64,000 nucleotides of DNA from Octopus vulgaris. Taxonomy: Eukaryota. Position numbers and translations under genes: made by a program. Below, piece after piece: positions 1-64,000 of this stretch. The stretch lies in assembly GCA_951406725.2 (NCBI GenBank), contig OX597818.1, forward strand, positions 62,000,001 to 62,064,000, in the 5' to 3' direction. The notes under the pieces were generated by a model. The model made no database searches, was not told the origin of the DNA, and saw nothing but the letters and a program-made list of their open reading frames with translations. Position 1 is the stretch's first letter, and every line of letters begins with the position of its first letter.

Positions 1-424
1 ATTGAAGTATAATTTACTGGGATATTTGTAGGTTTCGCTAAATATTTATTGAAAGTGATTCTAAAGTGGTTTTATAGGAAAACCTGGTTTTGTGCACGTA
101 AATGCAATATATACAGGAAGCTACTCAGAAATTATATATAGTAACTCTAAACTGACCTTGAATCAGAAATAAATGAAATATACTCGGTATGAAAAGAAAT
201 ATTGTACAAAACAAATATGGCGTAAAAACTGTACAAAGCAAAGACACAGAATAAGTAATAAAAAGGAATGAATTCCTATAAATGTAATATTGACTGAACA
301 ACGAGTAAATTAGGATAGTATGAGGTGCAGTGGTGGCTTATAGGAGAAGTTGGCTTCACAAACCGCATGGTTCCGGGTTCAGTCCTACTGTGTGGCAAAT
401 TGGGGAAAGTATACAGTTCTATAT

Positions 425-543
425 TTAACCACTACGCCATATGCCCACGGGGGTATGGCGCAGTGGTTAAGAGCGCGGGCTACTGTACCCAAGATTCCGA
501 GTTCGATTCCAGCCAATGACCTGAATAATAACAATAATAATAA

Positions 544-600
<57 letters not shown>

Positions 601-816
601 TACTACTACTACTACTACTACTATAACTACTACTACTACTACTAATAATAATAATAACAATAACATTGAAAAATACCTTAGGAATGAGAATCCAGGTTCG
701 AAATTTCCCCAAGACACCTGACGAAGGCTGGAGGGTATATCAACTGAAACGTTGTGTTAACAACAAACAAGATGAGGACAAATATCCATCAAATGTAAAT
801 AATGTAAATAATGTAC
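425..816 (+). mobile_element. tRNA-headed SINE-like element carrying a hammerhead motif (HHR-SINE), locus 1, with short inverted head fragment
   Basis: A box TGGCGCAGTGG and B box GTTCGATTCC; (AAT/ACT)n; GACAC-CTGACGA-AGGCTG..CAACT-GAAACGTT-GTGTT at 713-758; AATGTAAAT tail; 425-446 is an inverted copy of 451-470. Confidence 0.8.
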
Positions 817-817
817 A

Positions 818-917
818 TTGGGGAAGTATCTTCTACTATAACCACAGGCCGACAAAAGCCTTGTTAATGGATTTCGTAGACGGAGACTGAAGACAGCCTG
901 TTGCGCACATACATACA

Positions 918-953
<36 letters not shown>

Positions 954-1021
954 TAAAAAATGCCCTGGTAACTATTTATTTATTTTTCCGTGTTAATTGT
1001 TAACAAGGTAAAAATACACTC

Positions 1022-1062
<41 letters not shown>

Positions 1063-1430
1063 CATATATATATGTATACTTATATATATATATTTGCATG
1101 TGTGTATTATGTATGTATGTATTATGTATGTATGTATGTATGTATGTATGTATGTATGTATGTATGTATGTATGTATGTATCTATCTATCTATCTATATT
1201 ATATATATATTTATTTATATTTATATATATGTATGTGTGCATGTGTGTGTCTTTGTTTCTGTGTTTGTCCCCCACCACCGTTTACGCTCTCATAACTTAG
1301 GAGTTCGGCAAAAGAGACCGATAGAATAAGTACTAGGATAAGTCCTGGAGTTGGTTCATTCGACTAAAAGTTCTTCTAGGTGGTGCTCCAGTATGGCCGC
1401 AGTCTAATGACTAAAACGATTAAAAAAGAT
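818..1430 (+). mobile_element. Degenerate SINE family A body with expanded internal microsatellite
   Basis: Matches the middle and 3' parts of full copies at 12037-12434 and 33489-33897. Confidence 0.65.
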
Positions 1431-1454
1431 ATATTCTTTTATTCTTACATTCTT

Positions 1455-1829
1455 TTACTTGTTTCAGTCATTTGACTGTGGCCATTTTGGAGCACTGACT
1501 TTTAGTCGAAGAAATCGACCCCCCGATTTATTCTTTGTAAGCCTGGTACTTATTCTATCGGACTCTTTTACCGAGCCGCTAAGTAACAGGGTCGTAAACA
1601 TACCAACATTGGCTGTAAAACGATGGTGGAGGAACAAACACAGACATAAACACACACATGTATATACGACGGGCTTCTTTCAGTTTCCGTCTACCAAATC
1701 CGCTCACAAGGCTTTGATCTGGCCGAGGCTATGGTGAAAGACACTTGCCCAAGGTACAACGCAGTGGGACTGAACCCGGAACGATGTGGTTGGTAAGCAA
1801 GCTTCTTACCACACAGCCATGCCTGCGCC
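1455..1829 (-). mobile_element. SINE family A (tRNA head, CORE-like CCTTGGGCAAGT motif), near full length
   Basis: Reverse strand reads GGCGCAGG..TGGCTGTGTGG (A box)..GGTTCAGTCCC (B box)..CTTGGGCAAGTGTCTT..GACTGAAACAAGTAAAAG. Confidence 0.9.
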
Positions 1830-1949
1830 TGAAAGAAAAATAATTGAATGTATTCTAACAGAAAACCGATATTTTATAGGCCACATGGCAAGCAGCAAAA
1901 TAAAATAATTGCAAAAAAAATTATCACGAAGGTTTGTTTAATCATCTGT

Positions 1950-2435
1950 ACAAGCAGCCAGGTCATCTTCTCCAGTCGCTGGCAAACCAACATTGTCAAA
2001 CGTTGTTGCTGTTGGCAACCATATTGTCGTCTGCATCATCGGATTTCTCTGAAATCAGAACCTGGATTATGAATATTTTCTTCAAACAATAAATCGTCCT
2101 CAGCGCCATGAAGGGAATTAAAAGCCCAAAATTTTTGTTTCAAAATATTATTTTTACGACAACCTCGTATTTCAGCTCATTCCATCAACTTTTATGACAC
2201 TCCTGTGTAAAACGAAGCCTCTTTCCTCTTTCTGCAGAAATCAGCCATAAAATCGGAAGCCGGCATTTGATTGCTCCACTCCTTCCTCACAAATCTTTTA
2301 AATGGCCAATTGATTGAGACATTTAAAGGCTGCAACTGATTGGTTAAACTTGCTATTACAGCTGATTGAGTACTAACTCGTCCAACTTGCTTCATAGCAA
2401 TCTCAGGTGTACGATGAGCCAGACAGCGGTTCTTA
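1950..2435 (-). pseudogene. Pogo/Tigger-like DDE transposase remnant
   Basis: Minus-strand translation CLAHRTPE..SAVIASLTNQLQPLNVSINWPFKRFVRKEW matches the pogo motif AHxT..LTSxLQPLDVSINKPFK; contains stops. Confidence 0.75.
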
Positions 2436-2539
2436 ATTAATAAGGCTGGGAGGCTTCTTTAAGGAATGTAAACTAAAAGAAATAACAGCGTGGCCAGTGG
2501 AATCTGTTTGAATAACACACACAAATACAGGTGTAGCAA

Positions 2540-2955
2540 ATACCTATTTCTTTACTACCCGGAAGGGGCTAAACACTGAGAGGACAAACAAGGACAGACA
2601 AACGGATTAAGTCGATTATATCGACCCCAGTACGTAACTGGTACTTGATTTATCGACCCCGAAAGGATGAAAGGCAAAGTCGATCTCGGCGGAATTTGAA
2701 CTCAGAACATAAAGACAGACGAAATACCTGTTTCTTTACTACCCACGAGGGGCTACACACTGAGAGGACAAACAAGGACAGACAAACGGATTAAGTCGAT
2801 TATATCGACCCCAGTACGTAACTGGTACTTGATTTATCGACACCGAAAGGATGAAAGGCAAAGTCGACCTCGGCGGAATTTGAACTCAGTACGCAGCGGC
2901 AGACGAAATACGGCTACGTATTTCGCCCGGCGTGCTAACGATTCTGCCAGCTCGG
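2540..2955 (-). mobile_element. SINE family B with duplicated ~180-bp core+tail module
   Basis: Reverse strand: GAGCTGGCAGAATCGTTAGC..GAGTTCAAATTCC..GCCTTTCATCCTTTCGGGGTCGATAAA; module repeated at about 2540-2720 and 2722-2905. Confidence 0.9.
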
Positions 2956-3209
2956 CAAATACCATGCAATATAGATTATGATTTATCCTTTATTGTATTT
3001 CTTTTTTCAGTCACTATGCCCCGGCCATACTGGGGCTCCGCCTTGAAAAAGTTTTAGTCGGATAAATCGATCCCAGGACTTGTTTTTTTAAAGACCTTTT
3101 TTCTTATTTCATCGAACTCTTAGCTGAAGCGCTAAGGGGACGTAAACACACCAACACCAGTTGTCATGTGGTGATGCTGGCGGTGGTGGTGGACAAACAC
3201 AGTCTCAAA

Positions 3210-3261
<52 letters not shown>

Positions 3262-3670
3262 GACACATACACACAAATATATTTTAGAGTCTCATGCTGT
3301 TGAATCTTTTCATCGGTGAATATTCTTCTTGGTGACAACTGAAATATTCTAGAACAGATATGGTGTTTTTATACTTTTTTCCCCCCAAAAGACAGAATAT
3401 TTTCTTCTCGGTAACTGCAGTGAATTTGTGTTTGGAAGCTAAAATATGTCACAAACATATTTTAACTAACCTAAAATTCGCTCACAACGAAAAACCCGTT
3501 TGGCGCTGATACAGCTGCAACACACACACACACATATATATATATGCGTGTATATGTATATATATATTTATATATATATATATAAATATATATGCGTGTA
3601 TATGTGTATGTATATATATTTATATATATGTGTATATATACGTGTATATATATATGTACATATATATATA

Positions 3671-3710
<40 letters not shown>

Positions 3711-3965
3711 TGTGTGTGTGTGTACATATATACATAAATATATATATATATATATATATATATGCATATATACATACGTATACGTACATACATGTTTACG
3801 TATATACATATGCTTATGCGGACACAGGACGTCACAAAACATAAACAACAAATAATTCGAAGTACGAGGACATGGAATAAGAGCTTTTTTTTGCAAGCAA
3901 CGAAATCGTTTGTAGAAATACATAAATTCAGAGGAGAAGCACACTCTAAGATGTAGAGCAGTAAA

Positions 3966-4307
3966 TATTATAGTGGGGGGATAGGCCGATTTATGGGGTT
4001 ACTCTGGGCTTCTCGCTCATAAGGGGTTTAGCCGTACAGTCTATCTCCAAACCCAAAACACTGCTGGCTTGAGATCTCTTTGAAATATGGGAGGGGGAAA
4101 GCCTCGTTTTTAAGGGTAAAAAACATAGGTGATTATCTCCCTTTGCCATTGTCCATCGATCTTCGGCTGCGCTGCTTTTTCCCTTCCATAATTTAAAGGG
4201 GTCTCAGGCCAGCGATGTTTGGGGTCTGAAGATACGCCGTAAGATCAGACCCCTTATGAGCGACAAACCCAGTACAACCCCATAAACCGGCATACCTCAC
4301 TATAATA
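3966..4307. mobile_element. MITE-like element with ~65-bp imperfect terminal inverted repeats
   Basis: TATTATAGTG..TTTATGGGGTT..CTGGGCTT..CGCTCATAAGGGGT at left versus ACCCCTTATGAGCG..AACCCAG..AACCCCATAAA..CACTATAATA at right. Confidence 0.75.
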
Positions 4308-4640
4308 TAAATAAATATATTTATAGTTATATTACAGCAGTATTAGTATGTGTGTGTGTGTGTGTTTCCATTCCGTTAAGGTAGGATGAACATCTGGAGA
4401 CAAATAAACATCATTAAATACAAACTGTACTTAAAATAAGAGCTACTAATAGATTAAAAAAAATTTTTTTTGCAGCAAAGATACCGAGATTAGACAGGAT
4501 TATATAACGTACCTTGTGTCTTCAGTGCCCAGAGCCAGAAGATTGATTGGAGACATACAAAAAACGTTATATAATTCTGTCTAATCTCATTATCTTTGCA
4601 GCAAGAAATTATTAACAGTTCTTTTAAATACAATATACAT

Positions 4641-4703
<63 letters not shown>

Positions 4704-4949
4704 TTATACACACACACACACACACACACATTTATATACACACACACACCTACGCATGTAGATCATAGAAATAAATCGTAATAGAAGCCTAGGCTTTTTT
4801 TTTTATTGTATATCCACAGATCGGAACACACATCACATCTAAAGGAACCCAGCACAGATTCTATATTCTGTATAATTACACAGAAATATCTTTTTAAGAT
4901 ATCTTTTCAAAGAATTGCTAAGGCTTATTTACATCATTGATCCATTTTG

Positions 4950-6470
<1,521 letters not shown>

Positions 6471-6789
6471 GTGATAAAGAATTTTAGGGATAAAATCAAA
6501 CCACTGGGCGGGGGAAACCAATATATCCCGAAGTCAGAAAGACATACAGACAGATAGAGACCGACTACAGAGTCAGGAATTAAATCTGAGAACCGTTGCT
6601 TGTTTTCGCGTGAAAACCAACAACAAGATCAATAATAATCCTGACCAGTTCTTATATTTGTCACAGGGGCGTAAATGAAAGGGACATTACGAGAAGGGAT
6701 TACCTAAGAGACGAAGGGAAAGAAATGGTGAGGTGGGTAAAATGAGATAAAAGTATACCACGTGATCATGTGATCATGTGATCGACCAG

Positions 6790-7161
6790 ACTCTTTTTTA
6801 CTCTTTTACTCTGTTACTTGTTTTAGTCATTTGAATGCGGCCATGCTGGAGCACCGCCTTTAGTCGAACGAATCAATTCCAGGACTTCTTTGTAAGCCTA
6901 GTACTTGTACTACCGGTGTCTTTTGCCGAACCGCCAAGTTACGGTGCAAAGTGAGATGTGTAACAACATCCAAAAGCCGTAGATGTGTGATAAAAAGATT
7001 ACTTTCCAACCACATGGTTCAGGGTTCAGTCCCACTGCGTGGCACCTTGGGCAAGTATGTTCTACTATAGAAGTTACAGGGATGCAAACACACCAGCATC
7101 GGTTGTCAAGCGATGGCGAGGGACAAACACAAGCACACATACATATACATACATACATACA

Positions 7162-7209
<48 letters not shown>

Positions 7210-7325
7210 CGACGGGCTTCTTTCGGTTTCCGTCTATCAAATCCATTCATAAGGTTTTGGTCGGCCCGAGACTGAACGATGTGGTTGGGAAGCAAGATTC
7301 TTACCATACACCCACGCCTATTGGA
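6790..7325 (-). mobile_element. SINE family A, rearranged (minus-strand copy interrupted by a plus-strand head fragment at ~6980-7070)
   Basis: Similarity to full family A copies. Confidence 0.75.
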
Positions 7326-7329
7326 TATT

Positions 7330-7580
7330 GTTGCATATCGCTGGCCACAATGCACTTCTCATCGAATGGTGCCAACCCACTGTCTAGGCGAACAGCTCAG
7401 GATTCTCCCGAACGGACGTCTAACCAGTTGCAGAGTTACTCGTTTACTGATTAGTGGACGGGAGCAAAGTGGAATGAAGTGTTTTAGTGAAGAACACAAC
7501 GCGTCGCCCCGTCTTAGGTTCGAACCCACGATTTAGTAATCGTGAGTGCAACACCCTAACCACTAAGCCACGCGGCTTCA
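7330..7580 (-). mobile_element. CORE-type tRNA SINE (family D-like), degenerate
   Basis: Reverse strand: GCCGCGTGGCTTAGTGGTTAGG..GGGTTCGAACC..GTGTTCTTCACTAAAACACTTCATT; resembles 55184-55520. Confidence 0.65.
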
Positions 7581-7639
7581 CTCGAGGAGCTTACTTTCAA
7601 AACCTGTGTAAGAGCATATTTGGTCGATTACATGATAAA

Positions 7640-7926
7640 CATTATTTACATTATTTACATTTGGCAGATATTTGCCTTCATCTTGTTTGTTGTTAACACA
7701 ACGTTAACACAACCCTCTAGCTTTCATCAGGTGTCTTGGGGAAATTTCGAACCTGGGTTCTCATTCCTTAGGTACTTTTCGATGTTATTATAATTTTTAT
7801 CATTATTATTATTGTTATTATTATTCAGTAGTTTTATTTTTTATAGTGCTTTTTCACTACCGAGCGCAGCTCTGTGCTTTCATGCTCTGATGGTTATTGT
7901 ATGGAAAGTGTTCTGCGTAGGATGTG

Positions 7927-7974
<48 letters not shown>

Positions 7975-8101
7975 TAGTTTTATTTTTATAGCGTGCTTTC
8001 ACTTCACTACCGAGCGCAGCTCTGTGTGCCTTGGGTATGTGCTGTGATTTGTTGTGATGCTCTGATGGTTATTGTATGGAAAGTGTTCTGCGTAGGATGT
8101 G

Positions 8102-8182
<81 letters not shown>

Positions 8183-8278
8183 TAGTTTTATTTTTATATT
8201 CATCACTATGGGTATGTGCTGTGATTTGTTGTGATGCTCTGATGGTTATTGTATGGAAAGTGTTCTGCGTAGGATGTG

Positions 8279-8314
<36 letters not shown>

Positions 8315-8336
8315 CACTACGCCATATTCCCAAGGG

Positions 8337-8381
<45 letters not shown>

Positions 8382-8533
8382 CAAAAACAACATCGAAAAA
8401 TACCTTAGGAATGAGAACCCATGTTCGAAATTTCCCCAAGGCACCTGATGAAGGCTGGAGGGTATATCAGCCGAAACAAAAAAAATGAGGACAAATATCC
8501 GTCAAATGTAAATAATGTAGATAATGTAAATAA
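7640..8533. mobile_element. HHR-SINE locus 2: minus arm (~7640-7825) and plus arm (~8340-8533) flanking R4/Dong-like 3' ends
   Basis: Left arm is the reverse complement of the element body and tail; right arm has CTGATGA at 8445-8451, GGCTG/CAGCC and GAAAC at 8473-8477, with the stem III/I region deleted; inverted head fragment at 8310-8330. Confidence 0.75.
7826..8281 (-). mobile_element. Three tandem 3'-end fragments of an R4/Dong-like non-LTR element separated by (ATT)n
   Basis: Reverse strand CACATCCTACGCAGAACACTTTCCATACAATAA = HILRRTLSIQ*, resembling R4/Dong C-termini; then a 3' UTR with AATAAA running into (AAT)n; copies at ~7826-7929, 7971-8104, 8179-8281. Confidence 0.65.
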
Positions 8534-8669
8534 TATTATTTTATCTACTCTGAAAGGATGAAAGGCAAAGTTGACTTCGGGGGCATTTGAGCTCAGAACA
8601 TAAAAAGTTGGAAGAAATGATGCTAAGTATTTTGTCCGGTGCAGCAATGATTCTACAGTTTGGTATACG

Positions 8670-9170
8670 AAGAATCGTAGATGTCTCAGTGGTGGGTGCT
8701 GGTGTGACTTGATGGTGTATTTTCCCCACCAGTTTTGTTTTCAAACCAAAGCAAACGCCTTGAATCTAGTTTCCTCTTTCTCCCACTTCTTACAGTCTTG
8801 AAACAGAATTTTCAATTTTCCCTTCTCCTGGTCGTCTGGTTACACACAAATCAATAACGTCCATGTTCAGCCATGTTCAGTCCGTGAATCACAAAACACG
8901 TTCTTCTTTCAAGTCTGTTGTCGTTATTTTTCATATCCTGTAGAATTCTAACATTCTACATTCCAATAATTACTTCAATGAGACGAGTGAAATATTATTC
9001 TTCCTCCAGTTATAAGGAAAGAGGAAACAACTGTTCCTGGTTTCTCAGCCAGTCGCAAAAAGGACTTCCGATGGGTAGCTTACGCTTTCCACGGTTTTAC
9101 TAAACAGGGTTGCTCAGACACAGGCGCAGGACAGTATTTCTGCATATAAAGGTAAGGTAACCCTCATATC
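8670..9170 (-). pseudogene. Decayed RTE-like LINE 5' region with APE endonuclease motifs
   Basis: Minus-strand fragments in the expected order: IIGM*NVRIL (~IGTWNVRTL), NMDVIDLCVTRRPGEG (~IDIIGLSETRWPG), QVTPAPTT (~QVYAPT). Confidence 0.6.
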
Positions 9171-9366
9171 TGTCGTCAATGTACAGGTGTAAACCAGAAG
9201 CTTCGAGTTCCACTAAAAGATGTTCCACTCATCTTCATTCCAATCATCATTGATTGTTTAGAAACGAAAATAGCGATTATCTGTATTTCTTTCAGATAGA
9301 TTCCAAGTTGTCAGGGATGTATTCAGGTAGAATGGTCTCAAGACCATCCTGTATGGTATATATGTT

Positions 9367-9553
9367 ATTTGACATGCAGGATAAGCTCTCAATACATCAC
9401 TAATCAGTCGCTATAATCCGATTCTATTACCTGAAAGTAGTGAGGAACTAGGTTTGGTTCTATGATATCGATACACAACCGAGCGGTATGTCCTGGCAAG
9501 CTTCAGCTTGCCGAGAAAATGAGCTCTGGCGAAAGAGTAATTTCAGTGGTTTC
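9367..9553. repeat. Dispersed ~185-bp repeat, second copy at 13617-13798
   Basis: ATTTGACATGC..TCACTAATCAGTCGCT..TACCTGAAAGTAGTG..GCCGAGAAAATGAGC..GTAATTTCAGTGGTTTCT present at both sites. Confidence 0.85.
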
Positions 9554-10026
9554 TTGTAGGTGTTAGCTAAAATGAAAGTTTGAAGGTATGACCTGATGAA
9601 AAAGCAGGCTGGTGGGTGAGCTAGCATCGGTATTTGATTCCCAAAAGACTGTACAGGCGGAAAAGGGGAAACGTTTTTACATATATATATTTCCTAATTG
9701 TCACAGTTTTGGTTCGAGCACATCCGCCTGGTTGTTGATATGGTTCCACTGCAGCCGAGTGGAATTGTGTTAGTGAGCAAGTCGCAGGAAGCAGGGGGTG
9801 GGGGCGGGGGGGGGGGACAGACGAATGGTTTGATGTGTCAAGAAATATTAAGGAAAGCGAATTCTAAAGATTTTGTGTGTGTTTGTGTGTGTATATGTGT
9901 TTAGATGGCTATAATGGTTTCTCTACGATACACACACACATTTACACACACATATATATATATATACACATACATCCATATATATGTGTATATATATATG
10001 TGTATATATATATATCCATATATATG

Positions 10027-10080
<54 letters not shown>

Positions 10081-10084
<4 letters not shown>

Positions 10085-10399
10085 ATATTTCGGAATGGTC
10101 ATATTGCCAGTTTAGCCAATAAAAACACACGCACTATATATTTGGTGTTATTTTGCTTCAGTGATATTTATTTTTTACATTAATCTTAATCTTATTTCGG
10201 CCAAAGTTCTTTCGTCACACTCCTGTGACCGCATCAGTGGTCCTTTGTTTTCTTCTCACTTACTTGTGTCTCTCCTTACTAACCGTCAGCCATTTTGTAT
10301 TTCTATTGTATGTCTTCATTTGCGCATGCTTATATCTCTATGTGCGTCTATGTTTATTTATTGGCTAAACTGGCAATATGACCATTCCGAAATATAACA
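10081..10399 (-). mobile_element. Inverted-repeat-bounded PLE-like remnant with a degenerate hammerhead
   Basis: TGTTATATTTCGGAATGGTCATATTGCCAGTTTAGCCAATAAA at left and its reverse complement ending at 10399; internal minus-strand CCA-CTGATGC-G-GTCAC..GTGAC-GAAAGAACTT-TGG at 10201-10240. Confidence 0.65.
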
Positions 10400-10438
10400 A
10401 TATCTGTTTCAACACACGACTTCACATAAAAATCTTGC

Positions 10439-10480
<42 letters not shown>

Positions 10481-10624
10481 TACGACGGGCTTCTTTCAGT
10501 TTCCATCTACCAAATCCACTCACAAGTCTTTGGTTGGCCCAAGGAACCCGGAACCATGCGGTTGGTAAGCAAGCTACTTAACAACTCCTGCGCTTATATA
10601 TATATGTATGCATATATATACATA

Positions 10625-10689
<65 letters not shown>

Positions 10690-10901
10690 TGTATACATTC
10701 ATACATAAATACATACGTAAATGCATGTATATATATATATATATAGATATGAATGTTTACATGTGCACACATTAACACACCCACGTGTATATGCTTATAC
10801 ATATATTTTATACACAAATACATATGTATATGTAAGTATATACTTATAATATGCATATATATATGTATGTGCGTGCGCTTTCACAAACCAACTTTCTTAT
10901 C

Positions 10902-10960
<59 letters not shown>

Positions 10961-11229
10961 AATGTGTTTGCTTGCTTGTGTGCGTGTATGTGTGTGTGTA
11001 TCTAAATTGATTATTTTCCCCCACACATCATGCACATCCATAAATGGAAGCCCACCCCCACCCACCCACACACTCGTCCACACACCTACACGCACACGCA
11101 CACGCAAACACACACACACACACACACACACATATGCATAGGTACAGCAACATATTGCTACGTCGCTTCTCGTCGATCTCTGATTGAAAATACAACTCAC
11201 GTTGTCAATTTGCAGTTTGTTATGTAAAA

Positions 11230-11407
11230 GTGTTTGTGTGTGTGTGTGTGTTTGTGTGTGTTTGTGTGTGTGTATGTGTGTGTGTTTGTGTGAGTTTGTG
11301 TGTGTGTGTATGTGTGTTTGTGTTTGTGTGTGTTTGTGTGTGTGTGTATGTGTGTTTGTGTTTGTGTGTATGTGTGTGTATGTGTGTTTGTGTGTGTTGT
11401 GTGTGTA

Positions 11408-11438
<31 letters not shown>

Positions 11439-11634
11439 TTGTGTTTGTGTGTGTGTGTGTGTATGTGTGTGTGTGTATGTGTGTGTGTGTGTGTGTTTGT
11501 GTGAGTTTGTGTGTGTGTGTATGTGTGTTCGTGTTTGTGTGTGTATGTGTGTGTATGTGTGTTTGTGTGTGTTTGTGTGTGTATGTTTGTGTGTGTGTGT
11601 TTGTGTGTGTTTGTGTTTGTGTGTGTGTGTGTGT

Positions 11635-11686
<52 letters not shown>
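11230..11686. repeat. Long imperfect (TG)n microsatellite
   Basis: Read directly from the sequence. Confidence 0.95.
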
Positions 11687-12036
11687 ATATATTGAATGTT
11701 GCATCATTGTTAATTACATATGTTTCTGATGGCAAGAGCGTGCTTATCACTCCGTTCCTACCTCAACAACCATCCCCTACTTCTAATACGCATGCCTAAA
11801 ATGGTAATAGCGTCCTCAGCAGCAGCAGCAGCAGCAGCATTAGCAGCAGCAGTAGCACTAGCAACTAGAAAGTCGGTACCAGCAGCAACAGCAACAGCAG
11901 CAGTTAACTGCAGCACAGAGAAAACATGTTATTTAACTGTTTTACATTGGCACTTAAAACGCGTTATTGTTTCCAGAACCGTGCTTATTACGTAACGTAT
12001 ATTACGAAATACATACATATGTTTACTTGCTTACCT

Positions 12037-12434
12037 ACTTGTTTCAGTCATTTGACTGCGGCCATGCTGGAGCACCGCCTTTAGTCGAGCAAATCGACCC
12101 CGGCACTTATTCTTTGTAAGCCCAGTACTTATTCTATCGGTCTCTTTTTGCCGAACCGCTAAGTGACGGGGACGTAAACACACCAGCATCGGTTGTCAAG
12201 CAATGCTAGGGGGACAAACACAGACACACAAACATACACACATACATATATATATATATATACATATATACGACAGGCTTCTTTCAGTTTCCGTCTACCA
12301 AATCCACTCACAAGGAATTGGTCGGCCCGGGGCTACAGCAGAAGACACTTGCCCAAGATGCCACGCAGTGGGACTGAACCCGGAACCATGTGGTCGGTTA
12401 GCAAGCTACTTACCACACAGCCACTCCTGCGCCT
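12037..12434 (-). mobile_element. SINE family A, full length, with probable TSD TATGTTTAC
   Basis: Complete head to tail; TATGTTTAC occurs at 12018-12026 and 12435-12443. Confidence 0.92.
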
Positions 12435-12661
12435 ATGTTTACGTTTAGCGAAGTAAGCTTGGGCGCAGGTTCGCTACGTGGTTCCGAGGGTAGCTTTGCA
12501 GCCGTATAGAACCACAGATTCGGGCCCACTGCCTGGTGCCACGCGGATGTTTTTTCCACTGTAACCCCAGGCTAATCAATGCTTTATAAGTGGAGGCGTG
12601 CTCTTGGAGAGTTTTAACTCTTCTTTCTAGCTAACGGGTACATATTGTACCCTGACTTTTA

Positions 12662-12698
<37 letters not shown>

Positions 12699-12748
12699 AA
12701 TGTATGTATGTATGTATGTATGTATGTATGTATGTATCTATCTATCTA

Positions 12749-12794
<46 letters not shown>

Positions 12795-12927
12795 CAATAA
12801 AGGGTTTGGCAACGAATTGCCTTACCACATACCGAATTTAGAAATAGCAGTCAAAGAGTTATAGCTATTTCTTCTACTAAAAGGAGATCTCAGTAAAAAC
12901 AGCAATTGTAAGGCAGACACAAACAGG

Positions 12928-12978
<51 letters not shown>

Positions 12979-13077
12979 AACACACATGAAGTTTCATTTT
13001 AACAAATCCACACACAGAGAATTGTGTGTGTGTGTGTGTGTGTGTGTATACACACACATACACACACATATATATGA

Positions 13078-13454
13078 TACTCCATCGGTCACGACGACGA
13101 GGGTTCCAGTTGATCCGATCAACGGAACAGTCTGCTCGTGAAATTAACGTCCAAGTGGCTGAGCACTCCCCAGACACGTGTACCCTTAACGTAGTTCTTG
13201 GGGAGATTCAGCGTAACAGAGTGCAACAAGGCTGGCCCATTGAAATACATAAACAACAGAAACAGGAAGAAAGAATGAAAGAAACTTGTGGTGAAAGAGT
13301 ACAGCAGGGTTCACCACCAAACTCCTGCCCGAGCCTCGTGGAGCTTTTAGGTGTTGTCGTTCTATAAACATTCAAAACGGCCGGTCTGAGAATCGAAACC
13401 GTGATCCTATGACCACGAGTTCGCTACCCTAACCATTGAGCCATCGCGCCTCCA
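13078..13454 (-). mobile_element. SINE family C (probably tRNA-Arg-derived; reminiscent of octopus OR-type SINEs)
   Basis: Reverse strand GGAGGCGCGATGGCTCAATGGTTAGGG..AACTCGTGG..GGTTTCGATTCTC; tail ..ACCGATGGAGT; homologous to 34232-34585 and 39165-39545. Confidence 0.85.
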
Positions 13455-13915
13455 ACATATATTACAAAATACATATATATGTTTACAACGTGCAATAGAT
13501 TAGCAAAGTAAGCTTGGGCTCGGTTTGGCTATGTGGTTACGAGGGTTGCCCTGAAACCATATGGTTTCAGGTTCGGCCCCACTGCGTGGCACCACGGGGA
13601 TGTGTTTTCTACTATAATTTGACATGCCGGATAAGCTGTCAGTAGATCACTAATCAGTCGCTGTAATCCGATTGTATTACCTGAAAGTAGTGCGGAACTA
13701 GCTTTGGTTCTATGATATCGATACACAACCGGGTGGTATGTCCTGGCAAGATTCAGCTCGCCGAGAAAATGAGCGAAAGAGTAATTTCAGTGGTTTCTAG
13801 TATTCTCAGTATTTGAATGGTACTTTATTTTATAGACGTCAGAAACATGATCGGCAAAGTTTCCTTATGTGTTCAAATCTTACCGAGGTCAAATTTATCT
13901 TCCATCCTTTCAAAA

Positions 13916-14190
13916 AGCATGATCCTGAAAAGATAGAGAGAGAGCTCCGTGCCTGAGGTTACCGTAGGCTTTTCTTTTCACGGATAAACCTAATCTGTTT
14001 CCCCTTTTTACATTATGACATTTCTGTGATACACGATCCCTATTGATCGGCCTTTTTTTTTATATCCACGATCCCTTTTGATCGAAATCCTACCCACCAC
14101 CCCATTTTTTCTTCTTCCCAAAAAGAAAAGCTCTAATTTGTATTTTGTCCCCTCTGTGTTTAGTCCTGTGTGGCCAATAAAGAAACATAT
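13916..14190 (+). mobile_element. Truncated 3' UTR of the Tx1-like LINE, ending at (ATCT)n
   Basis: Similar to 15463-15783 (AGCATGATCCTG..GCCTGAGGTTACCGT..GGATAAACCTAATC..GTCCCCTCTGTGTT). Confidence 0.8.
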
Positions 14191-14192
14191 TA

Positions 14193-14289
<97 letters not shown>

Positions 14290-14308
14290 CTTGTCTTGCT
14301 AGCTATCT

Positions 14309-15482
14309 CGGTTAATTTGCTCGGAGTCTGGTTCGGTCCGGATCTTCAAATGGAGATCCGGAGAAATAACGATTAGGGTGGTCACTCTCACCCAACAATC
14401 GGCCGAGAAGAAGCTACCCCTAAAAGGTCGGGTGGAGGTGGCAAACGCGTACATCGCATCCGTCATCGATTATCGTCTGACCGTCGTGCCTTGTCCCGAC
14501 CCTACCGTCTCCAAACTGGAACGCATACTCTTCCGCTTCTTGTGGAAAGGAAGCGTTCCAATGGTTAGGCGATCCATTTGCTGTCGACACCCGCTAAATG
14601 GAGGGCTAGGCATGCCGTGGTTGATGATGCGCAGACATGCGCGGAGATTGCGACATCTCCGGCGCTTCATAGACGACGGTGAACAGGTGTGGTCGGCGTT
14701 TGTGCGGCGCGCTATCCCGCAGCACGTCTCTTTGACCGAACTGCAGTCATGGATCAAACAGAGACCGAGGCTAGGTGAATGGCACCGCGAATGCCATCTT
14801 GCTCTTAAGTACCCCTGCCGTCCAGGACCAAACTTGTGCGACTTCAACTCCACAAAGCGTTCTGTAAAGGACTAGTGTAGGGGAGGTGCGACGACGCTTT
14901 CAGGCAGAATCTGGGCGTCGACGAGGAACAGCTGACCCGCCTGTTCAGGACAACTTTCGGGCCGGGACCTATGGACAATCACCAAAGATCTCTGGCCTGG
15001 CAGTGCTATCGAGAAGCATTATCCGTTCGGGATAAGCTCTACAGGCACGGTTCGAGACACACCGGACCGACTTGACCGAGATGCGGTCAGATCCACGAGA
15101 CCATTCTGCACGCACTCGTGCAGTGTCCATCCATTTCGGACCTGTGGGCTTATGCCGAACGGCTGCTGTCACGCGTGGAACGAGTCCGCCTGCCGGCAGA
15201 GTCTGTCCTGAAAATTGCTCCGCTACCTTCACGTAACCGGGAAGGCAAAACAGTCTTTATCGTACTGGTGGCCATGGCGAAAGAATGTGTGTGGCGGACT
15301 CGAGCGAAATGATTAGAGACAAACACTTACCTCTCTGGCCAATCGCTCATCAACTGAAAAGGAAGGTGAGAATAGAGAGGTAAGTTTTGTCTTGTGAAAG
15401 ATTCATTAAAAGGTGGGTGAATGTAGCAAAGATGGTGCGTGCGAGTGACGAAACCACTTTGAGCATGATCCTGTAAATCGAA

Positions 15483-15526
<44 letters not shown>

Positions 15527-15783
15527 ACTTTGCTCTCATGTGTTTATTCCCTCCCTGCCTGAGGTTACCGTGGTCTTTTCTGTAGGCTTTTCTTTCCACG
15601 GATAAACCTAATCTTGTTTCTTACTTTTTAAAAATTTCTTTCTGTGATACACGATCCCTTTTGATCGTTTTTCTTTCTCATAATCCCCTTTGATCGGAAT
15701 TTTATTTTTCTCCTTTTTTCGAAAAGAAAAGCTCTGCATTGTATTTTGTCCCCTCTGTGTTCGGCTCTGTGTGGCTAAAAAAA
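14309..15783 (+). mobile_element. 5'-truncated Tx1/L1-clade LINE: post-RT region, CCHC zinc finger and 3' UTR
   Basis: LLGVWFG; LPLKGRVEVANAYIAS..LERILFRFLWKG..NGGLGMP; *PRCGQIHETILHALVQCP zinc finger; stops and frameshifts; flanked by (ATCT)n on both sides. Confidence 0.88.
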
Positions 15784-15797
15784 TCTACCTATCTATC

Positions 15798-15950
<153 letters not shown>

Positions 15951-16104
15951 ATATCTATCTATCTATCTATCTATCTATCTGTCTGTCTATCTAATGCTAA
16001 ACCTTGAATACTGTATGAACTTCGATCCCTGTTGACATGTCAATACTATATCAATATGGCTACTTAATTTAAGTCCTGATTTAAGAGCTTAAGGGTTGTG
16101 ATAA

Positions 16105-16173
16105 CGCTTTGGTGTAGTGGCTTGCGCGGCTATACAGTTTTCAACAGACACTGCGTTCGAATCCTGCGAGCGA
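16105..16173 (+). other. Solitary tRNA-like sequence (pseudo-tRNA or SINE head)
   Basis: TGGTGTAGTGG A box and GTTCGAATCC B box with CGCTT/GAGCG ends; anticodon arm irregular. Confidence 0.4.
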
Positions 16174-16533
16174 TGTTACAACTCCCTCAGTCTCTCATGC
16201 GCGCCTGTGTACGCGCGTGCATGCGTATACATACACATAAAAACAACCAGCGTTAGATGTAAACATTGTCGGCGAAAATGAAAACACGGACGCTGTCGAA
16301 GAAGAACGAAAGAAAATCTCTGTGTGACATTTGCTTCGTCGCGTTGCACAGGCAATGTTTTGTAACTGTGGTCGTCAGAAGTATACAGAGACACAGTAAT
16401 TGGCCTGTTTGGAGACCCGTAGCCCACAATGCTATTGTTCACAACATGCGATATAAAATATCTTAGAATAAATAAAGAACTACAAAGATTTCTTATATCA
16501 CCACAATGGCGACGGATGTTGGAAAAAATTATG

Positions 16534-16584
<51 letters not shown>

Positions 16585-17002
16585 TTAATAATTTTCTTGT
16601 CGTTGTTGTTTCAGGAAAACTCTTAAAGATGCGAATCGTATACGTGTATTTGCACATTTGTGTGTATGAGTATATATATATATATACGCATACGTTTATA
16701 TATAGGCGTGTATATGCGTGGCTATTTGTGTAATTATACACACAGACATAGCGTAATGGGTGACTTTTAGCTTTGTTAATCCATTAACTGTCAACTTATT
16801 AAAAGAGGTTGTGGTTTTAATAATAATGATAATAATATTTTCTTGTCTGAAAAAGTTAAAGGTTACGTAGCTAAGTAGCGATTTGTTTGTCTTAAGACAC
16901 CGCACGCCTTGTTTTGAATAATGGATGGTGCATTTGTCTTCATAGTCTGCGAGTCGCCATTTACCATATACGTGTATGTATATATGTATGTATTTATGCA
17001 TG

Positions 17003-17034
<32 letters not shown>

Positions 17035-17390
17035 TATATAGTACTGAGACAGAGTGAGAAGGGGAGCAAGAGAGAAATACACATATTCTCCACTAACTAA
17101 CTGGGAATTTAAATGTCTTTATAAAATCGACAACTTGCAATGACCAAAATGACAGTCTGATTGGTATGTAAGGAGAGAGAGAGAGAAGGAGAGAGGGAGA
17201 GAGAGAGAGAGAAGAGAAGAGAAGAGAAGAGAAGAGAAGAGAAGAGAAGAGAACGAGGGAAGAAGTTAGCTGAGTTAAATGGCTGGCTGATCGGTGGGTC
17301 GGTCGGTCGGTTGGTCGGTCGACTGGTTGTTTAGTTAAAACATCATTCAGAACAAGAACGAGTGTTTGAGGAAATAGACAGATAGGTAGA

Positions 17391-17446
<56 letters not shown>

Positions 17447-17644
17447 CGCGTGCGCGCGTGTGTGTGTGTATGTGTGTGCGTGCGTGCGTGTGCGTGCGTG
17501 TGTGTGTCTGTGAATGTGTGTGCGACGTGTATATGCATATATATATATATATTTATGTATATACATATATATATATGTGTGCAAGCACATGCATATATAT
17601 ATACATATATATACATATACATACATACATATATATATATATAA

Positions 17645-17709
<65 letters not shown>

Positions 17710-18172
17710 TACATACTCATGTACATACATATATGTCTATATACACACGAAAGAAGAGAGAGAGAGAGAGAAAGAGAGAGGCGAAGAGAAAGAGAGAGGA
17801 AGTGTGTATGTGTGTGGGAGGACAGTTGAGCTGACAACCACTCCTGTAATCTGGTAATGTGTTTCATAGAGAACTATCTGAATGGAGCCTCAACTTTCCT
17901 TGATCAGCGATTATAATATAAATTTGACATTTCTTTCTGGTAGCTGAATGGCTGGGAGACGGATGGTGGCGGGTGGTGGCTGGCTGGCTGATTGTGGTGC
18001 TCTACACAATGTCACAGGATGGTCTCAGCTGGCGATTTAACAGCCAGTTATCGGCTATGGACTTGCTCCATTTAAGGTGAGAGTTAAATTCCAATAAATA
18101 ACATTGGAAATGCAATCTTTTGCTATAGATTTATAATAACAAGAACGATAATAACCATGATGATGATGATGA

Positions 18173-18246
<74 letters not shown>

Positions 18247-18253
18247 ATGATAA

Positions 18254-18818
18254 TAAATGCCCTGGTGCAATACCAGGCAGTGGCTCTCGTGGCTTCTGAT
18301 CTTAACTGATTGGAAGTGTTATCATGTACATTGTTTTGTCTTGGTATAAAAGATGGGTTTTACAGCAATTATTCTGCTCAATACCACAGATTCGCTTGTC
18401 AGTTGTTTGACCGTAACCAGTTGAGCATGTCCCTTAGTGGCTGACAATATGTGCATCTCTGATCATGAGCAGAAGTAGTGGGGGAGCATCATAGCCATGT
18501 GTTGAGAGGGATTCTTTGGGGTTTGAATAATTCACCTCTGGAAACATAGGTGTTTCGTTCAACATCCTTAAACAACCCTTATTCAGGGACCTTTTGAGCG
18601 GAATGGGTTACTCAACCAGGAGAAAATTCTAACTGGGCCCCACCTGCAAGGTCATGTGCTGTTTATCTTGATATGAGATCACCATGTCGCACACATATGG
18701 TTGTGATGCATGTGCCTAGTGTACCCTTATCAGACGGGTAGTCATGATGGTTATACTGGGCTTCGTATATTTTACCCCTGTGTCACTTTGATGGCATGCA
18801 CTGCTCTCTCACTCAATA
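18254..18818 (+). mobile_element. ~560-bp non-coding repeat in AAT repeats, copy 1
   Basis: AAATGCCCTG..CTCTCTCACTCAAT; near-identical to 19203-19763. Confidence 0.85.
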
Positions 18819-18819
18819 A

Positions 18820-18863
<44 letters not shown>

Positions 18864-19143
18864 TGGTGAGGACAATGATGATGATTATGATGATGATGAG
18901 GATCATGATGGTGTCAAAGTTTGGTACAAGGCCAATAATTTTTGAGGGGAGGGGTTAAGTTCATTACATCGATCCCAGTATTCAGCTGGTACTTATTTTG
19001 TCGACTCCGAAAGGATGAAAGCCAAAATCGACTTCAGAGAAATTTGAGCTCAGAACGTAAAGACGGACGAATTACCGCCAAACACTTTTTACGGCATGCT
19101 AACGATTCTGTCAGCTTACTGACTTAATAATAATAATAACAAT

Positions 19144-19202
<59 letters not shown>

Positions 19203-19207
<5 letters not shown>

Positions 19208-19761
19208 GCCCTGATGCAGTACCAGGCAGTGGCTCTCATGGCTTCTGATCTTAACTGATTGGAAGTGTTATCATGTACATTGTTTTGTCTAGGTATAAAA
19301 GATGGGCTACAGCAAATATTCTGCTCAATACCACAGATTTGCTTGTCATTTGTTTGACCTTAACCAGTTGAGCATGTCCCTTAGTGGCTGACGATATGTG
19401 CATCTCTGATCACGAGCAGAAGTAGTGGGGGAGCATCATAGCCATGTGTTGAGAGGGATTCTTTGGGGTTTGAATAATTCACCTTTAGAAACACGGGTGG
19501 TTCTTTCAACATCCTTAAACAACACTTATTCAGGGACCGTTTGAGCGGGATGGGCTACTCAACCTGAAGAAAATTCTAACTGGGCCCCACCTGCAAGGTC
19601 ATGTGCTGTTTATCTTGATATGAGATCACCATGTCGCGCACATATGGTTGTGATGCATGTGCCTGGTGTACCTTTATCAGACGGGTAGTCATGATGGGTA
19701 TATTGGGCTTCGTATATTTTACCCCTGTGTCACTTTGATGGCATGAAATGCTCTCTCACTC

Positions 19762-19763
<2 letters not shown>
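19203..19763 (+). mobile_element. ~560-bp non-coding repeat in (AAT)n, copy 2
   Basis: Same 5' and 3' boundaries as copy 1; (AAT)n on both sides. Confidence 0.85.
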
Positions 19764-19796
<33 letters not shown>

Positions 19797-20496
19797 CAAT
19801 AATAATAGTAATGGTGGTGGTGGTGGTGGTGGTGATGATGTTGATGATGATGGAGTCAAGGGCTGTGGAAACATTTAGGACAATACAAATACAAAACTGA
19901 GAATTCTTTTAAAGAGAAACGTGTAAACAACGAAAAAGATTAACAACTAAAAACAAAACATAAAAATCTGACAGGGGGTTTCCTTAATGGGTGAAAAAAT
20001 GCCCCCTCTCAGGGCTTACCAGAAGCCGAGCTACCCTGCTCATCAGGAATACCAAGACAAATGATCCTGACTCCTTCATACTCCTCTGTCTACAAGCATT
20101 AGCGTAGAGTAAGTCCACTCACTTAAGCCATCCTCACCCCATTCCCCCACCACGCTACAAATTTTACCGAGGGTGGGGGTGCACATCCCTCTCAACCCTC
20201 ACATTCCTTTTCGATTACAATAAAATCATACGACAGCAGCTATAATTGTTTGATTTTAGTGTATGTATTCAAAATGGGATGCAAGTCTGCGGAAACGTCA
20301 TGCAACACCAACCAATTAATTAATTAAGGGACCATCTGATTAAGGGAGCATCAACAAACCCACTATTCAACATTGGTTCTATAGATTTTAGAGTCTAGAC
20401 TCTGCGAGGTTGAAAGTCAGAAGAGGAGGACGTTTGCAAACGATCTTCTACGACTGGAAAATGACCAACTGCACGCCATTATTGATACACGTATAA

Positions 20497-21290
20497 GGAA
20501 ACGAGCTGGTAGAATCGTTAGCACGCTGCGCGAAATGGTTAGCGGTATTTCGTCTGCCGTTACGTTCTGCGTTCAAATTCCGCCGAGGTGGACTTTGCCT
20601 TTCATCCTTTCGGGGTCGATTAAATAAGTACCAGTTACGCACTGGGGTCGATATAATCGACTTAATCCGTTTGTCTGTCCTTGTTTGTCCTCTCTGTGTT
20701 TAGCCCCTTGTGGGTAGTAAAGAAATAGGTATTTCGTCTGCCGTTACGTTCTGCGTTCAAATTCCGCCGAGGTTGACTTTGCCTTTCATCCTTTCGGGGT
20801 CGATTAAATAAGTACCAGTTACGCACTGGGGTCGATATAATCGACTTAATCCGTTTGTCTGTCCTTGTTTGTCCTCTCTGTGTTTAGCCCCTTGTGGGTA
20901 GTAAAGAAATAGGTATTTCGTCTGTCTTTATGTTCTGAGTTCAAATTTCGCCGAGGTCGACTTTGCCTTTCATCCTTTCGGGGTCGATTAAATAAGTACC
21001 AGTTGCGTTCCCTCCCCTAAAGTTTCAGGCCTTTGCCTAGAGTAGAAAAGATTATTGATATACGTGAAGGCGGCCGCACTGGCAGAATCGTTAGCACGCT
21101 GGGCAAAATGATTAGCGTCATTTCGTCTGTCTTTACATTCTGAGTTCAAATTCCGCCGAGGTCGTCTTTGCTTTTTATCCTTTCGAAGTGGATAAAATAA
21201 GTACCAGCTGCATACCGGGGTCGATATAATCGTCTGGCTCCCTCCTCCAAAATTTCAGTCCTTGTGCCTCTAGCAGAAAGGATTATTGAT
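20497..21290 (+). mobile_element. SINE family B cluster: head plus three core modules, then a second monomer
   Basis: Modules starting GTATTTCGTCTG at ~20545, ~20729 and ~20913; new head at ~21068. Confidence 0.9.
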
Positions 21291-21654
21291 ACACGTGAAA
21301 CAACTAAAGAGGTTACTGAATTAAAAGCAGGTCATATACTTGTTGTTTTGGATTGTACCACAGGGGAAAGTTAAGAAATAGGAAAGAAAAACGTCAACGA
21401 ATGGCTATCGCAAATGTTAGATGAAAATAAAAAATATAAATCGTCGTTACAAATCTGTGCTGCACCTTTTGCGCATAAAAATACGATCTATTTATTGATC
21501 GGATTAAGAATAACATATGGCAACGTATTGTTGAGTGACTGAATCGAGATGAAACACTAAACAATCTCTCAATCTGAAGGTGCATCAAAATGTTGTTATG
21601 GCATTTATTTGGTGGTTGACAAGTGATAGCATTCGTTTCTGATCTTTGAATCTT

Positions 21655-22035
21655 CGTGAAACCATCCCAAAATAGAAGTATAATTAGGAAGTCAACGAAA
21701 TGTGTCACGAAGTTCAACGATTACGTCCAGTATTGTTAAAAGAAAAAGACCAATCCTTCTCCATGATAACACCCGATAGCTCAGAAATGTGTACTGGGAG
21801 AAGGGATTCTATCTTACACAGCTTTATCCTCAAACCCCTCTTCGATTCACAACTATTTTTGAAGCAACTCGCTAACTTCCTAGGGAAAATGGTCTAAGCA
21901 GTGACTCAAAATGGCATTGAAGAATTTATTAGTTCTAAAACTTCAATATTTTACGCAACCGAAATAAAAACCAAAAGACTTGTTGCTTGTTAGTAAAAGG
22001 GTGTCATTCTGAAGGTTATTATTTTTATGAATAAC
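21655..22035 (+). pseudogene. Mariner-type transposase C-terminal remnant
   Basis: Frameshifted motifs QRLRPVLL..PILLHDNTR (~LLHDNARPH), LFLKQLANFL, EEFISSK..FYAT, ending GYYFYE*. Confidence 0.75.
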
Positions 22036-23159
22036 ATTCAATCTGAGCTACGATACACTGCATTAAAGTTGATGATTAACTTTGCACCAATCTAATAAGG
22101 CACATCAGATAGTTCTGGATACACTGATGCTGAAATTGAGATGGAGTGGTCTCATCTAAAACTTTGAGCAGAGGTCTGCTCAATCAGGAGCTAAACAGCG
22201 ACGAACAAACATTTTGTGATCATTTTAATCACTTCAAACATTGATGCACGACCGAAACCCTTGAGCGGAGGATTGCACTAGCGATTTCTTTATTTGCATC
22301 TAGAATCCCAAATAATCAAATAAACTAGTGAAGACAAGAAATTTTAGATACACACACACACACACACACAATTAAAATGTAAATGACATACGTAATATTA
22401 AACTGCTAGAAAAACAGGAAAGACAGCTGTCGATCCCCTTACGGTTTTGATGGTTAAAGGGTTTGTGTCGATTGTTTCCGGTGGAGAGGTAAAATTCAGA
22501 AAGACTCTTATATTTTTCTCGTTCGAGATCAGAGATGGCATTGAGGACACAAGAATGATTAAAGCAAAACTTATTTTAGCTGCATTTAATTTTTATATTT
22601 ATTCTCTGTTCGTAGTTTGCATTGCGTTGAGTGAGAAACTTATTTTTAATTCGAAATTGCTATTCTTTAAGATGCTATCGTAGTAGTTATCTACTCTGTT
22701 GAGTTTCGGTTTGTCTGAAAATGTATTAGAAATTCTTTCCCATATCTTTAATTACGTTCTTGAAGGTGATAAGAGTGTCTTTACAATTTCTGTTGATTTA
22801 ACGTAAGCTTTTCATTGAGTTTTCTGTGTGGTTTGTAATCACTCGTGTAATCTAAGATGACAGACACACAAAAAGGCTGCCAATACTTATATCGGTAGTT
22901 ACAGTCATGCCAAGTCCTAATTCTATACAAGTAAATGCAACATTTAAAGAGTGGATACGATAACGAAATCAAAAGCCATTTTGTCAAATTGTTCATGTTT
23001 AGTTTTTGATTGGATGTCACAAGATTTTCTCTTGTTGCCCCTAAAAAATACATGCTAAGAACAAAACATTCCACGACGGTCCCTGGAAGAAAAAGTAATG
23101 GGCTCCCGTTTCACTTAGAGGCGATTAATACTTGGTCTACTTACATTAATTTCATCATT

Positions 23160-23332
23160 TACGGTATTTACATTATTTACATTTGACTGATATTTGTCCT
23201 CATCTTGTTTATTGTTAACACAACATTTCGGCTGATATACCCTCCAGCCTTCTTCAGGTGTCTTGGGGAAATTTTGAACCTTGCTTTTCATTCCTAAGGT
23301 ATTTATCGATGTTGTTGTTGTTGTTGTTGTTG

Positions 23333-23403
<71 letters not shown>

Positions 23404-23528
23404 GTTATTATTATTATTATTATTGTTATTATTATTATTATTATTATTCAGGTCACTGCTTGGAATCCAACTCGAAATCTTGGGCTTTGTAGACCGCGCT
23501 CTTAACCACTATGCCATATGCCCGTGGA

Positions 23529-23591
<63 letters not shown>

Positions 23592-23762
23592 CAACAACAA
23601 CAACATCGAAAAATACCTTAGGAATGAGAAGTCAGGTTCGAAATTTCCCCAAGACACCTGAAGAAGGCTGGAGGGTATATCAGCCGAAATGTGTTAACAA
23701 CAAACAAAATGAGGACAAATATCCGTCAAATGTAAATAATGTAAATAATGTAAATGATGTAT
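23160..23762. mobile_element. HHR-SINE locus 3: full minus-strand copy (23160-23523) plus headless plus-strand copy (23527-23762)
   Basis: Long inverted repeat; both arms carry GACAC-CTGAAGA-AGGCTG..CAGCC-GAAATGT; tRNA-like head at ~23450-23523 on the minus strand. Confidence 0.88.
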
Positions 23763-24169
23763 ATAATTCCTTATCTCTTAAAAATATAGAACTATGCTTG
23801 GTCTACTTGTTCCATACAGATATAGTTTACCTCAATGAAAATACATCTGAATTCGAGGTGTCCATTTCTATAAACGCTCAATTTTGTAAGAAGAGGTGTT
23901 AACAAGGAAACAAAAAGTAGGGGTGACAAGCTATCATCTCACATGATGCCTTCTGGGTAACACACAACGTCGGATTCAATTTGTTTTCTTATTGCCTGCC
24001 TTTGAGAATAATACAAATAATAATAAAAAGATTTGTATTGGTATTATGCGTTGAATAACTACAACCAATGGCTGTAGAACTTTGTAACTTTGGTTAATTT
24101 TAACAGTTTGATAATCCATCCATGTAGTTTACGAATAAATACATTTTGGTAATCCAAACACACTATATA

Positions 24170-24400
24170 TTTCTTTACTACCCACAAGGGGCTAAACACA
24201 GAGGGGACAAACAAGGACAGACAAACGGATTAAGTCGATTATATCGACTCCAGTGCGTAACTGGTACTTAATTTATCGACCCCGAAAGGATGAAAGGCAA
24301 AGTCTACCTCGGCGGAATTTGAACTCAGAACGTAGCTGCAGACGAAATACGGCTAAGCATTTCGCCCGGCGTGCTAATGGTTCTGCCAGCTCGCCGCCTT
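24170..24400 (-). mobile_element. SINE family B monomer
   Basis: Reverse strand AAGGCGGCGAGCTGGCAGAA..GGGTAGTAAAGAAAT. Confidence 0.9.
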
Positions 24401-25329
24401 GATCCAAACACACTATAGTCATGTTTCTGCGATTCTTAATGGTTTTACCTCTACCATTTATCTGTAGAAGAAGAAGTTTGTTTCCCAACCAGTTGGTTCC
24501 GGGTTCAGTCCTAATGCATTATACCTTGAGCAAGTGTTTTCTCCTTTCTACTATAGCATCAGTCATACCTTCTATTCGGTCGACTAAATATTGTTTAAGG
24601 TCGTGCTCCAGCTTGGCCACAGTCCAATGACCGATACAAAGAAAGCAAAAAATAGAAGATAAAAGGAAAATACATTTTGATTACTTTATCAGGTTTTATA
24701 ATGTTGGAAAGACAATAATCCTATGAAAACAGATTAAAGCATTAGCATGTATCACATACACAATGTATTAGCAGGTTATTTTAGCTTCGGTGGTTTCGAT
24801 TTTCTTTGGAATGAAAAGAGCAGCGACGATGTCAACCGTTTGGACCCTTTATACGTACTCCGCCATGATTTTTCGACACACGCTTATCAAATTTCGGCGA
24901 CAGAAGATGAGATCTCCCGACCAATATCTTCGTTATCAAATATGGGCCTCGGGATTTCTGGCTTTGATTTTTGTTAGATTCCGGTACGTATGCACGGATG
25001 TATGTATGTATGTATGTATGTATGTATGTATGTATGTATGTATGTATGTATGTATGTATGTAGGTGTGTGTTTGTGTGTATGCTGGGAATATACAATGAG
25101 ATTTTGTCAATTGATGTAACGTAATAGGTGTGTACTATGAGTGTTCAGTTTTGGTTACCACTAACACTCCGGCTTGAACTACAACGGAAAAGTGTGCTGT
25201 TGAGACTGCCTATCAAAGCTGGCTGGAAGTGGCTTCTCTTTGAGCAGATTAAAATAAAGAGTATAAAAGGAAAGCATTTGGCGTCACTCGAAAAAACATT
25301 CGATTTAGAAAATGTATGTATGTATGTCT

Positions 25330-25430
<101 letters not shown>

Positions 25431-26455
25431 AACGCACTTGTGTATGTACATACTAATATATGCGCTTGTGTGTGTGTGTGTGTGTAAGAATGTGTGTTGT
25501 GTCGTAGAAAAGAATATAAACACGGGAGAGAAAATCAATACAGCGATACTTTAGGAGCGAATTGTTTAGATACATTGAGTTACGGACACTCCTTTGTCAT
25601 TCTTACTGTCAGAATGACAGATATTCTCTGTTTAGTTCGTTAAAAACCTCTATTTTACGAAGCTACTGCACACAAATTGTGATATAAAATTATATGAAAT
25701 AAAATAACAGCAGACCCGATTATTTTCAATTACTGAAATCACTTGACTTCAAATTAGAGGTGTATACATCTAGTTCCTTCCCAATGAGACTATAATGCAC
25801 TAAATCAGGTTCTTTAAGGTCACATCTCTGAAGATGGTCATTTGCGCGATTGAATCTCCAGTTAATTTGGCCTCCCTCGGTGATCATGGAGCTATGAAAT
25901 GATGCTTAAAGTGTAGATTTTTCTTACTACTGATATATCTCCGGAGTAGATAATTTCATACGAAAAAAGGAGAGAAAATATTTTAAAATTTAAAATCCTT
26001 CTGTGGCTTTTTAGACCCATACCCACACCTACCAACATAAATGCATACGTGACATTTCCTCACACACACTGACACACACACACGCACACACACATACACA
26101 CATATTTACATACACATGTATATTTATACTTGTATTTAAGTATATATATATATATATATATACTTAAAGTATATATATATATATATATACTTAAATACAT
26201 GTATAAATATACATTTCTATGTATATTTGTATATATATATGTATATATGTGTGTGTATGTCTGTATATACCTACATGTCTATATATATGTGTGTGCGTTT
26301 GTGTGTTCATACATATATGTATGTATAGTTATGTATACAGACGCAAACACGCACATACATATATATATATATGTACATAGAAAAAACACATTCATACACA
26401 CATAAATACATGCATACATACGTGTATACATACATACATATATGTTTATATATAT

Positions 26456-26492
<37 letters not shown>

Positions 26493-27922
26493 GCACACAC
26501 ACATATATATATGTACACACACACATATATATATATATATACACGATGCAAATAAGAACGCTTTTTTCCTCTTCTTCTGATGTAATAGTATATTTATTAT
26601 TCAGAGACGTAGTTACTGTGTGATGCTGCACAGGAAAAAAATGTATTGCTGATAGCTAACTGTTTTTTTTCTTGGTAGTTTATTAGGAAAATACGAAAAA
26701 TAAACCCCAAAAATATTAAAATGACGTACCAAAATAAACACCACCACCACCAACAAATTCAAAACAAGATGCAACAACCAGTCTCACCCCCACCACCTCC
26801 ACCACCACCATCACCAACAACAATAACTAAAAACATAACCCACAGGATTTTATTTTATATGTGGATTGCTAAGTTTCTTATAACGTAGTGTACAATATTT
26901 TGGTTGGTTATCATGTCTTCTCACGAAGGGATCTAATTTTGCTGATGTGAATACAAAATTTGCGCTAAAGAATAAAACAAACAAAAAAATCAACAATTTG
27001 TTTTGAAAGTATTTTGCGATCTGTTTATCTGTTTCTTTCCTTTTCTCCCTCTCGCTTACAATTTTTTGTTTTTTGTATCAAAAAGAGACTTTATTTTCTA
27101 GCAGATAACATTCACTTTTCCAGAGTTTGAAAAGATAAAATTTAAAAATCAAATATAAATAAAAAAAATATCAGCAGAAACCGTTTGTTGTTATCTAAAC
27201 ATTCGGTTCTTTAGAAATATAGAAATTAAATTTAGTGATCAGAACTTATGAAATTTTCAAATAGTGATGAAACGCCTTAAGCGGGTAGATTTTAAAAAAA
27301 AACATTTCTTGTCCAAAATCATATCACCATACCTGCAACAAAATAAACGTATATGATACATTGGCTATTGTAATTTGTAAAGAGCTATAAACTTTTTTGT
27401 TTTTCTTCTTCAGAGTACTTAAATCCTGTACGTTATTGCGATGACAGTGAATTAAACGACGCCAGCAGGATTTGAATGGACCCCAAGACCAGAAGCAACG
27501 AATTTGATATTTTAGCTGTCATATAAATTCGTTCGTTTTATTTTAATTGGCACTCAGTCGTCATATGTCTGAAAAGATATAAAAATTTATTCAAATTTGA
27601 AATAAAAAAGAAACAACGAACAAAAGTTGTAGAAGAAGAATGATGCTATAAGAAAATCGGAATACATTATGATAAAAATGTATTATGATAAAAACACTTT
27701 TCATAATTAATAGAACGAATGAATTTATCTGACAACCAATAATTTAACACGGTGTTCCTCATAGGAGAGGAGGCTCCATCCAAAGAGGCAGAGTCTGAGA
27801 GGAATGGCAATTAAAGTAAACAAAATGCCGTGCTTAATATATTCAAGATGGCTTCCATTTACTTAAACTCGTCCAACGCCATGACGAACAAAGCAGAATT
27901 AAATGGATGAGATCTCTAATTT

Positions 27923-28134
27923 GTACATTATTTACATTATTTACATTTGATGGATATTTGTCCTCATCTTGTTTGCTATTAACACAACGTTTCGGCTGAT
28001 ATACCCTCCAGCCTTCATCAGGTGTCTTGGGGAAATTTCGAACATTGGTCGGCATTCCTAAGGGCATATGGCATAGTGGTTAAGAGCGCGGGCTACTAAC
28101 CCCAAGATTCCGAGTTCGGATCCAGGCAGTGATC

Positions 28135-28188
<54 letters not shown>

Positions 28189-28380
28189 TCGAAAAATGCC
28201 TTAGAAATGAGAACCCAGGTTCGAAATTCCCCCAAGATACCTGATGAAGGCTGGAGGGTATATCAGCCGAAACGTTGTTAATAACAAAGAAAATGAGGAA
28301 AAATATCCGTTAAATGTAAATAATGTAAATAGTGTAAATAATGTGTAAATATATGTGAATAGAGTAAATAAAAGTGTAAA
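27923..28380. mobile_element. HHR-SINE locus 4: truncated minus arm (27923-28061) plus full plus-strand copy (28062-28380)
   Basis: Head GGCATATGGCATAGTGGTTAAGAGCGCGGGCTACTAACCCC..GAGTTCGGATCC; (AAT)n; HHR cores at 27981-28026 (minus) and ~28236-28278 (plus). Confidence 0.88.
27981..28026 (-). ncRNA. Type I minimal hammerhead ribozyme motif (best-preserved HHR-SINE copy)
   Basis: GACAC CUGAUGA A GGCUG-GAGGGUAUAU-CAGCC GAAAC GUU GUGUU: stem I GACAC/GUGUU, 5-bp stem II, palindromic AACGUU minimal stem III, GUU site. Confidence 0.75.
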
Positions 28381-28382
28381 TA

Positions 28383-28546
28383 TAGGTGCAGGAGTGGCTG
28401 TGTGGTAAGTAGTTTGCTTACCAACCACATGGTTCTGGGTTCAGTCCCACTGCGTGGCACCTTGGGTTAGTGTCTTCTACTTGAGCCTCGGGCCAACCAA
28501 TGCCTTGTGAGTGGATTTGGTAGACGGAAACGGAAAGAAGCCCGTC

Positions 28547-28581
<35 letters not shown>

Positions 28582-29030
28582 TAACGGGAAGGTTTACGAA
28601 AATAAACAAAAGACGAAGGCAGGTGGAGTACAAACAAGCAAATGTATTTGTATGGCGCTCAGGAATAGAAAAAGTCTTTTACGTTTCGAGCCTACACTCT
28701 TCGACAGAAAGATACACAGAAAAGAAACAAGGAGAGAAAAAAATGCGTGTAGGAGCTAACGGTCCATCATGGCTATATATATACATATACATATACATAT
28801 ATATATGTGTGTGTATATGTTGTGTATCTGTGTTTGTTCCCCCCTCCCCAACATCGCTTGACAACCGATGCTGGTGTGTTTAGGTCCCCGTAACTTAGCA
28901 GTTCGGCAAAAGAGACCAATAGAATAAGTACTAGGCTTACAAAAAATAAGACCTGGGTTCGATTTGATTCGACTAAAATCGGTTGCTCCAGCATGGCCGC
29001 AGTTAAATAACTGAAACAAGTAAAAGAATA
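28383..29030 (+). mobile_element. SINE family A interrupted in its (TA)n by a ~195-bp PLE-like remnant (28580-28775)
   Basis: Head at 28383; insert carries minus-strand CTGTCGA-A-GAG..CTC-GAAACGTA; SINE 3' half resumes at ~28800. Confidence 0.8.
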
Positions 29031-29737
29031 ATGAGAAAGAATGTCCTCATCTCTTAAATACAGAATCTCTAATTTGTCTTTATGGTTTCAGATTTTGACA
29101 CAAAACCGACAATTTTAGCGGATGAGACAAGTCGATTACATCGAACCCAGAATTTGATTGGTAATTTAGATTATCGACTCCGAAAGGATTAAAAATAAAG
29201 TTGACCTCGACGTAATTTGAACTCAGAACGTAAAGAGCCGGAAAAAATGCCAATAAGCATGTTGTTCGACGTGCTAACGATTCCGCTTAGCATTGTTTGT
29301 TTTCTCATTAATGTGGGAAGGGTGGGGAGATGGCGATCTGGAAGAATCGCTCAGGCATTGGAAAAAATGCCTTATGGTATATCTTCGAATCTTTATATTC
29401 TGAGTTCAAATCTCACCGAGGTCAACTTTACTTTCCATCTTTCGGGGCTGCTGGTTTCGACTAATTTTTTCTCCTCAGAATCGCTGGCCTTGAGTCAGAA
29501 ACCATTAAGAAAGCGGCAAAAGAGAGGGTCAACGACGGCAAAAAGAAGGAAAAGGAAAGGTGAACGGCAAAAAAACCTGACAAACATTTTGTGCAGTTTA
29601 GGGATAAACTACTGATTGTCACTTTAAGAAAATCTGTCTTAATATTTTTATCAACTCTTGGCATTTTTTACACTTTCAATTGTGAAAAGTGGTTACATAA
29701 AAAACTTTACAGGTGTGTGTGTGTGTGTGTGTGTGTC

Positions 29738-29805
<68 letters not shown>

Positions 29806-30199
29806 TGTGTGTGTGTGTGTGTTGAAACATAATTCCTTAAATCCATCCATGTTCTTGGCTGCTTTTTATTTCTTCGATCTAAAAGGATTAGTTGTTGTTA
29901 AGCTACAAGTTGCCCTGACCGATCAGTCTTTATAGGGTGACCTAGGATTACTTTATTTAATGTGTGCCCTTTGTGTATTTTTATAAGCCAGAAGGGTGAC
30001 ATTTGAGAAAGGTTTGTCTGTTATTTCAAACCTGTGCAGAAACTACGTATAAATGCCATCCTTGACTCAAAGAATAAGCATTATGTTTTAGGTTAGTAAC
30101 ATTTCCCACTTCATGAAGAATTGTTTTCCATCATGCTTCAGCAATAAAAATAAATACACGTCATTTATCAATTAATACCGAAATTAACCGCAGTTAAAG

Positions 30200-31170
30200 A
30201 CAAGTCTGTCGACAAAGTTCTGGTGGCAAACACAGCGAGGTAGGCAGAGGAGTTGATGCAGGAAGTGGAGACTGTGTTGATGTGTGTGGGGCTGAAAATG
30301 AATGAAATAAAGACGAAATATCTGGTAGAGAACATTAAGAAACCAGAGAAGATTATGAATGTAGGCGGGAAGCCACTAGAGTTGGTTGAGGACTTCCTGC
30401 ATCTGGGAGCAAAGATAGGGAACGCAGATGGTGATATAGTTGAGAGGAAGAGCAAAGCCTGGGTGGTATGCCACAGTTTGAGATCTCTATGGAAGTCGGA
30501 CCGTTGTGAAGACCTGAAGATCCGTCTCTTCGTTGTTGCAGTGGAGTGTGTGCCGTTGTACGGGTCTGAGACTTGGATACTGTCGACCAAGAATCTCACT
30601 CAGATGGTGGATAGGTGCAACATGGGAATGCTGAGGATGGCTCTGAACATTAATCCGTATACATCTTTATATATAAAAGAGAGGTTGTGTGCTGTCTGTC
30701 TCCTACGATTTAGATTCCTAACTACTCCCACATTTTGCGGTGCAGTTTAACCAAAACCGGGTATCTCATAGTCGTGATTCATATCGAGCCCTTATGGGTA
30801 TTAGCGCACGTCTACGATGAGTCTACGATTAAAAAAAAAATTACCATCAATTTTTCCCATTTTTAATGCATTTTTGGCATATATAAGGGAAGTAACTCTC
30901 CAAAAATTTATTATTAAATCTCAGACCGTAAAAAGCTACAGTAACACCCCCCCTTTGTGGTTAGCCATATTGAGATGGCTATTATACTTTACATCTCTAA
31001 AAATGTTTATATAGTTATTTCCCTTACAAACCCGAGCAACGCCGGGCGATACTGCTAGTTGAGGATAAAGGACTCAGAGTTGTGCGAGAGCCTCGCAAAA
31101 GTTAGCTCGAAAATAACACAGAGGAGACTGAGGTTAGCTGGACATGTTCTCTGTCATTCAGAGTTGATAC
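30200..31170 (+). pseudogene. RTE-clade LINE RT C-terminal fragment split by a Helitron
   Basis: VGLKMNEIKTKY..ELVEDFLHLGA..LKIRLF..VECVPLYGSETW..MLRMALNI; removing 30664-31058 restores in-frame NPYT-LRIKDSEL..QRRLRLAGHVL. Confidence 0.88.
30664..31058 (+). mobile_element. Non-autonomous Helitron, copy 1
   Basis: 5' TC, 3' CTAG, subterminal hairpin CCCG..CGGG, inserted at A|T with no TSD; second copy at 57154-57544. Confidence 0.88.
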
Positions 31171-31321
31171 AGTCTGGTTAGGAAGACACTGTGAGCTGAG
31201 TCGGTGTATTTTCTCCTAGTTGTCTACAGAGAGAAATCTTCTCCATAGCAAAATACGGCGATTGGTTTTCTACGGCTTCGAATATCTTCAAGCATATTCG
31301 AACTGGTAACAAGTCTATTTA

Positions 31322-31720
31322 TGAGTGGCTGTGTGGCAAACAGCTTGCTAACCAGCCACATGGTTCCGGGTTTCAGTCCCAGTGCGTGGCACCTTGGCCA
31401 AGTGTTTTCTACTATAGCCTCGGACAGCCCAAAGCCTTGTGAGTGGATTTGGTATACGGAAACTGAAAGAAGCCCGTCGTATATGCATATGTATATATGT
31501 GTGTGTTTGTGTGTCTGTGTTTGTCCCCCCACCATTACTTGACAACCGTTGTTGATGTGTTTACGTCCCCGTAACTTAGCGGTTCGGTAAAAGATACCGA
31601 TAAAATAAGTACTAGGCTTCCAAAGAATATGCCCTGGAGGTCGATTTGTCCGACTACAGGCGGGGCTCCAGCATGGCCGCAGTCAAGTGACTGAAACAAA
31701 TAAAATAATAAAAGAATCAA
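31322..31720 (+). mobile_element. SINE family A
   Basis: Head-to-tail match to other family A copies. Confidence 0.9.
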
Positions 31721-32340
31721 AGAATATATGTGTGTATGTGTATGTGCGTATGAAGGGCTTCCGTACAGTTTCCGTCTTCTAAAGGCGTCTCGTTCACAAG
31801 GTGTTTGTTTGTTTGTTGGTGCAGTCTTAAATTATAGACTACATCACTACATCGAGCGAAACAATACGATAGATGTGTTCATCTAAAACAGTAAAATATA
31901 ATTTCAGGGTTGCGTTTGTTTGGCAAGAAAACTCGATGAAATATATAAGTGAACGCAGTATAAATTGTAAAATGATTAATAGTCTCTTTGCCAAAGACAT
32001 TAATCCGTCTCTCTTCGCTTCAACATAAATAGCCTAATTACTGGAAAGGGTACACCATCGGAAGAACAATTGTGAAAGACAATAATGGCGGATAATCATT
32101 GTGTTCCCCCTTTAGACATCTGCTAGGCAAGCCATTACACATCAAACAATGACGCCGACCCACCATCGAACCGCGTCACACTGCCACTCTCTCAGCCTTT
32201 CAACCTTTCTTACTTCCTTACTTTCTTGTATTTCCCCCGTTTCTTTTTTTTCCTCTTTTCTTTTTGTTGTCGTACGAAGACTTAAAGTGACCACACACAC
32301 ACATCATATCGTGTATGTACGTGTGCGTCTGTGTGTCTGT

Positions 32341-32400
<60 letters not shown>

Positions 32401-32504
32401 TTATATATATAAATGGTCACAAACATACACATCTATCTTTCTCACTATTAATCTGTGTGTGTGTGTGTGTATTTATATATATATAAATACACACAGACAA
32501 ATTA

Positions 32505-32728
32505 TTTTATAATTATATACATAATTATAACAAGGAGTCAGCTTTATGCTTCACAACGCACTGCTAGAAATAGACGCTAAGTATTATTTTACTGCCTTAA
32601 AATCACCGAAAATAACACACTTTCTCGGGGACTTTTAGGTAGTAAAAATGACCTAGCGTTTATTTCTAGCAGTGCGTAGTGAGACAAAAAGCTGACCCCT
32701 TGTTTTAATTATGTATATAATTATAAAA
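32505..32728. repeat. ~220-bp foldback (near-complete palindrome), MITE-like or PLE-junction-like
   Basis: TTTTATAATTATATACATAATTA..GTCAGCTTT..ACGCACTGCTAGAAATA mirrored by TATTTCTAGCAGTGCGT..AAAGCTGAC..TAATTATGTATATAATTATAAAA. Confidence 0.8.
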
Positions 32729-33488
32729 GAATTTGTAAAATTTACCTAAAAGGTTTTATTTTAGCACTGGCTACCTGGTGAAATCATTATTCATTCTACC
32801 CTCTATTATTATTAAAATAATATTCGAACATATATATAGGGCAACCGCAGGGTAATCGAATTATGGCAACGGATCTTCATCAGAGTAAAAAAACAATGAT
32901 GAAGATCCGCTGCCTTAATTCAAATGACCTATGATGATGAAGAACTTTATTCTTGCATTTATTCATAGACTGCATTTTGGTAACCGATCAGTAACGGCCG
33001 TAAGATATGTTACGTCACCTATTATGTGATGCCATGCTTTGTATTAAAAAATAAGCTATAAATATGGTCCAATCGATGTGTTTGTTAATCTGAGTTTTTT
33101 TCAATATTCTAATTATTTGCATTGGTTTCTGATAAACTCTTGATTATGTTGTTGTTATTTGCACTCTGCATGTATGGTGTATCTGCACACCAATGCCTGG
33201 GGATAACACGAGTAACGGATACCGATACACTCCAGTCGGTGAAAACAAGTTTATATCATTCCCAAATTATCGAACCTCGAATATAAATATATATTAACAC
33301 AATAGGGCACCCAATACTAAAAACCAATAGTATAAGATATACACATACACACGAATAAAAGGTGATAAAGCCTAAAAGGTTAATACAAGTGAAGTCGAAT
33401 GAAGAAAAATATATGGAATAAATTAAGGCATAATAAAGACGACTAAAGATTTAATGCAATGGAGCTAAAATACTATAAATATAAATAT

Positions 33489-33897
33489 AGGCGCAGGAGT
33501 GGCTGTGTGGTAAGTAGCTTGCTAACCAACCACATGGTTCCGGGTTCAGTCCGACTGCGTGGCATGTTGGGCAAGTGTCTTCTGCTATATCTCCGGGCCG
33601 ACCAATGCCTTGTGAGTGGATTTGGTAGACGGAAACTGAAAGAAGCCTGTCGTATATATGTATATATATATAAGTGTGTGTATATGTTTGTGTATCTGTG
33701 TTTGTCCCCCTAGCATTGCTTGACAACCGATGCTGGTGAGTTTACGTCCCCGTCACTTAGCGGTTCGGCAAAAGTGACCGATAGAATAAGTACTGGGCTT
33801 ACAAAGAATAAGTCCTGGGGTCGATTTGCTCGACTAAAGGCGGTGCTCCAGCATGGCCGCAGTCAAATGACTGAAACAAGTAAAAGAGTAAAAGAGT
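33489..33897 (+). mobile_element. SINE family A, full length
   Basis: GGCGCAGGAGTGGCTGTGTGG..GACTGAAACAAGTAAAAGAGTAAAAGAG. Confidence 0.92.
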
Positions 33898-34231
33898 ATA
33901 TAAAAATACAAGTGTATAAATATAAAAAAATAAGGTGTAAGGTAACCAGAACAGAGTCCATTCAAGACCATCTCTTCGATCATTTCAAAGGATGCAGCTT
34001 CACATCGTTAATGTACAATCCACCCGATTACCCTCTTAGGTTTCATCACCCTTTATTCGTGTGTATGTGTATATTTTATACCGTTGGTATTCAATATTGG
34101 GTGCCCTATTGCTTTTATATATATTTGTATTCGATATTTGATAATTTTGGAATGATATGAAGTTGTTTGGACCGATTAGAGCGCTTATTTATTAAACTCT
34201 TTATATGTTATATATTATATATTATATATTC

Positions 34232-34585
34232 GGAGGCGCAATGGCCCAGTGGTTAGGGCAGCGGACTCGCGGTTTCGGGCGTTGTGAGTGTTTATTGAGC
34301 GAAAACACCTACAGCTCCACGAGGCTCCGGCAGGGGATGGTGGTGATCCCTGCTGTACTCTTTCACCACAACTTTCTTTCACTCTTATTTCCTGTTTCTG
34401 TTGTACCTGTATTTCAAGGGGCCGGCCTTGTCACTCTCTGTATCACGCTGAATATCCCCTAGAACTACGTTAAGGGTGCACGTGTCTGTGGAGTGCTCAG
34501 CCACTTACACGTTAATTTCACGAGCAGGCTGTTCCGTTGATTCGGATCAACCGGAACCCTCATCGTCGTAACCGACGGAGTGCTT
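34232..34585 (+). mobile_element. SINE family C with B-box deletion
   Basis: GGAGGCGCAATGGCCCAGTGGTTAGGGCAGCGGACTCGCGG..ACCGACGGAGTG. Confidence 0.85.
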
Positions 34586-34599
34586 CCATTATATATTCA

Positions 34600-34930
34600 T
34601 GTCAGGTCGCTCTTGAGCGCTACTGGTAACATGTAACCCAGTACAACCTGTTACATGGTCAGGTCGTCGGCAAATAAACGGGTAACCCAATCAAGTTTGC
34701 TTGGTGAGGAGGGTAATTGTTGAACACCCTGCGGGACGAAAAGTAAGACCCGTTAAAGGGCGGAAGAACTACTGTGTAGTCAAAAGCCAATTCAATAAGC
34801 ACCTTGTCGCGGTGATGTGCCTGTGTGATTCATTGACCCAAGGAGCTATGCTGGAGGGAGAGAAATCTTCAGGCAGGTCTTACCAGGCCTGACAGGTCGA
34901 AGGGAAGGAGACAGACAAAACCTTAACGAA
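34600..34930 (+). mobile_element. Probable RTE-type LINE 5' UTR sequences
   Basis: 34600-34770 is homologous to 59250-59420; 34800-34920 (CACCTTGTCGCGGTG..GGAGCTATGCTGG..ACAGGTC) resembles RTE/Expander-type 5' ends, from memory only. Confidence 0.5.
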
Positions 34931-35434
34931 AATAAATCGAAGCGTCGGCAGCAGGGCGTGGAATTAGTTATCGGCAGGACCTAACAGATCAGATTCTTGG
35001 CTTTAGACCAGCAGGATGTCATGCAGAGGATCTTGAATATAAGAAAATGGATGGGACCCCAATATCCCTAGTTAGATGGAAACTGCGGGACCACATGGAG
35101 GCTATAGTAGAAGACACTTGCCCAAGGTGCTATGCAGTAGAACTGAACCCAGAAACATGTGGTTCGTAACCAAGGTACTTACCACACAGCCATGTATAAG
35201 TACACACATACACACACACACGCACGCATGCACACACACACACACACAAATAATTAATACAGATAGTGGTGTACAATGTGCTAAAAAATGAAAACTATAA
35301 TTGTTATTAAATGCGACTAAGGATTCGAGAACATTCACATTGCTAGAAATAAGAGCTAAACTGCTCTAATGCTGTAGCCAAAACGCATAATTGTATACAT
35401 ATATACTGACAGGGACAGTAATCGCCCGAAAGAA

Positions 35435-35512
35435 CCGGTCGAGAATTCCCTAAACTGATCCGTCAGTTTCGGTTCTTATCGCAGCCTCATCAGTAAGGAC
35501 GGCTCGACTCGG
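35435..35512 (-). ncRNA. Type I hammerhead ribozyme motif with stable stem III and extended stem I
   Basis: GUCGAG ccg UCCUUA CUGAUGA GGCU-GCGAUAAG-AACC GAAACUGA-CGGA-UCAGUU UAGGGA auu CUCGAC; core intact, one stem II mismatch. Confidence 0.8.
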
Positions 35513-36205
35513 ACAAAATTTCGGACAAAATTCACTGTCAATATATGTGTATGAGCCATGGAAATCTATGGATAATTTAGCGAATCACTAATGTGTATAC
35601 AAATAATTAATATAGACAACGGTGTACAAAGTGTTACTAGAAAGGAAAACACCCACAATGCTAGAAATAAGAGTTAAACTGCTCCGGCCCCAGTCAGTAT
35701 CTATGTATACAATCAATTATGTGCTTTAACTACAGCATTAGAACACTCTTCTATCTTTTCTCTTGTCAAAGAAAATATTTCTCCAGCATCCGCTATTTTA
35801 CCCTCATTCTTGTCTAACGACGCTCCATGTTTATTGTTGTTCGGTTTCCTTGTATGTCTCCACTGTCCTGCTTTTGTTCCCATCTTTGACCCTCTATAAA
35901 TGACAAATTTTATTTTGGTACTTATGGGAGCAACTGTCTTCGAAGACTCACACTGTCGTTCAATGCTGGAAATGAGGGGTAGATAAAACAAGGGACAACT
36001 GATGAAAGGAATGTTCTTTATGTTGCCTGTCTCGTTTCTCTATTTGTTTATTTCGATGTTAGAAAAACTGTTCGTTTTCTATGTTTTTGTTTTTATGTTT
36101 TCGTTTCTCATTTGTTTACGTTTTGTTTTTGATGTCCTGTACCTATATATGCATGTATATATACATATATATATATAAATATGTAAGTATATACATATAT
36201 GTATA

Positions 36206-36677
36206 TAACTTAGAATAACTTAGAAAGGTTTTTGGCCAGTATTGGCCCAGGCCATGTCTAACTTAATAGCACCACCTGGCGAAGTCTTTCAGTTCAGGAT
36301 TTGGGCACCAAGGCCCATTCGAGCAGAGAGTTATTGTTTGCGGAGACATATCCGGGTGTGGATGGTTTGTCCGGTACTGTTTGAAGGAATTTGTCCAAAG
36401 ACTTCTTGAATTTTGTGTGGTCAGTTTCTTTTTTGACGTGTCCTGGTGTAATGTTGAAGAGAGCGGGTCCAATTGAGGTGAAATAGTTGTGCCGTATTGT
36501 CGTTATGTGATGCGATTTAGATTTTTGTTGTGGACGGATGGCACGTGGTCCAAGCCTTGGATGCATTTTGAAGGTGATGCCAACATCATTCGGACAGTGC
36601 TGATGGAATATTTTCCACATCATACAGATAATGTAGCGTTCACGGCGTCGTTGGAGTGAATACAATTTCAGCTTCTG
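36206..36677 (-). mobile_element. 3' end of a CR1-group LINE
   Basis: KLKLYSLQRRRERYIICMMWKI..GPALFN..KFKKSLDKFLQTVPDKP* followed by a short UTR and a tandem TTCTAAGTTA tail. Confidence 0.82.
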
Positions 36678-36772
36678 TATGTATGTAGGTATATACATAT
36701 ATGCATATATTTACATATTATTTATGTAATTATATGATCGAACGCCACGCATTCATTTCCAAGTAAGTTTTA

Positions 36773-37390
<618 letters not shown>

Positions 37391-37415
37391 AATATATATA
37401 TGTACACACACGCGC

Positions 37416-37451
<36 letters not shown>

Positions 37452-37488
37452 ACACACTCAATGGGGCTGCATTCCCGAGGTTTTAGGA

Positions 37489-37703
37489 AGGCGGCGAGCT
37501 GGCAGAATCGTTAGCACGCCGGGCGAAATGCTTAGCGGTATTTCGTTTGCCGTTACGTTCTGAGTTCAAATTCCGCCGAGGTCGACTTTGCCTTTCTTCT
37601 TTTGGGGTCGACCAATTAAGTACCAGTTGCGCACTGGGGTCGATCTAATCGACTGCCCCACCCACATAAAATTTCGGGCCTTGTGCCTAGAGTAGAAAAG
37701 ATT
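37489..37703 (+). mobile_element. SINE family B monomer with the alternative tail
   Basis: GGCGGCGAGCTGGCAGAATCG..AAATTTCGGGCCTTGTGCCTAGAGTAGAAAAGATT. Confidence 0.88.
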
Positions 37704-38707
37704 CGCGAAGTTTTGGGACTTTTGAAAGAGAGGCAGTTATAACTGTGTCCTACGGTCTTACATAATCGTAATTTTCGTTTGTCATTGCACTGAGCCAATC
37801 ATTCTATAACGTGTTTCACCACAAGAAATAACTCGTCAGAAATATCACTGGAAAGATATAATCTTAAACCGTTTAGATTGTTAAAGAAAATAGAATGGAA
37901 GACAGACAGAATAATTGATGAGAAAGAACGAATTAAGCAGAAAGGTAGGCGAGACTTTTGAGGTGGTGGGAGATGTGACATAGATAAATCTTTCGAGGAG
38001 GAGAAGTCTCTAATTAGGATGACGCTGTGAGCAAGTGATTGTGAAGCGAAGGAAGAAAGAGGAAGGAGTATTTAGAGAAAGAGAGAGGCAGTGAGAGGAG
38101 AGAAATCAAAGATCAATAGCTGTTATCTACGTTTGTTTATATATTCGGCAAGTTAAAACAATAAAATTTAATTTGAAATTTAAATTAACCAATTCTGTTG
38201 GTAGATAAGAGTGAGAAAAAGCTAAAGGTTGTGTTTCATAATTAAATAAGTCAGACATAAGTTATATAAATATTTAATGATTATTTATTGGCAGAAAACT
38301 ACGAGTTTGTGTTGGTTATGGAAAGAAAGGGCATTGAAAGGAGTCATTTTTTAAAAAGTTTCCTGGAGTTAAGGAAGCATCGATGATTAAGCAAACAAAA
38401 ATATTTTGTATTGTAACCGATCTATAAATATTTATTTAATAAATATTTTAATATTCCTGGCGTTGTTATAATTCATACAGTTGTAATAGTTAGATATCTA
38501 TAACAGTCGAAGATCCCCGATAGACAAGCAGATGCACTTTGCACAACGTACTTTGCACGTGCGAAAGGAAATATTAAATATTCTGCCAGATCATACATGG
38601 TGCCCTAGAAGAGAAAGAAATGAGAGAATAATTAATAATTAGTGAAGTAATTAACAAAGGAAAGGCAGAAAGAAAAGCCAGAGTGTATTTATTTTTGTTC
38701 TTAAATA

Positions 38708-38913
38708 GGAGCAACGTGTAGCTGTGTGGTAGGAAGTTTGCTTTCCAGTTACTTAATTCCGAGTTCAGTCCCACTGCGTTGCACGTTGGGCAAGTGTCTT
38801 CTGCTATAATCACGAGCCGACCAAAGCCTTGTGAATGGATTTGGTAGACGGAAACTGAAAGAAGCCCTTCGTGGTAAGAAGCCTGCTTCCCAACCACATG
38901 AAAGAAGCTGGTC

Positions 38914-38979
<66 letters not shown>

Positions 38980-39160
38980 TTGTGTGCCTGTGTTTGTCCC
39001 CACGATCGTTTGACAACCGGTGTTGGTGTTTACTTCCCCGTAACTTAGAGGTTCGGCAAAAGAGAACGATAGAATGATTACTAGGCTTACAAAGAATAAG
39101 CTCTGGGGTCGATTTGTTCGACTAAAGGCCGCAGTCAGTTGACTGAACGAAGTAAAAGAA
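38708..39160 (+). mobile_element. SINE family A with a small internal head duplication
   Basis: Match to other copies; extra GTGGTAAGAAGCCTGCTTCCCAACCACATG at 38871-38900. Confidence 0.8.
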
Positions 39161-39164
39161 TAGT

Positions 39165-39545
39165 GACACTCCGTCGGTTACGACAACGAGGGTTGCAGTT
39201 GAACCGATCAACGGAACAGCCTACTCGTGAAATTAACGTGCAAGTGGCTGAGCACTCCACAGACACGTGTACCCTTAACGTAGTTCTCAGGGAGATTCAG
39301 TGTGACACAGAGTTTGACAAAGTTGGCCCTTTTGAAATACAGGTACAACAGAAACAGGAAGAAAGAGTGAGAGAAAGTTGTGGTAAAAGAGTAAAGCAGG
39401 GTTCGTCACCACTCCCCGCTCGATCCTCGTAGAGCTTTAGGTGGTTTCGCTCAGTAAACACTCACAACGCCCGGTCTGGGAATCGAAACCACGATCTTAC
39501 GACCACGAGTCCGCTGCGCTAACCACTGGGTCATTGCGTATCCAC
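39165..39545 (-). mobile_element. SINE family C, full length
   Basis: Reverse-complement match to 34232-34585 with an intact B box. Confidence 0.88.
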
Positions 39546-39991
39546 AAGTAAAGGAATGAAAGAAAGTAAAAAAAATATGTTCAGCATCTGTCGAAAATTC
39601 TCGTTAAAGTACTTTCATTTTAATGTAGAAGGATGATTTTATTCAATTAAGTCCGTAACTCCCAACGTAATATGATGGACATTTTTGCTAAAACAATACA
39701 CAAAAAAGGAAGACAGGTCTTGGATATTGGGTTGACAAATAAATTCGTTATTCCATTATTTTAGTTCTATCCAATGTTATTTGAATTAACACGAAAATAT
39801 TTTTATTGTTGTACTTTCGCTTTTCGTTGATCTATCCTTCCTCTACAACTTTTGTTTATCATTTGTGAAACATGAATAAATATTACCTCTTTTATAGCAT
39901 CTGACGATGGAGTGCAGAGTAGAGGGATCAAGCGACACCGAAAAAAAAAAAAAACCCAAAAAACCAATAGCAATAAATATACACAAATCAG

Positions 39992-40380
39992 GGCAGCGAG
40001 CTGGCAGAAACGTTAGCACGCCGGGCGAAATTCGTAGCCGTATGTCGTCTGCCGTTACGTTCTGAGTTCAAATTTCGCCGAGGTCGACTTTGCCTTTCAT
40101 ACTTTCGGGGTCGTTAAATTAAGCACCAGTTGCGTACTGGGGTCGATGTGATCGACTCAACCCGTTTGTCTTTCCTTGTTTGTCACCTCTGTGTTTAGCT
40201 CCTTGTGGGTAGTAAAGAAATAGGTATTTCGTCTGCCGTTATGTTCTGAGTTCAAATTCCGCCAAGGTCGACTTTGCCTTTTATCCTTTCGGGTCGATAT
40301 AATCGACTTAATCCGTTTGTCTGTCCTTGTTTGTCCCCTCTATGTTTAGACCCCTCCCGCACTGTGGGCAATAAAGAAAT
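39992..40380 (+). mobile_element. SINE family B dimer
   Basis: Head plus two core modules; ends GTGGGCAATAAAGAAAT. Confidence 0.88.
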
Positions 40381-40582
40381 ATATATAAACAAATCTTTCT
40401 GAAGTTGGACGCATACAAACATTTCAATAAGAGGGAACATTGGTGGAATAGTCTCATCAGAACGTCTAGCAAATGCAATCATAATAGGTCTGATGTTGTT
40501 GGTTGGGAAAGAAAAGAAATACTTGAATGAGGCCAGCTGCCCTGCATATGAAAATTGAAAATCAGCCAGAAAGAGAATATAT

Positions 40583-40788
40583 AGGCGCAGGAGTGGCTGT
40601 GTGGTAAGAAGCTTGCTTCCCAACCATATGGTTCCGGGTTCAGTCTCACTGCGTGGCACCTAGGGTAAGTGTTTTCTACTATAGCCTTGGGCTAACCAAA
40701 GCCTTGTGAGTGGATTTGGTAGACGGAAACTGAAAGAAGCCTGTCGTATATATATATATATCTATGTGTGTCTGTGTGTGTGTGTGGG

Positions 40789-40820
<32 letters not shown>

Positions 40821-41000
40821 TGTGTGTGTGTGTATACATAGGGGCAGTCGTCGCAGTGTGGTAGGAAGCTTGCTACCCAACCACATGGTTCTGGATTCAG
40901 TCCCACTGCGTAGTATCTTGGGTAAGTGGTTTCTACTATAGCCTCGGGACGGCCAAAGCCTTTTGAGTGGATTTAGTAGACGGAAACAGAAAGAAGGCCG

Positions 41001-41061
<61 letters not shown>

Positions 41062-41293
41062 AATATATACATATGTATGTGTTTGTGTGTGTCTGTGCTT
41101 GTTCCCCCAACATCGCTTGACAGCCGATGCTCGTATGTCTACGTCCCCGTCAGTTGGCGGTTTGGCAAAAGCGATGATAGAATAAGTACTAGGCTTACAA
41201 AGAATAAATCCCGGGGCCGATTTACTCGACTGAAGGTGGTGCTCCAGCATGGCGACAGTCAGATGACTGAAACAAGTAAAAGAATAAAAGAAT
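40583..41293 (+). mobile_element. SINE family A: two 5' halves in tandem sharing one 3' half
   Basis: Heads at 40583 and ~40842; single tail at ~41090-41293. Confidence 0.85.
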
Positions 41294-41710
41294 AACTATG
41301 TCGAAAGCTATGCGTTTTGTATCACGATTCCAAATTTACATTTGTTCTTCGAATTACCGATCTATTTGGCTATGTTACTAAATGTCTAAGTGTTAATCTC
41401 GAAGAGCCGGAGGTTTCCAGGGAAAGGAAATGACCAGATAACACGTACTTTTGAAAATACAATCTGCAAGATAAGAAATTTTGCATCATTTTTCGGAAGT
41501 TCAACATGTAAACACTTACTTCATCACTGTTGTAGGCAAAATTCTTATACGCATTTTTCTTCATTTTTTTTTTTCTGTTAGAGATCACTTCCTTATTTGT
41601 ATGAAGAATCGAAAAACTGCAAAAAAAAAAAAAGGCTTGAAACATACATGCATACATACGTATATACATACGTATATACATACTTAAATACTTACACACA
41701 AATACAGACA

Positions 41711-41845
<135 letters not shown>

Positions 41846-42199
41846 TTATCTATCAATCATTCTATCATCTGTCTGTTTGTCTCTCAATCTCTCTATCGAT
41901 CATCTATCTATCTACTAATCTATATCTGTGTGTATATATAGGTATGTGTTCTATGCATATGCACACACAAGCATATATACACATGTAAAATATATAGATC
42001 ACATACAATATGTGTGGTTTTGTAAGGTGGCCTAGTTAGTGACTATCTCAGGTCAGCCCAGATATAGCAGATTTATGATGAACGACAATCTAGTCGTGAC
42101 AATCCTGCTCTTTTTTTCATCAGACTGTGTATCTAGAATTACATTATCAAATGTTTTTTCCTTTTCACGATAGCACTCACACGCAACTCTAACATACTC

Positions 42200-42418
42200 G
42201 AATGCTTACATACACACATACATACATACATACATACATACATACACACATACATCCATACATACATACATACATACATGGATGCATACATACATACATA
42301 TACATACACACATATGCATACATGCATGCTATGTATATACAGTTCTTCCGTTACTTTGTAAACCAATTTTCTGTTTCAAGTCGCATGCACCTTTATCATC
42401 AGTTATGTACATATGACA

Positions 42419-42463
<45 letters not shown>

Positions 42464-42516
42464 TACATATATACGTATATATATATATATATATATATAC
42501 ATATATATACACAAAC

Positions 42517-42549
<33 letters not shown>

Positions 42550-42580
42550 TATACACAGTCAATTATATATATAGATGTAT

Positions 42581-42626
<46 letters not shown>

Positions 42627-42959
42627 GTATATATATGTATATATATATACCCACACACACACATGTATGTAATGTATGTATATATATATGCATTATACGT
42701 ACATTTATTTAAATATACACACACACACAAATACATATATATATATACATACACCAACATGCATATATATGTATATATATATGTATGTATATATATGTAT
42801 ATGTATGTATGCATGTATGTATGTATGTATGTATGCATGCATGTATGTATGTATGCATGTATGTATATATCTATGTATGTATGTATGCATGTATCTATGT
42901 ATGTATGTATGTATATATGTATGCATGTATGTATGTATGTATATATTGATGTATGTATG

Positions 42960-42993
<34 letters not shown>

Positions 42994-43051
42994 TGTATGT
43001 ATGTATGTATGTATGTATGTATGTATGTATGTATGTATATATTGATGTATG

Positions 43052-43085
<34 letters not shown>

Positions 43086-43175
43086 TGTATGTATGTATGT
43101 ATGTATGTATGTATGTATGTATGTATGTATGTATGTATGTATGTATGTATGTATGTATGTATGTATGCATGTGTA
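42200..43175. repeat. Compound (TACA)n/(TA)n/(TATG)n microsatellite field
   Basis: Read directly from the sequence. Confidence 0.95.
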
Positions 43176-43499
43176 TATGAATATCGAAGCTGATCCGTTT
43201 AAAATTCTCTAGTGAAGAATAAATGACAAGCCGTCTGCTGTGTCTTCCTCGAACGTTATCTGAAAAATCTTCCGAGTCAACTGAATGCTCTAAATATAGG
43301 CAGCCATTGTTAAATTTACGGCAGACAAATACGAAAACCAGAATAAAGAAAAAGAAAATTAAATAAAATAACGGCAAAAAAAGAAAGGAAACGAATAGAA
43401 TTATGTATTTTAAGTTTTAATACAATTATCGTGGGTGAATGATTGAGCGAGTGGGCGAATGTAGGTGCGTGTATCTCTTTGCGTATGTGTATGTGTGAG

Positions 43500-43886
43500 T
43501 ATGTGTGTGTGTGTGCGTGTGTATTGGTGTGTGTGTGTGTATATATATTAATGTGTATATAAATATATATATATATATAATGAGGTGTATGTATATATAT
43601 TGTTGTGTGTGTGTATATATATATATTGATGTATGTGTACATATATTGGTGTGTGTGTGTATATATATACATATATATATATATTGGTATGTGTGTGTGT
43701 ATATATATATTTTGTGTGTGTGTACATATATTGGTGTGTGTGTGTATATATATACATATATATATATATTGGTATGTGAGTGTGTATATATATATTGATG
43801 TGTGTGTACATATATTGGTGTGTGTGTGTGTATATATGGGTATGTGTGTATGTGTGTATTTATATATATATATATTGGTGCGTGTG

Positions 43887-43924
<38 letters not shown>

Positions 43925-44000
43925 TGTGTGTGTGTGTACATATATACATATATATATATATATATGTATGTGTGTGTATGTGTGCATATATATATTGGTA
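43500..44000. repeat. Higher-order microsatellite with unit approximately (AT)nATTGG(TG)n
   Basis: ATATTGGTGTGTG/ATATTGATGT recurs more than ten times at ~20-35 bp spacing. Confidence 0.8.
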
Positions 44001-44276
44001 TGTTAGTGCGTGTGTCTACGTGCGCGTGTGCATATATATATATACTGTTGTGTGTATGCGTGTGTCTGTGTGTCTGTGTTTTCTGTTAACCCCACGGCGT
44101 CTGTTGTTGATAATTCTTGATGCTATAAATACTACGCTCTTCTGGGAAGAACACAACAATAGCGAAAGCCTGGACTCTTTCTAAGGGTTCTTTACGTTTC
44201 AGCAACATTTTATTGCATGCAAACAATCATATTATCTGGCAATTGTTGCTGCATTATTGACATTTTAATGCACACA

Positions 44277-44345
<69 letters not shown>

Positions 44346-45110
44346 GTAACACGATTTAAGTTTTTTTCCATTGGTCTTTTACGCTTACGTAAACTGAGAA
44401 AGGCTATAATTTTTCTTGCTTATTGATAATTTAGGAGTTATGAGGTTAAATATATTCGCTGCTCTCTCCAAGAGATGTTGTCTTAATAAAACTATTGCTT
44501 GTCTTTTGTCAACTTTTAACCTCTATACTAATTTGTCATATCGGCAAGACGAACACATACAAACATTACATAAAACAAAACATATATAAAACAAAACATA
44601 GAAATATGCACGTATACATACATACAAACTTACATACAAAAATACCCTGTTGTTGATGTTGAAAGTCCAATGAAGGAGCCTTGGATCTAGGTTAGAAACC
44701 GGTTCTTTCTCTATTGGCAAGAAATTTTGAAATGATACTGAATAATGACATACATACATACATACATACATACATACATACATACATACATACTTACTTA
44801 CATAGATACATGCATATGGGACCATTCAATATGTGACCGCATGTGTATCGTTGGCAGTTTTTTTCCTCCGTCTTCCCTTCCTTGGATCTTACCTTTTCCT
44901 ATGTTTCTGACGAAATGCTCCGCTCGAAACGTTAAATCCTCCTTCTTTCTTTCCTTTCATGAGCGTCCAATAAGACTATACTTCTTCCACGTCTTCGTGT
45001 TGTGTTTTCTCTTCGTGTTTTCATGTTTGGATAAACTTTACATACATACACACACACACACATACATACATACATACATACACACACACATACATACATA
45101 CATACATACA

Positions 45111-45141
<31 letters not shown>

Positions 45142-45185
45142 GTATATACATACATATGTATATACATACATATGTATATACATAC

Positions 45186-45520
45186 AATGAAGATAGCCAC
45201 AAAGTTAAAACACAACTGGCCAGATGTTGTGTAGGACCACAATAAAAAAGATATATTCTGTTATGGAAATCAACTGTCCTCTGGAGACCAGTGTGGTTAG
45301 AAAAATACAAGGCAAAGAGAAGATCTATGGACCATTTATAAAGAGTTTGCAAATCCAGTAGCCAAGATAATTTCCTAATTCATACCTGTTATTATTGGAG
45401 CAACAGGGTATGTTCCAACACGTCTGGTGCAAAGTAATCCTGAACTTAGGTTCATAGGGAGAGAACGCAAATCCTTATGTGGGGCTATAAAAGTCTTCAA
45501 GACCTTCTTAAGATTTAAAG
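45186..45520 (+). pseudogene. R4/Dong-like restriction-like endonuclease remnant, copy 1
   Basis: KHNWPDVV..EINCP..KEKIYG..FIPVIIGATGYVP with stops and frameshifts. Confidence 0.7.
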
Positions 45521-45689
45521 GGTGATGGTTGAAACAAGTTGGTTTCCATCACAACCTTGCTACAAAGTAGGAGGCGGGTCAAAATTTGCTCTAAATTAAA
45601 AAGAGAACATACGTATGTTTACATACATACATTCATATATGCATAATTGCATACGTGTATATATACATACATACATGCATACATTCCTC

Positions 45690-46216
45690 TGTTATGGAAT
45701 AATTTCATAAACACCGACTCAAGGAATACTGGTGGAGTATTCCCATCAAAACTTCTGTCAAATGTAAGCATAGCAAGCCGAGTATTGTTGCTTGGGATAG
45801 AGGGGCAAAAGTATGTATCGTCATAGAGGTCAGCTGCCCTGTAGATATAAATATCTCTTTGAAAATCAAAGAAAAAGAGGATATCTATGGACAGCTGCTA
45901 CGAAACGTCCAGCTTCTATATCCAGACTATGAATTCATATTCATACCAGTAATATTTGGAGTACTAAGTTTTGTTAGTAAATGCTTAAAGGAGAATCTGG
46001 ATAACCTGGATTTCCAGAAAGAGAAATCGACTGGCTGATTCGTAAATTGCAAGTGTATTCTGTGAGTGGAACAGTAAAAATATGCAAGACTTTTCTCAAC
46101 TTCCAAATGTGAATTTGTCTGTGTTATTTAATCCCAAAGATGGAGCCTTGTATCTTTGTTGGAAACCGGCTCCCTCCTCAGTGGAAGACTTATAATAATT
46201 AAAAAATAGAAGAGAC
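45690..46216 (+). mobile_element. R4/Dong-like LINE 3' end (RLE domain plus 3' UTR) in TACA repeats
   Basis: From 45724: EYWWSIPIKTSVKCKHSKPSIVAWDRGAKVCIVIEVSCPVDINISLKIKEKEDIYGQLLRNVQLLYPDYEFIFIPVIFG, then after a frameshift SGTVKICKTFLNFQM*; ends at (ACAT)n. Confidence 0.8.
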
Positions 46217-46261
46217 ATACATACATACATACATACATACATACATACATACATACATACA

Positions 46262-46292
<31 letters not shown>

Positions 46293-46602
46293 TCACACAC
46301 ATACGGTGGCTTCAACTCGATTTCGATCAACTTGATTGTTCTCTTACAGCAAACCGGATATGGCTTTTCAGTGTTTCTCGTGACCAACACACTTTTGCAC
46401 AGATATGGCAACGATGGGTTCCTCTTGCAACAGGTGTTCAGAGAGTTCACCTCCCACGCTGGAGCATGTTTTTATTCCGCCATAGAATTTTTAGTTGAAT
46501 ATTTAGCTTTTTTTTGTTTACAACCTACCACAGCATGTAACAAAATACAGAAATTAAAGATCAAATGCTGCCGACGCCTGAAGCCTTTTAAAATGAGGAA
46601 AG

Positions 46603-47030
46603 CAGGACCGGATTAAGACCCATCGAGACCCTAAGCACTTAAAAGATTTTGGTGCCTCCATAAAAGATTATGTAATTCAAAATATAAACAATAACAAACC
46701 ATAAAATAAATTTTTATTTTTCAAAACGAAAAAAAAAAGTAAAAGGGAAAATAATGTTTATTTTTGACTTCTTCCACTTTATTTATATTTGAAAAGTTTC
46801 CTCCTTCTTTTTTGAATTGCAAATTCTTTGATCAGATCCTCAAAATTAATCTTAGGTATCACATCTGCATCTATACTTGGTAGAGATAAAGGCATCCCAA
46901 ATATTATTTTAGCAAGTTTAAAGTGACTTCTTTTGTGCCGTAAACCATTTACCATTTCTGTGGTGCCCCCCCTCCTTCCCTTGACATCCTAAGCACGTGC
47001 TTATTTTGCTTAATGGTTAACCCAGCGCTG
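46603..47030 (-). mobile_element. Internally deleted hAT DNA transposon
   Basis: TIRs CAGGACCGGATTAA / TTAACCCAGCGCTG; 8-bp TSD GAGGAAAG / GAGCAAAG; minus-strand LSLPSIDADVIPKINFEDLIKEFAIQKRR resembles hAT transposase C-termini. Confidence 0.85.
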
Positions 47031-47454
47031 GAGCAAAGGCCTTGCACGGGGCCAATGCCTTTCTCGGAACATCGTTTGCATTTACCCCAAAAGATGTCAC
47101 AGTTATTATATTAGAAGTTTCCTTCTCCTAGTGAGGATGTCTAAACAAAGATCAGGGATTTCTCACTGCCAGCTGCTGGGTGGCCAGGGACTCCACCGAA
47201 TTTGCTCGCACTTTGGTAAGTTTTGGTTCTTGTCATGCAGAGGATTCAACGAAAATCCCCCTTCTTAGTAGGTTTGGTAAGGCCGTCAGTTTAGTCACCG
47301 ACATCCCCACCCTGCGACATTTTCTGTTGGGTTACATGCTGTCATTAGCCCTAACTTACTTGATGTAAAACATACATACGTACTCATACGAAGGCATACA
47401 CACGCACACCGATACAGACAGGCACACATATGCACATTAACACACGCACACATA

Positions 47455-47514
<60 letters not shown>

Positions 47515-47517
47515 ATA

Positions 47518-47552
<35 letters not shown>

Positions 47553-48111
47553 GTCGGTATATGCATACATACATAAACACAAGCACGCACACACACACAC
47601 GCACACTCATGTATACCCATTCATGCACACACATTCATATATGCACAAGGACACACACAGACAAACAGACACAGACGCACACACACACACAAATACACAT
47701 GCACACACATATACGGGGCCGAAAGAGAGACCTGCGTCTTTTGTCAGTTTACTGTGTCCGATTTCCGGTGTCTGGTACTGTTGAGCGGATAACCACCACG
47801 AAATGCTTACGTCCGTCATTCTGTAGTTAGGGAGCGCTACGAATTGACTCGGTGTGTTTACATCAATCTGTCTGTCTACTGCGAGAAATTTGAATAAATG
47901 TTTACCTCTTCTCAAACATACGATGATGAAGTACCGAGCAGAAAAGCAAAAACGGAGAAATTAATCTGATAAACCAACATGTTGAAATACACACGCTCGT
48001 CATGAAAAGGCGACACAGTGGAATAGAACCCCGGTTCTTGTGACTGCGAAGTGAAATTATATTTCTTTTATGTACATACATACATACACACATACATACA
48101 TACATACATAT

Positions 48112-48151
<40 letters not shown>

Positions 48152-48209
48152 CACTGTGACCAGGCTATCAGATGTTGTTACACGTCACTGGTCACAATGC
48201 ACTTCGCCA

Positions 48210-48422
48210 CCCCACTGGCTAAGCGAGCAGGCCAACAGAAGAAAGAGTGAGAGAAAGTTTTGGCGAAAGAGTACAGCAGGGATCGCCACCACTCCCCTGC
48301 CGGAGCCTCGTGGAGTTTTAGGTGTTTTCTCTCAATAAACACTCACAACGCCCGGTCTGGGAATCGAAACCGCAATCCTACAACCGCGAGTCCACTGCCC
48401 TAACCACTGGGTCATTGCACCT

Positions 48423-48425
<3 letters not shown>
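48210..48425 (-). mobile_element. SINE family C 5' half
   Basis: Reverse strand GGAGGTGCAATGACCCAGTGGTTAGGG..GGTTTCGATTCCC. Confidence 0.82.
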
Positions 48426-48501
<76 letters not shown>

Positions 48502-49389
48502 CATATATATCGTGAATGGGTTCTTTTGTGTACAGTAGACACAATATCGAGAAAACATTTATTACTACGGAGCTTAACATTTCCTCCATTTAACCACCAT
48601 ATATACTTGTTAATATATATTCTTTAATTCAAGGCTATTAACGAAGAACGTACCATCTCTTTATTTCTTACAGGTTTTATTATTTTATTAATAAAATAAA
48701 GCTTAACTGTGATAAGTAAAACAAAATACAGAACAAAACAGAAATCTCGTCGAGAAAAAATGTCAAGTTTAGCAAATCATATTCATTATTATAAAGAAAA
48801 TATTTTAAATAATGCATTGTATATATAATCATGATATAATTTACAGATGGCTTACTTTATTTTTCTGACAGCGAAAAATTATCTTAGAAGGCCATGACAT
48901 TGTTAAAATATAAAATGGCGTCTCTCGACTAGTTTTCATGGAAGTTGTGAGTTATAACAACAATGGATGACACCACTGTATCAAATATTCAGTATTCAGC
49001 CATTTTTATTTGTTGTTTGGTTTTGGTGAATGTATTTTAGAATGCCTAGCTAACTTACGATACTTTTCCTGCCTTTGGAATCGACCTTCACAGTAATCCG
49101 TTTTGTCATTAGGCTGAACAATCAAGATCATTCTTTTTTAAGTAAAGGAAATAAAAATGTAGATGTTTAAGATAGGAATATCGATTTTATCAGTGTATTT
49201 TTTTTCTGACGAATCAGGAAAATCTATATCTGCATAAATTATATCTAGTTTCTCTTGCAACTAACATCACTTTTGCTTTCGTTTTGGAAAATTTTGAATA
49301 ATGTGAAAAGCATCGAAACTGTACAACAAGTGGTAGCTTTTCTTGCCAGTGGAACAAGTTTGAATATATATATTTTTTATTTCTATTCT

Positions 49390-49589
49390 CTTACTTGTTT
49401 CAGTAATTAGACTACGGCCATGCTGGGGCACCGCCTTGAAGAATTATTTTAGTCTAACGAATCAGCTCGAATGCTTATTTTATATTAAGATTGATAGTTA
49501 TTTCATCAGTCACTTTTGCCGAACCGCTATGTTACGGGGACATAGACACACCGACGCCAGTTGTCAAGCCGTGGTGGGGGAACACACAC

Positions 49590-49644
<55 letters not shown>

Positions 49645-49780
49645 CACATACCAATACATATACACACAGACACGATGGCCTTCTTTCAGATTCCGTCTAC
49701 CAAATCCACTCACAAGGCTTCGGTCGATCCGAGGCTATAGTGGAAGACACGCAATGGGCCTGAACTCGGCACCATATTCT
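49390..49780 (-). mobile_element. Degenerate SINE family A
   Basis: Match to the family A tail and body. Confidence 0.7.
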
Positions 49781-50449
49781 TAGCATATAGCCTCGCCTCG
49801 CCTATATGTAAACATCGTAATCTTCATAATCAGCTTCATTACTGCTAAACTATTAACCAAAAATGGTTTAATGCTTGTGGAAATCTTTTTCAATTTGTAA
49901 ACAAATAAAATATTTTCTGCTGCAAGCCACCTCTTCTTCTTCTTCTTCTTCTTCTTCTTCTTCTTCTCCACTTCCTCCTCCACCTCCTTCTTCTTCTTCT
50001 TCCTCCTCTCCTCTTTCTCTCCTCCTCCCCTTCTTCTTTTTTGTTTTTCCTCTTCTCCTCCTCCTCCTCCCCTCCTTCTCTTCTTCTTCTTCTTCCTCCC
50101 CCTCCTAATTTCCCCTTCTATTCCTCCTTTTTCTCCTTCCCTTCTTCTTCTTCTTCTTCTTCTTCTTCTTCTTCTTCTTCTTCTCCTCCTCTTTCTTCCA
50201 CGTGGTACAAGCTAATGAAATTAATCATACACCTTCCTTAGCTCCAGTCACTTTATATTTATCTTGTTCCGATAGGATGTAATAATATCTGACATGAATG
50301 TTAAATAAAGGATTCACTTCGTTTCTATTTTGTTTGTATGTCTTTTTATCTCGTGTCATATTTTCTGCTGAAACGCCTGACATCGAACTCAGCTTAAACG
50401 ACTTCACCTTCTTCGTAAACTTATTTCCAGCCCACAACTGATGACTGTT

Positions 50450-50740
50450 AGTAATGGCTACTGTATGTAACTATTCTATCTAAAAATCCTTTTGTCAATG
50501 AACCAACTCTTTCAAGTTGCTGGCAGTACTTTTAATGGCTGCTATATATAACGTGTTAACTTAAAATTCTATTGTCAATGAGATAAACTTATTCAAGTCC
50601 ACATTTATTGGTAGCGCCTGCAAAGCTTTCTATATATAGCTGTTTTTTTTTCTCCTCTCTCCTGTAAGTCCAGTTGTCATTGAGTTAAACCCTTTCAAGT
50701 CCCCGGTTGCTGGAAGCATTTAAAATGGCTACTATATTTA
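50450..50740. repeat. Degenerate minisatellite, 3-4 units of ~80-100 bp
   Basis: Recurring AATGGCT..TGTCAATGA..TTCAAGT..TGG motifs. Confidence 0.6.
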
Positions 50741-51308
50741 AACATTCTCCTCGATAAATGCCGTTGTTTGAACGTTAGAAGGAAAAGACGACTAACATAA
50801 AATATACAGAAAGAAATATATTTAGACAAACTATTTGTCAAGCAATTTTACACAAGACTATATATTCTGAGTGCTGCTAGAAACTCTGGACTTGAAAAAC
50901 TTTTAAATCTGATGAAAATTCTTCAAATACAATTTAATGATGTCCCCAACTTCAATTGGAGTTACTATGGCATCTAATTAGCGACTAATGTTTAGAGAAC
51001 AGAATATATACACAACTAACTTATTTAGTATAATGTTTTGATTATATGTCTGAAATACTAATGAGACATTTAAAAAATAATAAAAGCTAATAACAATAAC
51101 AATAACGATGTCAATGCCTTTCGGTGTTTCCACGGTTGTCGTTGTTGCTGCTGCTGCTGTCGATGCCTCTATCGCTGGTAATCAGGTTACCGTGGCATGG
51201 GAAATCAAATTGTATTATGTCTATAATGAGACTAGTTAAATAAATTATTGTGTGTGCAAGGGGAGAGAGAAAGAAAGAGAGAGGGCGAGAGACAGATGCA
51301 TAAGCAGA

Positions 51309-51347
<39 letters not shown>

Positions 51348-53065
51348 AGAAAGAAAGAGACAGAGAGGGGGGATAGAAGGAGAAAGAACGAGAGAAAGAG
51401 ATAGAAGGATAAAGAGGAGATGTCAACGTAGAGTGCGTAGATTGCCTGGAGGTTCGATATGTTTCTTTTTGTTGTAAATTTTAAATTACAGCGATCTGAT
51501 GTCTCTAAGATGTCACTGGAAATATAATGGAAAAATATCTTATTGTATGATTCAAATGTTTAGTTAAACTCGGCATAAAGGAGATTCGTGGCGCCAGGAA
51601 TTAATTTCAGCGAATTAATATTGTTAAAATATTTGTAGTAAAGTTGGTGTCGAGATATTTAATGCAATGAACACATAACAAAATGACTAGAAATAATTTA
51701 AAGCTAGTAAAAAAAATAATACTGATTACTAACGAATTACAGCAAGCAATTCCAGAAATGTTTCGGCCTTGTTATGGACTCATCAACGAAGCATAGGACT
51801 TCACTATAATTATGGAAGTAATGACGTGAAGACCTCCAAATAAATGTATTAAAATATTATAGGTTTGTTTAGAAATGTTTTGTGCTGTTTCCTATATTTG
51901 ATAGAATTCCAATTCCTTGACAACTGCCGTCTTCACTTCACCGTATGATTATTTTTAGTTAATATTTTGAATACTCCTCACATTAAATGTGTTAACACTA
52001 ACTTAACTATAGTCTAGCGCAGCTTTGGCGTCTCAGATTCATATGGAAATGATTGCGAGATGGTTATATATTATTATTAAAGTTACAAAACACCGGCTGT
52101 AGAGATACTCTCTCTTTTTCTTCTCTCTCTCTCATATATTCTGCTCGTCGTCATAGCTATCAATGAAATAATACCATTAATAAATTGGAATAGACAATCC
52201 AATACGTAGTAGAATTGAAAACGAAATAATTGGTTACTGCACGTGTCATCTATTCACTCAATAACGATAGAATGTTGCATATTTAGTTGACAGCTTTTAA
52301 CTTGTCAATATATAATGGATATTTCCTCAGTCTGCTGTCTGCAGACTCAATATTTTACAGGTTGTGTTCTTCTTATATAGTTACTGTTTAACCCTGAGAT
52401 AGTCCTCATTGAGATGAGCTACAAGACAAAACAAAAAGACAAGATGTTACAGCCATGACCATCTCGACGTTTTGTAAATCTAGGACGTTGCTCGTATGTT
52501 TTTACGTCCCGTAATATTAGCAGTTCAGCAAAAGAAGACTTTAAAAATTAAGTGCCAGGGATCGATTCTTTCTACTAAAAAGTTCTTCAATGCTGTGCTC
52601 TAGCATGGCCGCAGTTGAATGACTAAAAAAAGTAAAAGATAAAAAGGTATTTGTCCATTGTATTCTTCCTATTTTTTTTCTTTTTTTTTAAGGGGTGATG
52701 ATGCAATTTGGTTATTTCTAGACAGGGTGAATAGTCCCGTACAGGTTTCATCTTTCGCGCGTTGTTGTTGCTGTTTTCTTCTTCTTCTTCTTCTTCTTCT
52801 TCTTCTTCTTCTTCTTCTTCTTCTTCTTCTTCTTCTTCTTCTTCTTCTTCTTCTTCGTCTTCTTCTTCTTCTTCTTCTTCTTGGAGTTCAGAAGATTCGC
52901 AATCTAGACTAGGGCCTGAAAGTTTACCACACCATAATGGGTTACACCATGGTTCTTTTGCATTGTGGGAGAAGTAGGAAGAAAGAGTGAGAGAAAGCTA
53001 TCTATCTATCTATGTGTGTATGTGTGTGCGTGAGTTTGTAAATCTGTCTGTCTATGTATGTATGC

Positions 53066-53156
<91 letters not shown>

Positions 53157-53234
53157 CATCTGTGTGTGCGTGGGAGTTTGTATATCTGTCTGTCTGTTTA
53201 TGTATGTATATATCTATTTATCAATCTACCTAAC

Positions 53235-53282
<48 letters not shown>

Positions 53283-54168
53283 TCTTTCTCTCTGTCTCAC
53301 TCTCTCTTTCTACCCTTCTATTCATTACTTTCAAACGATTTATTTCTTCCATTTTCCTATCAAATATTATCCGTGCTTTTCAACGTCGCCTATCATTTGT
53401 TTCATTCGTTTCAGACTCTGTCGTTGTCAATAGTAAAAACAACGGGAAACAGTTCTTCTGAAATCATCATCATCAAACCCCCCACCCACAATCCCACCAC
53501 CGCTGCCGCCGTCGTCGTCATTTTCATCATCATCATCGTCGTCATCATCATCATCACCATCATCATTGTTATTATCATTATTAAGAATATATTTCTGTCA
53601 CTCTTCGCCACTGTCCGGAATATCCTCAAGCGATGGCCATGCCATAACCGTCGCTGGAATAAGCGTTTTCTATTATCAAGCAGACTTTTATTATTCTGGC
53701 GAAAATATTTAAGCATAATTTGTTCTCAAGTAATTTTACTTAAGATTAAAATGGAAAGACACGTCTTATTCATTGCCGTTAAATAGATAACTGCACACCT
53801 GCACCCCCACCACACACACGCGAGCATTGACGCACATACATACATACATACACACATACAAACATTCATCCATCCAAACGTATATATTTTAAATATACAT
53901 ACATCTCGAAACGACAAGAATAAACAAGAGAGACAGAGACAGGCAGAAGCAAGGAAAATGCCCCTTATATTTGAATTCTCTGCAAATATTCTTTTAAAAT
54001 ACTTTTCATTTGATTATTCCAAAATTTTATTGTTCTCCATACTTATAGTTGAAAAGGTCTCAATGACCGAAACCGGGACTGAAATGTATTTTTATAAAAT
54101 TATTTTAGCATTTTATACCTTGACTTTCTCTCCATATATATATCAACTCGTGTGTTCCTTTTCAGCCT

Positions 54169-54239
<71 letters not shown>

Positions 54240-54549
54240 ACACACATGCACACATACACATACATATAATTATTAATATATATAGTCTGAGAGAAAGAGA
54301 GAGAGAGAGGGGGAGAGGGAGGGAGAGAGTGGATATATAGTCAAGACATCATAAAGAAGAAAAGAGAATTAATATATTCAAAAATTACTTATTTCAATAT
54401 TTACTCTCATTAAATTCCAACCCGACACGTGTTTCTGCGGGTTAAGCGTCCTAATGTCCTACGCAAATTCCTTTACGTTATATATATACTTACACATATA
54501 TGAATATCCATATATACATGCGTACATATATATCTGCTATATTTTCTAA

Positions 54550-54630
<81 letters not shown>

Positions 54631-55183
54631 CTATGAGAATATAAACGGAGTAACTCATTGGATTTACCTAAAAGTCCAAGATACTTTCAAACCTATTATT
54701 TTCACTCTTCTATTATTGTTGGTTCTTTTCCAGTTTTCATTGTTGCATCTTGCGTTACTCGACACAGGTTTCTGTCCACAGATCCTTGCATTAAAGCTAC
54801 TGAGATGCTCCTCGTCTCACAAGTCCCCACAGGCCTCTCTTCTCTCATTTGGTCATTTTCTCCTCTTCTACATGCTGGCAAAACCCATACTCTGCAACAA
54901 CAATACCATTTTCATTTGTTCACCTTCAGTTCTTGCAGCTTTTTACAACATCCCCCACAGTTGCCCGTCAGGATGTTGAACAAAATAATAATACCGAGTC
55001 GCTGATGTGTTTCTTTGATGCAGCCTTGAGCGACGGTCGTTGGCAAGCTCAAATTTGAGGATCATTTTGAATTATTCTTATATCTAGAGTTACTGGCCTT
55101 CAGTCTGTTGGGAAGACAAGGAACCCAGTTCATCCAATCAACGGAACAGCCTGGTCATGAGATTAGCGTGCAATATGCTGAAG

Positions 55184-55520
55184 AAGGCGCATGGCTCAGT
55201 GGTTAGAGTGTCGAGCTTACGACTGTGAGGTTGTGAGTCCAAAACCCGGACTAGGCTGCGTGTTCTGTTCTTGAGCAAGACACTTTATTTCACGTTGCTC
55301 CAGTTCACCCAGCTGTAGAAATGAGTTGCGACGTCACTGGTGCCAAGCTGTATCGGCCCCTTTGCCTTTTCCTTGGGGCATATCGATGGCATGGAGAGTA
55401 GAGGCTGGTATGCATGGGCGACTGTTGGTCTCCCATAAACAATCTTGCCCAGGCTTGTGCGTCGGAAGGGAAATTTCTAGGTGTAATCCCATCGTCATTT
55501 GTGACGGAAAGGGGGTCTCC
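55184..55520 (+). mobile_element. CORE-type tRNA SINE (family D)
   Basis: GGCGCATGGCTCAGTGGTTAGAG head; TTCTTGAGCAAGACACTTTATTTCAC..CCAGCTGTAGAAATG central motif. Confidence 0.75.
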
Positions 55521-55974
55521 GCATGCTGAAGAATCAACGGATGTGCGTGCCCTTAACGTAGTTCTCAGGGAGATTAAGTATGGAACAGGATGTGTCAAGG
55601 CTGGCCCCTTTGCAATACAGACACAACTTATTTTTGCCAGCTGAGCGAACCGGAGCTATGTGAAATAAGGTGTCTTGCCCGAGGACACAATGTATGGCCA
55701 GGCTTCTCAACTGGCAAAATAGAGCCCCTGTAATTCAAAGGGCCAGACTGGTCCACATTTTGTGTCAGGCTGAAACTCCCTGAGAACTAAGTTAAAGGTA
55801 AGTGTGTTTGTGGAGTACACAGCCACTAGCATGTTAATTTTACGAGCAGGATGTGCTGCTGGTTGGATCAGCTGAAACCCTGGCCGTCGCTATCGACGGA
55901 ATGCCATTTATTTCTATGAAAGCCTAACTAAATATTACAGTTCTATATTGAAGAGATGAAGAATTATGTACATT

Positions 55975-56421
55975 CTCTTTTACTCTTTTTACTCTTTTAG
56001 TTGTTTCAGTCATATGACTGTGGCCATGCTGGAGCACCGCCTTTAGTCGAGCAAATCGGCCCCGGGACTTATCTTTGTAAGCCTAGTACTTATTTTATTG
56101 CTCTCTTTTGCCGAACTGCTAAGTCACAGGGACGTAAACACACCAGCATCAGTTGTCAAGCGATGTTGGGAGGGGGACAAACAGACACATAAACACAAAC
56201 ACACACACACACATACACACAGACATACACACACACGCACACATATATATACATATATACGACGGGCTTCTTTCAGTTTCCGTCTACCAAATCCACTCAC
56301 AAGGCTTTGGTCGGCCCGCGGTTATAGTAGAAGACACTTGCCCAGGGTGTCACGCAGTAGGACTGAACCCGGAACCATGTGGTTGGTAAGCAAGCTACAT
56401 ACCACACAGCCACTCCTACGC
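55975..56421 (-). mobile_element. SINE family A, full length
   Basis: Reverse-complement match to 33489-33897. Confidence 0.9.
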
Positions 56422-56423
56422 AT

Positions 56424-56570
56424 ATTTACACTATTTGCATTTGACGGATATATGTCCTCATCTTGTTTGTTGCTGATGAAGGCTGTAGGGTATATCCATC
56501 GAAACGTTGGTGTTAGCAACAAACAAGATAAGGACAAATATCCGTCAAATGTAGATAATGCAAGTAATGT
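56424..56570. mobile_element. HHR-SINE locus 5: short degenerate inverted pair of 3' ends
   Basis: Minus tail at 56424-56472 abuts CTGATGAAGGCTG..GAAACGTT and a plus-strand tail. Confidence 0.7.
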
Positions 56571-57153
56571 TAACTAAACTCATAACCCAATTCATCCACA
56601 TAACGATACAAAAGTAATCGCCAGTCGATAATTTCATAAGACTTCGAACAAATAAATATTAGAACTCATATCCAATATATATTTAATATTGCCGTGAAAT
56701 TAAGTCCAGCCGGACTGCATTAGCAGCTTGAGACAAGCTTCGAACCAACCGGTTTTATTCATATTTATCAATTCCCCTGGATATGTTTGTTTGCTCTCGT
56801 CAAGCCGATGTTCATCTGTTGCCTCTTTTGGAAGCAACACGGCTTCTTATATCAAAATTCCACTTCGCCCTTCGATGATTTAGTATGAAATTCCGTAATA
56901 TTATCGCATTTCCTTATTGGGTTTCTTCGTAATGTTGTACACTGTACACACTTCTCTCGAACACCAAGCGCGCAGAATTACAAATGTACTCAGAGACTGA
57001 CATACGTACGCACCAATACATACACACATACGCACATAAGATGAACACGTACATGCAAACACACACACACATACATACATGCATACATACATACATAAAT
57101 ATATACATACATACATATATATATACATACAGACATACATACATATGCATATA

Positions 57154-57543
57154 TCTTTATATATAAAAGTGAGGTTGTGTGCTGTCTGTCTCCTACGATT
57201 TAGATTCCTAACTACTCCCACATTTTGCGGTGCAGTTTAACCAAAAGCGGGTATCTTATAGTCGTGATTCATATCAAGCCCTTCTGGGTATTAGCGCGCG
57301 TCTACGATGAGTCTACGATTAAAAAAAAATTACCATAAATTTTTCCCATTTTTAATGTACTTTTTTGCTATTATATAAGGGAAGTAACTCTCTAAATGTC
57401 TATTATTAAATCTCAGAACGTAAAAAGCTACAGTAACACTTTGTGGTTAGCCATATTGAGATGGCTATTATACTTTACATCTCTAAAAATGCTTATATAG
57501 TTATTTCCTTTACAAACCCGAGCAACGCCGGGCGATACTGCTA

Positions 57544-57544
<1 letters not shown>
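57154..57544 (+). mobile_element. Non-autonomous Helitron, copy 2
   Basis: TC..CCCGAGCAACGCCGGG..CTAG at A|T; closely similar to 30664-31058. Confidence 0.88.
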
Positions 57545-57588
<44 letters not shown>

Positions 57589-57891
57589 TATGCATAGACA
57601 CACTCCAGTACAAGTACTATGTGTGTATGTATACGTGTGCGTGTGTGTGTGTGTGTGTGTATGCACCTACATATACGTGACACACTAGCGACTCGTCTAA
57701 AATATCTCCCCCAGCTTCGTTAAAATATCGGAATATTGAAAATATTGAATCAAATAATTTTAAACTTTGGCAGAATGTCATACATTAAATTACAATAATT
57801 AAGTAATTGAATATACTTATACAACCGCGCATACATACACACGCAGACAGGTATACAGTATATACATACATAGTATATACATACATACATA

Positions 57892-57926
<35 letters not shown>

Positions 57927-58239
57927 CACATATACATACATAGTATATGTATATATATATATATATATGTATATTTATGTATGTGCATGTATATAAAACT
58001 ATACATATGACATCGTACACACAAATTTAAATATATATACATACAGGTATGTAACCTATGTGTATGCCTGTGTGTATGTGAGTATTTATGTATGCATGTA
58101 TGTAGGTATTTCTCTGTGTGCATATATATGTATATGTATATATATATATATGCATATATATATATATATATATACCCATATATATACATATACATTCATA
58201 AAGTACATTTATGCATACAGATGCCCATGCATACATTCA

Positions 58240-58315
<76 letters not shown>

Positions 58316-59249
58316 TATATACATGTGTGTGCATACACATGCACAACCATGCTCCTACAAGCACCGAGACTTCCTATCAAATGCTTACACGCTTACACAC
58401 ACCTACGAAACACATCCACTCACACCCCTTTCACACACAATTATCATCAAACAATTCTTGAACGTTCTATATTCTAAAGCATATGAGAATAAATCGAGAT
58501 ATATTTTAAGAGATATATATTTATAACGATCTCAGGCCCCAAGGGAGACCAATGTTTTACGTATAGAAACAATTATTCGTGCATTGTATTTGGAAAGCGT
58601 AATAGCGTTTTGGCCTTTGTTCGCTATAGTTCTAAACAAAGTCTTCATTAACAGGTTTCCCAAGAAGCACTATAAATTTGAATTCATATTGGTAGCCGTT
58701 TCGTGACATATACAATCAGTGGAATAAATATACACACATTTGCTCTGCAACTGGTTGCTTTTATTTCACGGAAGAGTACATTTTTGGTTGCATAAAATAC
58801 CGAAGATGTTTTGGTGTTAACAAATTAATAGCTGTCTGTCTACATACATATATGCATTTACATATAGAAACATAGATACATACATACATATATTTATATG
58901 TGTGCGTGTGTGTGTGTTTACATATATCATTTAAAGTACATAGTATAAAGATAAGAACCACTGATAGTTTCTTGCTCTGGAAACACGTGTTTTAAAACAT
59001 GCCGTGTGTCTCGAAGTGATCCGAGTATATGGTGTTGAGAAGTAACGACAATGGCAAAATATCCGTATCTGCTATTCTCGGTCATTCGAGGTGGGTTGCC
59101 TCGCCTTATCTGGGACTTTCGGTGTTCTTTAACACTCGGCCTCGGGCAGGCAGCTTCTACCAGATGTTAACCTGGATCAAATAAGCGTATAAACGAAACA
59201 CATACACTTTGTATGTGTATTTATAAATGTATCTATGTATGTATGTTTA

Positions 59250-59610
59250 TGTCAGGTCACTTTCGAGTGCTACTGGTAACATGTAACCCAGTACAACCTG
59301 TTGCAAGGTCGGGTCGTCGGCGACTAAACCGGCAACCCCACCAAGCTTGCTTGGTGAGAAGGGTGTGTATTTGACACCCCGCGGGATGAAAAACGAAACC
59401 AGTCAAAGGGCGGAGGAACTCTTGAGAGTCAACGGCCATCTAATAAATGTCTTAAGGATGTATCATGCGAGGGGACATAGAAATAATCGGACTGAATACC
59501 CGATCGCGCGGTTAAACCATTGGGAGTGAAGGACTCCTAGCCTTTGTTAGGGCATCCTTCTAGGAGAAGGTAACTCAGGTAACTGGGATAACTCCGACAT
59601 AAAACCTGCG
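59250..59610 (+). mobile_element. Probable RTE-type LINE 5' UTR, hairpin-rich
   Basis: Homologous to 34600-34770; CTAGGAGAAGGTAACTC resembles RTE 5' UTR motifs (from memory). Confidence 0.5.
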
Positions 59611-60245
59611 GCTCAGTGGTTACCGATGATGGTGACTTGTTCTTCGTTTCGGATTATGGCTGCTGTTGCTTAGTGAGTGGAATTGACTCAGTGCACAGCC
59701 TTTCCTCACTTTAAAACAAAACATCTTGCACAGGCATTGCACGATAACAACATTGATTAAGCTTCGTGCAATGGCCATACTCAATAACGAGGGGGCAGCC
59801 ACCATGTATGTATATATGTATGTATGTATGTATGCATGTATGCATGTATGTATGTATGTATGTATGTATGTATGTATGTGAGTTTGATTCTGCTAATTTT
59901 TCGGTCATTTATTTATATTTAAGAATTGCCGCTTCAAATCGAAAAATAAATATATTTATGACAGTTATTATACTTTGAGCCTTCCATAGTAGCTTTCTGC
60001 GTAACTCGCAAAGCCTTGCGGGTTTGTTTGTAGAAATATTATTTGTGTAGTATCAAGTCAGTTTAAGTATATCTTAACTAAATTTGACTAAAACTGATGG
60101 GTGAGCGTTTGGCCAATCAGATTCGCAAGGAGCCTTGAAAGCGTCGATTTGTGAGTTCGATTCTGCCTGAGGTTAGCCTATCATTTTACTGTCATTTGTT
60201 TTTATTTAAAAATTGTCGCTTCAACTCGGATAATAAATATCATTA

Positions 60246-60342
<97 letters not shown>

Positions 60343-60343
<1 letters not shown>

Positions 60344-60725
60344 AGGCGGCGAGTGGCAAAAACGTTAGCACGCCGGGCGAAATGCTTAGCAGTATTTCGT
60401 CTGCCGTTACGTTCTGAGTTCAAATTCCGCCGAGGTCGACTTTGCCTTTCATCCTTTCGGGGTTGATTAAATAAGTACCAGTTACGCACTGGGGTCGATA
60501 TAATCGACTTAATCCGTTTGTCCTCTCTATGTTTAGCCCCTTGTGGGTAGTAAAGAAATAGGTATTTCGTCTGTCTTAACGTTCTGAGTTCAAATTCCGC
60601 CGAGGTCGACTTTGCCTTTCATCCTTTCGGGTCGATAAAATAAGTACCAGTTGCGTACTGGGGTCGATCTAATCGACTGGCCCTCTCCTCCAAAATTTCG
60701 GGTCTTGTGCCTATAGTAGAAAAAG
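60343..60725 (+). mobile_element. SINE family B dimer (tail 1, then tail 2)
   Basis: Head, core with GGGTAGTAAAGAAATAG, then core with TTGTGCCTATAGTAGAAAA. Confidence 0.9.
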
Positions 60726-60756
60726 ACATATATATATATATTATATACAGTTATTA

Positions 60757-60795
<39 letters not shown>

Positions 60796-61313
60796 ATGTG
60801 TGTGTGCATGTCTAATGTGCGGTGTGGTGGCAGAATTGTCAGATCTTACTAAACTAAGTTACATGGATGTGAATCAAATTGTTATTAAATTATATATGTG
60901 TGTGTGTGTGTGTGTAAATTTACATGACGCCATGTTTGCGTGTGATGTATTAAAGTGTTTCTATTTTTGCATTCGTGACTGCATATATGTACATATATAT
61001 ACATATATATTCAATAAATGAATTATTTAAATATTGTGTGTGCACCCACGTAACCCTAAAGGATTGTACTTCCATAACCCAGTTCACAAGGATTTTCGAA
61101 ATTCATGAACTGATATCACGTGACATTGATAGAACTTTTAAACGTTTGCCATCGATTCCGGGAAATAAAAAAAAAACTATAAATATATCGAGTGGAATTT
61201 CTGAATCTCGGCTTGAAAAGATTTTGGAACGAAACGCCAGATCAGTGTGGAACTCCCTGAATTTTCAGACACACAAACACACAAACACACAAACATCCAT
61301 CCATTCATACATG

Positions 61314-61344
<31 letters not shown>

Positions 61345-61515
61345 AATATTAGGGAATAAATCAAAATTTACAGGGAAAAAATCAGATTTAGGATTAAATC
61401 CAATTTTATAGTAAAATATTATAAAATATTATTAGAGACAAAACCACTATTTTGCAAAACAAACAAGGAAAGACTTAATCAATACATAAAATTTTAATAA
61501 ATAGTCAAAAAACCG

Positions 61516-61558
61516 CCACTACAATTGTTTCTTGTCTTGATCGACAATCTTCAGGTGG
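61516..61558 (-). ncRNA. Type I minimal hammerhead ribozyme motif
   Basis: CCAC CUGAAGA UUGUC-GAUCAA-GACAA GAAAC-AAUU-GUA GUGG: stem I CCAC/GUGG, 5-bp stem II, palindromic ACAAUUGU stem III, GUA site. Confidence 0.8.
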
Positions 61559-61999
61559 ACTTCCAATCTAAAATATCAATATTTTAAAATATAAAAATAA
61601 TAATTTTAAAATAATTAAAGTATGAATGAAAAAATATAAATATATAATCCGTATATAACCTATATATAATCCATATATAATCAATATATAAACAATATAT
61701 AAACTAAAATAAACCTATCAACAATTAAATATAAAATATAAAATATAAAATATAAAATATAAAACAAAACAAAAAAATAATAATAATATAATAATAAACT
61801 ATATATACACCCATACACATATAACTAATTATATATAACCATATCTAACTACATACACTAAATCACACACCTATATATATATATCCCTAAACATACACAT
61901 AAAAACGTCTAGGCAACTATAAATAAATAAAATAGCTAAATACTTCAACACAATACTTATTCATACTCCCACACACACACATACAAACCACATTCACGC

Positions 62000-64000
62000 T
62001 CTAGAAAACGGACATCACTTAAAATTATGAACGGAGAAATGGAATAAATGGAATTAAAAATTATATTCACTTGGTAAAACGAACACTACTTAAAAATTAT
62101 GAATGAAATAATGCAATAAAACAACAGACATCGCAAATAGACACAAATTACTACGAATTCCTTAACAAACCTACCATGATAAACCAATACTCATAAAAAC
62201 ATATAATGATAAAATCTCCCTTTACTAAACTCTATAACATACCTATATAGCAATCCCCCTAAACTAAACATTCACACACAAATACACACACGTAAACCAC
62301 ACACCCACGACATATACAAATACCCACACCACTTACACATACCAATACATACATATAAACCTCAACATATACTCCAAAAACCCACTCAACCCCACACAGA
62401 CAAATATACACAAAAATTATGAATGGATTCTTTTATAAAACTACCATGATAAGCTAAAACTCACAAAAACATAAATGATAAAACCTCCCTTTACTAAACA
62501 CTATAACATACTTATATAGCAATCCCTTTAACCTATACATTCACACACAAATACACACACGTAAACCACACACCCATAACAAATACAAACACCCACCCCA
62601 CTCACACACACCCACAAGTACATATAAGCCTCAACATATACACCAAACAAAATTACTTTACCAAGGAACTTAACATATGTATAAAAAGTATAACCGCTCT
62701 GGAAACTAACATCTTTTAAAATAATGAATGGAGAAATGGAATAAATGGAATTAAAAATAATATTCACGTGGCAAAACGAACACCACTCAAAAATTATGAA
62801 TGAAACAATGTAATAAAACAACCAACATCGAAAATAGACAAATTACCACGAATTCCCTAAAAAAACCATGATAAACCAAAACTCTTAAAACCTATAACGA
62901 TAAAATCTCCCTTTGCTAAACTCTATAACAAACCTATATAGCAATCCCCTAACCTAAACATTCACACACAAATACACACACGTAAACCACACACCCACGA
63001 CATATACAAATACCCACACCACTTACACATACCTATACATACATATAAACCTCAACATATACTCCAAAACCACTCAACCCCACACAGACAAATATACACA
63101 AAAATTATGAATGGATTCTTTTATAAAACTACCATGATAAGCTAAAACTCACAAAAACATAAATGATAAAACCTCCTTTACTAAACACTATAACATACTT
63201 ATATAGCAATCCCTTTAACCTATACATTCACACACAAATATATACACACGTAAACCACACACCCATAACAAATACAAACACCCACCCCACTCACACACAC
63301 CCACAAGTACATATAAGCCTCAACATATACACCAAACAAAATTACTTTACCAAGGAACTTAACATATACTTTTTATACATATGTTAAGTTCCTTGGTAAA
63401 GTAATTTTGTTTGGTGTATATGTTGAGGCTTATATGTACTTGTTGGTGTGTGTGAGTGGGGTGGGTGTTTGTATTTGTTATGGGTGTGTGGTTTACGTGT
63501 GTGTATTTGTGTGTGAATGTATAGGTTAAAGGGATTGCTATATAAGTATGTTATAGTGTTTAGTAAAGGGAGGTTTTATCATTTATGTTTTTGTGAATTT
63601 TAGCTTATCATGGTAGTTTTATAAAAGAATCCATTCATAATTTTTGTGTATATTTGTCTGTGTGGGGTTGAGTGGGTTTTTGGAGTATATGTTGAGGTTT
63701 ATATGTATGTATAGGTATGTGTAAGTGGTGTGGGTATTTGTATATGTCGTGGGTGTGTGGTTTACGTGTGTGTATTTGTGTGTGAATGTTTAGGTTAGGG
63801 GGATTGCTATATAGGTATGTTATAGAGTTTAGTAAAGGGAGATTTTATCATTATATGTTTTTATGAGTATTGGTTTATCATGGTAGGTTTGTTAAGGAAT
63901 TCGTAGTAATTTGTGTCTATTTGCGATGTCTGTTGTTTTATTGCATTATTTCATTCATAATTTTTAAGTAGTGTTCGTTTTACCAAGTGAATATAATTTT
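62000..64000. repeat. Two tandem ~680-bp units (each with two ~280-bp subrepeats) followed by an inverted copy extending beyond the window
   Basis: Units at ~62000-62695 and ~62697-63368; 63365-64000 is the reverse complement of ~62056-62691. Confidence 0.9.

What the first reader, a model, noticed from the sequence alone, without database searches (positions are those of the whole stretch)
23160..23762. HHR-SINE always occurs with an inverted partial copy, and the two arms share private variants
All five loci have an inverted partial copy with a different junction each time. At this locus both arms carry the same deviations (CTGAAGA instead of CTGATGA, GAAAT instead of GAAAC), which the other four loci lack. 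This implies both arms came from one template in one event, or were homogenised later. Inverted 5'-truncated repeats are the known PLE insertion signature and are not typical of LINE-driven SINEs.
Basis: partly seen in the sequence, partly recalled or inferred. Interest (0 to 1): 0.72.

Follow-up and report, generated by a model that had tools for sequence, protein, structure and literature searches.

The report
Two-armed Penelope retrotransposon end insertion
This mirror-image repeat is the broken-off end of a protein-coding Penelope-type jumping gene, not a separate SINE, and across the genome nearly every such pair has its short "tail" on one arm only inside one target duplication, which likely records both cut DNA ends being copied from the element's RNA at two different start points in a single event.

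Summary
The "HHR-SINE" is the pseudo-LTR of an autonomous Penelope/Poseidon-type element: upstream it joins an RT plus GIY-YIG ORF, and its hammerhead body and tail encode that ORF's first codons.

"Always" fails: 124 of 180 sampled loci are inverted, about 58% after bias correction. The two named variants are not private. One is a subfamily marker (24% of exact-match copies); "GAAAT" is a CpG decay in one arm and a 3-nt deletion in the other. Arms are no closer overall than random copies (6.95% vs 6.98%), so homogenisation is rejected, but they share subfamily markers.

Single-event origin rests on better evidence: tail on exactly one arm in 83 of 89 pairs, TSDs in 62 of 89 (2.5% shuffled), and often neither arm contains the other. 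118 of 144 arms that reach the tRNA-Arg-like head stop there, which suggests an internal Pol III-type start (untested).

The geometry is published; the strict tail coupling and tRNA-type head were not found in print. This scan already reported this family on other DNA.

The parts
23131..23142 (+). Left copy of the 12-bp target-site duplication (15 bp with one mismatch if extended leftwards)
   Evidence: sequence; TSD finder
23143..23311 (-). Left arm body: pLTR segment that encodes the ORF start in full elements; ends at the internal, tail-less end in TGTAAATAA-type units
   Evidence: 93% to family majority
23217..23262 (-). Minimal type I hammerhead motif of the left arm (A at variable core position 7; CpG C>T after GAAA); predicted, activity untested
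   Evidence: no Rfam hit
23312..23447 (-). (AAT)n(AAC)n linker of the left arm
23448..23527 (-). tRNA-Arg-like head with A- and B-box-like motifs. In full elements it lies about 28 nt after the ORF stop codon. This arm ends about 4 nt upstream of the tRNA-like +1
23527..23527 (.). Head-to-head junction, 1-nt overlap
   Evidence: printed junction
23527..23603 (+). Right arm 5' part: last 7 nt of the head plus (AAT)n(AAC)n linker; the rest of the head is missing (5' truncation)
23604..23762 (+). Right arm body; the ATG at 23624 corresponds to the first codon of the PLE ORF
23653..23695 (+). Minimal hammerhead motif of the right arm with a 3-nt deletion at the predicted cleavage triplet; likely inactive
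23763..23793 (+). PLE tail (about 31 bp), on this arm only; contiguous with the ORF N-terminus in full elements
23797..23808 (+). Right copy of the 12-bp target-site duplication
414..818 (+). Family locus: tiny inverted tail plus inverted head piece, then head and tail-less body; TSD 400-412 / 818-829 with one indel
7641..7784 (-). Family copy, tail-less, no clear inverted partner or TSD
8310..8531 (+). Family copy with a short inverted head piece, tail-less
27924..29065 (.). Family inverted pair; right-arm tail displaced to 29027-29065 by later insertions; 13-bp TSD 27912-27924 / 29065-29077
55938..56570 (.). Family inverted pair; left-arm tail displaced to 55938-55974 by later insertions; 8-bp TSD 55925-55932 / 56571-56578

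Best explanation
The locus is a single, heavily 5'-truncated insertion of an autonomous Penelope/Poseidon-type retroelement, and its two arms likely arose when the element's protein cut both target strands about 12 bp apart and primed reverse transcription from both DNA ends, one at the tail start site and one at an internal start site about 30 nt upstream. SHOWN: the unit is the element's pLTR (ORF stop, 28 nt, tRNA-like head, AAT linker, hammerhead body with the ORF start, tail, ORF continues); one TSD encloses both arms; the tail is on exactly one arm; in many pairs, this one included, neither arm contains the other; arms share subfamily markers but have since diverged independently. INFERRED: a coupled (probably dimeric) protein-RNA complex assigns one start site to each DNA end; the two cDNAs are joined head to head, often at short overlaps or at the head's own inverted repeats; if one cDNA is very short or lost, a 'solo' copy results. 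INFERRED, less sure (about 0.55): the tRNA-like head is an internal Pol III-type promoter, so most templates begin there and most cDNAs run off at that point, which is why the copies look like a SINE. Whether one RNA or two RNAs from the same source were used is unresolved.
For: LINK TO THE ORF: in 26 of 30 loci retrieved with the ORF 3' end the head follows the ORF directly. In 28 of 30 loci retrieved with the ORF 5' end the tail precedes it directly, one of them partial. Body plus tail translate in frame into the ORF N-terminus. PROTEIN: RT domain by Pfam RVT_1, E 2e-10 to 5e-10. C-terminal domain: nearest Atlas clusters carry GIY-YIG, score 0.96; two invariant tyrosines in 49 homologues; model pLDDT 91.5 resembles the I-TevI catalytic domain, probability 0.87, target TM 0.67. 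TAIL AND TSD: of 89 scorable pairs the tail is on one arm in 83, neither in 5, both in 1 (P 2e-18 against 0.5). TSD score >=8 in 62 of 89 against 2.5% of 1325 shuffled pairs, mode 12-13 bp. The tail-less arm is the longer one in 45 of 83 pairs, so there neither arm can be a copy of the other. SHARED SOURCE: subfamily concordance with T-anchored loci 26 of 26 partners T, A-anchored 25 of 34 partners A, G8 sub-subfamily 4 of 4; rare shared non-CpG variants 26 against 8.7 expected. The subfamilies are of similar age. LITERATURE: Anolis PAc protein cuts and extends both strands and starts RT at two internal sites that define the tail (PMC11167929). HEAD: 118 of 144 arms that reach it stop within about 30 nt of its start; it aligns best with host tRNA-Arg, z 7-9.
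Against: [quoted passage not shown] Junctions vary: 52 of 84 show an overlap of 1 nt or more, but 13 have gaps over 3 nt. About 30-45% of loci show no inverted piece. 27 of 89 pairs have no detectable TSD. Pfam gave no GIY-YIG hit and the fold match had E 0.62. For the Pol III step: Rfam and ARAGORN do not call the head a tRNA; the absence of T4 runs on the sense strand is not clearly significant (order-2 expectation 1.7, G4 also absent); among ORF-5'-linked pLTRs only 2 of 6 stop at the head; a hairpin-like palindrome at the head start could cause the same cliff. No RNA data were examined.
Confidence: 0.8

Rival explanations
1. An independent tRNA-headed, hammerhead-bearing SINE that borrows PLE enzymes in trans: short copies are themselves the source genes.
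For: Most H-anchored arms stop at or before the head. The head has A/B-box-like motifs and tRNA-Arg likeness. Short copies greatly outnumber ORF-bearing ones: 26 of 313 arms pass 20 nt upstream of the head.
Against: The same unit is the ORF-linked pLTR. Both subfamilies occur in ORF-linked (33) and short (94) copies, with no marker confined to short copies. In PAc the template must extend to +172 of the ORF, beyond the start sites, which tail-ended short copies would lack if this element behaves alike (inference).
Confidence: 0.12
2. Fold-back or self-priming: one cDNA, or an antisense template as proposed for Adineta PLEs, folds back at a palindrome and copies itself to make the inverted arm.
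For: Some junctions sit in the head's own inverted repeats (overlaps of 20-28 nt in 10 of 84). Short fold-back pieces occur at the head start. Proposed in PMC3846280. It would give identical arms at birth and subfamily concordance.
Against: A fold-back copy must be contained in the first arm. In 45 of 83 pairs the longer arm lacks the tail that the shorter arm has, as at this locus. The rescue needs a longer precursor trimmed at one fixed point.
Confidence: 0.12
3. Two independent insertions side by side, or later gene conversion between arms, explain the pairing and the shared letters.
For: A few pairs share several rare variants (L159 three, L136 two). CpG decays coincide in both arms 55 times against 40 expected.
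Against: One TSD surrounds both arms (62 of 89). Strict tail asymmetry (83 of 89). Arm-to-arm distance equals random, 6.95% vs 6.98%.
Confidence: 0.03

Closest known systems
EN+ Penelope/Poseidon PLE PAc of Anolis carolinensis (PMC11167929)
   Same: RT with C-terminal GIY-YIG; hammerhead at the pLTR-ORF junction; two internal RT start sites about 110-150 nt into the ORF that define the tail; both strands cut and extended. Here the tail-less ends fall about +120 to +130 and the tail end about +150 from the ATG, leaving extra 9-mer units aside.
   Different: No tRNA-type head was reported for PAc in the text I read. The ATG lies upstream of the hammerhead core here, at stem II in PAc. Strict one-tail coupling between the two ends was not measured there.
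Adineta vaga Pen2a and Drosophila virilis Penelope (PMC3846280, PMC2377424, PMC8557442 Fig. 2)
   Same: Inverted 5'-truncated pLTR completing the insert, 8-10 bp TSD, 31-34 bp tail optionally on one inverted pLTR, pLTR containing the first codons, partial tandems.
   Different: Their promoters are TATA/Inr-like or DPE-like (Pol II type) and copy numbers are low. Those papers explain inversion by self-priming. Here there are about 3x10^4 loci and a tRNA-Arg-like head where most copies end.
Minimal hammerheads of truncated PLEs (Cervera and de la Pena 2014, PMC4209133)
   Same: Type I minimal HHR with palindromic stem III region. Pairs on opposite strands 100-700 bp apart were already noted in Schistosoma and ascribed to truncated PLEs.
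   Different: No tail, TSD or arm-relatedness statistics in the sections read.
Schistosoma Sm-alpha / Sj-alpha SINE-like hammerhead repeats (as reviewed in PMC6765202)
   Same: Pol III-type promoter joined to a hammerhead.
   Different: Non-coding and tandem, with no ORF of their own. This element is the end of its own RT/EN gene.
L1 twin-priming inversions (recalled, no call)
   Same: Both target ends prime reverse transcription, giving a 5' inversion inside one TSD.
   Different: In L1 the two segments cover different parts of the RNA. Here both arms start within about 30 nt of each other and overlap almost entirely.

Membership tests
EN+ Penelope-like element | Single ORF with RT domain | tested here: met
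   Pfam RVT_1 on two natural open stretches, E 5.5e-10 and 2.4e-10; close relatives of 745-834 aa
EN+ Penelope-like element | C-terminal GIY-YIG endonuclease with CCHH motif | tested here: met
   Atlas neighbours GIY-YIG, 0.96; invariant Y183 and Y193; I-TevI fold probability 0.87 but E 0.62. No Pfam hit. C-x-C, H, H read by eye
EN+ Penelope-like element | pLTR flanking the ORF in partial tandems and containing its first codons | tested here: met
EN+ Penelope-like element | Hammerhead motif in the pLTR | tested here: met
   Core CTGAnGA/GAAA with stems I and II by RNAfold; no Rfam hit; cleavage not tested
EN+ Penelope-like element | 30-40 bp tail at one end, inverted 5'-truncated copy, short TSD | tested here: met
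Penelope/Poseidon clade specifically | RT phylogeny and no Zn-finger linker between RT and EN | tested here: inconclusive
   No extra linker motif seen by eye; no tree against named clade members could be built because the homologues are unnamed
tRNA-derived SINE | tRNA-derived head with A and B boxes | tested here: met
   Best local alignment to host tRNA-Arg among the tRNAs in 30 fetched loci, z 7-9; not called by Rfam or ARAGORN
tRNA-derived SINE | Non-autonomous lineage separate from any ORF | tested here: not met
   Unit is contiguous with its own ORF on both sides; no marker confined to short copies
tRNA-derived SINE | LINE-derived 3' end and plain TPRT insertions | tested here: not met
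   The 3' end is the start of the PLE ORF, with two alternative ends and inverted arms
tRNA-derived SINE | Transcribed by Pol III | not testable with these tools
   Indirect only: 5'-end cliff at the head; T4 absence inconclusive
Non-LTR retrozyme | Non-coding head-to-tail tandem units, each with an HHR | tested here: not met
   Loci are solo or head-to-head and ORF-derived; tandem bodies are rare

The most novel reading that the evidence does not exclude
A protein-coding Penelope-like retrotransposon is transcribed from a tRNA-Arg-derived Pol III promoter built into its pLTR, and a single protein dimer on one RNA primes both ends of the cut target at two different, obligately paired start sites. 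That would explain the long-unexplained PLE inverted arm and one-sided tail, and would make an abundant 'SINE' a strong-stop by-product.
Probability: 0.35. Interest if true: 0.78.

Novelty: new variant of a known kind. Interest (0 to 1): 0.5.

Why it matters
How PLEs make their tandem and inverted structures is stated as open in PMC8557442 and PMC11167929. Tens of thousands of short, old insertions give counts that small families cannot. The tail is not merely optional: it is on exactly one arm of a pair (83 of 89), and the arms often do not contain each other. That argues against fold-back and predicts a testable coupling in the existing PAc in vitro system. The tRNA-type head would be an unusual promoter for a protein-coding retroelement. 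It also warns that some 'SINE' calls in such genomes are PLE ends.

Tried and rejected
Rfam (gathering on the window, E-value mode on one copy) and ARAGORN found neither hammerhead nor tRNA. The general repeat finder was swamped by microsatellites. Pfam found no GIY-YIG, and the PDB sequence search gave only weak RT hits.

Pol III evidence from missing T4 runs: 0 in 2604 nt against 4.6 in base shuffles, but only 1.7 expected at order 2, codon shuffles give P 0.03-0.12, and other retroelement fragments are T4-poor too. I did not use it as support.

Search for an empty site: no joint skipping the insertion was seen among the rows shown. A contig from a more distant organism (37 differences in about 460 nt of flank) runs about 20 nt into the left arm and stops, which hints that the insertion is old. 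Its right flank was not covered, so this is inconclusive.

Homogenisation and a sister-arm tree were rejected.

Rows left out before counts: L001 (this locus), L025, L007, L163 and L164 (duplicates), L311 (no element), and L312 (dropped as a presumed duplicate, though it was not otherwise held). Ten nested, tail-to-tail or multi-arm loci were left out of the pair statistics (L033, L134, L172, L185, L189, L262, L265, L266, L283, L289), and 12 pairs were not scorable at their 3' ends. The 124 of 180 count still includes L265 and L283, which are not true head-to-head pairs.

Anchored samples are the best or first-listed hits (60 of 1598 majority matches, all on one contig; 49 places from the double-variant list of 142; 30 of 523 T>A-only matches), so they are not random. 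Only the 12-locus sample is systematic. No complex prediction was run.

Full report
OBSERVATION. The window lies in a 2.8-Gb animal genome. A close homologue of the element's protein is named from Octopus sinensis, so the host is octopus-like. At the finding there is a head-to-head pair: a minus-strand arm 23143-23527 (body, AAT/AAC linker, tRNA-like head) and a plus-strand arm 23527-23793 (last 7 nt of the head, linker, body, 31-bp tail), with a 1-nt overlap at the junction. A 12-bp duplication encloses both arms (23131-23142, 23797-23808). In the window 5 of 6 family loci carry an inverted piece. Two of them have their tail pushed away by later insertions but keep their TSD.

'ALWAYS' AND 'PRIVATE'. 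Of 180 sampled loci outside the window, 124 were inverted and 56 solo; the systematic sample of 100 x 10 kb gave 6 of 12. Weighting for double sampling gives 58%. Density implies about 3.4x10^4 loci (95% interval 1.7-5.9x10^4). Exact 35-mer counts were 1598 (majority), 523 (T>A), 465 (GAAAT) and 142 (both), against 152 expected if independent. T>A is one of three linked markers that split two subfamilies and falls on the variable position 7 of the CUGAnGA core (established knowledge). GAAAT is a CpG transition in the left arm and most simply a 3-nt deletion in the right arm; CpG sites in the family are decayed in about 22% of copies. A shared C>G at body position 28 is the only rare shared change: 31 genome matches, two of them these arms. 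About 9% of random pairs would share one such variant (8.7 over 97 pairs).

ARM RELATEDNESS. In 97 simple pairs the non-CpG distance between arms was 6.95%, against 6.98% for shuffled partners; the true partner was nearest in 1 of 69. So there was no general homogenisation, and a sister-arm tree would fail. Subfamily markers agree strongly: T-anchored loci 26 of 26, A-anchored 25 of 34, G8 4 of 4; among 43 pairs typed cleanly at two markers only 1 mixed the subfamilies. Rare shared variants were 26 against 8.7 (0 of 5000 shuffles reached it). The subfamilies are of similar age (P 0.15), so concordance points to a common source, not just a common time. It cannot separate one RNA from two RNAs of one source.

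WHAT THE ELEMENT IS. Several 'solo' copies continue upstream of the head into conserved coding sequence. Of 30 loci retrieved with that sequence, 26 have the head directly after the stop codon, typically about 28 nt on. [quoted passage not shown] Body and tail read in frame as the ORF's first residues. 28 of 30 loci retrieved with the ORF 5' end have the tail directly in front, several in partial tandems. Both subfamilies occur in ORF-linked and short copies, with no short-only marker (33 and 94 copies). The unit is therefore the pLTR of an autonomous EN+ PLE, and most copies are extreme 5' truncations.

MECHANISM. In 89 scorable pairs the tail is on one arm in 83, neither in 5 and both in 1. 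A TSD is found in 62 (2.5% of shuffled pairs), mostly 12-13 bp and 75% A+T. The tail-less arm reaches further 5' in 45 pairs, the tailed arm in 25, and 13 are equal. In the 45, and at this locus, each arm holds sequence the other lacks, so neither is a DNA copy of the other. Junctions overlap by 1 nt or more in 52 of 84. The Anolis PAc protein cuts and extends both strands and starts RT at two internal sites that bound the tail (PMC11167929). The simplest reading is two primings in one event, one at each site, by a coupled complex; the coupling is my inference. Of 144 arms that reach the head, only 26 pass 20 nt beyond it. The head aligns best to host tRNA-Arg, which suggests that most templates begin at an internal Pol III-type start. 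Against this: a palindrome at that spot could stall or join cDNAs, T4 absence is inconclusive, only 2 of 6 ORF-5'-linked pLTRs stop there, and no RNA was examined.

KNOWN AND NOT KNOWN. Inverted truncated pLTRs, a tail often on one end only, and short TSDs are the described PLE pattern (PMC8557442, PMC3846280). Opposite-strand hammerhead pairs from truncated PLEs were noted in Schistosoma (PMC4209133). Seven literature searches found no report of a tRNA-type head inside a PLE pLTR and no count of strict tail coupling. The library lacks most subscription papers, and Repbase and Dfam could not be checked.

PAPERS SEEN. PMC11167929: main text, parts 1-2 of 4, plus passages. PMC4209133: results and discussion. 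PMC13282606: part 1 of 3. bioRxiv 10.64898/2026.07.22.740005: part 1 of 5. PMC8557442, PMC3846280, PMC2377424 and PMC6765202: passages only. No supplements were read; the repeat library of PMC13282606 may already hold this family. L1 twin priming is recalled.

EARLIER SCAN NOTES. After I had formed my reading, one search showed that this scan had reported the same family several times on other DNA of this genome with the same conclusion, once as a PLE-driven SINE, and the same one-tail pattern in other hammerhead repeats. These notes are not independent support; they led me to two papers.

VERDICT. Real feature; PLE signature and single event supported; 'always', 'private variants', 'SINE' and 'homogenised' not supported. 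New variant of a known kind, interest 0.5.

Noticed in passing
window 61997-64000: Young tandem array of a unit of about 690 bp (copies 94% alike) followed by an inverted copy 99% identical to the first unit (636 nt, cut by the window end); no hammerhead core by my simple pattern. Tandem-plus-inverted geometry recalls PLE-mobilised repeats.
   Followed up: partly
window 7826-8300: Three partial tandem copies of an unrelated unit of about 170 bp separated by (ATT)n, lying between two family copies.
   Followed up: no
window 35493 (minus strand) and 20046 (minus strand): Other CTGATGA...GAAA motifs outside this family; the one at 35493 has a short hairpin between the core parts and may be a second hammerhead family.
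   Followed up: no
L363, L366, L368, L372, L376, L378, L379: Seven of 30 ORF-5' loci have a sense-strand piece beginning at body position 129-133, so the ORF is preceded only by the 9-mer unit and tail. This resembles the 'solo ORF flanked by 34-bp repeats' of the D. virilis group.
   Followed up: no
L365, L369, L379, L381, L385, L389, L390: Internally deleted forms: pLTR plus 230-650 nt of ORF start joined to a second pLTR piece. These could be true non-autonomous sources because they keep sequence downstream of the tail.
   Followed up: no
window 14303-14875, 30244-30750, 36294-36710: Fragments of other retroelement ORFs, judged LINE-like by eye.
   Followed up: no
L159, L136: Pairs sharing two or three rare variants, candidates for real local conversion or a diverged source element.
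   Followed up: no
L012, L175, L185 and flanks: Head-less bodies preceded by the same unrelated repeat ending in (AAT)n, perhaps junctions formed in or insertions into another repeat's AAT tail.
   Followed up: no
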